Source: Naegleria gruberi
Taxonomy: Eukaryota
Length of the DNA stretch: 64,000 nt
Strand: one strand, 5' to 3'
NCBI GenBank assembly: GCA_000004985.1
Contig: GG738935.1
The first letter of the stretch is position 1; each line of letters starts with the position of its first letter. Under the pieces are notes generated by a model. It worked only from the letters and a program-made list of their open reading frames with translations. It was not told where the DNA came from and ran no database searches. The position numbers and the translations under genes were made by a program. Below, piece after piece: positions 1-64,000 of this stretch.

Positions 1-971
1 TTTACTAAATTATCAACATTTTTATAAAATTCACATGATAAATTATCAATTAATTTTTGACATTCATTATTTATATTTTTATTTTTAATTTTATCATTTA
101 TACAATAATATTGTTTACTTCCTAATATAGTCATTTTAGGTTTATACCCTGTTTTTTTTAATTCTTTAATAATTTGTTTAATTTGTGAATGTGTTCTACA
201 ACAATATATTATTTTAGGTATATTTTCTATTTTTAGTATTTCATTCTCTGCTTTATTAGAATATCCTTTTTGAAAATAATTTAATATTTTACTAATTTTA
301 TTACTATCTATATTTAGATTATTTATATTTGAATTATTTATATTTAAATTTAAATTTGAATTATTTAATGATAAATTTGTATATTTTTGTATAATTTTAG
401 CTTTATAATATTGTTGCCAACATAAAGTAGCACATAATAAACTTAATGTTTTACCAGTTCCCTAATTTATATAAATTAATAATAAATATTAAATATAAAT
501 ATAATTAAATAAATATTAAATAAATATTAAAAAATAAAAATAAAAACATACAGTTGGACTTTCTAAAATAGCATTTGATTTTTCTGTTGAATCCAAAGTA
601 TCAATAATTCTATTCATAAATTCTATTTGTGTATCATATGGTTTATATGGAAATAAACATTCATATGAATTTATTAATTTTACTTTAACTTGTTCTATTG
701 ATGATGATGATTCATTATTACTATTTATATTATTATTTAAATTATTAAATGAAGATGATTGTTTATTTAATGATGATGGAGATGATGAAATTAAAATAGG
801 AGAATGTTTTCTCTTTTTTTTCATGAGAGTAACAAGTGGTGAATCAAAATATTTACTTGCTTCATCGTCGGTATTTTCATCATCATCATCATCGGAAGAT
901 AATGTTTCAGGTGTATAAATAAATCGTTTTTTAGGTTGTTGTTGATTTTGATGATGGTGTGATGATGACAT
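1..971 (-). CDS. Rad3/XPD-family Fe-S DNA helicase (RTEL1/FANCJ/DDX11-like), N-terminal part; the gene continues beyond the window start
   Basis: The minus-strand ORF 516..971 ends in ...FPYKPYDTQIEFMNRIIDTLDSTEKSNAILESPT. It splices (donor GTATGT at 546..551, acceptor TAG at 462..464) to an exon at <1..461 that begins GTGKTLSLLCATLCWQQ (Walker A, motif I). That exon then reads ...KIIYCCRTHSQIKQIIKELKKTGYKPKMTILGSKQYYCIN, which resembles the RTEL1/FANCJ motif Ia region. The exon 2 frame stays open down to position 1. Exons: 552..971 and <1..461; intron 462..551. The ~110-aa acidic N-terminal extension before the FPY motif is not typical for this family. Confidence 0.75.
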
Positions 972-1373
972 TTTTTTAAATTATATTTGAATAAAGTTCT
1001 AATAAAAACAAGATTTAATAATTACTTGATATTTGGGACATGATTTCGAACCTTTTTTAATTGTTGTATGTGACTAAAATTTTCTTTACCAGTTATTCAT
1101 TAAATTAGTGGTATATGATTGAGTGAATTGAAGAAAGAACTGGTGTTTTACATGTTGAATTTGCATTGGTGTGATAATCAAAATTTAGAAAATTGTTAAA
1201 AATATGAAGGAGTGGAATTTTCTAATGATTGTTTTATTAATTTACATAATTTTAATACATACTTAAATGTTATGAATTATGAATCATTACAAAATTTAAA
1301 AATATTAAAATACTTATCAATAGAGCTACTGTTGACGATTTATTGAGCTGGGTGAATCATGTTTATGAGTTGT

Positions 1374-1973
1374 NNNNNNNNNNNNNNNNNNNNNNNNNNN
1401 NNNNNNNNNNNNNNNNNNNNNNNNNNNNNNNNNNNNNNNNNNNNNNNNNNNNNNNNNNNNNNNNNNNNNNNNNNNNNNNNNNNNNNNNNNNNNNNNNNNN
1501 NNNNNNNNNNNNNNNNNNNNNNNNNNNNNNNNNNNNNNNNNNNNNNNNNNNNNNNNNNNNNNNNNNNNNNNNNNNNNNNNNNNNNNNNNNNNNNNNNNNN
1601 NNNNNNNNNNNNNNNNNNNNNNNNNNNNNNNNNNNNNNNNNNNNNNNNNNNNNNNNNNNNNNNNNNNNNNNNNNNNNNNNNNNNNNNNNNNNNNNNNNNN
1701 NNNNNNNNNNNNNNNNNNNNNNNNNNNNNNNNNNNNNNNNNNNNNNNNNNNNNNNNNNNNNNNNNNNNNNNNNNNNNNNNNNNNNNNNNNNNNNNNNNNN
1801 NNNNNNNNNNNNNNNNNNNNNNNNNNNNNNNNNNNNNNNNNNNNNNNNNNNNNNNNNNNNNNNNNNNNNNNNNNNNNNNNNNNNNNNNNNNNNNNNNNNN
1901 NNNNNNNNNNNNNNNNNNNNNNNNNNNNNNNNNNNNNNNNNNNNNNNNNNNNNNNNNNNNNNNNNNNNNNNNN
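1374..1973. other. assembly gap (600 N)
   Basis: Uninterrupted run of n characters. The ORF-track ORFs running through it (1343..1981, 1359..1991) are artefacts of translating N as X. Confidence 1.
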
Positions 1974-3621
1974 GAAAATGAAATGTTCTAATCAATGGCA
2001 AAAAATAATGGTTAACGTATTTGGAATTATAATTCATTGATTCAATAACTATGTCTAAAGATGTTGTGAATTCGTTAGATTTAAAGTAGTACATTATATT
2101 CCCAACAATATTATCATTGATTCCAAGTGTTCTTTCTAAAAAATTCTTTCTGATATCTGTAGTAGCGAAACGTAAAGCTTTGGCATTTTGTAAAACAGCA
2201 CGTTTCACAATTTCAAAGTTGTTCTGGTCTATATGAGAAGCGTATTGAAGTGCTAACCCATTTTTCTTCACGATTTCTATTGTTGGCATGTATTCTTTGA
2301 TTGAATTAGGGATATATTCAAGAGCAAGTGGTTCTGATTCAGTAAATTCTTTCATCAAATCGATATCTCCTCTTATTTGTTCAGGGGCAAACTCTAAAGC
2401 TTTGTAATTATTGATGAAAGCTAACTTGGTCATGATTTTAGTTTTCTCCTCCGTTCTAAAAAACTGATAAATTAGACCATTTCTTTTAAGTGCCTCTCTT
2501 TTGAAATCATTATCATGTTTGGATTTTTCTGAGATGAATTGAAAGTTTCTAAAATCTTGCTCAATAACAGCATATTCAAATAGAGTATTAGAATGGATGA
2601 GTTTGGAGATACCATTGTTTGTGTTGATGTGATCTGACCATTTAATACTGTTACTTAATAATTGAAGCAACCTTTTAATAACCTCATCCAATGACAATCT
2701 CTCTGTTTTTAATTTCAACAAACCCAAAACAATCTCTGCAAATTCCTTTGAAAGATTATATTCTGATGATAATTTTTCAACATCAAAGTCTTGAAAATTA
2801 CATTTACCAGTAATCAATTCAAAGAGTGTTAAACCTATGGAATAGTTATCACTTTCAAATGAATAACCTTCCATAAAAACCTCTGGTGCACAGAGTTTAG
2901 CTCCTATTATTTCAGTTTCCTTTCTAGATGAGAAATTACTTTTTGTGGCACATTCAAAATCAGCCAAAACTATAACAGGGAATTTGTTATCAATAAATTC
3001 ATCTATGAATACATTGGCTGGTCTGATGTCTCTATGAATAATTTCATGGGATTGTATGAAGAATACTGAATTAACTAATTGTAGCATGATTAGCTGTAAT
3101 ATTTTCTCATCATTGAACTTATTTATCCAATGATCAAGTGAACCAAACTTGTAATATTTCATTTTGTAATAATTAAAATTATCATCATTAATTTTAAGAG
3201 TTTCTCCGTAATAAACTTTGACAATATTAGGATGTCTAAATATTGTTCCATCAAATTTCAATAGATATCTTACTTCTCTCATAAAGCTCTTATTGGAAGA
3301 GTTAAATTCTTCCCTATACACTTTCACCACATACTTCTTTACTACTTCAATAATTTTGTAAATATAAACACCTTTCGATTGATCACTGAATAATCTTCTA
3401 CCTAATGTGAATAATTCTGACAATCTTTCTTTGATGATGGTACCAGTGTCGCCATTAATGATTATATTGTGGTTGGTGGTAATAATTGGTGTTGCATTAG
3501 GATTATTAATTATAGTGAGTTTTAATTTGTGTTGATTGTTTGGAGAGACCATCACCACAGTACCGTTAAGTTCAATGCTGATTGTACCATTCAACATGAG
3601 CTCAAGTTGAGTGTCTGTCAT
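1974..3621 (-). CDS. Ser/Thr protein kinase with C-terminal DUF4116-like repeats; 3' end lost in the assembly gap
   Basis: Kinase subdomains are visible: VVKVY (beta3 Lys), HRDIRPANVFID (catalytic loop), LADFECATK (DFG-like motif, here DFE), CAPEVF (APE). Downstream of the kinase domain are repeated units of the form ...ALQYASHIDQNNFEIVKRAVLQNAKALRFATTDIR..., which look like DUF4116-type repeats. The ATG at 3621 sits in an A-rich context. The C-terminus runs into the N gap at 1973. Confidence 0.8.
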
Positions 3622-4729
3622 TTTTTTTTGAATAATAAACGAAACGTGATAATGCCAAGTAGGTGCTCAATGACGTCAGCAATCGTTTCTTCAGTTGACG
3701 AACATTTAATCCCATTCTGTTTAAGAAAACATTCACAATTCAGTAATCGATTAATTTGAAATTATTAGAATTAATATTAGAGAAACATATGATAGAAAGT
3801 TTCCTCCACACAAACTCAATTGCCAACCAGTTAGACATGCACTTTGCTACTCATAAATGCAAAGTATTTGGTGTCACTGATTCTAGTAAAAATCTACTGC
3901 CAAAGTACTCCTTAATAACGTCAAATTAACAACCCGTAATAACCCAGGGTAGATGCACTTTACAGAATTTAGAAACTAAAATTAGTGGAACAACTACAAG
4001 CCATCCAAAGCTATCATCCATCACCATAGATGAAGATTTAATTTTGAAAATACTCTTGCAGAGCAATTAAATTTTCAATTTTCTCCTTCACATTTTAATG
4101 TTTTGATTTTATAATTCACTAAGCATTCAGCATTGACTCAATTTTGAGCCATTATTATTATTATATTGAGGAAAGCATCAATTGAAGGTCTATTGTTAAA
4201 ACTCACTGCATTTTGTTAAAACAGATCTTCTTACCGTGAAATTCATAGAATGTCGAACATCTGATTAATTTTATGCCAACCAAACCAGATTCGTTATTAT
4301 TTTCTATGATGTCTTACTGCGTTAAATTAATAACAATAGTAAGGTCATGTTGACCACGTAATATCACGAACATCAAGGAGGAATGGTGCTAATGTCTCCT
4401 GTAGACATTTCAAGCTGTTTGCAGATTTATTAATTCCACATCTCCCTTAACCAAAAATATTGCTAGAAATATGATGAAACAACCAAACAACGATGCAACA
4501 GATTCATTATGGAAACAACTTTCGGTGTTGTGCCTCCATAGTAACAACTCGTTCTAAACAATGAACGTAAAAAACAAAGTCTACTCTGTTACAATCCTGT
4601 CTTTTAAGAAACTGTTTGGTGAAGTTGAACTACTTGAATCCATCACTTTATCACTTGCAATGGAGCTCCACTGTTGTTATTCCTTAATATTTAGATAGAA
4701 TTGAAAAACTTCCGTGATACTTTAAGAAT

Positions 4730-7201
4730 NNNNNNNNNNNNNNNNNNNNNNNNNNNNNNNNNNNNNNNNNNNNNNNNNNNNNNNNNNNNNNNNNNNNNNN
4801 NNNNNNNNNNNNNNNNNNNNNNNNNNNNNNNNNNNNNNNNNNNNNNNNNNNNNNNNNNNNNNNNNNNNNNNNNNNNNNNNNNNNNNNNNNNNNNNNNNNN
4901 NNNNNNNNNNNNNNNNNNNNNNNNNNNNNNNNNNNNNNNNNNNNNNNNNNNNNNNNNNNNNNNNNNNNNNNNNNNNNNNNNNNNNNNNNNNNNNNNNNNN
5001 NNNNNNNNNNNNNNNNNNNNNNNNNNNNNNNNNNNNNNNNNNNNNNNNNNNNNNNNNNNNNNNNNNNNNNNNNNNNNNNNNNNNNNNNNNNNNNNNNNNN
5101 NNNNNNNNNNNNNNNNNNNNNNNNNNNNNNNNNNNNNNNNNNNNNNNNNNNNNNNNNNNNNNNNNNNNNNNNNNNNNNNNNNNNNNNNNNNNNNNNNNNN
5201 NNNNNNNNNNNNNNNNNNNNNNNNNNNNNNNNNNNNNNNNNNNNNNNNNNNNNNNNNNNNNNNNNNNNNNNNNNNNNNNNNNNNNNNNNNNNNNNNNNNN
5301 NNNNNNNNNNNNNNNNNNNNNNNNNNNNNNNNNNNNNNNNNNNNNNNNNNNNNNNNNNNNNNNNNNNNNNNNNNNNNNNNNNNNNNNNNNNNNNNNNNNN
5401 NNNNNNNNNNNNNNNNNNNNNNNNNNNNNNNNNNNNNNNNNNNNNNNNNNNNNNNNNNNNNNNNNNNNNNNNNNNNNNNNNNNNNNNNNNNNNNNNNNNN
5501 NNNNNNNNNNNNNNNNNNNNNNNNNNNNNNNNNNNNNNNNNNNNNNNNNNNNNNNNNNNNNNNNNNNNNNNNNNNNNNNNNNNNNNNNNNNNNNNNNNNN
5601 NNNNNNNNNNNNNNNNNNNNNNNNNNNNNNNNNNNNNNNNNNNNNNNNNNNNNNNNNNNNNNNNNNNNNNNNNNNNNNNNNNNNNNNNNNNNNNNNNNNN
5701 NNNNNNNNNNNNNNNNNNNNNNNNNNNNNNNNNNNNNNNNNNNNNNNNNNNNNNNNNNNNNNNNNNNNNNNNNNNNNNNNNNNNNNNNNNNNNNNNNNNN
5801 NNNNNNNNNNNNNNNNNNNNNNNNNNNNNNNNNNNNNNNNNNNNNNNNNNNNNNNNNNNNNNNNNNNNNNNNNNNNNNNNNNNNNNNNNNNNNNNNNNNN
5901 NNNNNNNNNNNNNNNNNNNNNNNNNNNNNNNNNNNNNNNNNNNNNNNNNNNNNNNNNNNNNNNNNNNNNNNNNNNNNNNNNNNNNNNNNNNNNNNNNNNN
6001 NNNNNNNNNNNNNNNNNNNNNNNNNNNNNNNNNNNNNNNNNNNNNNNNNNNNNNNNNNNNNNNNNNNNNNNNNNNNNNNNNNNNNNNNNNNNNNNNNNNN
6101 NNNNNNNNNNNNNNNNNNNNNNNNNNNNNNNNNNNNNNNNNNNNNNNNNNNNNNNNNNNNNNNNNNNNNNNNNNNNNNNNNNNNNNNNNNNNNNNNNNNN
6201 NNNNNNNNNNNNNNNNNNNNNNNNNNNNNNNNNNNNNNNNNNNNNNNNNNNNNNNNNNNNNNNNNNNNNNNNNNNNNNNNNNNNNNNNNNNNNNNNNNNN
6301 NNNNNNNNNNNNNNNNNNNNNNNNNNNNNNNNNNNNNNNNNNNNNNNNNNNNNNNNNNNNNNNNNNNNNNNNNNNNNNNNNNNNNNNNNNNNNNNNNNNN
6401 NNNNNNNNNNNNNNNNNNNNNNNNNNNNNNNNNNNNNNNNNNNNNNNNNNNNNNNNNNNNNNNNNNNNNNNNNNNNNNNNNNNNNNNNNNNNNNNNNNNN
6501 NNNNNNNNNNNNNNNNNNNNNNNNNNNNNNNNNNNNNNNNNNNNNNNNNNNNNNNNNNNNNNNNNNNNNNNNNNNNNNNNNNNNNNNNNNNNNNNNNNNN
6601 NNNNNNNNNNNNNNNNNNNNNNNNNNNNNNNNNNNNNNNNNNNNNNNNNNNNNNNNNNNNNNNNNNNNNNNNNNNNNNNNNNNNNNNNNNNNNNNNNNNN
6701 NNNNNNNNNNNNNNNNNNNNNNNNNNNNNNNNNNNNNNNNNNNNNNNNNNNNNNNNNNNNNNNNNNNNNNNNNNNNNNNNNNNNNNNNNNNNNNNNNNNN
6801 NNNNNNNNNNNNNNNNNNNNNNNNNNNNNNNNNNNNNNNNNNNNNNNNNNNNNNNNNNNNNNNNNNNNNNNNNNNNNNNNNNNNNNNNNNNNNNNNNNNN
6901 NNNNNNNNNNNNNNNNNNNNNNNNNNNNNNNNNNNNNNNNNNNNNNNNNNNNNNNNNNNNNNNNNNNNNNNNNNNNNNNNNNNNNNNNNNNNNNNNNNNN
7001 NNNNNNNNNNNNNNNNNNNNNNNNNNNNNNNNNNNNNNNNNNNNNNNNNNNNNNNNNNNNNNNNNNNNNNNNNNNNNNNNNNNNNNNNNNNNNNNNNNNN
7101 NNNNNNNNNNNNNNNNNNNNNNNNNNNNNNNNNNNNNNNNNNNNNNNNNNNNNNNNNNNNNNNNNNNNNNNNNNNNNNNNNNNNNNNNNNNNNNNNNNNN
7201 N
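4730..7201. other. assembly gap (2472 N)
   Basis: Uninterrupted run of n. The ORF-track entry 4701..7217 is an artefact. Confidence 1.
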
Positions 7202-7214
7202 ATTAGCTGTCCTC

Positions 7215-7340
7215 TAATGTTTATATATGTTTTTATATATATGTGTTTTTATATTTTATATTTTATATATTTTATATTTATATATATTTTATATATTTTA
7301 TATTAAATATATTAAATATATTATTTATATTAGTAATGAT
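7215..7340. repeat. AT-rich microsatellite-like simple repeat (tatatattttata-type units) directly after the gap
   Basis: Sequence 7215..7340 consists of reiterated tatata / tattttata / atatatttta units. It probably belongs to the intron or 3' flank of the truncated esterase gene. Confidence 0.7.
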
Positions 7341-7559
7341 ATGTAATAAAGATGATGATTTGAGGTGGGTAGTTATGTATGGACCATTTTAATATATATA
7401 TTTGTGTGGTGATAAGATGGAGGAGGTCAATACATAAATTATTTAGTAAAATGTAACAAGTATTTTGTTGTTGGTTGTTGTGATGGTGGTGGTAGGATAG
7501 AGAGATTGTGTTAATATAAAGTATTATGTTAAATAACAATAAAAAAAAACAAATGAAAC

Positions 7560-8219
7560 CTACTGATCGAAATGACCACCTGGGAAAAAGACCATTACTG
7601 GTTTTAAATTATTACTACTATTAGTAGTAGTAGTACTAATATTAAAAGGAGTGAAAATATTTAAAGATAAACAATCTTCACTTTGATTTTGAGCACATAA
7701 ACCATGTGGAAGTAAACAATTTTGAGGACACATTGGACCAAATTGAGTAGTATCTAATATATCTACAAATGGTAATGGTTGTGGTTGTGGATCTGACCAA
7801 CGTAATTCACCAATTGGTGCTTTAGCATATGGTATAGTTTTAAATGATTTATAATTATCAATGAATGATTGTACACCTCTCAATGTACCTAATCCATTCA
7901 CATTGAATAGAAATGTTTGTTCATTAACATTAACATTAGCATTACTATTAGCATCATTACTATGTTGTTGTTGTTCATTATGTTGTTGTTGATGATTAGA
8001 TTGTTTTAAAGATTTAATATTTGATAATTTTAATTGATGAATTAAATTATTAATTTTATCATTTGATGATTCAATTGTTGTTGTTGTTATTGTAGTTTTA
8101 ATAGATGCAGCATTAATAATACATGATAATGATACTACTACTATTAATAATAATAATAGAATGAATAACAATGAATTTGATTGTTTAATCATGATCATGA
8201 TTATTTCAACCTGTGACAA
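7560..8219 (-). CDS. Type-B carboxylesterase/lipase family protein, N-terminal exon (signal peptide plus start of esterase domain); the rest of the gene lies in the gap
   Basis: The ORF has a predicted signal peptide (LLFILLLLLIVVVSLSCIINAAS). It carries the esterase N-terminal motifs ...IPYAKAPIGELRWSDPQP...FGPMCPQ...SEDCLSLNIFTP...KPVMVFFPGGHF, which correspond to the EDCLYLNV and VMVWIHGGGF regions. The reading frame ends at 7560, where a GTAGGT sits as a likely donor (CA|GTAGGT). The continuation would lie inside the 4730..7201 gap. Confidence 0.6.
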   Translation of the reverse strand: MSQVEIIMIMIKQSNSLLFILLLLLIVVVSLSCIINAASIKTTITTTTIESSNDKINNLIHQLKLSNIKSLKQSNHQQQHNEQQQHSNDANSNANVNVNEQTFLFNVNGLGTLRGVQSFIDNYKSFKTIPYAKAPIGELRWSDPQPQPLPFVDILDTTQFGPMCPQNCLLPHGLCAQNQSEDCLSLNIFTPFNISTTTTNSSNNLKPVMVFFPGGHFDQ

Positions 8220-8576
8220 GTAATTAGTTTTTTTTAAAGATGATTAGAATCAAAGGTCATTTCACTAACCATCGTCTATTCAATTGGATAATATTTAATG
8301 TGATGCTTGAATGCAATTTGATAACAACAATAACTCCTGTAAACACAAAGTGTTGTTACTCCTCAACGGAATGAACATGATGAACAGCTCAAAATATTTT
8401 AGAAAATATCTAATTGAACCTTCCAAAATATATTTATTTGTACAATATAATAATAATGGATCTATTGTTTACAATAATTTACAAATTTATTTATAATCAT
8501 ATTACAATAATTTCTATATTCAAAAATAATAAATAATAATAATACAATTTGAATTTAATACACTATTTAATAATAA

Positions 8577-9539
8577 TTACTTTTTCTTTTTATCATTATT
8601 ATTATTACTATTACTATTAATATTAGTATTATTATTATTATCTAAATGATTTAAATTATTATTATTAATAATATTATTTAATTGTCTATGTAAAGATAAT
8701 TGTATAGCTCTATCTAAAATATCTTTAACACCAACATTTTGATCATAAATAGAACATTCATTATAAAACATGATTGGATATTGTTGATCATGATTATATA
8801 AATCCATTAATTTTTTAACTTGAACTCTATCAATTAATAAACCTGATGAAATATATCTGTGATCGTCACGTAAATCAGTCTTTGTTGCACATAGAATAAT
8901 TAATGCATTTGGACATAACATTCTAATTTCAGGTATCCATTTCAATTTTACACTTTCATATTGTTGTTTACTAACAATTGAATAACATATTATAAATACA
9001 TTAGTATTAGGATATGTTAATTTGGTACGATATCTATCATAATCATCACTTCCTTTACTATCACATATTGTTAATGTTAATTCTTTACCTTGATACATTG
9101 CTATTATTATTATATTATTATATTATATTATATTTAATTATTATGATATTATTTGATTGATTGGTGATTGATGTAAAATAATATTATTGTCAATAGGATA
9201 TCATCATTATCATCATCATAATATTAAATTATTATATATCATTAAATTATTATAATATTATGTTATATTATTAAAATACAAACTTTTTAAATTAAATTCA
9301 TCTAAAGTAGTATGTGGTAAATCTCTATCATCTTCTTTAAAAGATAAAGCAAGTGATGTTTTACCTGATGTAGAATTACCAACAATACATAATTTAATTG
9401 AATGTTGTTGTTGTTGATTCATATTTGTTGATGATGATTTTCTAAAACTTTGACTAGTTGATGAAGTTGATTCTTCAGTTCTTTTTTCCCATGCTGCTAA
9501 AAGACCTCCAACTTTACCACTCGTATTATGTCTTTGCAT
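8577..9539 (-). CDS. Atypical Rho/Rac-like small GTPase (two exons)
   Basis: Exon 1 (9285..9539) encodes the P-loop KLCIVGNSTSGKTSLALSF and the switch I-like segment HTTLDEFNLK. It splices (donor GTTTGT at 9279..9284, acceptor TAG at 9101..9103, phase 1) to exon 2 (8577..9100), which reads TMYQGKELTLTICDSKGSDDYDRYRTKLTYPNTNVFIICYSI...LCATKTDLRDD...ECSIY. The spacing of the G1-G5 motifs is Rho-like. The G3 motif is DSKGSD rather than DTAGQE. The C-terminus is N-rich and polybasic and has no CAAX box. Confidence 0.7.
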
Positions 9540-9977
9540 TTTTTTATTGACATTTGATTGTTTATATGATTATTTGGATGTCAATGGCGATTTGAATTTC
9601 ATAAATCTTCAGTAAATTGGCCTTTTCATTTGAATTTAAATTGTTAATTTCATTATATTCAATGACAGAAGAATATTCAGATTTCATTTTAATGTATTCA
9701 TTAATTTTGATTTAATTTCAAAAGAATTTACAATTTTAAATGTGTTTGTTGGTTGTAATTCATTGCTCAGAGAGAAGCTGCAGAGAAAAAGTTCATATTG
9801 TCTCTCCAGAAAAACAAGTTCATCCTCAATAACATCAACCCCCACTACCGTAATATATTTTTTAAAAAAAAAACTCCAATCCTCTTATTGATTGCCTCAC
9901 CTTACTTTTATTTTCATCAGCAAACAAAGGCTTTAAATATCTGTCTTTCAATTTATTATATAATTTAAAATATTAAA

Positions 9978-11297
9978 ATGGTAACACATCCAACATCAAG
10001 TATTACATTTAATTCATTTAATCAACCTCCATTTCAAGTCTATCCATATTTTGGAGAGTATATTGTATTATTATTAGATGAAGCTAATCATCAATTAGCC
10101 TTAACAGATTTAAATTCCATTGATTTAATAGTATCAATATATGATAAATGTTTTGAATTTTATCAATCATGTTTTGAAAATGGTGATAAACCTTCAAATA
10201 CATCCTATATGATGGAAGGTAGAGTAACAGTATGTGTTGTTTCAAATGGAGCAGGTGGATTAGGTATTGTAGGTGGATTTGGAGTTGAAATTGGACCTGC
10301 CTTTTTTGAAACAACATTTAAAAATGTTAAATATGGTTTAAATGAAAACTTTTATCATGTTTTATTTTATGAATTTGGTAGAAATTGGTGGTTAACAAGT
10401 AATTCATTAACATGTCAAGAAACTAAATGTAATAGTAGTTTTATTGATGGTTATGCTATTTTTATGCAAATATGGGCAATGAAATATTGTAATATTAGTG
10501 GCGGTTTTTATTCAGGTCAACCATTTTCAGTTCATAATTTAAAAATATTACAACATGTTACAAATTATGAATTAAATAATCAAGCTAATTGGGAAAATAC
10601 TTTACAATTAAAAAGAGGTGCTGATTTTGCTGAACATTATGGATGTGAATTATGGGCTGGTTTTATGCATTACATGTCAATTAGATTTGGTGGTTTATCT
10701 TTTGTTCAAAGAATATTTAAAATTGCAAAGAAATTAACACAACAACCTTTAAATCCACAACAAGTTTTAGATAATTGGTTCATTTCATGTTCAAAAGCAG
10801 CACAAAAGAATTTAACACTTCTATTTACTAAAAGATGGAGAATGAATGTTTCACATTCTGCTATTGAACAAATTCAACAAGAATTTAGAATTTCATATGA
10901 ATATGATCAAATTGAAAAATCATCAAATCCACATTCTCAAATTTCAATTACTAATCAACATGTTTCATCAATGAATGAATCAAATATTCCTTTTAATATT
11001 GAATTTAAAGAATATGATGCTAATTGTATTTTAATTGGATTAAATTTATGGACTGGTCATATTATTGATTCAATTCAACCTATTTATGGTAAAATTAATC
11101 AAGAGAATGGTCAATTAGAATATGTTAGAGAAGGTGAAAAGTATGGTACATGTGGTGGTAAATTAGAAAGAATGGAATTTAAAGGTTATATTCCAACTGC
11201 AATTCATTATGAAAATGGATATTGGTATGGTAATAAGTTATTATGTAGAATTGGAATTGAATTTCAAGAATGGAATTCAATAATTAAGACCATGTAG
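9978..11297 (+). CDS. Hypothetical protein with C-terminal jacalin-type lectin domain; the reading frame probably continues to 11513 after a +1 shift (frameshift or sequencing error)
   Basis: 439-aa ORF. The C-terminal region ...IGLNLWTGHIIDSIQPIYGKINQENGQLEYVREGEKYGTCGGKLERMEFKGYIPTAIHYENGYWYGNKLLCRIGIEF fits the jacalin beta-prism pattern (IDSIQ, GT.GG, F.G). A degenerate HExxH-like segment YEFGRNWW sits in the central part. Immediately after the stop, the +1 frame encodes a second jacalin-like unit (SSGGDSFIKFYWGLGSDETK...EVFVGFAGEIELFHSNDWFY*) that ends at 11513. Confidence 0.6.
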   Translation: MVTHPTSSITFNSFNQPPFQVYPYFGEYIVLLLDEANHQLALTDLNSIDLIVSIYDKCFEFYQSCFENGDKPSNTSYMMEGRVTVCVVSNGAGGLGIVGGFGVEIGPAFFETTFKNVKYGLNENFYHVLFYEFGRNWWLTSNSLTCQETKCNSSFIDGYAIFMQIWAMKYCNISGGFYSGQPFSVHNLKILQHVTNYELNNQANWENTLQLKRGADFAEHYGCELWAGFMHYMSIRFGGLSFVQRIFKIAKKLTQQPLNPQQVLDNWFISCSKAAQKNLTLLFTKRWRMNVSHSAIEQIQQEFRISYEYDQIEKSSNPHSQISITNQHVSSMNESNIPFNIEFKEYDANCILIGLNLWTGHIIDSIQPIYGKINQENGQLEYVREGEKYGTCGGKLERMEFKGYIPTAIHYENGYWYGNKLLCRIGIEFQEWNSIIKTM

Positions 11298-11535
11298 TAG
11301 TGGTGGTGATTCATTCATTAAATTTTATTGGGGATTAGGTTCAGATGAAACTAAAAAGGTAATTGACACTTCAACTGATACAGAAGATATTATGGCTGAA
11401 AAATTACAACCTGCAATGACAAGTGTCAGATTAAATTTAAATAATAAGGAAGTTTTTGTTGGTTTTGCAGGTGAAATTGAATTATTTCATTCCAATGATT
11501 GGTTCTATTAGAAAGTAATTTAAAAATTATAAAAA

Positions 11536-11775
11536 TTAAAATTCTTCTTCTTCAGTTGAATAATTATCCTCTTGTAACTTTTCCAAATTAGTTTTACCAT
11601 TATTAAAATAAATATCATCTTCTCTATTCATTTCATCATTCTGTTCATCTTCATCATCATCACTATTAAAATTTTCATCTCTTCCCTTTTTAAAATTATT
11701 TAAAGATGGAGCATTGGATTGATTTGTATAACCAAAACAAAAAGATTGAAATCCACCTACTCCATTTAGTAACAT
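11536..11775 (-). CDS. Small acidic protein, copy 1 (hypothetical)
   Basis: 79-aa ORF MLLNGVGGFQSFCFGYTNQSNAPSLNNFKKGR...acidic D/E-rich...NNGKTNLEKLQEDNYSTEEEEF. The frame is open a further 13 codons upstream (GWFHSDIFEKSQ), so there may be an upstream exon. Its paralogue is at 12489..12743. Confidence 0.4.
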   Translation of the reverse strand: MLLNGVGGFQSFCFGYTNQSNAPSLNNFKKGRDENFNSDDDEDEQNDEMNREDDIYFNNGKTNLEKLQEDNYSTEEEEF

Positions 11776-11990
11776 TTGAGATTTTTCAAATATATCTGAA
11801 TGAAACCATCCTCTTTTAAGGCCTTATTTTTTTAAATTTATATTTTTAGAATTTGAAATATTTTTTAATAATTCTTTCTAAATTTATATTTTAAATTTTT
11901 CCCACACCAATTTAGTGACTGTTTTCTATTATGTTATTAAAATATTAACAATTTTGAATATAATTTATTGTAAATTTCCATAATTAGAAA

Positions 11991-12402
11991 TTAAAAAGCA
12001 ATAAAACTAATAATTAAAATCAAAAATAAACCACCAAAACCACCACCACTCATCAATGTATTAGCACTATTAAAAGTAGGATCACCCATCACATTAACAT
12101 TCAATCTAGATTCTAAAAATTTACCACTCTGTACATATTTAGCTAACAATGTAACAGTTTGATTTTGTTTTGATTTTATAATAGCACCACTAAAATCACC
12201 AATTCCACCCTCAGAAAAATACGATCTACCACTATCAATATTATATAAAACAAGTGGTGAAATTCCATTTTCAATTCTCAATGAAACACTTGCTTTGGTG
12301 GAGAGTGTTGAATTTTGTGAATCTCTTAAATAGGTTTTAAAATTAATTAAATCACCACTATTAATTATACTCTTATCAGATGTTAATAATATATTATTAA
12401 CT
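11991..12402 (-). CDS. Secreted cysteine-rich GPI-anchored-type protein, copy 1 (5' part lost in gap)
   Basis: The C-terminal 137 codons are about 98% identical to the protein at 13546..14415. They end in SGGGFGGLFLILIISFIAF*, a small-residue omega region followed by a hydrophobic tail, which suggests a GPI anchor signal. The frame is open up to the N gap at 12403. Confidence 0.55.
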
Positions 12403-12452
12403 NNNNNNNNNNNNNNNNNNNNNNNNNNNNNNNNNNNNNNNNNNNNNNNNNN
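12403..12452. other. assembly gap (50 N) inside the tandem duplication
   Basis: Run of n. The flanks are repeat copies, so this is probably a collapsed or unresolved repeat. Confidence 1.
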
Positions 12453-12488
12453 AATGATTGGTTCTATTAGAAAGTAATTTAAAAATTA

Positions 12489-12743
12489 TTAAAATTCTTC
12501 TTCTTCAGTTGAATAATTATCCTCTTGTAACTTTTCCAAATTAGTTTTACCATTATTAAAACAAATATCATCTTCACTATCACTAACATCATTCATTTCA
12601 TCATTTTGTTCATAATCATCCAGTTCATCACTAATAAAATTTTCAATTCTTCCCTTTTTAAAATTATTTAAAGATGGAGCATTGGATTGATTTGTATAAC
12701 CAAAACAAAAAGATTGAAATCCACCTACTCCATTTAGTAACAT
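12489..12743 (-). CDS. Small acidic protein, copy 2 (hypothetical)
   Basis: 84-aa paralogue of 11536..11775. The N-terminal 32 and C-terminal 25 residues are identical. The central acidic segment has diverged (DENFNSDDDEDEQNDEMNREDD vs IENFISDELDDYEQNDEMNDVSDSEDD). Confidence 0.4.
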   Translation of the reverse strand: MLLNGVGGFQSFCFGYTNQSNAPSLNNFKKGRIENFISDELDDYEQNDEMNDVSDSEDDICFNNGKTNLEKLQEDNYSTEEEEF

Positions 12744-13545
12744 TTGAGATTTTTCAAATATATCTGAATGAAACCATCCTCTTTCAATACCTTTTTAAAT
12801 TTATATTTTTAGAATTTGAAATATTTTTTAATAATTCTCTTCTTTCTAAATTTGTGTAAAAATATCAAAATAATATTAATGAATGTATATTTTCCATAGA
12901 TGGTAAGTAATAAGTACTTATAGAAGAAGTAGTATATGATATTAAATGTGTTGGTTTGTTTAAATTATGAATTTTACTTTTTAATTTTTCATTTGTTTGA
13001 AAATTCCAAATACTAATTCTACCAATATGTTTTTTATCATTTAAAATATTTTCAATTTCATTTATAATTAAATAATTTTTTAAATTTTTTAAAAAGATAA
13101 AAAAATAAAATCTTGTGGATTTTCTGCAATTTCATTAAATTTAAATTCAATTGATTGTTCATTATGAACTGGTTCTAAAAATAATCTAAAATTCTTTTTT
13201 TGTAATTTTGGTAATTTTGAATCTTGAATAAAATCCAGCAATGAACACAATAAACAAGTGTTTTTTTTACTTGATGCTTTTATTACATGGTAATAGATAG
13301 TACTATTTGTGTATTCTTTGAAATACTGAAATAAAACCCATTGTCATCGATCATTTATTAAACTTTCATTCTTTTTGAAATCAAACATTGATCATCTGAC
13401 TAAGGTGATTGTATGATTTCTCCTCTATGATCAACTCCCCATCATTTAGTGAACATTTTCTATTAATTATGTCATTAAAAATATTTAATAATTATGATAT
13501 AAACAATTTTGAATATATTTTATTGTAAATTTCCATAATTAGAAA

Positions 13546-14415
13546 TTAAAAAGCAATAAAACTAATAATTAAAATCAAAAATAAACAACCAAAACCACCA
13601 CCACTCATCAATGTATTAGCACTATTAAAAGTAGGATCACCCATCACATTAACATTCAATCTAGATTCTAAAAATTTACCACTCTGTACATATTTAGCTA
13701 ACAATGTAACAGTTTGATTTTGTTTTGATTTTATCATAGCACCACTAAAATCACCAATTCCACCCTCAGAAAAATACGATCTTCCACTATCAATATTATA
13801 TAAAACAAGTGGTGAAATTCCATTTTCAATTCTCAATGAAACACTTGCTTTGGTGGAGAGTGTTGAATTTTGTGAATCTCGTAAATAGGTTTTAAAATTA
13901 ATTAAATCACCACTATTAATTATACTCTTATCAGATGTTAATAATAAATTATTAACTGTAATGGTCTTATCAGTACAATATGACATGGTGTCAAATTGAG
14001 ATGAAGTACAACTAAAACCATTACTATCACAAGTAAAATAGGTTATATATCTATTAATAGAAGTATCTGTCATGAATGAAGAACCTTGATAACATGAAAC
14101 TGAACCAGATGATGATAAACCACTCAAACCACTACCACCTGTATTACTATTATCACTGTATGGCATTGTTTTAACTGTAATTTTATCAGATGAAGATTTC
14201 AATTGAACTGAAATGTAACTAACATAGGTATTTGGTGCATAATCACAATAAGCAGTTGCTACATTATATTGATTTGGTTTAATATTACAAGTAAATCCAC
14301 CACAATTACAATATTCACATTTACATTCATTACTATCACATTTAATGAAATTAATTAACAAGAATACAAATAGAGTTAATAGTGTTGATGTGATCCAATG
14401 TTTGTTGTTGAACAT
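13546..14415 (-). CDS. Secreted cysteine-rich GPI-anchored-type protein, copy 2
   Basis: Probable start at MFNNKHWITSTLLTLFVFLLINFIKC (signal peptide; ATG at 14413..14415 in an aaaaaaaaATG context). The ORF-track start at 14514 is 33 codons further upstream. The mature protein is Cys-rich (CKCEYCNCGGFTCN...) with many S/T/N. The C-terminus is SGGGFGCLFLILIISFIAF*. Confidence 0.6.
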   Translation of the reverse strand: MFNNKHWITSTLLTLFVFLLINFIKCDSNECKCEYCNCGGFTCNIKPNQYNVATAYCDYAPNTYVSYISVQLKSSSDKITVKTMPYSDNSNTGGSGLSGLSSSGSVSCYQGSSFMTDTSINRYITYFTCDSNGFSCTSSQFDTMSYCTDKTITVNNLLLTSDKSIINSGDLINFKTYLRDSQNSTLSTKASVSLRIENGISPLVLYNIDSGRSYFSEGGIGDFSGAMIKSKQNQTVTLLAKYVQSGKFLESRLNVNVMGDPTFNSANTLMSGGGFGCLFLILIISFIAF

Positions 14416-14746
14416 TTTTTTTTTGTTGTTGAAGAAATTAAAATCTCTCTTCAGTTTCGAATATTTGAGCAAGTTGTTGAACTTCAGTTCAGTGAAGATG
14501 ACTGTTGATTTCATTTTGTTTTCATGTGGTGACCTTAGCGTATCATGGAAATAACCTACTTGCCTTTATTGGAAACAAACTTCAGTTGAAATATTTCATT
14601 TACAATACATTACAGCTCTAATTATTGTATTGAAAGAAATTTACACTTTACAAATGTTGTTTCATGATAAATTTCAATTATGAACTTGAAGGTTAAATTT
14701 CATCATTCTTTTCATTTCATTTATTTAAAAATAGATTTAAAAAAAA

Positions 14747-15682
14747 ATGTTCAATTCCCTTCCTTCAAAATTACAATCACACATTTTTCAAGATAAAATC
14801 AGAGCTCTATCCAATATAATAGTACCATCCTATTCAAATGAACATGTGATTGGAATTGGTGATTTAAATTTAGAATTATTTAATTTGGAAAGGAATGAAT
14901 TTATTAAATATAAAGAATCAGATAAATTAAATAATTTAAATATAGGATCAATATATTCATTACAATATAATAATTTAAATAATACATTATTAATAGGTAG
15001 ACATGATGGTTCTATTCAAATATTTGATTTAACAAATTTAAAATATTTAAATACATTTAAAAATCATTGTAATACTGTTAAATGTTTTACAATGAATATT
15101 GAAAATGAACATTTATTTTATAGTGGATCATATGATGGAACTATACAATTATGGGATGATAGAAAATTACAATCTTCATTGAAAACAAGTATAAAACATT
15201 CTGGATATGTAAATTCTTTATGTTTTTACAATAATCAAATTTATTCAACTTCCATAGATGGAATTTCTATTTTTGATTCAAATAATTTAAAATTAATTTC
15301 AAAATCAAAACAAAAAAGTGAAATTTTATCTTCATGTCATTTATCAACAGGTGAAAATTCATCACATTTATATTTTTCATCCAAAGATGGAAGTGTTAAA
15401 ATATTTGACATGAATTGTAATCAAGTCATTTTCACATTAAATGAAATTGATCAAATTTCAATGAATGCAATGGATTGTAATTTGAATAGATTATATTCAT
15501 GTAATAATCAAGGTCAAGTTAAAGAATTTGATTTGGAAAATTTATATGAAATTCAAACATTTGAAACCAAATCAATGAATGATTTAAAAAATATGGATAG
15601 TTCAATACGTTCATGTTTACTGTGTGAAAATTTACTTTTATTAGGAATTCAATCTAGAAAGATAAAGGTATTACTTTTATAG
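14747..15682 (+). CDS. WD40-repeat protein
   Basis: 311-aa ORF with WD-repeat signatures (GRHDGSIQIFD, GSYDGTIQLWDD, SSKDGSVKIFD). Single exon, aaaaaaaATG start context. Confidence 0.7.
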   Translation: MFNSLPSKLQSHIFQDKIRALSNIIVPSYSNEHVIGIGDLNLELFNLERNEFIKYKESDKLNNLNIGSIYSLQYNNLNNTLLIGRHDGSIQIFDLTNLKYLNTFKNHCNTVKCFTMNIENEHLFYSGSYDGTIQLWDDRKLQSSLKTSIKHSGYVNSLCFYNNQIYSTSIDGISIFDSNNLKLISKSKQKSEILSSCHLSTGENSSHLYFSSKDGSVKIFDMNCNQVIFTLNEIDQISMNAMDCNLNRLYSCNNQGQVKEFDLENLYEIQTFETKSMNDLKNMDSSIRSCLLCENLLLLGIQSRKIKVLLL

Positions 15683-16295
15683 TTCAGAATCAAACATGAT
15701 TGAGAATGATACTGACATGGAAAAATGACATGTCCGTGCTGAATTGTAATTAAAACATTTTCATTCTGTTCTTTAATTATTCGAAACGTGATTAAAAATA
15801 ATAATTGTTAAATTTGCCTTCTTCTGCAGAATTGATTTTAGTTTGAAAAAATCAATTCTACAAGTAACTATCGCAAGCAAGGTTAAACTCTCCCTCTGGT
15901 CTTTCTTACAAAAAACCTAATTTTGTTGTAAGTTTTCACGGGATTTTCTGAGAACTAAGAAATGAAATAGTTAGATTTGACTATCAGCTATTTACTGTCT
16001 TGAGAGAGGAGAAAAACTTACTCGTAATTATAAAAGACAGCCAAAAAAAGGAATTCTCAATAAGGAACAAGTTCAAAGTGAACTTTCAGAATTCTTAAAT
16101 CAAAAATAAAAAGAAAGTGAGTTTGAAATATTTCGATAATGAACGTGTTTAATAAGAATTAAAAGTCGTTGAATTTTTTTGAAAACCAAGCAAAGGGTTG
16201 CTTTAAATACCATTCTAAATTGCATTCATTCAATGACATGTTTCCTTTAATCATAAGTGATAATGTTTAAGGCAAGTATTGAAAATATTTCTTTG

Positions 16296-16368
16296 CTACA
16301 AGTAGCTCAGCAGGGAGAGCATCGGACTGCAGATCCGTAGGTCGTGAGTTCAAGTCTCACCTTGTGGC
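16296..16368 (+). tRNA. tRNA-Cys (anticodon GCA)
   Basis: Cloverleaf folds by hand. Acceptor stem CTACAAG/CTTGTGG (one G-U pair). D-arm GCTC-AGCAGGGA-GAGC. Anticodon arm TCGGA-CT GCA GA-TCCGT (U33 present, one U-U pair at the stem end). Variable loop AGGTC. T-arm GTGAG-TTCAAGT-CTCAC. Followed by a TTTTT run typical of a Pol III terminator at 16374..16378. Confidence 0.8.
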
Positions 16369-16561
16369 AACTGTTTTTCATCTTACCTTTTTCTCTAAAT
16401 AAAAACCTGTTTTCTCGAAAGTGTTTGTGTTTATTATAAATTAAGCTTAATTAAAAGCGCAATTAAGATTTTGGTGAATGTGATATTGGGTGAAGAGGGA
16501 ATGAGAATGGATTGGTGTTAATTAAAATGGGTGGTAAAAGATTTGTTGGTGTGGGATTGAA

Positions 16562-17986
16562 TTATATTTGCACAGAATCTACCATCTTGGCACAGACTCT
16601 TGAGGCAGACAACTTGTCTTCCTTCTTATACTTATTAACAGCAGCAACCAATGGTTTGGTATGAGCATCACGTCTTTGTGAAGAAATCTTCTTCAAATAT
16701 TTCAACATTACTCTAGCACATGGTAAAATATCTTCTTCAGACTTTTCAGTATAATGTTGTAACACCAAATCCCATTGTTCCAAGTCTTGTGTCAAATGTT
16801 TTGATAAATAGACAGCTGCACAGGCAATTGTAGATGGTGTAAACTCTAATTGAGCATAGTCCATCAATGACAATTCACTCAAGTAAATGGCAATAAATGT
16901 TTGAAGTTCTGTACATCTACCACATTTAAGATAACGTTTGAGGAAAACATTAGAGGAAGCAACTGTCAAATTGAAATCTAAAACTTGAAGCATAATTCTT
17001 TCCATTCTTAAAACTTCATCTCTAGTGTAAGCATCCTTTGTAATCTTTACAAAGTCAGCAACAATTGGACTAGAAATTTCTTCATATTTTGAAGCAATAA
17101 ACATTGCAGTGATACCAAGTAATTGAAGACGTTGTCTCGAAACTGCCTTTTCAGAAAGGAATCTATCTACAAGGTTAATAGTCAAGTAAAGAGTTTCAGG
17201 AACCAAAAGGAATTTACAATGAACATCAATAAGCCAATCAATGAGAATTGCTCTCATTTGCGGTTGTAAATCTTGTTGTCTTCCCATATAATTTGAATCA
17301 GGTAAATACTTCTTCTCTATCGATTTATAATGATTAACAATATCCTTGATATATTCAGTACAGTGTTGTGGATCATAACAATCCTTTTCGTCAATCTTTG
17401 GACTACTAATCAAAAGGGAAGCCTTCTTTGGTGGTGGAGATTGAGCTTCTTTCAGAGTAATATTATGTTGTGGAGTAATGAGATTAATGGAAGTGGTAGT
17501 ATTAATAGAGGTGGTAGAATTAAAAGACGAAAGGCTACTAGGTGTAATCAAGGAATGTGTGTTATGTGGAGGGATACAAGTTGGTACAAAGGTGTTAGTG
17601 GTAGATTGTGGTTGTTGGATCAATGTAGTAGTAGTAGCAGTTGTGGTGGTAGTGGTGGTAGTTGTAGTATTATTATTGGTGAGTTTAGGAACCATATGGA
17701 GTTTAATATTCTCCTTGCTATTATTTAAATTGTTAGTCAAAGGCTTTGCTTTGAATGGAAGGGATGAAGCCTTTGGTAAGTGATGAACCTGATTAGAAAT
17801 ATCACCTAGACATGTTCTTTGTGTCGTATTGTTAATAGTATTTGTTGTACTAGATAGATATGGCTTAGAGGTTGGTTTAATATTAGGATTTGATAACATC
17901 ATCTTGTTCGATGTTGCTGGGTGAACAGAGGGAACAAAAGCGTTTTCATCAGTCATTGTTGTACCTCTATTACTATTATTAAACAT
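16562..17986 (-). CDS. cycB: B-type (G2/mitotic) cyclin
   Basis: 474 aa. The N-terminal destruction box is RTCLGDISN (RxxLGxIxN). The cyclin box reads MRAILIDWLIDVHCKFLLVPETLYLTINLVDRFL...LQLLGITAMFIASKYEE. A second, C-terminal cyclin fold is present. Poly-T and poly-N tracts precede the box. Confidence 0.85.
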   Translation of the reverse strand: MFNNSNRGTTMTDENAFVPSVHPATSNKMMLSNPNIKPTSKPYLSSTTNTINNTTQRTCLGDISNQVHHLPKASSLPFKAKPLTNNLNNSKENIKLHMVPKLTNNNTTTTTTTTTTATTTTLIQQPQSTTNTFVPTCIPPHNTHSLITPSSLSSFNSTTSINTTTSINLITPQHNITLKEAQSPPPKKASLLISSPKIDEKDCYDPQHCTEYIKDIVNHYKSIEKKYLPDSNYMGRQQDLQPQMRAILIDWLIDVHCKFLLVPETLYLTINLVDRFLSEKAVSRQRLQLLGITAMFIASKYEEISSPIVADFVKITKDAYTRDEVLRMERIMLQVLDFNLTVASSNVFLKRYLKCGRCTELQTFIAIYLSELSLMDYAQLEFTPSTIACAAVYLSKHLTQDLEQWDLVLQHYTEKSEEDILPCARVMLKYLKKISSQRRDAHTKPLVAAVNKYKKEDKLSASRVCAKMVDSVQI

Positions 17987-18620
17987 TCCGTAGAGTTTGG
18001 TGTGTGGTGGTATTATATTGTAGTGGTATTATTTAAAGAGAGAGTATTGATGATGATGTATCGTTGTTGGGCAAGTGTATCTCGGTGAGTGTCAGGGTAT
18101 GTTGCCAATTTTTTTAATTGCTAATTTTTTAAAAACTGTTTGTGAAACGGCTAGAAATTTGCCATAGAATAAATTAAACGACTGTTGCAAAACCGTTACA
18201 GTTTGTAACTGAATTTAAAGAGAATCAAAAAGATTGCGCCATGTTCCCGCAATCTATTTTACACCAATTCTCTCTGCAAGATTGACATTGAATGTAAAGA
18301 GATGGTATCGTCGATGACATTTGGGTAACTTTCAATCAGTGGACATCGTAATTATAAAGTACTGTTTGCTAACTAATTCTTAAACTGCCAAACAGTGTTT
18401 CTCATCAATTTGTACAATTTCAATAATAACATTTAGTGTTTGAATTTGTTTCATCATGAATCAAAAAACAAGATTGTTATTTAAAATTGATAATTTTAAA
18501 CAATTTAAACTATTAAATATAAAAGTAAGCTTACTTATTTGTAAATATTTAACCAAGGATCTTCTCCTTAATAGTTAGTTCTCATTTATTGGTGAATGAT
18601 TAAATAAATTTGGAATAATA

Positions 18621-19185
18621 TTATTTAATCTTAATTTCAGATAAAGGTTTATATCCATTCTTGTTAGTATTTGTATTAACGAGTGATTTAAAAAGAGGAT
18701 CATCAGGAAATGATTTCTGCCTCTCTCTAATTAATTCAGATAAATGTTTTTTAAAAGATTGTCTCCTTCCTAATATGTAGCATCCTAAAAATATTGTTAA
18801 TCCACTAAATAAAGGAATTAAAAAAGGTTCAGCTTTTTGAATAATCCAATTAGAACTTTCATTCACTGTATTTACAATATCATTTAAATTTTCATCAAGT
18901 TTTTGTTCATTTCGTTGTTGTGATAATAATGCTCTTTTCCTTTTAATTTCCTCTATTCGAAGTTCTATATCAGAATGATGAAATGCCATTGAACCAAAGG
19001 CACACCAAGCCGCCACAGAAGAGCATAGGGCACCTATTGTAGACCATCTCTGACTTGTTAATTCAGTTTTTATCAAAGATTGATGTTTCGATAAATTAAC
19101 CTTTAAAAAAGGCTTCGGAACAATTCATCAAAATTCTACAACTTACTACCACTTGAAATAATTCCGTTATTGGATATCTATTCAT
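18621..19185 (-). CDS. Hypothetical small two-pass membrane protein (two exons)
   Basis: Exon 1 (19147..19185) encodes MNRYPITELFQVV. It splices (GTAAGT donor, intron 19101..19146, acceptor AAG, phase 0) into exon 2 (18621..19100), which encodes VNLSKHQSLIKTELTSQRWSTIGALCSSVAAWCAFGSMAF (TM1)...coiled region...PFLIPLFSGLTIFLGCYILG (TM2)... No family recognised. Confidence 0.5.
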
Positions 19186-19502
19186 TTTCAAAAAGAGAGT
19201 AAAAAAACAACTTGTGTTTTATCGGTGCTGAGTGATGATGATTAATGCAAGGGAAAAGTTTTTAGCCTGAAACATGTGAAGATTATTTTTTTCTAAATTT
19301 TAAATTGATTGATTGTAAACCAATTCAAATTTGTCAAGCCTTGGTGATGATAGAAAAATTATTATTCTCTGAGAAAATTGATACAAGTTTGGAGAATGAA
19401 TTTATTTGCTGATTGGATGTTGTTTAAAATGTTTGCAATTTAGAAATTGTTCAAAAGGATTTTAAAATATTTGTTTTTTTAATATTTAAAAAAAAATAAA
19501 CA

Positions 19503-20916
19503 ATGTCTGCCAAGGCAAAGTAAGTTGAAGATGATTCTGTTTTACTAGTAGTAGTAACCGACGTTTATTATAGAAAACCTTTCAAATCAAAATCATCAAC
19601 CACTTCTTCTATCTTCTCATCATCTAATAACAACAACAAAATCGTAAATGTTATTGCAACTCCGATAGTAGTCAATCAACAACCTTCTAAAAATTCAATT
19701 AGTAAAAACAATCCTGTAGATAAATATTTAACAACTCTGGGAATTGAGGATAGACCTAATGATTTAACAGAATTTTGTAATAAATTATTTAAAAAGTGTA
19801 GCACTGATAGAGACAAACAATTCGTGGAAAATTATTTAAGTGCTTTATTAAAGAAACATATTGGTTCTGATTCATTATTTACAAACGATTGGGAAAACAT
19901 ACCATTGCCAGAGTAAGTATATTGTAAATGATTAATTCTAATTTCAAATTTAAAGTCTACCTTCATCATGGGAAACTACTAGTAATGCTTTAAAAATTCA
20001 AGATAATAATGAATCATCATCGAGTCTACCAAAGATACCAAAGTTAGCTAAAAAGAGAACTAGTGAAGAAATATCAAATAATAGTAATGTTCTATCTAAA
20101 CCACTATCACTAATTCTTGANNNNNNNNNNNNNNNNNNNNNNNNNNNNNNNNNNNNNNNNNNNNNNNNNNACATCTAATGTATTGAATCCTGAAGATTTA
20201 GACCATACCATATTCTTATTCAATCTCTAACTTTTGTAGTCTCCAAATATGAAAAAGGAGAGGCAAACTATGAAGATTATTTATGTGAACAATTGAAGGC
20301 CATTAGACAAGATTTAATAGTACAAGGTATTGAAAATGAATTTTCTGTAACTGTTTATGAAACTCATGCAAGATTCGCTTTGCAAAATAGAGATATTAGT
20401 GAATTTAATCAATGTCAAACAAGGTTAAGAGACTTGTATAGTAAGAACTTGAAAGGAAATCAAGCAGAATTCTTGATGTATACAATTCTATATTTGACTT
20501 TGAATAATTCAACAAGTGAACTTGCAAAAGTTTTGAAAACAATCACGATACCGAAATCAAACGACTATGTGAAATATGCCTTGGAATTTAATTCTGACTT
20601 TTCTTTTTTTAATTTTAACAAAATATTTAACACTTTATATCATCAAGCTCCTGCTTTGGGTAAGTCATTAATAGATATTTTTGCAGAAGGTATGAGAAAG
20701 AAGGCAATTAGAATAATGTGTCAATCGCACTCTCCAACAACATTAGAAGTTAATTTTGTGTTGAAATGTATTGGATTACCAAATTTGATGAGGAAGGAAA
20801 AGAACAACTTTTTAAACAAGATGGGAATTCAATTGAGTTCAGATAACAATAATTTAATTGATTGTAAGAGTACAATGCAAAAATATTTGGAAGAGGAGAA
20901 TAAATCATCTGTTTAA
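19503..20916 (+). CDS. LENG8-like SAC3/GANP (PCI) domain protein; multi-exon, interrupted by an assembly gap
   Basis: Exon 4 encodes ...EQLKAIRQDLIVQGIENEFSVTVYETHARFALQNRDISEFNQCQTRLRDLYSKNLKGNQAEFLMYTILY..., which matches the LENG8/SAC3D1 core of the SAC3/GANP domain. Model: 19503..19519 (MSAKAK, GTAAGT donor), 19574..19912, 19956..>20120 (into the gap), then <20240..20916 after the intron acceptor TTTTGTAG. Confidence 0.75.
20121..20170. other. assembly gap (50 N) inside the LENG8-like gene
   Basis: Run of n. Confidence 1.
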
Positions 20917-21956
20917 TGAGTTGCACGAAGTTTGATGAGCTCAGCACGCGTCTTTGCCAATTTACCAACTAGAGTGTCAAATCCTAATAATACAATATTT
21001 TCTGGAGTTTGCGATCCTGTTGTTTCAACTGTGAAAATAAACTCACGTTTACCTCCTAAATCCTTTTCCTTAATTGATACAAAATCTTTGAATTCTGGTG
21101 AAGTATTAGGTATCAATTCATCGTTGACAAAGTCTTTGCATTCATTACAATAGGTGCATTTATCCAAATCAATGATAAGTCTGTCATCATTGGTTACAGA
21201 AAATACCTTAGTTGGGCAAGAGTTAATAAATTTGCCAATCCAATCTTTAACATTTTTACGTTCATCTTCTGAAATGCAACTTTCAGTAAAAACGTATGAA
21301 GAAAGTGCACGACCAGCAGCAGGTACTTCAGTTTGATTATCTTGGTCGGATGGATTGACTGGAGTATTTTGACATCCTTTAATTCTAATATCAGGAACGA
21401 TATAATAAGTTGTAATAGCAACAGGAGACCACTTAGCGTGACCTTTTCCTACACCTTTCTTAGCTATGGCCTTTAATTTAATTTCTTGTCCTCTCTTCAA
21501 TTTAACAATTGTAATACCATTATGTTCATTTTCATTATCACGAGAAGTTGCCGATAATGTACAAGGTGCACAAGAAGGATTATTAGAAATTAAATCGTTA
21601 CTTGTAACATCTCTGTGTGATTCTGTACACTTGACGTGGAGTGTTAATTCAACAGAACACTTTTCACAATGGCCTGTACAACTACAATCACTAGTATAAC
21701 TAAAAGAATTAATATTTAAACATGTAAGAGGGATTAATCCTAAACGATGAGCAATAAATTCATCGTGAAGAACACTGCTATTCATTTCAAATTCAACAAG
21801 ATCGATAGCAAGAGTAGGTACCTCAGCGATCATGATACGTCTTAGGGCATTAGCAATACTAGTATCCACATTAGATAATTTAAATTTACAATACTCATCA
21901 GTCAAGGCTAAGATGGAAAGTTGAGCCTTGTTATTGTCTTGATGATAATCGTTCAT
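20913..21956 (-). CDS. DNA-directed RNA polymerases I and III subunit RPAC1 (AC40; Rpb3/RpoD family)
   Basis: The dimerisation domain reads LRRIMIAEVPTLAIDLVEFEMNSSVLHDEFIAHRLGLIPL. A zinc-loop motif CSCTGHCEKC follows. GHAKWSPVAIT is present. The AC40-specific segment NSCPTKVFSV...CTYCNEC and the C-terminal REFIFTVETTGSQTPENIV are present. The probable start is the ATG at 21954..21956 (aaaaaaaATGAACGAT). The ORF-track start at 22040 lies in the 5' leader. Confidence 0.8.
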   Translation of the reverse strand: MNDYHQDNNKAQLSILALTDEYCKFKLSNVDTSIANALRRIMIAEVPTLAIDLVEFEMNSSVLHDEFIAHRLGLIPLTCLNINSFSYTSDCSCTGHCEKCSVELTLHVKCTESHRDVTSNDLISNNPSCAPCTLSATSRDNENEHNGITIVKLKRGQEIKLKAIAKKGVGKGHAKWSPVAITTYYIVPDIRIKGCQNTPVNPSDQDNQTEVPAAGRALSSYVFTESCISEDERKNVKDWIGKFINSCPTKVFSVTNDDRLIIDLDKCTYCNECKDFVNDELIPNTSPEFKDFVSIKEKDLGGKREFIFTVETTGSQTPENIVLLGFDTLVGKLAKTRAELIKLRATH

Positions 21957-22362
21957 TTTTTTTAAATTATTTAATTTTTTATTTTTCCATACAACAACCA
22001 TTTTACCTTCAGTTCTTCTTTCACCAATTTCATTTCTCAAAGGCTTTTTGAAAGAATATTTTCATCATGATGGCAAAGCCTTTGATTTTACTAAGTATAT
22101 TTCTTTTTTAATGATGGAATGATGAGAATGATGAGGAAGAATTGGGTTGCGGATTTTTAATAGAAGAGAAACGGAGAAGATTATCCTCTTGAGACCATTC
22201 AACTCCGAATACTATTAAACAACAACAACAATAATTCATCCAATAGATGAAGCACAACAATAAACACAATATTGTGTGTTTTAATCTCATCATTCAAAAA
22301 CTTGGTGAGACAATAGCAAAGGTTAAAGCGGACATTGCCACTCAACCAAAGATATAAAAAAA

Positions 22363-25300
22363 TTGAATGAAATGCTCAACGACCATCATCACCACCATCA
22401 TGATGATGGGCAACAAAATAGCCTTCCATCAAAACAACAACAACAACAGGCTTTAACAACAATACCTCTTTTAACAAGTCAATCATCATCATCACCTCCT
22501 CCTTCTCTGATAAACAATGAACAAGTAGTAATAGAAAAGGAATTATTTTGGAGATCAATATTAGGATCAAATTATAAATCATCGATGGAATCATCATTTG
22601 CAGATATTAATTTACATCACGATGAAAATGATTTAAATATTGAAATGAATTCTTATAATGATTTTGATGAATATAATATAAAGGAAATTAAAGATTGGTG
22701 GATTAAATATCGTGATTCTATTTCAAAATCGGAAAAAGAAAATTCTTTAATTCAACTTGTCACTTTAATATCAGATTCTTTTGATAGTAACTCTGACATT
22801 CATTATGTTTTACCTTTTTAGTAAGTATTACCATAATAATAACAATTACAATTAGAATATATTTAATTATTTAAAATATTACAGTAATATGGATATTTCA
22901 CAACTAGTGACAGATTTATCATTAGAATTAATTAGACATTTTTGTGATTTATTTAAGGAGGAATATAGTGTCACACCTAATAATATTATTAAATTTATTA
23001 ATAGACATATAACAAATGATGATACCAATTTTGTAAATTCAATTTTGGGAAGAATGGATTTTGAGAAAATTAGAAATTTTTACTTTAAATCAACAAGTGA
23101 ATATCCATTCTATTCGTATCATGATAGTTTATGTAATTTAATTACTAAATCACTATCATTATTATTGGAAAGTGTAAGTGGGCGTGTTTAGTTTCTAATT
23201 TTATTTCTTATTTCTAATAGTGCAATAATATTAATATTATGAATGGACTGAGTACAGTTATTATTACAAGTATGAGATTATCAAGTATTTGGTTTGGATT
23301 ACCAAAGAATAAAACCATGAATAATGGTGGTGGTCAACAATTAACAATAGAAAATACAAATTATACTATATTAAGTCCTATTCAAGAAAGATTGGCCGAA
23401 TATATTCAAGTTTATTATACCTATTCAACATCTAGTGAACAATATAAAATCAGAGAAGTATTGACAACGGAGGATACTAATCCATGTATCATTCTATCAA
23501 ATTTACTTTTACAAATTTCTAAAAAGAGTGTCAATGTGTTTGTTGAAGTATTTCAATGGACAAGTTTGTGGAAGATTGTGATTGATATTTTCAAGAATTT
23601 GTCCAAATTTGATGAAGAAAGAATGAATATTGAACATTTTATTCAATTCTGCAATTTTACAAGTTTGTCTTTTGGTAACATGTTTCTTCATGCTTCCAAG
23701 GATATTAGAAAATTGATAGAATTGAGTTCATCTAAGGTTTTTATGGAAATGATGCAATATTTGGAACAGTTTGTAAATAGTGCTGAAAATGAATCAAAGA
23801 AATTTAAAACTTTGGAAAAGGTTGCAATTTTATATGTGATTGAAATTTATGTTTGGGGTCTCTTTACATCTCTCCATTTAATTCCAAATTTGTTAATTGA
23901 ATTCCAACATTGTGATGGATATGATTTGCTGAAGAAAGTTTTCTATGCCATTAACAATTCTGAGAAGAGCGAATCATCTCAAGATTGCTTTCTTTTACAA
24001 TTCCAACAACAAAAAATGTTAACAATATTGCATGTAATGATTAATCTTGTTTTAGAATTGACAACACATATTCAATTGGTTAATCAGGAAGAAGCTATTC
24101 AGGAACAACTTGGAAAGTGTAAGAGAAATCAACATGTTTTTGGGCTATTGGTCTATCTTTATAATCATACAGACATGTCCAAGATTGGAAGTGATTTTTT
24201 ATGTAAAAGAGAGTTATTAGATCACTTACTCTCTAATTTGACACTTTTCCACGAGGAATATTTCAAAATTCTTTACAATAGTGAACCTTTCAAGTATATT
24301 TGTGAGAATTTTACTTCTACATCAAAGGAAATGCAAATTCAAGTTTTAAAAACTTTTGATCACTACATTCAATTATTCACTCTATTAGATTCATCTAATG
24401 AAACACAAGTTGATGAAAATTTAATATGTAGAGATTTTAATGAGTATCTCAAATTGTTACTGACCAATCATGATATGTTTTTAGACTCAATTATGAGAGT
24501 TTGTAATCATTTGATATCTAAAATTCAGGACAAGTCCATTTATCACAAGATTCAACTACTTTTTAGAAATTCAGGATTTACAAAATTAATACTTCAATCT
24601 ATTGATATCAAACAAAGAAATAATCAAGTTATGGCAAAACTAGTACAACTAATTTATTTATTCTTAGAAGGAAATTTAGATAATCACAAAGATTTTATGG
24701 GTCAATTAACTCCAAAGTCAAATCCACTCTACAAATTATTGTATGATGAAGAGTTGATTGGAGAAACATTACCTGTCATCAAAATGATTGTTGTTAATGA
24801 CAAATCACAAACATGGGACTTTATTATATCAGATTTATTGGAAATTATGTTTATTAACAATCTAGATGAATCTAGTTTCAATTCAATGTACTCTAACATT
24901 CATCAATCGCACAATTCAAGTGTTAAATTTTGTGAAAAGCACTTGAGAATGTGTGAAAAAATCTTATGCTGCATTAGAAAAATGTTTTTGGAGAATGAAA
25001 ATGTAAAGAATTCCTTTAGAAAATGTAAAGGATATGAAAAGATTATCAACTTACTTGTTCTAAATAGTACAAATTTAGAATGTTACGATTTAGTCTTTTC
25101 CATTGTCCAATCATGTATTAATTTACTTATACTTTCAATGAATGAGAATTCAGACAATGAGATTTACTTTAAAAAGTTTATTACATTCTCTTCATTATTG
25201 TCTCCATTACACAAATGTGGATTTGTTAAGAGTTATGAACATGGTATTAATCTGACTATGAATTTGTTACAATTCTCAGTTATGGACTATGGTTTATATG

Positions 25301-28300
25301 AACCAAATAATTCTGATAGATTTAGAAAATTAATTGAAGAAAAAGTTCTCTTATTTGAAAATCCTGAAATGATTCCAGAGGTAATTCTTAAATTATATGG
25401 TAGAAATCTGAGTGAAATTGATCCAAAGTTATCAAATTTCCTTGTTGATATGCTTTTTAGACTTGTGAAATATTCAACAAACAGACATCGTTTGTCTAGA
25501 GCTAAATCTCTTTTAATTCTAATGAAGGAATTTACAACAGTTCTATTGGAGCCTTCTCACTATCTTTCTAATAGAATTACCAAATTATTAATGCTCCTAG
25601 GTGCTCACAATTTTTCTCCTCGTGAAATGCAATACTATTTTACATTGTTCACACCTGACAGATTGAATACTATTATTCAATCATCAAATAATAATGGAAA
25701 TTCCCTCACTAGTACCACTAATTCAAATAGTTTCATTTCAATTTTGAATAGCAGTGGTAACAGTGGTAGTAACAGTAATAGTAATAGTACTGAAATGATT
25801 GCAAGTTCACCTCTTCCAATTCTACCTTCCACCAAAACAATTAATAATTTATTGAAGACATTACTTGAATTGGGTGAACAAACTTTTATTCCAAATTATT
25901 ATATTGACTTTTCTCCTCTCAACAAGGACAAGGTATTCCGATATGATGATTTGACTCAACTCAAGAGTAAGAGATTGAGACTCTTCTCTAGCTCTTCAAG
26001 TAAGATGGCTCACGATAGAGAAGAAAGAATTTTACTGAAGAGAACACTTAATACTTTTTCATCAATTTTATTCCCAAAGATGAATTATTCTTCATGGCCG
26101 TCCGAGAAGGGACATACAACTACTTTGTGGTTCAGAATTGAAAGTAATTCCAATTCCAAGATTAGTTTATTCAGTTTCTCTTCTCATGTCAATTCAATGG
26201 TATTTAATGTTTCAATGACACCTGATATGAAATTGAATATAGAGATGGAAAGAACAAATGAAAAATTAGAATGGACAGAAACATTTTCAAATTATGAATT
26301 CAAACTCTATCAGTGGTATTTTATTGGTATTAATCAACAATTAATTCAATTACAAGATAAGATTGAACACAAGTTTGGATTATTTGTAAATGGTTTTCAT
26401 GTTCAGGAAGTTGTTCATCAAGAATCTATTGACAAATCTATTATGGATATGTTCAAATCATTCTTGAGTTTCTCTCAAACAAGTTTAGAATTTATTGTTA
26501 TGGGATCAAATGCCTATGACATGTCAAAAACAGTTAATCAAACAATGAAGAGTGTTAATAAGAGATCAGGATCATTGAAATCAACTCTTTCAATCAATAC
26601 TTCAAATATTGCCTCCAACTCATCAACAAGCGTTGGTCTTCATATTCCTAGTCCAATCAATAATAATAACACTACTAATAATTTATTATTGAATAGTGCT
26701 AGGAGTAGTTCCAGTAGTTTGAGTTCAAATACAGCACCAGTACATGGACATAATGCAAATGTAACAGCCCAATCTCCTTCAGATGAAGATAATTCAGCAC
26801 TAGCTAATCAACAAGAGAAATTATTCACTTGTCCAGCATTCCAACTTGGTAACATGTTCTTTATTGAAGAATGCTTGAATGATGAAGAAATGTACATGAT
26901 GTATCATTTGGGTCCTAATTATATGGGCAATTTTGATGAAGATTTATCTCAATACTTTTGTAATGAAATGATTAATGAGGAAAGTGTTGTAAAATTCAAG
27001 AATAAGATTTACTATATGAAAGATTGCTCAAACAATGTAGGTTTGAGTCAATTAACAAACAGATTTGTTTTTGCATTTTCATCAGTGGATGCTAGTTTAA
27101 TTACAAGAATAGCTCAACAATCACAATCAAATTCATTGGACAGTGTTGATATTGTTTTTAGTAATAATAAGAAAAAGAAGATGGCTTCCTCCAATACTAG
27201 TAGTAGCTCCAGCTCGACATCAAACAGCTCATCCAAGGTTGCAGCTACACCTTCTGATAGTAATGCCTCTACACCAATGTCTGTTGGTTCTCCAACTCCC
27301 TCTCCATCAACTGTTACTGCTTCCTCTTCCTCTAATAGCAATAACACTGCTTCTAGTGATGCTAGCTCTTCAAGTAGTAGTGGTAGTGGTAGTGGCAGTG
27401 GCAGTAGTAGCAATAGCAATGTTGTTTATAATGTTTCTGATATTAGATCATACATACCTAATAGAAATTACAACAATGCCAATGCACTCAACTATCAAAA
27501 GACAACTAATTTTACTTCAATCAAGTGTTACCTTTCTGGTAAAACAACACTTGTATCAAAGTGTACATTTAAGGGTAATTTATATGTTATTGGAGGAATG
27601 AAAGCAATTTTAGGTCTTTATGCCAAGATGAAAGATCCATCAAGTAAGATTTACACACTCCTATTATTATCTTATTTGATGAAAAACAACTCGCTCAATA
27701 CTTCTGAAATGCTAAGATTGGGAGGATATGACATGTTAAATTATCATTTCCTTTCATCTAAAGATAGTCAATTTGAAATTACTCCATCAGTTCTATTAGC
27801 ACTTTTAGTAATGTGTGGACTTGATATTCCAAATGATGTCATAGTCAATTCAGTGAATCTTAAGGTGAGAGATATTTGTAAGCGCGGAGTTATTAATAAT
27901 TTTATGGCATTTGAAAAACTCTTATTAGATTATAGAATTTGGCATACCAATGCTAAAGTTGATACTTTGAAGAAAATGTTAAAATGTTTGGCAGAGTTGG
28001 TTTCCTCTTCATTCAGATCTAAAGTTAATGAACATCACCGTGCTATTTTATTAACAACGGCAAATGGTGTTAAAAGATTGCTCTTTGCCATGTCTCAATC
28101 ATATGTAGTTGGTGAAAAGATTGATTGGCCAATTAAGATTATTAATCCAACCATCAAGATTCTCAAATGCATCATTCCAACACCAATTTCAATGACCTAC
28201 GTTTATCCAATTGTTCAATATATTATTTTAACTCATCATCAAGATTATGCTCAATGGATGAATGAAAATAATATGAACAACAATTACATGCCACAATTAA

Positions 28301-31300
28301 CAACAACAACAACAATAGGAACAAGTGAAGATGGTTCTAATAATCATCTAGACAGTCATTATGGAAATGTTGAAATTATTGAACCAAGAAAATCAGTATT
28401 GAATATGTTCTATAATTTGATAGAAGAGGCACCTGAAGATGTGTTGGAAGATTTCCACTCTGTTTTGCCAACAGGACAAATTATTGCACTTTTAAATACC
28501 AAATCAAATCTTATAAGATGTATTCTATTGAAAATGTTAGGAGTTTACTTGTCGAGAAAGGAAACACTCAAAGATCAATTTATTAAGAGTAATGCTGCTC
28601 ATTTATTGACATTACAATTGTTAGAAGTTGGAAATCCTTCTCTCTTAGAATTCCAAGTTATGTTTGATTTAATGTTGGGTCTCTTCAATAATAATACGAC
28701 AACTGCAGCAGCTGCTGATTATTCAAATGATTATATAGCATCTCCTGTTAAAACGAGACGAAACAGTATAATTCTGAGTTCTGGTGCCACAAGTGGTGGT
28801 ATTGATTCAATCGATGATTTATTAGAATTAGGAGAGGGTGATGATGATAAGACAGCCCTCCAGAGAACATCACTTTTCCTTCCTACCTCAATTTCTCATG
28901 CAGCTTTCTTATTACCAAAATCTACATCAGGTTCTTGTTCTTCTAATGGTAGAGATTCTTCTGATTCTTCACCAACAAAGAAGAGATCAAGATCAGTTTA
29001 TTTCAAATCCATGAATGCTGCTACAATTGCTTCATCACCAACCAATACAAACACCGCTCTCAACTCTACTGCAACTAGTAGTAGTAGTAGTAGTACTACT
29101 TCTGGAAAATCGCTTCATATTCCTAGTAGTAGTGATAGTCCTATGGGATTTACAAACTATAATACTACACCAAAAGGTAGTAGTAGCAGCAGATATATCA
29201 CTACTAATAGATTGAAGAATTCAATTTCTCTCATTAAATATGAATTCTCTCAATTTGAATTCAGAGAATTCCTCACACCAATTCTAAGACTCATACCATG
29301 TATTAAAGATATTGAGGAGAAGATTAACGTATTTGAAACTATTTGCAGACTTTTCAAGAATGGTGGTGAAAAATTGAAGTTATACTTTTATGAAATCAAG
29401 GCTCATTGGTATATTCAAGTTTACTTGTCAAATTTACCAAAGGATAATCCACATACCAAAAAGTTTATCAAACTCACATTGGACTTTATTATTGATTATG
29501 TTAATTATAGTATTTTAAATATTCCTAAACAATATTTGGGTCAATATGGTCTGAAAGGAAGTGTTGAAATATTGACAAATATTTTACAATACCTTTTAGT
29601 GATGGAGAAGAGTTCTTATGATATTATTTTCATTCAAAATATGCAAAGATATATTTTACAAGGTGTTCTTGCCTTCTTCCAAAAGAATTATCTCTTCCAT
29701 GAAAAATCCAAAACCTTGAAGAAGGATAAACAACTTCAAAAGAAGGAAAAAAAGATCAAAGGCCATTTGAGTGCTGTTTTCATTTCATTCTGTACTTGTG
29801 CAACTGACTATATTATTCAGTGGTTCGATTTACCTCCAGAACCACCAGTTACCAATGAGGAAACCACAACAGGCAAGATAAGTATGATGGGGTCATCTGC
29901 TATTGCACAAAAATATGGAAATATCAGTGGAACAAGAAGAAACATTACTAGAATGTTTGACGATTCTTCAAATAATTCTTTGAATACTACTACTGGTTCA
30001 CATACTCTGAAAACCTCAACTAGTATGATATTCGAAAAACAACACATTGAGGATGAATCTCCAACAGTTCAATCAGAATCTAATAATACTGAAGACAACC
30101 CTCAACTTTCCCAATTCAAAAATGTTCAATTTATTGATAATTATGTGGGAACTGATGATACAACTCAAACCAAAACAGTCAAGATTCAACAAGATCAAGC
30201 TTGGGATCAAAGATCACTCTCTTCCAAGATATTCCACAATTATGAACGTACACTTTCACAAGATGCATCTTCATCATCAGAAGAGGAAGAAGGAAATGAT
30301 TCAACTCTCTTTTCACACAATATTCATGATATTTCAGGATTTATTTATTGGTTCATTGATTCTATTCGTAAATGTCTTGTTATTCAAAAGAAGGGATCAT
30401 CAAAATCAAGTAGAACTGGAAGTTTCTATGATGAAAATCAAGATTTCACACCAATTACTACACCTGAATTTATTCTAGTAGAACAATTGAAGAGAATTTT
30501 CATGTTCTTATTGGATTCTAAACGTTCCAAACCTGATCATATATTCACACTTCTCCAACTTTTATACTTCTTCCCATTCCATAGTGAATTGATTATTCAT
30601 GATCTATTACAAGAACCACCAGGTTATCAAGAGATGGTTAATTGTGGAAAGCTTTTGAAGAGTTTCTGTTCAGATACCAAGTACATTACCAGATTATTAT
30701 TTAGAACTGCAAACTTGTTTGATAAGACTGATACTATTCTACCACAATTGAATAGAAAAGTTTGGAAAGTAATAATTTCAACATGTAAAGATTATTTGAA
30801 GAAGAATATTTTCCCAAAAACATTTGATCCAAATGATCCAGATTTTGTGAGTATGGTTGAAGAAGCTTCAACTGTTTCGGAGAATATTTCATCACTCATC
30901 TTTGAACCAAGTGTTATTGATCAAGTGAGAGAATGGGAATCTAATGAATTTTCAACCTTCAACTCTAAATTAACTGCTGTGACAGAGGTAATTCTAAAAT
31001 CAGAAGAATCAGACAAGAAGAAGGATTCAAATATTAGAAAGAATTTAAGAAATGAACAAACACAATTAGAATTGAATAAGATTAAATATATGAAACCACA
31101 CATGCTCAAATTGAAATCAATTAAGGATACAGATTTACAAGCTAGAAAACAATGGAAAATGCTTGTCAAGTTCATTCAAGAAGATGTCAGCTCCTTCAAT
31201 GTTTATTTCCACACCACCAATTCATATTGTGATAAAACAATCAAGACAAGATCAACCATTACAACAACAAGAAGTCACGTCACTAAAGAAAATGATTATC

Positions 31301-33960
31301 ACAGATTATCATTCTCTCCATATGATGATGAAACATTTGAAAATGTTGACTACAAGTTAGATTCAACATCTGGTCCAAATCGTGTCAGAATGAGAATGAA
31401 GAGACAATTGAAAAAGAGACCATTCAATATTGATGAATTCCAAAGTGAAACTCAATTAACAAATGTTCAATCATCACAAAAGAAGAGATCAGTCAAATTT
31501 AGTGAGATTACAACTGTTCATGGTGGAAATGGTAGTAATACCAATTTGAATAATTCACAAGATGATGATGAAGTAACCAGTTCTTCAACTACAACAACAA
31601 CAACATTGAATGAGAACTCTTATCACTTGTCAATTTCAACAATTATTTTAGAACCAAAGAAGTGTAAGAGAATTACACCACTCAGAATTACGGAGGGTGA
31701 TTTGATTTTAGGAGAAGATGGTGTCTACTTTATTGCTTCTTGCAGTTATCCATTGACAATTAGAACTAATTCTTCCTCTACAAATCATTCTAAACAATTG
31801 GAAATGAAAAAGACTTATAACTTTTCCTATGAAGAAATTAGAGAAATTCACAATCGTAGATATTTACTCAAGAACAATGCTTTGGAATTCTTCCTATTGA
31901 ATGGTAAATCATTCTTCTTTGCATTTGATGATGGTGAAACAAGAGATAGAGTATTATCAATCCTTTCATCTCCCTCCTCTAGATTTAATTATCTAAGTTT
32001 AACTCCAAATTTGAACTTGTTAAATTTAGTTAACTATGAAGAAGAAGTTAATGGAAAACTAATCTTTAAGAAATCAATTACTCAAAAATGGGTTGAAGGT
32101 ACAATTAGTAACTTTGAATATCTTATGCATTTGAATATTCTAGCTGGTAGATCATTTAATGATTTGACTCAATATCCAGTCTTTCCATTTATTTTAAGAG
32201 ATTATGATAGTAAGGAACTTGATTTATCAGATCCAAATACATTTAGAGATTTAAAAAAGCCAATGGGTGCATTGAATGAAAAACGTTTAGAAAAGATTAT
32301 TCAACAATATGAAAATTTGAAAGATGTTGAAGATCAAATTCCATATCACTATGGAAGTCACTACTCTACTCCAATTGCTGTATCTTATTATCTTGTGAGA
32401 ATGGAACCATTTACTAGAATTTTCTTTGAATTCAATGATGGAAAATTGGATTTACCAGATAGAACATTCCACTCCTTAAAGAAATCTTGGGAATTATCAT
32501 CAGGAGAAACTCAATCCAAATCAGATTTCAAAGAACTTACTCCAGAATTCTTCTACTTGCCAGAATTTTTACAAAACAGAAATCGTATTGATTTTGGTAT
32601 TTTACAAAATGATAAGAGTTTTGATGATGTAGAATTACCACCTTGGGCTAATGGTGATCCTGTTTTATTTATTAGAAAGCATAGAAAAGCTCTTGAATCT
32701 GACTATGTTTCTCGTAATTTACATCACTGGATTGATTTAATATTTGGTTACAAACAACGTGGAGAATCTGCTATTAACAGTTACAATGTATTCCATTACA
32801 TGACTTATGAAGGTTCTCTAACTGATGAAGTTGATTTAATTGATGATCCAATTACAAGAGAAGCCAGATGGACTCAAATCTGTACCTATGGTCAAACTCC
32901 AAAACAATTATTCAAAAAAGCTCACCCTGAACGTTATGCTACAACTAATCTTATGGGAGGTGAAGAAGATACTATCAATGTCATTCCAATTACAAATTAC
33001 ATTTTCAAAGTTGCAAATGAATTATCTCCTGGAAATATTAGAATATTCAAAGAACCTGTTGCTGATATTTATATTAGAAATGATCAAACAACTCACAATA
33101 ATAGTGTTATTGCTGTTGGAAAGTATAAGATTTTCATTCCTCCAAGTGGACAAGAACGTAGAAATTCACCTGTTTATCTATCTTATAGACATTGGGATAA
33201 AACATTGAGAATTGAAAAGTGGGATAATGGAAAGCAATTACACATCTTCCACTTTATGAATCAACCTGAAATTTACAAATGTGCCAAATTCTCACGTGAA
33301 GGTGATATGCTAGTTGTTGGTACTAATATTGGAGCATTGCACGTTTTTAGAGTTAACAATAGAATTAAGATTCACAATAAGAATACTCCAGATACAACAA
33401 ATGTTAATACTGATAAGGATAACAAATTCTTGGACCATGTTGCAACTCTGAGTGGTCATTCTGATAGTGTTTTATGTGTTGCCATCTCAACTGAATTTTC
33501 AATGATTATTAGTGGTTCTCGTGATTCTTGTATGATGATTTGGGATTTGAATAGATTTAGATTTGTTAAATCAATTAAGCATGATGGTAAAGTCACGTGC
33601 ATTGCCACTTCACCAACAACAGGTGATATTGCCTCATTCTGTCAAAACAATGTAAATGGACAAAATCACTTGTATTTATGGACTGTTAATGGTGATTTGA
33701 TTTCATATTGCAACATTAGAGCAAAGATTACATGTATGAAATTCACCTGGATGGATGAAGGTATCAATCAAAATGTTCTTGTTTGTGGTTTGGCCAATGG
33801 TACTATTGCTATATTGGATGCTTTAGGTTTGAAGGTTATTTCTAAACTCAAAATTACTGACTATACTTCACCAATTAGATCAATTGAAATTAACTCTCCA
33901 ATGACAGAGATTGTTGCTGGTGACGACAGAGGTTTTGTTGTGAGTTGGTACAAGAAATAA
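22363..33960 (+). CDS. Giant BEACH-domain/WD40 protein (Lvs/LYST/neurobeachin family), about 3,800 codons in three exons
   Basis: Exons: 22363..22820 (donor TA|GTAAGT), 22885..23173 (acceptor TTACAG, donor AGT|GTAAGT) and 23221..33960 (acceptor TCTAATAG). The BEACH domain reads ...YPVFPFILRDYDSKELDLSDPNTFRDLKKPMGALN...PYHYGSHYSTP...PEFFYLPEFL...WIDLIFGYKQRGESAINSYNVFHYMTYEG. WD40 repeats follow it (SGSRDSCMMIWDL). A PH-like region lies upstream. There are many poly-S/N/T tracts. The size is closest to Dictyostelium LvsA/LvsB-class proteins. Confidence 0.85.
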
Positions 33961-33987
33961 AACAATAAATTTGACTTGATAATAAAT

Positions 33988-35640
33988 TTAATCCTCCAAA
34001 ATTGATTTGATTTTGTTGTCTGTTTCTTTTAATAAACCTTTCTTAATATTATTGAGCTCGTGATAAATTAATTTGAAAACATCATCACCCAACCTCACAA
34101 ATGTGTAAACTTGTGTGAATTGAATAAATTCATCCAAACAATCTCTCTTAGCTGCAATCATTGCCTTAAAGTATGCTGCCACAACTTCTTTTGTGAATTG
34201 GAACTCTTCAGTCTTGGCACGTCTCATTAATAAATTAGCATCAATATAATTACCAGTCTTTTCGAAAATATTAAACATAATGATCAAGGTTTCCTCGTTA
34301 AATTTTCCAATGTGATGGAAAATTGTTTCAACTCTATCAAATCTTTCCTTAATCAAGCAATATTTCAATAGACAATTTTGAATTTCCAAAACCTCAGTAA
34401 CTCCACTCAACCCTACCAAATCATGGGCGACTTCAAAGATATCAATATATTTACCAACTCCAGGAATTTTAGATTGAACTGAAGGATCGAATATATTCAC
34501 ATCTTCATTCAAAAATTCAAGGAATAACCTTATATAAACTTGATTGATATTTCCATTATTTAAAATGTTTTGGAAAATCTGTGCAAGTTGATCCTTGTCC
34601 ATGATTCTGATAGCATTAATAATAGATTTAAATACCAATGGATGATTATAGAAAAATAGTGGTTCTACATTTTGAGTATCCGCCAGTAATACTTTGAAAT
34701 TTTCAAACAAATTAGTTGGAAGAGCCTCTACATCAAGTACAAATGAATTGGCATACATGTCTCTTGTGTATTTTTCCCAATTTCCTTTTGTAAATAATTC
34801 ATCTTTGAATGTGTCCTTCACCAAATTGAAGAAGGAATAAATTAATTTAGATGTTCTATTGTTGTATAAATTACTACAAATGCTCTTGTACATTTGTAAA
34901 GTTGGCAATACTTCACCTGTTTGTAATTTAGTTAATAGAGGTTTAATATCATCATACATTGTTTCCTTTTCCATAAATTTGAAAATAGCTTCAAAAACCT
35001 CAACAGTATATAATGAAATTGGTCGATTAATTAAAACTTCTCTAAAAATTGAAATACCCATATTATAGAATTGACATCTTCTCTCACCAAACATTTCATA
35101 TAATTTAACAATATAAATTTCATTGGATTTTCCTTTAAATACCTTTTCAAGTGCACCTCTATGTTGTTTCACTTGTTTATATTGAGATTCAATAGTACTG
35201 TGAATATTTCCTAAAATTGAAATTTTAAATAAATAAATATTCAACTCTGCAATGACATTCTTTGATTCCTCACTATTTTCAACCTTTAATTGATTGGTAA
35301 TCTCCTTACTGACAAAGTATGATTTTGATACAAATTCATTATCCACCAAACTAGTATTTTGTTCAACCATCTTTAAAGTACCATGTAAAACATTAACAAT
35401 AGAATTAACATGTTCCGAAGCGTTAAATGTTTTTCTATTTAAATGTTCATGTAAATCTCCAACTGTAAGTGATGAAACATCAATTATACTTTTGGTAGAA
35501 TAATTTAAAACTCCCTCTCTACTATTGTAATTATTAGTATTAGCATTATTAGAAATATTTAATGATGATAACCATCCAGACTTGGCATTCACTCTTCTTC
35601 CGATAATTGATGATGATGATGATGGAGTGAGAATTTTCAA
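33988..35640 (-). CDS. Hypothetical alpha-helical repeat protein (possibly organellar, PPR/TPR-like)
   Basis: 550-aa single-exon ORF. The N-terminus (MKILTPSSSSSIIGRRVNAKSGW) is Ser-rich and basic. The rest is predicted helical with repeated hydrophobic periodicity. No firm family assignment. Confidence 0.45.
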   Translation of the reverse strand: MKILTPSSSSSIIGRRVNAKSGWLSSLNISNNANTNNYNSREGVLNYSTKSIIDVSSLTVGDLHEHLNRKTFNASEHVNSIVNVLHGTLKMVEQNTSLVDNEFVSKSYFVSKEITNQLKVENSEESKNVIAELNIYLFKISILGNIHSTIESQYKQVKQHRGALEKVFKGKSNEIYIVKLYEMFGERRCQFYNMGISIFREVLINRPISLYTVEVFEAIFKFMEKETMYDDIKPLLTKLQTGEVLPTLQMYKSICSNLYNNRTSKLIYSFFNLVKDTFKDELFTKGNWEKYTRDMYANSFVLDVEALPTNLFENFKVLLADTQNVEPLFFYNHPLVFKSIINAIRIMDKDQLAQIFQNILNNGNINQVYIRLFLEFLNEDVNIFDPSVQSKIPGVGKYIDIFEVAHDLVGLSGVTEVLEIQNCLLKYCLIKERFDRVETIFHHIGKFNEETLIIMFNIFEKTGNYIDANLLMRRAKTEEFQFTKEVVAAYFKAMIAAKRDCLDEFIQFTQVYTFVRLGDDVFKLIYHELNNIKKGLLKETDNKIKSILED

Positions 35641-35752
35641 AGCCTTGACCTATTTAATGCTAAAATTGATGTTTTCATTTTTTTAAAGTTTGCAAATCAT
35701 TTTAATATATAATTTAAATAATATATTATTTAATACAGTGTTTGATGTTAAA

Positions 35753-36805
35753 TTACAATTGCTTCTTTATTGAGAGAATATCAGTGACTGGAATGTTCTT
35801 CACGCAACCAGTAAAAGTGAGAGAAGGTGTTTTTTTGTGTGAAGAAATTTCTTCAATGGACAAGTATTTCAAATTTTCTAAAGTTGTCTTATCTTCAAAC
35901 ATTTTCGAAACTCTTCCCATAATGATTTTGCTTGTTGGTGCACCAACATTTAGTTGTTGAGATTGAGGTATTTTAATTTCCAATTGACAAACATTTCCAA
36001 CTGAGAGCATTAATAATGATCCACTTCCAATAATACATGATGAATAGTAATCATAGTGATTGGATGGTGGTGATTTGTAATCCTTCATAGCCCATGAAAA
36101 TGTCAAAGATTGAATTGTTACTGAATTAGTTTGTTGTTGTGAATTAGTTTGTGAGAGAGGATTTGTTAATTTTTCAATGTAACAATCATTATCAATAGTG
36201 TTGACTTGATCATCATTTTCAACATAATATCCACATCTTTGTTTGAGTTCTTTAGCGTCACGAACAACAAAAACTCTTCCAGTAATTGTATTAAGAGGAA
36301 TTTCACCCTCTAAATCTGTCATATATCTTCTGAAATCATCCTTCTTTTTCATTAAATCCTCTCCTACTACACCCATCATTGATTTAACCTCTTCATGGGA
36401 TCTCAACATTTGTACTTTACATTTCTTAATATTTCCCATAAAAGTACAAGAATAAACACTTGTAATTTTACCTTCATGAATAGTTGGAGGTTCAGTTTGA
36501 CTCACAAAAATGTTAAACTGAATAAAGTCTCCAATCCAAAACATTTGTTCCCTAACAATTTCATTGTTAGTCGACTTGTATGTTCTTTTAAAGCCTTTAT
36601 AATATTTATTTCCGTCCTTTTCTGTTAGAAAGGTATGAAGAGTATCTTCGTATGTGACGGAATTTTGTGATAGATTAAATACTTGTTGATTTGTTGTGGT
36701 TGTTGTGGATGGTGTTGGTACCATAATCGAAGAATCAAAATCAAATGATTGTGGCACTGTACCACCTTGAATAGGATTTGATGAAGATAAATCGAATGAA
36801 GTCAT
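35753..36805 (-). CDS. Hypothetical protein with BAH-like domain
   Basis: 350-aa ORF. The segment FWIGDFIQFNIFVSQTEPPTIHEGKITSVY...CKVQMLRSHEEV...IPLNTITGRVFVVRD resembles the BAH domain pattern (VGD.V.V ... G.I..I ... EL..S ... I.GKC.V). The assignment is tentative. Confidence 0.4.
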   Translation of the reverse strand: MTSFDLSSSNPIQGGTVPQSFDFDSSIMVPTPSTTTTTNQQVFNLSQNSVTYEDTLHTFLTEKDGNKYYKGFKRTYKSTNNEIVREQMFWIGDFIQFNIFVSQTEPPTIHEGKITSVYSCTFMGNIKKCKVQMLRSHEEVKSMMGVVGEDLMKKKDDFRRYMTDLEGEIPLNTITGRVFVVRDAKELKQRCGYYVENDDQVNTIDNDCYIEKLTNPLSQTNSQQQTNSVTIQSLTFSWAMKDYKSPPSNHYDYYSSCIIGSGSLLMLSVGNVCQLEIKIPQSQQLNVGAPTSKIIMGRVSKMFEDKTTLENLKYLSIEEISSHKKTPSLTFTGCVKNIPVTDILSIKKQL

Positions 36806-37060
36806 TTTTTTTAATTTTTATTTGAATGGCGGGAAATTTTAACTTAACGTTCACAAGGCTGATATAAAATTCTATCGTCATATTTCCATCATTTAAATTA
36901 AATCTAACTTGGTATTGTTCCAGCATTAACCACCTATAGTTTTATTCCATCATTAAAAGTCTAATTTATAGGCTTTACAAAATTTAAAAACTTGAACCAG
37001 AGTTTGCAATGCCTCTCAAATAAGTCTTTGGTTCGGAGAGGATTTTGTTCCTTCAAAAAA

Positions 37061-38190
37061 ATGTTCAAGTCTACTGCTACTTCCACCCGTTCTGTTCTTC
37101 GCTCTGCTGTTCAAAAGCAAAGCATTGTCTCTTGCAGATCATTCCACCAATCTGCCATGTTGAATCAACACAGAGAAAAATTACGTATTGGTTTTATTGG
37201 TCTTGGTCAAATGGGTGCTAGGTAGGTATGAATTTAGGCTTTTCCGATACATGATATGATTAATTATCAATAATAACAAATAGAATGGCTCCTAATCTCC
37301 TCAAGGCTGATTCCAACGCTTATGAAGTTTTTGCCTATGATGTTATGGATTCTAATATTGAAATGACCACCAAGAAACAATCAAAGATTAATGCTTGTAA
37401 ATCTATCGATCAAATTATGCAACAAAATCCAGATTGTGTTATTACCATGTTGCCAACAACCAAGATTGTCACTCAAGTTTATGATGAAGTTGTTTCATTA
37501 AAGAAGAAATATGGAGCTTCTGAAAAAATTAGAACTGTCTGTATTGATAGTAGTACTGTTGATCCAAAGACTGTTCAAGATATTGAACAATTAATCAAGA
37601 GAGAACAATTGAATATGAGTGTAATGGATGCTCCAGTCAGTGGTGGTGTTAATGGTGCTGAAAATGCAACCCTTACTTTCATGGTTGGTACTGATAATAA
37701 GGTTGATTTTGAATTTGCTCAAAAGAATATTCTCTCAAAGATGGGTAAATCAATTGTTTTGTGTGGAGAAAAAGTTGGTATGGGTCAAGTTGCCAAATTG
37801 TGTAATAACTTGGTTTTGGGTATCTCAATGGCTGGTGTCAGTGAAGCTTTAGTTTTGGGAACCAAATTGGGTATGGATCCAAAGGTTTTGAGTCAAATCT
37901 TTGGTACCTCAACTGCTCAATGTTGGTCTGTTACTGCTTACAATCCATTCCCAGGTGTTATGGAAAATGTTCCAAGTAGTAGAAATTATGAAGGTGGTTT
38001 TGCTGTCAATTTGATGTTGAAGGATCTTGGTTTGGTCAATAGTGCTGCTAAGAATATTGATTATGATTTGGCTATGGGTCAACACGTTCAAGAATTGTAC
38101 AAGCAAGCTTCTGAACATGGATTGGGTGGTAAAGACTTTGGTGCCATTCTCAAATATTTCCAAGAACAATTAGAAAACAAGCAAAAGTAA
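37061..38190 (+). CDS. hibA: 3-hydroxyisobutyrate dehydrogenase, mitochondrial (two exons)
   Basis: Exon 1 is 37061..37221 (MFKSTATSTRSVLRS..., a mitochondrial presequence, then GFIGLGQMGA, the NAD-binding GxGxxG). Donor AG|GTAGGT; intron 37222..37283; acceptor AAATAG. Exon 2 is 37284..38190 (RMAPNLLKA...VCIDSSTVDP...DAPVSGG..GAENATLTFMVG...MGKSIVLCGEKVGMGQVAKLCNN...). This is the classic HIBADH family pattern. Confidence 0.85.
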
Positions 38191-38470
38191 CTCAATAATT
38201 TCAAATTTTATTTTTTAATTTATTTTTTTTAAAACACGTTTTTGGCTTACTTTGATCAACATAATTCTCTACTACAATCGAGTTGATCAGTTAATTGTAT
38301 TCCCATTATGATCATAATGAAATAAGAGAGCTTCCTGATTGTGTCTGTCCTATACCACCCAACTTATCTGAAATAAAGGTCGTGTTCTTCATAAGAAGAT
38401 CTGAAGAGAGAAAATTTGATCGTCATCATCAAGGCACAACAACAATAACAATAAAAAAACAACTAAAAAA

Positions 38471-40606
38471 ATGCTTTCACAATTGTTCTTCATACCTACA
38501 CGTAAAAAGGACATTCTTCTGCGTATAGCAATTCTCGCAGCCATCTACGTCTTGGCTTTCTGTGTGAGGCTTTTTTCAGTATTTAGATATGAAAGTGTTA
38601 TTCACGAATTTGATCCATACTTTAACTTTCGTTCAGCTAAATATTTAGTAGAAAATGGATGGTATGATTTCTACAATTGGTTTGATGATTTCTCATGGTA
38701 CCCAATTGGACGTGTGGTCGGAGGTACAGTATATCCAGGTATTCAAATCACTGCTGCTTTTATGTATTGGATTTTAAGAGCCATCAATTTTACAGTAGAC
38801 TTGAGAAATGTTTGTGTTTTGACTTCTCCATTCTTTGCTTCCAACACTGCTATGATTACTTATGCTTTTACTAACGAAATTTCCGGACCAAGTGCTGCTT
38901 TGGTATCATCAATTTTAGTTGCTCTTGTTCCTGGTTATATTTCTCGTTCTGTTGCTGGTTCTTTTGATAACGAAGGTGTTGCCATCTTTGCTTTGATTTG
39001 TACCTTCTACCTCTTTGTTAAGAGTGTTAGAACCGGATCACTTTTCTGGAGTGCTGTAGCTTGTTTGTCATACTTTTACATGGTCAACGCTTGGGGTGGT
39101 TATGTTTTCATTATTAACTTGATTCCTGTCTATGTTTTAGTTTTATTAGTTACAGGAAGATTCTCCCATCGTTTATATGTTGCTTATAGTTCCTTCTATA
39201 TTTTAGGTACATTGTTATCAATGCAAGTTAGATTTGTTAATTTCCAAGCTGTTCAAACAAGTGAACATTTGGGTGCTATGGGTGTTTTCATCTTACTTCA
39301 ACTTGTTAACTTTGTTAATTGGATTAGATCACTTCTTGATGCTAAAATGTTCCAAAGATTATTCGGATTTGTTGTTTCTTCCTTTGTTTTAACTGCTGGT
39401 TTGGCAATCTTGATTGGAAGTGCTACTGGTTATATTGCTCCATGGACTGGTAGATTCTATGCTATGCTTGACCCAACTTATGCCAAGAAACATATTCCAA
39501 TTATTGCTTCTGTTTCTGAACATCAACCTACAACTTGGGCAAGTTTCTTCTTTGATTTACACATTTTGGCTTTATTGTTCCCTGTTGGTTTGTACTTCTG
39601 TTTCCGTGAATTGACTGAAGCTTCCATCTTTATCATTATGTATGGTATGTTCAGTGTTTACTTTGCAGGTGTCATGGTTCGTTTGATCCTTGTCCTTGCT
39701 CCTGCTGCTTGTGTTCTTTCTGGTATTGGTATTTCCAAGACTTTGAAGACTTACATGAGAGCTCTCAAAGCAAAGACTCCAAAACAAGAAACAACAACAA
39801 CTGCTTCTCAAGATCCAAAGAAGAAGTCATCAACTCCAGAAAAGCCATCTCAAAATCCACTTCCAAAGGAAATTGCTGCTATTATGGTTATTGCTATGAC
39901 TTTCCTTTTGACTTTCTATGTTATTCACTGTGTTTGGGTTACTTCTGAAGCTTATTCTTCACCATCTATTGTTTTGGCTGCTCGTGGTCACAATGGTAGA
40001 AGAATTATTTTCGATGACTTTAGAGAAGCTTATTATTGGTTGAGTGAAAATACTAAACCAGATGCTAAGGTCATGTCTTGGTGGGATTATGGTTATCAAT
40101 TAACTGCTATGGCTAACAGAACTGTTTTGGTTGATAACAATACTTGGAACAATACTCACATTGCTACTGTCGGTAGAGCTATGGCTTCTAATGAAGCTAA
40201 GGCTTACAAGATTATGAGAGGACTTGATGTTGATTACGTTTTGGTTATTTTCGGTGGTGTTACTGGATATGCCTCTGATGATATCAACAAATTCTTGTGG
40301 ATGGTTCGTATTGGTGGAAGTTGTTACTCTGAAATTAAGGAAGCTGATTATTTGTCTCCAAGAGGTGAATACAGAATTGATGCTGGTGGTTCTCAAACCA
40401 TGTTGAACTCATTGATGTACAAATTGAGTTATTACAAGTTTGGTGAAATGACCACAGAATATCAAAGACCACCTGGATTTGATAGAGTTCGTCAAGTTGA
40501 AATTGGTAACAAGCAGTTTGAATTGGAACATATGGAAGAAGCTTTCACTTCTGAACATTACATTGTTAGAATCTTCAAGGTTAAGAAGGAATCTAACAGA
40601 TCATAA
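38471..40606 (+). CDS. stt3: Dolichyl-diphosphooligosaccharide-protein glycosyltransferase catalytic subunit STT3
   Basis: 711-aa multipass membrane protein with the hallmark WWDYGYQ motif ([29 protein letters not shown]). The N-terminal region [35 protein letters not shown] carries the DxD-type motifs. The luminal C-terminal domain is present. Confidence 0.9.
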
Positions 40607-40844
40607 ATTGTAATCTTTAAAACTCTTGATATTTATATTAGTGAAATAACATTAATAAACAAAAAGTATATTAAATTACTGAACTATTTTTTTCACAATG
40701 CAATTTTCAGCTTACATTAACACAACGAACTGATAATAAGAGAGATATAGAATTTGATTGAAAATTATTTTGTAATAATTTATAATAAATTAAAATTGTG
40801 TTGGTGGAATTAGTTAAAAAATTAGGGAGGGAGATTTAGGAATA

Positions 40845-41531
40845 TTATACAATGTCTTCACTATTTACAATATGTACAGATGCTTCTTTCATTTCTTGGA
40901 GGGCAATTTTTACAGAATCTTGTGACACTCCTCTACTAGCATCTTTGATTAAAAAAGTATTGTACCCCAGAGAAACAGAGTCCAAAGAGGTATATTTTAC
41001 ACAAACATCAAGAGCAACACCAGCAATATATGTATCAGTAATGCCATGGCTCTTAAGTATCTCGTCTAACTTGGTTTGATGTTTCTTATTATTATCGAAA
41101 AATCCACTGTATGAATCAACGTTGGTATTGCAACCCTTTTCTACTACAATATCATCATCTTCAACGATGAGATCAGGATGAAATTCGGCACCTCTAGTTC
41201 CCTGCACACAATGCACAGGCCACATAATTTGTTCAGTTCCGTCTTCCATAATCTTTGTTGACATTACAGGCATATCGTGATTAACAGCAAAACTGATATG
41301 GTTTCTAGGGTGGAAATCTTGGGTGAGTACGATCAAATCCCAATTTACTGATTGTCTAATGTTATTAAATACTTCAATCACATCATTAGCATTATCTACA
41401 GCTAACGATCCTCCTTCCAGAAAGTCATTTTGTACATCTACTATAATCAAGGCTCTCTTACGGATCCTTCTTGGTGTTGGTTGTTCAACGGCAAAGCCAT
41501 TGTTGAGGTGTAAGTTATATGTTGTGGTCAT
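40845..41531 (-). CDS. Nicotinamidase/pyrazinamidase (isochorismatase family)
   Basis: 228 aa. The motifs are ALIIVDVQNDF (catalytic Asp), WPVHCVQGTRGAEFH (metal-binding His) and the Cys region DVCVKYTSLD. The pattern is like PNC1/PncA. Confidence 0.8.
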   Translation of the reverse strand: MTTTYNLHLNNGFAVEQPTPRRIRKRALIIVDVQNDFLEGGSLAVDNANDVIEVFNNIRQSVNWDLIVLTQDFHPRNHISFAVNHDMPVMSTKIMEDGTEQIMWPVHCVQGTRGAEFHPDLIVEDDDIVVEKGCNTNVDSYSGFFDNNKKHQTKLDEILKSHGITDTYIAGVALDVCVKYTSLDSVSLGYNTFLIKDASRGVSQDSVKIALQEMKEASVHIVNSEDIV

Positions 41532-42879
41532 GTTTTTTTTTAGTTGAAGTTCTCTGTCATTGCATTCCTCGCTTGCTGATAAATTGCATTTGATGCGTTA
41601 TTTTCGCTCTGAGAATTGAGAATTGGATATATTGGAACTTCCTTCAACGCATGGAAAATTGATGATCCAAGCCGTTTAAAAATAAACAAATGACGATGGC
41701 GGGAAAGTCACAGAGATGAACATTGAAATTCTCATGAAACCTTGCATAGGGCTTTGAGAATGAAACTTGTCATCAATTAGCATGGGTAAAAAGATGTAAA
41801 TTACAACTTGTAAATAATTAAGTAACAAATTGTAAATAACACAAAATGTTGAGAAAGATGAAGTTTCAATTTCGATTGTAAAAAGATGATAAAGAAAATG
41901 TTATACCAAAATTTGCACCAACCAATGCAACATAGAATGTTCAATAAATACGAAGGTGATCAACCCTTTCAATTTCTTCAACAAACCTTACTGAACCAAC
42001 AATCTCTCACCTGTAAAAAATCTTGTTTTTGACAATAATTGTAATACAATGGAAAATCTCACTGTATATCGGGCTGATTAGAGGAAAATTAATGATGAAG
42101 AATGTGATGATACAAGCGCGTAGCGAAACAATACCAATCCAAACAAGGTTGCATACGCTGATTGGCTTCCTTATTTAATGATGTTACCTTAAAAATCCTT
42201 AATGATTCAACACCATTGAGAAAATGGAATCAGTTTTATTGGAGTATTGGTATTTTCCTCTCTTCTTTGATTAGATTATAACAAAACAACTTGAAGAGAA
42301 GTCATGCTTAAGTTGTTAATTGTTTTGTAAATAGATGGAAAATGGATTTTATGTTAAATGAATGACTACTTTCATGTACTATTTAAATATAATTGATTAA
42401 ATTTGATCTCATAACCTTGCATCTAATAGTATCTGATGATTGCAATACATTTTTTAAGCTATTAATTCCTTAATCAAGATTCAATTTAAACATGAGATTC
42501 AAAATTATAAGGATATTGCAAAACGAAATGATATTGCAACACTATTGTATCCAAAGATTATAGTGCATTGTTTATATCATCGTTGATTTCTTTTACCTGC
42601 CCAACAATGTAACCCGCCTTCATCATGATGATGGATCGGAGTGGGTTGTATCTTGTACAGCACCACGAATAGTTGTGTCGTCTTCCTTAAAAGAAACTTT
42701 AAATTTTCTCCTCCTCGATCAGTGAAAAAAGCATTAACAATCACCAAATTAACAACCAAACAAACACACGAACAGGAGGCGCCTCACAACTTCTTTATTA
42801 AAAAAGAGAATCACACAATATTTCATCACCATCCTTTCATCAAAGATATCTGTACGCCTCTTGAAAAACAATAGAGAAA

Positions 42880-43056
42880 ATGATGGATCAAGTTATTAGA
42901 TATTTAAAAGATTGTGGTTTTGGATCGGACCAAATTAAACAATTATTAAGCGATAAGACAACCACTAAACAGTTTGAAGGAAGCCTTTCAAAATTATTAG
43001 AGACTCACTTTGATGAAAAAAAGAAGGAAACAATGCAACAACAGGAAAAGGTCTAA
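42880..43056 (+). CDS. Small ORF (58 aa) that shares an N-terminal motif with the downstream F-box gene; hypothetical
   Basis: MMDQVIRYLKDCGFGSDQIKQLLSDKTT... Compare the N-terminus of the 43309 gene: LHNLKDVGLSSDQIFQLLMEKEKT. The shared pattern is L(K)D-x-G-(F/L)-x-SDQI-x-QLL. The ORF is below the ORF-track threshold. Confidence 0.25.
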   Translation: MMDQVIRYLKDCGFGSDQIKQLLSDKTTTKQFEGSLSKLLETHFDEKKKETMQQQEKV

Positions 43057-43308
43057 ATTAGATGAGTTTAACAAAGATGTACATTAGGTTTTAAAATTTT
43101 GTAGAGTTTAAAACAATGAAAACACACTATTTGCCAATCATAATATTCAATCTATTAACAAATTGTTGATAATAACACACACTTGAAGAATAATCCATAG
43201 CTATGGTCAATCGAAGCCAAACAATTTGTATAAATATGTTGATATAACAAAAAATTATTATCTTTTAATTGTAAAATTATGACTTCTTAATTCTTTTAAA
43301 CAAAAAAA

Positions 43309-45120
43309 ATGTCTCAAAAAGAACAAGAAGATAATCTCCTTCACAATTTAAAAGATGTTGGTTTGTCTTCGGATCAAATTTTCCAACTCTTGATGGAGAA
43401 GGAAAAAACCCTTCAAAAACAGGAAGAAAGAAAAATCAAGGAATTAGAAAGTAATGGCAGACAAAGTACAAGCACTAGCCAATGCACAAATTCTAATCAA
43501 GACAATATTAGTAGAAAGAGAACACTTGAATCATCTCCAGCCATGTTATTAAATTTAATTAAGAAATCTAAGCGGAATGGTAAAACCTTGATGGATTTGT
43601 GTAACGATGAAATATTATTGATTTTTGAATATCTTTCAAACTTTGATGTATTTAAAATGTCACAATTATCTAAGGGATTTAGAGATTTAGTTGAACAAGT
43701 CAATGTATTACATTTGGTTACAAAAATAAGAAGTTCTACACTAATTCATTTTATGAACAGTAGATATTTTTATAATATTCAAAAATTAATTATTGATATC
43801 ACTATTCCTCATATTATTGCACAATCTGTTTTGACTTATTGTAATTCCAATAGATTGAAGGAACTAAAACTTACTGTTGATGATAACTCTGAAGACACTC
43901 TTTCATTTTCCCAGTTCAAGGAATCATCATTCAAAAATTTGGAGAAGTTACATATTATTTGTGGAGAAAAATACGTAATCCAGTTGGATAATATCGAGCT
44001 ATTCAATCTAACAGATTTGACAATTGATGGCGCTTGTTGCCCATTTCAATATTATTTAAATAAGCATGTTAACAATATCACTAGATTGCATTTGGAAAAG
44101 GTTGAACATTGTACATTATCTGAACTTCCACTTGTTGAACTTAAACACTTAACTATAAGGGACAGTAATTTATCAATAACAACTATTGCAAGCTTGTTAA
44201 ATAATTCGGAATATTTGGAATATGTTAATCTCTTTAATGTTTATGGATTCGATAGTGATGAAGAGGACGAAGAGGAAGAGGACGATTCAATAGAAGTAGA
44301 ATTACCTTCTTTACAAACTTTAATCATTAACAATGTTTGTCATACATTTACTTCTCTAATATTTAAATCAGAGATGCCAGATTTGAATTATTTCACAATT
44401 CAAAAGATGTTGAAATCAGATGCAGAAATATTAAAGGACAATGCATCTATTACATCTTTGAAAACGCTAAAAGTCGAGGAAGGGATTGAAGAAGGAGCCA
44501 TGTCACTATTAGTGCAGTCTAGTACCTTCTTCAACGAAATAGAATGTATACGTATGGAATTTAAAAGTGAAACAATAGATCCTAAATCTTTAGTGTATAT
44601 CTCAAGCAAGCCTAATTTATTTCGTAACCTTACTGAATTGGTTTTACATACAATTGATGGCGGTAGTACAATGGAAGGATATCAATCCTTCTTTACCTCT
44701 AAGAATATTTCTAATATCAAAAAATTATCTTTGGTATGTCCATGGGATTCTCAAGATTTGATTTTTTTAGCCAACACAACAGTTTTACCAGAGTTGACCA
44801 GACTAACCATTTTCGATACTCTCTATTATGAAAAATTTAATGATGATTTTTTCTCTACCTTTGCTAAAAATAGTAATTTCAAAAACTTGGAGGAGCTGAG
44901 AATTAGTTTCATTAATGATGATGGTATTAGAGAAATTTTAGACTCTCGCCATCTTAACAAATTGAAAAAGATTGTTGTTAGTGAAATGGTTGTCACTGCT
45001 TGGGGATTCAAACAATTAGAGAATCGAGGATTGGAATGGACAACTTTTGAATCAATCAAAGAGGATTCTGATAGCGAAGAGGAAGAAGAAGAAGAGGATG
45101 ATGAGAATAGCGAACAATAA
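43309..45120 (+). CDS. F-box domain protein with LRR-like repeats and acidic C-terminal tail
   Basis: 603 aa. The F-box-like segment is LCNDEILLIFEYLSNFDVFKMSQLSKGFRDLV. Repeated L.xL.L units (LTDLTIDG, LKHLTIRDSNLS, LKTLKVEE...) follow. The C-terminus is EDSDSEEEEEEEDDENSEQ. Confidence 0.65.
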   Translation: MSQKEQEDNLLHNLKDVGLSSDQIFQLLMEKEKTLQKQEERKIKELESNGRQSTSTSQCTNSNQDNISRKRTLESSPAMLLNLIKKSKRNGKTLMDLCNDEILLIFEYLSNFDVFKMSQLSKGFRDLVEQVNVLHLVTKIRSSTLIHFMNSRYFYNIQKLIIDITIPHIIAQSVLTYCNSNRLKELKLTVDDNSEDTLSFSQFKESSFKNLEKLHIICGEKYVIQLDNIELFNLTDLTIDGACCPFQYYLNKHVNNITRLHLEKVEHCTLSELPLVELKHLTIRDSNLSITTIASLLNNSEYLEYVNLFNVYGFDSDEEDEEEEDDSIEVELPSLQTLIINNVCHTFTSLIFKSEMPDLNYFTIQKMLKSDAEILKDNASITSLKTLKVEEGIEEGAMSLLVQSSTFFNEIECIRMEFKSETIDPKSLVYISSKPNLFRNLTELVLHTIDGGSTMEGYQSFFTSKNISNIKKLSLVCPWDSQDLIFLANTTVLPELTRLTIFDTLYYEKFNDDFFSTFAKNSNFKNLEELRISFINDDGIREILDSRHLNKLKKIVVSEMVVTAWGFKQLENRGLEWTTFESIKEDSDSEEEEEEEDDENSEQ

Positions 45121-45295
45121 TTTTACTAATGCTTAATCAAACTGAAATTTTCTAGCGTTCATTGGAACTGAAACCACTCCTTACCTTTTCATCTATTATA
45201 TATCATTCATGCTTGAATGTTAGCTCAACATTAGTCTTAGAATTAAAACATGCACAGAAAACCATCAATTGTTCTATTATACTATTTACATTTAT

Positions 45296-46340
45296 TTACA
45301 TTTTATTTGGTTTTAAGGTAATAATTACCAGCACTAGTGCCATTAGCAGAATTACAATTTCAAGAATTACTTTCATAAATCCCTTCTTAGTTTCTCCACC
45401 GTCATTTGAATCAAAGCTACTACTAGTATTCGAAACAGTTGATTCATTTCCATCACTGTCACTATCATCACAATTCTCAATCATTTTCAATATTGATAGC
45501 ATGTAATATATTCTGATCAGTGGTTTGATTTTCACACCAATTGCCTTATTCAAAATCACTCGCTCAATAAATTTGGATTCCAAAATTGGTAGATTTTCTC
45601 CATATTTCAAAACAATTCCTTGTTCTTGCATGAATTGTTTTAGAAAATCTTGATTGGTGCAAAAGTTCAGTATTGTGCTAATGATATTCCTTGTTAAACA
45701 TTCTTGAGCTGTATTTCCATTCCTAGATTCTCTAATATTTACATCAATTCCATTCTCTATTAAATATTTAACAATTTCAATACTATTGTAATGAGTGCAA
45801 TAGTGTAACCATGAAAAATTGTGAGATTCTTCACAGATATCATTAATGTGAACTATTCCATTATCAATTAAGTATGTAGCACATTCCAAATTATTTACAA
45901 AACAACATTTTCTCATTGCTATCAATGGATTCAATCCAGAATCTATCAATACTTTCAATTCGTTCGCCTTCGTCTCCTTTCCAATACTTGTATCTTCAAG
46001 CATTTTACTATTTCCAGTTCCTTTATATCTTTCCTCTTCAACTCTATAACAAGTAATCATATTAGTAATTCTTCTATCTTTTGGAACTGACACAAAAACA
46101 GTCNNNNNNNNNNNNNNNNNNNNNNNNNNNNNNNNNNNNNNNNNNNNNNNNNNCCGATCTCAACATTCCATGAAATGTTCTTTCGAATAAAATTGCATGT
46201 GTGCGATCACTTTTATATGAAGTCAATGAAAGGTCAATACTTCCATCATCATAATCAATATCATTTTCATCATTTTCTTCTTGTTGGCTCAATTTTTTCA
46301 AAGAGGCCGATGTTAATCTTGCATTTCTTGTTTTGTACAT
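45296..46340 (-). CDS. Ankyrin-repeat protein with C-terminal transmembrane tail anchor; interrupted by an assembly gap
   Basis: ORF 45296..46093 contains ankyrin-type repeats (NPLIAMRKCCFVNNLECATYLIDNGIVHINDICEESHNFSWLHYCTHYNSIEIVKYLIENGIDVNIRE). It ends in FMKVILEIVILLMALVLVIITLKPNKM*. The in-frame ORF 46154..46340 (MYKTRNARLTSASLKKLSQQEENDEND...) lies upstream of the 50-N gap and is probably the true N-terminus. Confidence 0.6.
46104..46153. other. assembly gap (50 N)
   Basis: Run of n. Confidence 1.
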
Positions 46341-47222
46341 TTTTTTATGAATTTTAAAATTTAAATTTTATTTTTAGAATTTATTGAAATTCAGAGAATT
46401 CCCAAGAGGAAACTATAAATAATTTTATGTGGTTACCTTACTGTTAATGTGGGTGAGATATTGGTCAAGTTGAATTGTGAAATGAGATTTTGTTTACAAT
46501 GAAAATCAGTCAACTTGTAAAATATTAAATGTGCTTTTAGTTTAAATTTAAAAAATTGGTGGACATGTTGCTGTAGAATAATAACCTTGTAGCAAGAGTG
46601 AATGAATTCTTTTTTTTCGTATGAGCATTAGAAAGAGTTTATTGAACATTAAACTTTCCAGCAATGGTGTTGCAAATTAAGAGTTTTATCTGGTAGTAAG
46701 TAAATTCTATTAGTATTGAATCCGCAGAGGTCGACACTACTATTGGCTGGTCCAATTATATGAACAACAGAATAATACATGGATATAATCAATTATTACT
46801 ATTTTATAATGATAGAATTTATATAGTAACAACATTCAATATTGTGTTTGTACTAAATATCAGAAACATATCTTTGTATGTTAAGGAAATCCTTAGGGTA
46901 GAACGACAATGTTTTAAGGCCCTATTATGATCTCTTTTTCATTATTCAATCCATGGAAAGATAACTCTTTTGAGCCTTACTTGATGTTAGTCATCAGTTG
47001 AATAATTATTGGAGAGGTATTTGGTGATTATTGTTATCCTCACTGTCGATTATTTCCCCGTGTATATTTCACCACCCCAATAGATTTGGTGATAGTGATG
47101 TAAAGATGACAAATAATTAAAGATATTATCGTTATGACGAATGTTTATGATTTATTGGATGATATTCTCTCTGAGGAGAGATACCAATACTGAAATCCAA
47201 GAACCCAAGATCAATTGCTTTT

Positions 47223-47377
47223 TTAACATTTTTCACCACAACGAATGCACTTGACAGAGTAAGAACCATTCTTAGTGTTGGTCTTTTTACAATTGGAACA
47301 CATGGTAAATCTACAACCCTTACCACACTTGTACCCACAGGTGAAATTGGATGAAGAACAGACGTCACACTTGGTCA
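47223..47377 (-). CDS. Small cysteine-rich protein (51 aa, 11 Cys); candidate metal-binding or metallothionein-like; not in ORF track
   Basis: ATG at 47375..47377 (minus strand). Translation: MTKCDVCSSSNFTCGYKCGKGCRFTMCSNCKKTNTKNGSYSVKCIRCGEKC*. Codons are strongly C/G-ending (ACC AAG GAC GTC TAC), the same bias seen in the rpl10a gene nearby and unlike most other genes in the window. That bias argues it is a real, highly expressed gene. The ORF-track 47132..47368 entry is a different frame starting at GTG and is rejected. Confidence 0.35.
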
Positions 47378-47613
47378 TTTTTTTATGTTTGTTATTTTGT
47401 CCTCTTGATAATTAGCACGAGTTCATTAAATAGCAATTTTATTGTGAGACATTTATTCACCTTCTAAAATATGATTAGATCTGAGATAAATAAAAGGGTG
47501 CTCTGAAATTTTGTCAACTGAGTTCCAGGGATTTCCTTGAACTTTTACCATGTTCATGCATTTACCATGTTCATGTGAAATCAATTAAAAAATTATTACG
47601 CTCGCCACGTTTA

Positions 47614-47684
47614 CCGTCTCGGGAGGAATCGAACCTCCGTCAATGGATTCAAAGTCCACTATGCTACCATTACACCACGAGACG
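47614..47684 (-). tRNA. tRNA-Gln (anticodon UUG)
   Basis: Reverse complement: CGTCTCG-TG-GTGTAATGGTAGCAT-A-GTGGA CT TTG AA TCCAT-TGAC-GGAGGTTCGATTCCTCC-CGAGACG-G. The D-arm sequence GGTGTAATGGT.AGCA and the anticodon loop CUUUGAA are typical of eukaryotic tRNA-Gln. The acceptor stem is fully paired. Confidence 0.8.
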
Positions 47685-47910
47685 AGCACATTAACGTCAA
47701 ATTATTAATTGTATTGTTTCTAAAAATTTTTGAAACAGGCAAAGAATTGTTTACCGTTCAACGGAGTGGTGATGGTACTTTTTCGTTTGTAACAATTAAA
47801 ATAATAAATGATTTGTTTACATCTGCTTTTATTGTGACTTCCAACAGCATCCAAGTACACTTGCGTGTTGAAACTTGGAGTATTGGTGTGGAGAATTTGG
47901 TTCAGAGGAT

Positions 47911-48558
47911 TTATGGATAAATCTTTTGTGGCTTACCCATGGTTGCCTTAATGTTGGCAGCACCAACGTTTTGCCAGTTCTTCTTCAACAAGGAAACCAA
48001 GAAGTTCAAAGCAATAGTTACGTTTTGTTGGACTTCTTCTTCTGGCATTTCAACGTTACCAATAGCAGTAGCCAAGTTAATTTCCTTCTTCAATTGGAAT
48101 TTGACAGTCTTCTTCAATTCTTCAATCTTAGCAGGGATATCATCATTTTGACCCAAGACGAGAGGGAACTTACCGGCCTTGGACAAACCAGGACCTAACA
48201 ATCTAGGAATTCTCTTGATCAAAGAGTCAGAAGCCAAGAAAGCATCATAGGAGTCAGCCAACTTCTTGACAATCTTCTTGTTCTTATTGGTATTCTTCAA
48301 GTCATCAACAGTCTTGAATGGGATACCTAATTCCTTTGCACGTTCGCAATGGTTGTGGTCACCCAAAATACAGACCTTCAAGTTCTTCTTGACGTAGTTT
48401 GGCAACTTCAAAGAACCATTGAAACGCTTATCCTTGGATGGATCGTAGTTCTTCAATTTGATTTGGAGATCAACGGTTTGAACGAATTTTCTCTTATTCT
48501 TATCAGTCAAAACCTTTTGAACGCTTTCTCTGAGATCGTCACTGCTCAACTTGGACAT
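47911..48558 (-). CDS. rpl10a: 60S ribosomal protein L10a (uL1)
   Basis: 215 aa: MSKLSSDDLRESVQKVLTDKNKRKFVQTVDLQIKLKNYDPSKDKRFNGSLKLPN...KVCILGDHNHCERAKELGIPFKTVDDLKKL...GKFPLVLG... This is the family signature, the length is typical, and the codon usage is C-ending and biased towards high expression. Confidence 0.9.
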   Translation of the reverse strand: MSKLSSDDLRESVQKVLTDKNKRKFVQTVDLQIKLKNYDPSKDKRFNGSLKLPNYVKKNLKVCILGDHNHCERAKELGIPFKTVDDLKNTNKNKKIVKKLADSYDAFLASDSLIKRIPRLLGPGLSKAGKFPLVLGQNDDIPAKIEELKKTVKFQLKKEINLATAIGNVEMPEEEVQQNVTIALNFLVSLLKKNWQNVGAANIKATMGKPQKIYP

Positions 48559-48894
48559 TTTAGATGTACTTGGTGTGGGTTAATAAAATTGAAGGGAAAA
48601 ATAGGATACTCACTTTCTGTTTTTTTTTCAGCAAATTTTTAAAATATTTTGCACAGTTGCTTTTTACAATGAAAATATTTTTAGCAAGTATTTAGGCACA
48701 CCAGCCAAATTCAACATATTTTTTCACCTTCAATTCTCTGAACGAAAATCAATTTTTTAAGATATTTAACCATTGTAAACACTTGTATATCTTCAATCTG
48801 CTCCTTATTCTTTTTCCTCGTATCCTTTCACTCTTGCTTCTCTAATCAATCTGTAAGAAGGTTCATACTTAAAAATTAAAGAAACAAAGAAAAA

Positions 48895-50016
48895 ATGCAA
48901 ACAGTCAACTTGAACCATGATGAAATGTTGATCGCTGCTCTATTTTCACTTGATCATCGAGACATGTTGCTCGGGAACATCTTCCCCTTCTGTTCCAAGT
49001 CTCAATTAATTGGAGAAATAATGCTCGTCTGCAAAAGATGGTTCAATATCGGTTTGGAGGTGGAAATACATTTCAAACATAAACAATCATTCAATTGTGA
49101 AATCAAGTATCATTATACTTGGGTGGACTATTGTCAATCATTATCGAGTCACTTTGTTACCGAGTTGAATTTCATCAAACCAAAAGTGGAAACCATAGAG
49201 ACAATGATCAGCAGTTCATCTTTTACAAAATTAAAAAAGTTAAGGATGGGTTGCTGTGGTAATGAAGAGGATAATTGCATAATCATATTGGAATTGATTG
49301 AAAAATCAGAGTTTGCCAATCGTGTTAACTTCCTCGAATTGGAAAGCTTTAAAATGGGAGATGAGGGGATAAAAATCATTGCAGAAGGTACTAAATTCAA
49401 AAATTTAACTAAATTGAGCCTATGGTTCTGCAATATCACTCTTGAGGGGTTTAAAATGTTGGCATCCAATTCTAAATTTTCAAAACTTGTAAAACTAACT
49501 TGTACAGAACTAGGTGATGAGGGATTCAAATACTTTTGCCAAAGTCCACACTTTTCCAATATTGAATATCTCAATGTTGGCCTCGGTTCGCTTTCTAATT
49601 TAGGCATGCAATATTTCGCCTCGAGTCCATACTTGAAAAAAGTCAAAACCTTACTATTGGACAGTAATGATTTTACTGCTGAAGGAGTAAAATCAATATG
49701 TCAAAGTGATAACATACAAAGTGTAGAATATTTGGAAATGGAATACTCTCCAATAGGAGATGATGGAGTGAAATATTTGGCTGAAAGTCCAAAGATGAGA
49801 AATTTGAAATGTTTAGGAATTGCTTCAACTGATACAGGAAACCAAAGTGCAAGATATATTGTGGATTCACCATATTTGGAAAACCTTTGTGAGCTCTATT
49901 TCGAGCACGATTTTTATTTGGATCCCTTTTATTATGGACAGGTTATCGCTGAAGAAGGAGAGCAATTATTGGCAAAATTTAACAAGCAAAAAATCAACAC
50001 TGAGGCAGGGTTATAA
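48895..50016 (+). CDS. Leucine-rich repeat (RNI-like) protein, possible F-box-like N-terminus
   Basis: 373 aa. The N-terminal segment DEMLIAALFSLDHRDMLLGNIFPFCSKSQLIGEIMLVCKRW is F-box-like. RNI-type LRRs follow (LGDEGFKYFCQSPHFSNIEYLNVGLGSLSNLGMQYFASSPYLKKVKTLLLDSNDFTAEGVKSICQS..IGDDGVKYLAESPKMRNLKCLGIASTDTGNQSARYI). Confidence 0.65.
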   Translation: MQTVNLNHDEMLIAALFSLDHRDMLLGNIFPFCSKSQLIGEIMLVCKRWFNIGLEVEIHFKHKQSFNCEIKYHYTWVDYCQSLSSHFVTELNFIKPKVETIETMISSSSFTKLKKLRMGCCGNEEDNCIIILELIEKSEFANRVNFLELESFKMGDEGIKIIAEGTKFKNLTKLSLWFCNITLEGFKMLASNSKFSKLVKLTCTELGDEGFKYFCQSPHFSNIEYLNVGLGSLSNLGMQYFASSPYLKKVKTLLLDSNDFTAEGVKSICQSDNIQSVEYLEMEYSPIGDDGVKYLAESPKMRNLKCLGIASTDTGNQSARYIVDSPYLENLCELYFEHDFYLDPFYYGQVIAEEGEQLLAKFNKQKINTEAGL

Positions 50017-50069
50017 TTTTCAGAATAATATTCAATTTATTTTCAATTAAAATCACAACTTGGCAAAAG

Positions 50070-50105
50070 TGGAGTCATAGGGAATCGAACCCTAGACCTT
50101 CTGCA

Positions 50106-50136
<31 letters not shown>

Positions 50137-50142
50137 AACCCC
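50070..50142 (-). tRNA. tRNA-Ala (anticodon UGC)
   Basis: Reverse complement: GGGGTTA-TA-GCTCAGTTGGTAGAGC-G-TCTGC TT TGC AT GCAGA-AGGTC-TAGGGTTCGATTCCCTA-TGACTCC-A. The G3:U70 acceptor pair and A73 discriminator, which are Ala identity elements, are present. The D-loop and T-loop are canonical. Confidence 0.9.
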
Positions 50143-50310
50143 TTCTTGAGTATTTTACTAAAACAATACCCTAGCAGTAACAATACCAGTAACTGTTTTC
50201 TTTTGCGTTGTTATGGAAGTTTATTACACCACTATGGAAACACTTTCAAATTCAATTGCAACCTTCAATAAATGATAATTATATATAATCATGATTCATA
50301 AAAAAAATAC

Positions 50311-50964
50311 TTGAAAATGAATTTTACAAACATTACCATTAGAAAACCATCACTTACCACTGAAGATGATGTTTCTCTCTTGACCTCCGTTGCCAAGACA
50401 TTATTTTACGAAGCATTTCATCAAGATAACACTGAAGAAAATATGAGAGATTATTTAGAACAAGCATTTAACACAACACAACAAGTGAAAGAATTGACCG
50501 ATCCTAATGTGTATCTTTCATTTATTCAAGTTGATTATGATAATGCATTGGAAGAGTATCTAAAACAAAAGTGCACTCCTGAAAGAATTGAATTCCTAGA
50601 TTCGAATATGTCCTTTTATGAATCTAATCAAAAGAAACTTGTCATTGCTTATAGTAAATTGAACTATGGCTCATTCGAACCATGTTTGAAATATCAAAAT
50701 AAGGAAACTATTGAATTATGTAGATGTTATGTATTGAAGGAATTCCATGGAACATCAATCGCTCACAAACTAATGCAAGAATGTTTGAGAGTTGCAAGGG
50801 AGGAATTTGGTGGAGTTTGTAAATCAATTTGGTTGGGAGTTTGGGAACATAATTTGAGAGCTAAGCGATTTTATGAAAAATTCAAGTTTGAAAAGGTTGG
50901 TGAGCATGTTTTTGTGATGGGAGATGATCCACAAAGAGATGAAGTTTATGAATTAATTTTGTAA
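50311..50964 (+). CDS. GNAT-family N-acetyltransferase
   Basis: 217 aa. The motif A region reads CRCYVLKEFHGTSIAHKLMQECLRVAREEFGG...LGVWEHNLRAKRFYEKFKFEKVGEH (R/Q-x-x-G-x-G/A-like plus the RAKRFYEKFGF pattern). Confidence 0.7.
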   Translation: MKMNFTNITIRKPSLTTEDDVSLLTSVAKTLFYEAFHQDNTEENMRDYLEQAFNTTQQVKELTDPNVYLSFIQVDYDNALEEYLKQKCTPERIEFLDSNMSFYESNQKKLVIAYSKLNYGSFEPCLKYQNKETIELCRCYVLKEFHGTSIAHKLMQECLRVAREEFGGVCKSIWLGVWEHNLRAKRFYEKFKFEKVGEHVFVMGDDPQRDEVYELIL

Positions 50965-51018
50965 CTTGACAAGGTGTGAAAATTTATTGTTAAATAAAGA
51001 TATTTATTAATTGGTTAC

Positions 51019-51576
51019 CTAAAAACCAAGGAATGAAACAATGGCAAAAATCAAAGCAACAGCAGAAACACCAATCATTTGAGCATTACTTTGCTTAACA
51101 CATTTTTGAACAATGTTATAGCTTGATTGACAAGTGTCAACTGGAATAGCTACACCACTAGCACCAGAAGTACCAGCAGTAGTACAGGCAGTATCAGTAT
51201 AAGTAATCCATCTACATTCATTGGTATACTTGTATGAGTATGAGCCAGAAATATAGCAGGCACCCAATTTATAACGAGTGACAGATTTAACATCACCAAC
51301 ACATGTGCTATTATCATATTCAGAGGTGAACATGAATCCATTAACAGTGGATGGATAGGCAGAGACACAAGCACTTGTATAGTAATAATTCTTAGTGGCA
51401 GTACAAGCAGTGGTAGCATTAGATCCAGTACAAGCAGATGCAGGAACAGTCTTTTCATAGACATAGTTGGCAGCTGAACAAGAGCTATCAGTAAAGTAGG
51501 TGAAGGTTTGGTATTGAGCAGAGACAAGACCTAACAGAGCAATGAATGCAGCAATGAATAAGAGAGTTGATTTCAT
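51019..51576 (-). CDS. Secreted Cys/Thr/Ser-rich GPI-anchored-type protein (ponticulin-like)
   Basis: Probable start MKSTLLFIAAFIALLGLVSAQ (signal peptide; ATG at 51574..51576). The mature part is rich in C, T, S and Y (QYQTFTYFTDSSCSAANYVYEKTVPASACTGSNATTACTATKNYYYTSAC...). The hydrophobic C-terminus GVSAVALIFAIVSFLGF* suggests a GPI signal. The ORF-track start at 51633 is upstream in the leader. Confidence 0.45.
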   Translation of the reverse strand: MKSTLLFIAAFIALLGLVSAQYQTFTYFTDSSCSAANYVYEKTVPASACTGSNATTACTATKNYYYTSACVSAYPSTVNGFMFTSEYDNSTCVGDVKSVTRYKLGACYISGSYSYKYTNECRWITYTDTACTTAGTSGASGVAIPVDTCQSSYNIVQKCVKQSNAQMIGVSAVALIFAIVSFLGF

Positions 51577-51936
51577 TTTGTTTTTCTGTTGAGTTGTGTG
51601 TAATTCAATGTTGTGTGATGTTTTATAGGCCAAGTGCTTTTCTCAGTTTACCAAAAGAAACATTGAAAATGAACCATTTATGGTCAGTAAATTTGTTTAA
51701 TCTCTCAGAGCAAGGTTGATATGTTACATGAGTAAAATACTGTTCTGGTATCATGTCAACATTTTACCTTCCTTACCCTCAAATCCATCAAGGAATAAAC
51801 TCACCTAAAATGGCTAGTAGTTGTTTTGTAACCATGAGGTCAACTTGTTGTGAATACATTTTACAATAAATTGTTTTCATGTTAAATTATTTATTGTTAA
51901 CATGTTATTACTTCTACATTAATACTATTATTACAA

Positions 51937-53475
51937 TTATCTTTGAGGAATATCTGGTAAATAATTTCCAAGACTATACTTGCTGTTTACAGAGTTCTTT
52001 TCAAGATAAACTCTATAGACATCTTCGTATTGATTGAATGGACACAAACAACAACCACCTTCACCTCTTTGTGGTTCATCTGCAGCAGATGCTTTTGAAG
52101 ATTCCTTTCTCAACCAAAAGGCTCTGTCGAAGGATTTCAAAAGAATTTCATCAGCCTTTCCTTCATCATCAAAATAGTTTGGATACTTGTCCTTAATAGT
52201 ATTATAGAATGAATCTAATTCGGCGTGAGTGTTGAATTTAACAGAGTTAACATTATTAAAAAGAGGCTTTAACTTGTCAGTTAATTCCATACTCATATCA
52301 CAAACACCCTTCTTCTTCAAGTTATCAATGTAAATCTTTGAGGCTCCTTTCAATTTACTCTCAAAATCAATTCCAATCTTTTCCAAAACAGCTTGGGTAA
52401 CTGTAATTGAAAATTTTAAATAAAACGTATAATGAATTATAGACACTTACAGTGTTGGCAGTTATTCTTCTTGTTATCATAGGTTTGTGTTCCATTCCAT
52501 TCACAACAAACTTGAGCAATCATATCCAAGCAGCGGTGAATATCAGTTTCCTTTGTAATCATTACAAGATCGAAGGCAAAAATGGCCTTTGATGACGAAT
52601 TCTTTCTTACAATAGCAAGAGCATTATCATTCCATTCGACATACCAATTTCCGACAATTAAAGCAGTGTGAAACATTCCAAATTGTAAATCTTTTGTAAA
52701 ATTGAGAGTGTGACCAAGTCTTCTAATCAATCTCATATGTGATGATTGTTCTAATTCAGTAAGCACAAACTTGATTCTCAATCCAGGTTTTGTATGTTTG
52801 TTTCCTCCCATAGCTCCCATTCCTAAATCTTGATCCATTTCTGTGGCTGGGTTAAAGAATTTGTATTTAAATCTATCAGTGAGAACACAATTTTGTGCAA
52901 TAGTTTGAATTTTCTTTGGGTCAACTCCTTCAACTTTTCTCAACTTATCCACACAATAACCGACCCATTGCTTTTCGATATCTGTCAATTTGTTATCAGG
53001 AAATTTTGGAACAGCACTCTTATGGTTGATATTAGATCGATGATATGAAGTAATATCTTCAGAAACACCTTCAGTTAAATCTCTATTCAATTGCTCATCA
53101 ACTTCAAAGGAGAGAGTTTCATAGTTCCGAGATGTTTTATCATCACTGTCGTTTGGTGTATTACTATCGCCAGAAGGATTATTGCTACTACTAGTTCCAT
53201 TAGATGAAGAAAATTCCGTATTATGACTAGAGAAGGCTGATGAATTCTTTTGTTTTGGATCTTCACCAGCATCGTCATCGTAATCATTAGAGAAGGATTG
53301 AGCTGTTATTATTTGTTGTTATTTGTTGTTATTGTTATTGTTATAATAAATATTCAATGATGATGATTAATATCAAAACGTGATGATCAGTGGTTGAAAA
53401 TTATCTATGGATGATGAACAGCGGAAATAACCTACCTGGACTAACGCTCGAAAACAGTCTACGAATGAAAGACAT
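51937..53475 (-). CDS. LRAT/PLAAT-like (NlpC/P60 superfamily) domain protein, three exons
   Basis: Exon 1 is 53436..53475 (MSFIRRLFSSVSP, donor CAG|GTAGGT). Exon 2 is 52451..53302 (acidic/Ser-rich linker, then ...FGMFHTALIVGNWYVEWNDNALAIV...NNCQH, donor T|GTAAGT). Exon 3 is 51937..52400 (F TQAVLEKIG...). The splice reconstitutes NCQHF, which corresponds to the LRAT-family NCEHF catalytic-Cys motif. An upstream His (FHTALIVGNWYV) is present. Confidence 0.55.
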
Positions 53476-53561
53476 TTTTATTGGTGATGAAAAAATCCAA
53501 GTACCCACCGCCAATACGTGTTAGTGTTTGAAATCTCTTCTGTTACTAGTCCATTCATGAA

Positions 53562-54974
53562 TTATTGGTTATGTGAAGATTGAGTTGCTGTCTTTGTCTT
53601 TTGAGTTAATGGAGCTATGGTTGCTAGAACGTGTTGAATTCTGTCCTTGTTGGATCTGGAAATTGATGGTGATGGAAACAGTTCAGAGTGATCATAATCA
53701 CCACCTTCCATAATGTTTTTCGTAACTCTATCAATTTCTTGGGAAATGAAAGGTGAGAGAAGCTTCTTTCGTTCCTTACTTTCTAATTCTCTCTTAGCTA
53801 GCATCAACTTATGCTGGTTAATGGTTTGTTTAATATGGTTAATTTGATTCCTAGATTTTAACTCATATGCATTTGGTTCAAACTCAGTCTCTTCATAGTG
53901 ATGGACTGATACATTGGATAGATCCATTTTGCTTTGATTGTGAGTGATATCATTTTCATTAATATTCTATTCCATTAATTGTATTTGATATTCAATATGA
54001 CATTTGAATAACTTACCACAAGAGATTGCCACTCTTTAGCGTTAGCTCTCTCAAATTTAGTGTTTGAACCTCCACTTAGTGTTACTTTTGATTTTGAAAA
54101 CATTGATTTTGGAGTAGTTGTTCCTGCTGATCTAGGTTTAAGAGTAGTTTTCTTTTGAGAGGTTGTCTTTGATTCATTCTTTGGAGTCTGTGATTGCTGT
54201 TGCTTAATAATTGTTGAAATGCTGCTGATTGGTGTGATATTTTGAGCCATTAAATAGTCATCACTATACGCCTGTTTCTTTCTTGCACTAGCACGATCCG
54301 AAGACTTTGGTGTTTCCAATGATTGAAATGCTGATGATATGATTACATTTCTAGACTCTGATACTGTCTTTGAGGGAGTCGTTCCAGTATTATCTTTCCT
54401 TTTCAGAATATCAGAAATGTTAACGCTCACTGTTGCTGGCTGATTATGGACGATGAATAATGTTTGAAGGAGTTGGAGTTTGTTCAAATGTTTTAGGTTC
54501 ACTTGTTGAGAAATGAGAAGGAGTATGATACTTAGGAGTGGATGGATGTTGACTAGTAAGAAGAGCATTCTCACTTTCAAAGCTTCTGCTATGACTTGAT
54601 GAAACACTCTGATTAGAAGGTGAATTACATTTGCTGCTGTTACTAAAATTACAAGGGCTTGTTGTTTTTAAGCTATCATTTACATTGGATTCATTAATAA
54701 TTTGTGTAATTAATAATTTGGTTGTGCTTCCTCTTCTCACCATTTGTGGTTTTGGTCCATCGACCTTCTTCATCAATAAACTAGCTGGTGATGTATAAGG
54801 AACACCAGTAATTGAAAATATTTTGGAGGTTTTCTGTATGGATCCACTTGGATTTTCCAACAAGTTTGATAATAATACATGATCCTCGTTGATGTTTTCT
54901 TCTCCATTTTCCTCAGCCTTAGAACTCTCCTCAATATTGTTGTTGTGACTCTTCATTGTGTGAGAGTTTTCCAT
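53562..54974 (-). CDS. Ser/Thr-rich low-complexity protein; the model needs a 50-nt intron and contains an apparent +1 frameshift near 54440 (possible pseudogene or sequence error)
   Basis: 5' ORF 54444..54974 (start aaaaaaATGGAAAACTCT). Middle ORF 54017..54440 is in another frame. The 3' exon 53562..53966 is joined through a GTAAGT...AATAG intron (53967..54016, phase 0: ...WQSLV|NINENDITHNQSKMDLSNV...). No intron signals exist at the 54440 frame switch. Confidence 0.4.
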
Positions 54975-55357
54975 TTTTTTGAAATGTTTAAAGCTATAAC
55001 CGTCGTCAGTTGAACGACTCAATAGTAACTCTTACTATAATCATAACAATACATTAAGGTTGTCTCCAATTGCTGTATCTCGTTTTGAACACTCTAATCA
55101 GTTCATCATTGAGCCATTGAATTCATCAAATTAATAAAACTAATTTTAAAAGCTTCAAATAATACTAAGCTAATAGTTTCTAATGGAAACGCTTTGACCC
55201 AGTAAGCTAACCTTCCTTTCCGTAATCATCATGATCATTCAATTATTAAAACCATTCATTAAATATTTAAATTTTCAATGCAGCAAAGAATGACGTCACA
55301 GTTTCGGTTTGCGCTTTTTTGAAAACTACGTGTTTGAACAAATTCCTCATCAAAAAA

Positions 55358-56569
55358 ATGTCCCAACAACAAGAGGAGAGTGTTGCTGCAACATCTTCTG
55401 CAAGTGTTGTTCCATCATCATCGGCAGTGAAAGTTAATAATCAAGGCATGATCGTACCTTGTGAATTTGTAGTATATGCAACCTTGTTTCTTCGTGAGTT
55501 TAATAGAGTGATTATTGGAGGAGGAGGTGGACACGGAATACCAAACAAAATAATTGTTTTAAAGTTTGATTATGAACAAAACAGTGAAAAGCCAGTTACT
55601 GTTGAGTGTGATTTTGAAACAGGAGATGAAGTTGTTTGGAATTTGAAATATGAAATTATTAATGATATTCCTCATATTGTTTATGCATCATTGGACAAAA
55701 TACACTTGCTTCAATACAACATTTCAGAAAAACAATTCAAAGAATTGGATTCAAATACATTGTACAGTAATATTGATGATTTGGGAAAGAAAATTTGTGA
55801 TATTAATTCTAATGGATACATTGTAGCAAACGATGATAATAATACTCTTTATTTATACAAGATTGAAGATGAGAAAATGAAATTGATTACTTCTGTTGAA
55901 CAAATTACCAAAAAGAATATTAGTGATATGAGTTTATCGAGAGACAATATTTTGGGTATTATTTCAGAGGATAAGGCTATTAAAATCCTTCAATTGAAGG
56001 AGGATTTAACATTCCAAGTTCTCTTCTCCAATGGAATTCCAAATATTACTCAATATCCAAAGCAAGATTTCAAATTATGTGCATTCCCAAATAATAGCAA
56101 TGTATTTTATACACTTCATACATCAAGGTCGTGTCCAACATTTATTTCTACATACAAGGTTGAGAATGGTGTTGTGACTCAAGATTCTACAAGAGAATTG
56201 TTAAAGAGACCAGCAACAGCATTTTCTGTTTTAATTGAAGATGGAAAGGAATATATTTCTTTGGGTGTTGATGGAGGTGTTCAATTATTCAAACAAGGAA
56301 AACATATTGGAAAGAAGCTTAATATCCATAGTGAAGCCATTACATGTATGAGTATTTGTAAAGATACGGTAACAGATAAGGCCTCAAAGAAAACTCAACA
56401 AGTACACATAAGCAGTGGTTCGATTGACAGATCTATCTCTGTTCAACATTTGAGTGCTAACAAGACAATCTCTACATCTTACTTGACCTACTTGCTCTAC
56501 ATTGTTGCCTTAATTTTGCTTATTTTTGCAGTTTTGTACGCTAAGGTACATTATGGAGCAAAGGAATAA
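55358..56569 (+). CDS. Sec12/PREB-like Sar1 guanine-nucleotide exchange factor (WD40-like beta-propeller, C-terminal TM anchor)
   Basis: The conserved K-loop-like motif is VIIGGGGGHGIPNKIIVL (compare PREB AGGGGAARTGIKNGV). A single C-terminal TM segment YLTYLLYIVALILLIFAVLYAKV is followed by a short tail. Probable start at 55358 (caaaaaaATGTCC). Type II topology as in Sec12. Confidence 0.65.
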   Translation: MSQQQEESVAATSSASVVPSSSAVKVNNQGMIVPCEFVVYATLFLREFNRVIIGGGGGHGIPNKIIVLKFDYEQNSEKPVTVECDFETGDEVVWNLKYEIINDIPHIVYASLDKIHLLQYNISEKQFKELDSNTLYSNIDDLGKKICDINSNGYIVANDDNNTLYLYKIEDEKMKLITSVEQITKKNISDMSLSRDNILGIISEDKAIKILQLKEDLTFQVLFSNGIPNITQYPKQDFKLCAFPNNSNVFYTLHTSRSCPTFISTYKVENGVVTQDSTRELLKRPATAFSVLIEDGKEYISLGVDGGVQLFKQGKHIGKKLNIHSEAITCMSICKDTVTDKASKKTQQVHISSGSIDRSISVQHLSANKTISTSYLTYLLYIVALILLIFAVLYAKVHYGAKE

Positions 56570-56583
56570 ATTTATTCAAATTA

Positions 56584-59461
56584 TTACACTTTTTGGTTTA
56601 AAATTGTGAAAAGTCTGATTTGCTTGGAATCAACCCAAGGAACACGTGTTGACATCTTGACATAAACACATCCCCAAACAAAAGTAATAATAAATGTATC
56701 AATCTTTGGATTTCCTTGGAAAGTTCTAATGATAATTGTGTGAGGAACAGGTAATAAACCAACCAAAGTAGTATTCTTCAAATATACAATAACATCTTCC
56801 TCAGTAGCATATTCCTTAGAACAAATTCTTTCAATATCAGGTGAAAGAGTATTAATAAGTGTAATGATAGTATAAATTGGAAGTCTTGGTCTCCATGATT
56901 GAACCCATTCATGTGTTGGTAGGAAAGGTTCAGGTAATGGTTGATTTTGATTTTCAGCAATCTTCTGTTCATGTCTCTTTAAAATAGCTGTTCTAATTGG
57001 TTCCAATTCTGGATCCTTTTCAAGATCTTGGAAGAGTTTACCTCTTCTAAGAATTGAATAAATAACATGCACATTTCCTTCATATTGGTATTGAATGATA
57101 TTGTTAAAAACTTCTAATAATAGGGCTACAAATTGATGATTTCTTTCACTACTGTAAAGGAATCTTGGAGAGGCAAATGCTTCGAATAAGTTCAAAAGTT
57201 TAACACTTGAAAGCATGGTTAAGGATTTGGTATAAGGAGAAATGTTGGCAATGATGGTGAGCATACAATCGTACAATCCACGAATGGCTCCCTTATCAGT
57301 AACCATGACCTTGTTAAAGAACAAGATCAACAAATCAGCATAGTTACCTTCGAATGCAGGAACATCTAATGGAGCTGTGATCTTGTATGGTTGATTGAGG
57401 GCAACACCGAATTCTCTGTTACCACTCAATAATAAAACAGTGAATGAGGCTAATTGAACAATAGGGAATTTGGTAATTTGCTTACTATGAAGTTGGATGA
57501 TGAAAAGCAAAGGAACCAAAAGATCAGTAATATTCAATTCCTTACAAGCAAAGATTCTGAAAACTGGAGCTTCTCCAAGAATCAACCAGAAGAGCAACAA
57601 AACTTCCTCATAGAATTCAATCAATTTTTGAGAACTTGGTAAATATGTATAATGAGAATCAACAACATTTCTCAAGAGAAGTGTAAGCTTGGAATATAAA
57701 TGAGTCATATCTACAGTATTGTTGAATTGATGTTGTAAAATTTGATGATAAATATTAGTTTGATTCTTTGGCTTGTGTTGCAACAACACTGACATCATGT
57801 GCAGAGAGGTTTCGATATATTGAGTGTAGTAATCAGTGAAAAGTTGGGATGAATATGGAAGAGAACCTCTTGGATCATAAGCTGTCACAAAATTCAACAA
57901 AGAGTAGAGTAAATTATGAGCATTTGGAATCTTGTCAGAAACAGCAATACTCAAGAATTTGTTATCATATTCAGCGCAGATTTCAGCATCCTGGTATAAA
58001 ACACTTGAGAAACAGGTGAGCATACATCTCAAAATATCATTTCTATTTTCCATTTGCTCCCATGATGCAGAACGGAGTGGCTTACCATGTGTGGCCATAC
58101 CAGTTTGCCACAAAACTGATTCATCCAAAGTATCAGTCTTAATCAAAATTTGTTCTTCGTGCAATTGACTAATTGGAACAGTAAAATCAGGAAGGAACAA
58201 ACATCTCATCAAAGTTTGAATCATAACTTCAGCAAGACTGGTTGTAAGATTAGTGTCAGCAATTTTCAAAATTGGAAGAAGTTTGCTGGCTGATTCTTGA
58301 GTAGTTTGAACAACTGATGTGGATTCTTGTTGAACTGGTTCTTGAGAAGCTTCAACTGGTGTAGCTTCTTGTTGAGTTGTTTCTTCTTTAACTTCCTCTT
58401 GTTTTGGTTCCTCTGGAGTTGTTTCTTTAACTTCCTCTTTTGGTTCTTCCTTGGTTTCTTCTTGTTTTGGTTCCTCTGGAGTTTCTTCAACTGTTTCAGT
58501 GGTTGTTGATGATTCTTCAGTTGTAGAAGCTTGACTAGAAACCTCTGTTGGTGTTTCAGTTTTTTCTTCCTCAACTACTTTTTCCTCTTCCTTTGCATTT
58601 CCTCCCTTCTTATTCTTTTTCTTATTCTTCTTTTTCTTTTTAGAACTTGTTTCAACAACTGGTTTTGGTGTTTCCTTTGGTGTTTCTTTTGGAGTTTCCT
58701 TTGGAACTTCAGGTTCCTTTTCCTTGACAGGTTCTTCAACCTTTGGTTCTACTGTTTCCTTTGGTGGTTCAGTAGTAGATTCTGTTGATTTTTCTTCTGT
58801 TGTTACTTCTGGTTGTTCTTCTAATTTTTCTTCAACTTTTTCCTTCAATTGTTCAATTCCTTGTTTGATTTGTTCGATTTGTTCAGTTGTTGCAGTTGAA
58901 GCTGGTTCTGTTGGATTTTCTTCCGATGGAGTTGTGGTAGTTGTGTCTGGTGTTGTTTCCTGTTGTTTTGTTTCTTCTTGCTTTGTTTCGATTGGTTTTG
59001 TGGCCCCACCAACTACAGATTGCAAACCTGCAGATCCAGGTAAGACATTATTAAAGAACAAATCAGTAACAAATCCATCATTATCATGTTCAAAAACAAA
59101 AGGAAGAATCCTTGTTAATAGGTGAAGAGAATTCTTGGCGCTAGTACTCTCAGCAGAGTAATTCTTTGGCTGTGAAAAAAGGTATAATTGTTCAATACAC
59201 TATTATCATTGCACAATAGGAGATAAATTTAACATTAAATTTTGTAAAGCTTACCTTATATATTATCGTTCCTAGATTCGCAGGTTGTGATATTCTCAAA
59301 GAACGAATATCATCAGGTGTAATAATCGAGAAAATATCATCAATAGACAAAGGTTGGATGAATAGATGTTTCCAAAAATTGTGTTCATTGTGCTTTATGT
59401 AATTTTCTCCCAACTTGGAGAACATAGTCTTGAATTCAATCTTTGAATCGGATGATCCCAT
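56584..59461 (-). CDS. HID1/DMC1-family protein (Hid-1 domain), two exons, with long E/P/K/T-rich low-complexity insert
   Basis: Exon 1 is 59255..59461: MGSSDSKIEFKTMFSKL...FWKHLF...DDIFSIITPDDIRSLRISQPANLGTIIYK. It has the MGxxxS myristoylation-type start and the HID1 N-terminal region. Donor AAG|GTAAGC; intron 59170..59254; acceptor TTTCACAG. Exon 2 is 56584..59169: PKNYSAESTSAKNSLHLLTRILPFVFEHDNDG..., then about 230 residues of ETPKETPKETPK / EEPKQEE repeats, then the conserved Hid-1 body (...LYSLLNFVTAYDPRG...LLLFWLILGE...LLLEVFNNIIQYQYEGN...TTLVGLLPVPHTIIIRTFQGN...). Confidence 0.85.
58270..58760. repeat. In-frame coding tandem repeats (GAAACACCAAAG-type 9-12 nt units) encoding the PEVK-like insert of HID1
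   Basis: DNA-level reiteration of ggaaacaccaaa / gaagaaccaaaacaagaggaag units. It translates as ETPKETPKETPK and EEPKQEE(T/V)KEE on the minus strand. It is the coding region of the HID1 insert (58270..58760, minus strand), not a CRISPR array. Confidence 0.7.
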
Positions 59462-59803
59462 TCTTGATGATCAATTAATGTTTCTTCTTGTTTTAATGTG
59501 AGGTGATGATGAACAAAAAGATTTAATTCGTCTTTTGATCAAAGTAACAAAAATTTTTAATTTTTTTTATATCGAAAATGCTTCTAATTGATACTGCTCT
59601 GGCCAAAGGCAAAAGAAAAATGACGTCAGAAACAAGGCTGTGTGAGTCATGACCTGAAGAATAGCACAACTATAAATCCTTTATTGATTCTAATAAAAAT
59701 CACTAATAATAATACAATAATAATGATATTTATCAAAGCCTATTTTAATTTATGTTTATTAAACTTCGAGTCTTTTGAGGAAGGTTAATTGTTTTTGAAA
59801 AAA

Positions 59804-60561
59804 ATGTCATCTAAACAACAACCCTTTTCTTTCCAGTCCATTGCTTTGGGTCGGAAAAGTGCAACAACCACTTCTGCATCAGAGACTTCCTCTCCCGAGA
59901 AAATTGTATTAGAAAAATTGTATGAATTATATCATAAAAAGTTTTTGGAAAAAGTAAAGGAATGGAATCGAGTACATGAAAAGAGCATTGAACATTTTTC
60001 GGAATATATTCAATTAATTCAATTATTAAATAGAGTAAAACCAAATACTGAGAATGAGTTGAGTCAATCATTATCAAATGATTCTACCATGATGGATATT
60101 TCAATTACTAAAAAGCTCAAACAGGCTCATTCATCTCTTTTGGAATGTATTGAAGAATGTAGGTTTCATCATTATTATTGAAAATTTACAATTTTTCAGT
60201 CTTTACAATTGTATATGATTTGAAGGAAGTGGTGAGTGAAATGAAACTAAAAATCCAAGAAAGTCAATCATCTAATTCAGATATTAGTAAAAGTATTTTG
60301 GCATTGTCAGAGAAAGGTGACTATAACATGTTAAGTAATGCTTTTGATTATGTGAGGTATGCCACCACTTACCTGCGCATGTTAGAAAATGAATTGGATT
60401 TCAAAACGATTACCTTCCAAAGTTTGAACGAATTAGAATCTCAATATGTCCTCAATACCTACATGATTGCTTGGAAGAAACAATCCTTCATTGATGAGAA
60501 TAAGCTTCGCCAATTAGAAATGGAATATCACATGCACGACAAGGCCACAACCAATCTTTGA
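59804..60561 (+). CDS. Hypothetical coiled-coil protein (two exons)
   Basis: Exon 1 is 59804..60158 (MSSKQQPFSFQSIALGRKSATTTSASETSSPEKIVLEKLYELYHKKFLEKVKEWNRV...LLECIEE; donor T|GTAGGT). Intron 60159..60199 (41 nt; acceptor TTTTCAG). Exon 2 is 60200..60561 (FFTIVYDLKEVVSEMKLKIQESQ...). No family recognised. Confidence 0.45.
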
Positions 60562-60765
60562 GCTAATTGTCATTCCACACTTGACATCTTTTTTACTAGT
60601 ATCTTCTTGATCCATAAGAAACTCAAGAAAGATATTGGATCTGATTTTTTGATAGTATCTCGATTATTAATACTTTCCAATCAAAACTTAATAGTGAAAG
60701 TCATAACCTAAAAATCTTCCAAATTCTGACAAGATTATTTTGGTCATTAAACAACAATAACAAAA

Positions 60766-62845
60766 ATGCTCAACAATCCAACAGAGTCGGAGAGGACGAA
60801 TGCAATACAATATGGAGATTTAATCGGTACTGATGTTGTTTCCAATGCTAATAAACAACAAGAAATTTCAGAAAATGTGAATAGTCATCATCATGATGCT
60901 AATCAAATCATTAATAATACCGAAATTGTTGATGATCAACGCCAGAATAAATCAAATCCGAATAATACTACCAACACAACCACCACAACAACATCTACAG
61001 CTGTAAATAATAATAATAACAAAATCGAGGAAGAAGAAGAATTGAATGAAACTACACGCGATATTATTCAAAAAATTAGAAAATTAGGAGAGGAACCATC
61101 ATCACCAACTGAATCACCATATATCGATTTTGCGGTAGATTGTGACTGTACAGTTGCAGGAGCTGCTCTTAGGAATGGAATGGATATTGACGATTTCCTA
61201 AATGCCAATCCCGAATATTCACTATTGGATAGACTTGATGGAGGAACAAAAGTTAAAATTAAGAATGAAAAACACTTTGAACAAAGAATTAGAAGAGAGG
61301 AACGTAAATCACAAATCTATACACTAATGAAACAGTTGGAAGATGAGGAAAGAAAACAGGAGGAAAGGAAAAAGAAGGAGGAATCGGAACGTCTTGCTTT
61401 GCAAATTCAATCACAACAGGCAGTTCTCCAAGAAATTGGTAGAAGGAGCAGAGCATCTTCTAATGCTGCAAATAAGGAATCACACCTGACAACATCAGCA
61501 TTCAACTTTGCTGATAACGTTGTTGAATCAGTTGGAAATACTGCTGTTAATATTGCCTCTGGTGTTGCACATGGAGTAGGAAATGTCACAAGAGCTTCAA
61601 CTAATGTGGTTGGCTCTGTTGCTTCAGGTATGGCCACTGGAGTGGGAACAGTTGCTTCGGGAGTTTCAAATGGTGTAGGAACAGTTGCCTCAGGTGTTGG
61701 TAGTGTGGCTGAATCTGTTGCTTCAGGAGTTGCATCCGTTGGTAAAGGTTTTTGGAATATTGTAGGATTTAGAAGTAGATCTGGATCAAATGCTCAACCA
61801 TTCGTTGAAGAATTGGATGATCGCTCACCACCAATTAGCCCTAACAATTCAAGCCCTAAACAAACCGTTTCCACAACCACCACTACTAGCAATATAGAAG
61901 TGGAAAGGACAAGAGGAAGATCTAGCTCCTTCCTCTCTATCCTTCCATTTACTGGTGAAGTTATTGAGCCATATATTACACCTCCCCAAAAGTCATCTGC
62001 TACCTCAAAAACAGTTGGCACTCCAACTGAGGATCACAATCATCTTTCAACAAAATCTGGAAGCCCACCAGTCCAACAATTCCACTACCCAAAGAATTTA
62101 CATCACGATATGATGATGCACTTTAAGACTCCACAAGTTTTAGAGGCCACTAGTCCAGTTTCATTGAAAGAATCACAATTGAGGGAATTATCTCTTTCAT
62201 TCCCTCTAAGGTTCCGTAATAAGAATTTAGTTTTATTGTACTCTACCCAAGAACATGGTATCAGCTTACTTACATTGTACAGAAAAGTTGCTGAAAATCA
62301 ACCAATAATTATTGTAGTGGAAACAACACATGGCGAAGTATTTGGAGCCTTTTTAACTTGCGAGATTGAATTGACAAAGAGAGTAAGTTTTTTCACAATT
62401 TTGACACATTTTACAATTACTATAATAGGATAAATATTATGGAGATGCTGAGTCTTTTGTTTTCAAATTTGACAAACAAAAAGAAGAGGAAGAAAAGGAA
62501 GAACCTGAAGATCATGAAGATTTTGTCCTTGTAGAACACCCACTTAAAGATAACAAACCACAACCAACCATTCATGCCTACAAATGGATGAAGACAAATG
62601 AATATTTCCAATTGTCATCTGCAAAACAATTAGCAGTTGGTGGAGGAGGAGATGGATTTGCCTTTACGTTGGATGCCGATCTTAAATATGGATCTTCACA
62701 CAAAAGCGAAACCTATGGAAATGATCCACTCACTTCGACAACAGACTTTGAAATTTATTCAGTTGAGGCGTTTACACTAGAGACACTCACCACTCATTCC
62801 TCAGCACATCTTACAAAGCATCAATCTCTAAAGTTGATTAATTAA
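60766..62845 (+). CDS. OXR1-like protein with LysM-like and C-terminal TLDc domain (two exons)
   Basis: Exon 1 is 60766..62382. It has a LysM-like segment (YIDFAVDCDCTVAGAALRNGMDIDDFLNANP...GGTKVKI), a Gly/Ser/Val-rich low-complexity region, then the TLDc start LLYSTQEHGISLLTLYRKVAENQPIIIVVETTHGEVFGAF. Donor AGA|GTAAGT; intron 62383..62428; acceptor TATAATAG. Exon 2 is 62429..62845 (DKYYGDAESFVFKF...AVGGGGDGFAFTLDADLKYGSSHKSETYGN...FEIYSVEAFTL...), which completes the TLDc domain. Confidence 0.75.
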
Positions 62846-63118
62846 TAAATTATTGAGTTGAATTGATGTCATAACAAGTAATTTCTGGATCATATTTGAG
62901 AAAGGTTTTGTTTATTTTATTGTGGAATGGTTCATAAATAAGGGTCGAATTATTTAAATAGTATCATTGATAGAATACAAGCAGCCACTGACACTGTAAC
63001 ATTATCTTCTCCATATATCTGGACAAGTTTAGTTTTCTTTGGTCCTTCAGATGAAACTGCCTCAATAACAGTACAAATTCTTTTTTAACCTTAGTATTAA
63101 ATTTCATTTGAAAATCAC

Positions 63119-63945
63119 TTACAAATTAATAATAAACAATTGAGTCACATTGTCAAATGTTGAAAATGAAAGAATGCCATTCACTTCAAAATATCTCAGA
63201 TAAATAAAACTGAAAATAAATCCACCCAAAAACATTCCCAAACTTCCAACCAATGATTTTGAATTAGAGAATCTAAAACTATCTCCATAACTTCTTCCAA
63301 TAATATCTGCAAATCCATCACCTCCACACAAGATCATTAACGAAACTATTGCTTTTGGATCATTTCTCCAAAAGAGAACAGTACTCAACACAAATACCAA
63401 TCCATAAATTGTGGGTCCTTTGAGAATTTCCTTTGGATCTCCAGATCTCGATAATGTCCTAACAAGTAATTCATTCTTTGCAATACCCAATCCTATTCAA
63501 ATATTATAATTTTCATTAAATTCATTACAATCAAATATTAATTATTAAATCAAACATTAATAAATCCAAAAATCAAACACAAACCCAACAAGACAAAATA
63601 AAAAGTCAAAAATCCAGGAACCAAAGCACATATCACTCTCGATTTCAATGAATTTCCCTCAAATAAATTCCAAAACAACAAGTAAACAGGTCCCATGAAT
63701 ATATGAACCAATTTTCTTCTCACCTTCTCTGGTAACAATTTCCCAATCAATTCCAATCCAATCAATGTTGCCACCGATCCAACAATTGTTATCAATAGGG
63801 CCACAAAATCCCTACTCGAATCCTTGTCTGCATCCAACCAAACCATTGCTTGTTGTAATATTTGCATTAGACAATTATTAATCCAAAGAAAGGTTGAATC
63901 GAGTGGGAAATTGTTTTGATCACCGTTCCGAGCCAGCATGTTCAT
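63119..63945 (-). CDS. VTE5-like CTP-dependent polyprenol (phytol/farnesol/dolichol)-kinase family membrane protein, two exons
   Basis: Exon 1 is 63575..63945 (multi-TM: ...FVALLITIVGSVATLIGLELIG...ICALVPGFLTFYFVLLG). The inferred donor is G|GTTTGT. Intron 63493..63574; acceptor AATAG. Exon 2 is 63119..63492 (GLGIAKNELLVRTLSRSGDPKEILKGPTIYGLVFVLSTVLFWRNDPKAIVSLMILCGGDGFADIIGRSYG...). The motif CGGDGxADIxGRxxG is diagnostic of the phosphatidate cytidylyltransferase / VTE5 / dolichol kinase family. The frame stays open upstream to the window end, so the true start may lie beyond 64000. Confidence 0.6.
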
Positions 63946-64000
63946 TTCAGTTGAGATGTAACAGTAGTAGTGTGATGATGAGTATTTGAATGAGAAAAAT

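Follow-up and report, generated by a model that had tools for sequence, protein, structure and literature searches.

In a draft scaffold of Naegleria gruberi, the stretch of 64 kb analysed here (the window) contains a repeat whose copies flank an assembly gap in head-to-tail order. We conclude that this layout probably reflects two allelic versions of one locus that were left unmerged across the gap, rather than a true duplication. The repeat is real in the draft scaffold but probably ordinary. Based on blastn and global alignment, the copies span positions 11494-12402 and 12453-13957, and the gap between them comprises positions 12403-12452. The features of the region are as follows:

9978..11297, plus strand: upstream gene NAEGRDRAFT_76103 (XP_002668940.1, 439 aa, named 'predicted protein'; identical to an entry of the protein collection)
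11284..11511, plus strand: extension of the upstream gene in the +1 frame, 75 codons that end in NDWFY, stop codon TAG at 11509-11511 (translation and tblastn of the merged protein)
11494..12402, no strand: copy A, the final 909 bases of the left contig (blastn and global alignment)
11536..11775, minus strand: acidic ORF of copy A, 79 aa from the ATG, frame open for 95 codons from 11823 (ORF list)
11991..12402, minus strand: Cys-rich 3' fragment of copy A, the final 136 codons and the stop, cut by the gap (tblastn, 97.8% identity, residues 154-289)
12403..12452, no strand: assembly gap, exactly 50 N (gap list)
12453..13957, no strand: copy B, the initial 1505 bases of the right contig (blastn and global alignment)
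12489..12743, minus strand: acidic ORF of copy B, 84 aa from the ATG, frame open for 100 codons from 12791 (ORF list)
12857..13434, minus strand: X segment, about 580 bases, in copy B only (global alignment and translation)
13546..14415, minus strand: complete Cys-rich GPI-like gene of copy B, NAEGRDRAFT_76104 (XP_002668958.1, 289 aa; 100% match)

The copies align in two blocks. Block 1 (11494-11885 against 12453-12853) contains the acidic ORF and is 89.6% identical over 412 columns, while block 2 (11936-12402 against 13491-13957) covers the 3' part of the Cys-rich gene and is 98.07% identical over 467 nt. Between the two ORFs, global alignment revealed the roughly 580 bases of copy B (~12857-13434) that are absent from copy A; outside this large indel about 94% of the aligned columns are identical. 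The alignment reaches both the last base before the Ns (12402) and the first base after them (12453), leaving 0 bp unaligned at either edge, and the outermost differences between the copies are found 10 nt short of the end of contig 1 and 35 nt into contig 2. Since this pair is the sole repeat of at least 100 bp in the entire 64-kb window, a chance origin is excluded, and it is located exactly on the contig junction. Neither tRNA genes nor Rfam families were detected in 9000-15500. An earlier sequence-only reading of this DNA had described two near-identical head-to-tail units at the 50-N gap, each with a Cys-rich gene. The repeat is indeed present in the assembly and the gene of copy B is complete, but in copy A the gene is truncated by the gap and retains no more than its 3' 136 codons, and copy B carries the additional ~580 bases.

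The explanation we prefer assumes a locus that is single-copy per haplotype and would comprise, in this order, the upstream gene (plus strand), the acidic ORF (minus strand), the X segment (present or absent), the Cys-rich GPI-like gene (minus strand) and a WD40 gene (plus strand). The two haplotypes of a heterozygous strain would differ in the 580-bp indel, in several smaller indels and in an acidic core that is hypervariable, and such differences would have caused the Sanger assembler to build separate contigs: the one through haplotype 1 would have ended at 12402 and the one through haplotype 2 would have begun at 12453. Their overlap of 909/1505 bases would then have been left unmerged by the assembler, and the scaffolder would have set both contigs end to end with a minimum gap of 50 N. 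Several observations point to this scenario. The end of the left contig aligns to the beginning of the right one exactly at the gap edges, and edge differences that begin 10 and 35 nt inside the contigs are what one would see had identical sequence outside the bubble been collapsed. In addition, searches of the protein database yielded no further N. gruberi copy of the two annotated genes, and P0001 and P0002 each form a one-member cluster, which also argues against a true duplication. Naegleria is furthermore described as mainly heterozygous diploid (PMC9928731). However, the divergence (~94% identity outside the large indel, with clustered changes in the acidic core) is high for alleles, and the dovetail pattern is equally expected from a true tandem duplication with an internal gap. 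Taken together, we infer from the layout, the identities and the absence of further copies that the two versions are probably alleles.

In a genuine tandem segmental duplication, there would be two copies of a unit that comprises the acidic ORF, the Cys-rich gene and the upstream gene, the latter in full or with its 3' part. The 5' half of the first Cys-rich copy, its promoter and a second piece of the upstream gene would be concealed by the gap, and the copies would have diverged later through the 580-bp indel and changes in the acidic core. We regard this scenario as possible, if on the unlikely side. It is consistent with both ORFs being open in both copies, with acidic-ORF indels that are multiples of 3, and with a degree of divergence (2-10% and a large indel) that is high for alleles. 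Moreover, near-identical repeats commonly cause contig breaks, and a gap inside a tandem pair also yields the dovetail. However, the size of the gap speaks against it. A full second unit needs the 5' half of the Cys-rich gene (460 bp or more) as well as the promoter and part of the upstream gene, so that at least 0.5-2.3 kb would need hiding. Of the five gaps in the window, three are exactly 50 N long and two measure 600 and 2472, and from this we infer that the gaps are sized and that 50 N looks like a floor or placeholder value. As a floor value, 50 N leaves no room for the 460 bp or more that a second full copy requires. A genuine duplication also requires flanks identical enough to collapse around a centre that is 2-10% diverged, and the sequence shows neither a second complete unit nor the junction between units, as the Cys-rich gene of copy A stops at codon 154 at the gap. 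The earlier suggestion that further copies might be hidden in the gap is the part of that reading with the least support.

Neither of the other two 50-N gaps of the window shows duplicated flanks, which counts against the allelic reading and led us to reject an artefact systematic to 50-N gaps. One of them (20121-20170) interrupts a LENG8/THP3-type gene, which by our estimate lacks at least ~10-15 codons there, and this is compatible with a short real gap. A search of the available literature returned nothing on the gap convention of the assembler or on heterozygosity values of strain NEG-M.

If the gap at 12403-12452 were real and very short, a true partial tandem duplication with its junction exactly at the gap and almost nothing hidden would fit both the 50 N and the visible sequence. 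The unit would be the visible 909/1505-bp segment, the Cys-rich piece of copy A would be a genuine 3' fragment joined to the final 18 nt of the upstream gene, and ...TATTAACT would adjoin AATGATTGG... directly or within a few bases. However, a junction of this kind would have been bridged by reads and the contigs merged, and a gap placed precisely on both breakpoints would be an unexplained coincidence. We thus consider this scenario very improbable.

Sequence divergence between the copies bears on the origin of the repeat as well. The acidic ORF of copy A encodes 22 D+E against 9 K+R, and its 95-codon open stretch is attained in 0.95% of shuffles. The description of both ORFs as sharing their termini around a diverged core is accurate: in the global alignment they differ by in-frame indels of 12 and 3 nt and by substitutions clustered in the acidic core, where 8-9 substitutions and the two indels fall within about 60 nt. 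From this divergence, the sequence-only reading deduced that the copies are real paralogues and no assembly artefact. Yet divergence of this kind excludes only an artefact of the same reads (homotype), and the paralogue inference does not follow. It is compatible with two haplotypes left as overlapping contigs, which most often underlie gap-flanking duplicates when a heterozygous diploid is assembled from Sanger reads. That a single haplotype was assembled twice through read errors is scarcely credible: although contig ends in this assembly bear apparent single-base errors, such as a 1-nt frameshift ~30 nt inside the contig beginning at 20171, the 580-bp indel, the in-frame 12- and 3-nt indels and the clustered substitutions that keep the ORF open go beyond sequencing error.

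The acidic ORFs are not annotated and the exact ORFs are absent from the protein collection; a search of 5.8 billion proteins with the acidic ORF and the X segment as one concatenated query gave no homologs at E≤0.1. Within the X segment, a minus-strand ORF (~12868-13379) looks decayed, with one frameshift and one in-frame stop, and its longest open stretch of 88 codons is attained in 1% of shuffles. That the X segment might be a repeat or a mobile element was rejected, as the window contains no other copy and the segment no notable tandem or inverted structure. Splicing of the X ORF to the acidic ORF was rejected as well, since inspection by eye revealed no GT...AG pair that keeps the frame.

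Published base rates favour mis-assembly over genuine duplication. Among gap-flanking overlapping contig pairs, 5,698 of 5,947 in chicken, 13,159 of 13,571 in chimpanzee and 1,094 of 1,366 in cow were attributed to haplotype mis-assembly (PMC2864568). Overall, 80-97% of duplicated overlapping contigs were mis-assemblies, with a median identity of 98.1%, few above 99.5% and most shorter than 2 kb, although these rates stem from vertebrate genomes and from other assemblers, namely Celera Assembler, Arachne or PCAP (PMC2864568). A gap between duplicates has likewise been named a hallmark of false duplication, and the term 'heterotype false duplication' is in use (Ko et al., 2022, PMC9516828).

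The sequence-only reading had further counted the 3' tail of the upstream gene among the repeated elements. This holds for only 18 nt (NDWFY and the stop), which lie in the +1-frame extension and thus outside the public annotation, where NAEGRDRAFT_76103 ends at 11297. The continuation implies a frameshift between 11284 and 11297, and an open stretch of 70 codons is attained in 2.4% of shuffles. Homologs of NAEGRDRAFT_76103, all unnamed metagenomic proteins of ~330 aa (P0004-P0006), cover only its N-terminal ~57-59%. The label 'jacalin-domain gene' gained no support from Pfam or the PDB. With the whole protein as query, Pfam returned no family at E≤1, and with the C-terminal 181 aa none at E≤10; the jacalin-like lectin domain (PF01419) was not found at E≤10, and the PDB offered no sequence match beyond unrelated entries at E of about 1.

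The description of the second gene as encoding a secreted Cys-rich protein of GPI type agrees with our hydropathy analysis and inspection. The protein shows an N-terminal hydrophobic signal at residues 7-25 (hydrophobic window 7-27), 11 Cys within residues 26-147 and a hydrophobic tail at 275-289 (window 269-289), FGCLFLILIISFIAF, which ends at the C-terminus and is preceded by NSANTLMSGGG. Judged by its sequence, it would thus match the GPI-anchored pattern of signal peptide, short polar spacer, small residues (omega site) and hydrophobic C-terminal tail, and we refer to it as GPI-like. The residue pairs GAIIKSKQ/GAMIKSKQ and GGGFGG/GGGFGC had been reported correctly; the copies differ in 5 of 137 codons, 3 of these differences being nonsynonymous and 2 synonymous. 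A word-indexed search recovered only the protein itself and Pfam gave noise only. Exhaustive HMMER searching added one weak bacterial match (P0003, E=2.7e-4) to residues 160-212, which are repeated 10 times in a LapA/Calx-beta protein, so that the E-value is inflated by the 10 repeats. By these searches, NAEGRDRAFT_76104 is an orphan. A single-sequence AlphaFold2 model reached a pLDDT of 41.6 and is unusable.

If the overlap is allelic, the consequence is chiefly a curation note, which would call for collapsing 11494-12402 and 12453-13957, closing the gap and entering the region as a heterozygous structural variant (580-bp indel plus variable acidic core). If the duplication were real, the locus might, although we consider this unlikely, be a tandem array of recent origin built from a lineage-specific cassette, consisting of an orphan Cys-rich GPI-anchored surface protein and a small acidic protein with a hypervariable core. 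Its units would gain and lose a 580-bp gene remnant, more of them may be collapsed in the gap, and a fast-evolving surface-protein locus would result. Such a duplication would be small and young, would concern two orphan genes and would be of local interest only. We suggest screening gap-flanking repeats first whenever gene-family expansions or tandem duplicates are counted in the N. gruberi draft.

Compared with known systems, the gene product resembles GPI-anchored Cys-rich surface proteins in its signal-like N-terminal helix, Cys-rich ectodomain, beta-rich C-terminal half and hydrophobic tail after small residues. It differs from them in that NAEGRDRAFT_76104 belongs to no sequence family, its only remote match being a 52-residue stretch similar to a repeat in a bacterial LapA/Calx-beta adhesin. 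Young tandem duplications of lineage-specific protist surface-protein genes share with our locus the head-to-tail arrangement of a secreted Cys-rich GPI-like orphan and an excess of amino-acid over silent changes (3 against 2), whereas here a single complete copy is found, the junction is unsequenced and neither the window nor the databases hold family members. With respect to duplicated overlapping contigs (Kelley and Salzberg, 2010, PMC2864568), our locus is more diverged than usual in one block (89.6% identity) and in the 580-bp indel. The shared features are neighbouring contigs of a single scaffold that are parted by a gap, an alignment that runs through to both contig ends, whereas haplotype false duplications require one to within ~10 bp, a short overlap (<2 kb), a high yet imperfect identity that in one block equals the published median (98.1%), and an organism reported to be a heterozygous diploid.

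The repeat described by the sequence-only reading is real in the assembly. Based on blastn and global alignment, 11494-11885 pairs with 12453-12853 (89.6% identity, 412 columns) and 11936-12402 with 13491-13957 (98.07% identity, 467 nt), while self-comparison of the whole 64-kb window revealed no other repeats of at least 100 bp. The proposed two-gene unit holds in part: both copies carry the small acidic ORF, whereas the Cys-rich gene NAEGRDRAFT_76104 is represented in copy A (11494-12402) by its last 136 codons only, since the contig ends there. The 3' tail of the upstream gene NAEGRDRAFT_76103 is indeed repeated, but comprises only 18 nt (NDWFY plus TAG). Approximately 580 bases of copy B (12453-13957), at about 12857-13434, are absent from copy A in the global alignment. 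The acidic ORFs are:

11536-11775, minus strand: acidic ORF of copy A, unannotated
12489-12743, minus strand: acidic ORF of copy B, unannotated

From this arrangement, the duplicate is probably an allelic overlap artefact, i.e., one locus in two haplotypes, distinguished by an indel of 580 bp and by a hypervariable acidic core. The two haplotypes would have been left as overlapping contigs on either side of the gap 12403-12452. The last matched base, 12402, is the end of the left contig and the first, 12453, is the start of the right one; a match right up to both gap edges is exactly the geometry of overlapping haplotype contigs. A partial duplication whose junction happens to coincide with the gap is very unlikely. 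Measured from the gap-side contig ends, the outermost differences are at 10 and 35 nt, as expected if sequence outside a polymorphic 'bubble' was identical and collapsed. However, a true tandem pair enclosing the gap should give the same dovetail pattern, which counts against the artefact. Such a tandem duplication with hidden sequence is a possible, though clearly less probable, explanation: a full second unit would require 460 bp or more from the 5' half of the Cys-rich gene, the promoter and part of the upstream gene, while the gap comprises 50 N. In addition, no second N. gruberi copy of either NAEGRDRAFT_76103 or NAEGRDRAFT_76104 was found in the protein collection, where both form one-member clusters, and this was counted towards the artefact.

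The size of the gap deserves attention as well. The window contains five N runs (600, 2472, 50, 50 and 50 bases) and is therefore a gapped draft scaffold, presumably from JGI's Sanger assembly of the NEG-M strain. Since 50 N is the exact length of three gaps out of five, gaps appear to be sized, with 50 as a floor or placeholder, which points towards the artefact; against it, this meaning was inferred from the window rather than from assembly documentation, and neither of the other two 50-N gaps in the window is flanked by a duplication. At one of these (20121-20170), a LENG8/THP3-type gene is broken and resumes close to where the solved LENG8 domain starts; from the domain alignment, an estimated 10-15 or more codons are missing, compatible with a short real gap. 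Within about 45 bases after this gap (20171-20215), the SAC3_GANP gene shows an apparent 1-nt deletion (TSNVLNPEDL in one frame, RPYHILIQSL... in the next), suggesting low sequence quality at contig ends of this assembly. Once frame-corrected, it aligns with human LENG8 (E=5e-38), the match beginning at residue 23 of the solved construct. Window positions 1-9200 are unusually poor: two large gaps lie at 1374-1973 and 4730-7201, AT-rich low-complexity stretches are long (TAT/TTA-type repeats, 8582-8678 and 9102-9250), and GC content is 10-14% in gap-containing bins, where Ns were probably counted in the denominator.

Alignment confirmed the identical termini and diverged core of the acidic ORFs: the cores differ by 8-9 substitutions plus two indels (12 and 3 nt) that keep the frame. 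This divergence had been taken as proof of real paralogues, yet all it rules out is that the same sequence was used twice. An error-driven artefact within a single haplotype is hardly credible. Nevertheless, divergence between the copies exceeds that of typical alleles, which speaks against the allelic artefact. Evidence that the acidic ORF is coding is modest: an open stretch of 95-100 codons was equalled in fewer than 1% of shuffles, and indels inside it are in frame, while those outside measure 6, 5, 5 and 21 nt. Protein searches found neither homologs nor an annotation in the protein collection. The segment restricted to copy B holds a decayed-looking minus-strand frame of 170 codons (12868-13379), interrupted by one stop and one frameshift near an A/T run at about 13090. 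No homologs were found in the protein search; this frame could be an orphan gene in decay or a gene that escaped annotation and contains consensus errors.

At 13546-14415 on the minus strand, the full Cys-rich ORF matches with 100% identity the N. gruberi 'predicted protein' XP_002668958.1 (NAEGRDRAFT_76104), placed on the same 87,372-base record as NAEGRDRAFT_76103. Among 137 shared codons the copies differ at five (I157L, I227M, G277C and two silent), and the amino acid differences quoted before were correct. Inspection also supports a putative secreted, GPI-type protein: a hydrophobic N-terminal signal (residues 7-25), 11 cysteines within residues 26-147 and a hydrophobic tail up to the last residue, preceded by NSANTLMSGGG. 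By homology searches the protein is an orphan. Nothing besides itself was found among 5.8 billion proteins, and exhaustive HMMER against 1.84 billion cluster representatives returned itself and one weak match (residues 160-212, E=2.7e-4) to a repeat that occurs ten times in a bacterial LapA/Calx-beta protein. The single-sequence AlphaFold2 model was unusable (pLDDT 41.6). Divergent from this gene, and sharing a 330-bp intergenic region with it, lies a WD40 beta-propeller gene (14747-15682, plus strand; 311-aa ORF, many WD40 Pfam matches). The exact ORF is absent from the protein collection; the public gene model probably differs, e.g., by an intron.

The upstream ORF (9978-11297, plus strand) corresponds to XP_002668940.1 (NAEGRDRAFT_76103). 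Its former label 'jacalin' found no support, as neither a Pfam family at E≤10 nor related PDB sequences were detected. Relatives exist for the N-terminal 57-59% only: its first 300 or so residues (9978-10900) are 28-30% identical to P0004-P0006, unnamed proteins (about 330 aa) assembled from metagenomes and read archives, which carry no Pfam domain or name. This region is an uncharacterised domain that also occurs beyond Naegleria. Past the annotated stop at 11297, 75 more codons are open in the +1 frame up to 11511. This continuation (11284-11511), omitted from public annotation, is the source of the repeated 18-nt tail. It implies that the frame shifts somewhere within 11284-11297, through a consensus error or because the gene is really truncated, and the public model, at 439 aa, may lack about 70 residues. 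Just upstream of the locus lies a short ORF (9258-9539, minus strand) that starts like a P-loop GTPase, with LCIVGNSTSGKTSL, and weakly matches Roc/Ras/Arf in Pfam (E=6e-4); it looks like exon 1 of a small GTPase gene.

Under either reading the finding is ordinary: an issue of draft-assembly curation, or else no more than a small and young duplication that involves two orphan genes. Naegleria has been described as, for the most part, a heterozygous diploid (PMC9928731), and a gap between duplicates was described as a hallmark of false duplication by Ko et al. (PMC9516828). Mate pairs identified mis-assembled haplotypes in 5,698 of 5,947 overlapping contig pairs of this layout in chicken, 13,159 of 13,571 in chimpanzee and 1,094 of 1,366 in cow (PMC2864568). 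The layout at 12403-12452 matches what Kelley and Salzberg named 'duplicated overlapping contigs'; among their mis-assembled pairs, median identity was 98.1% and most were shorter than 2 kb (PMC2864568).
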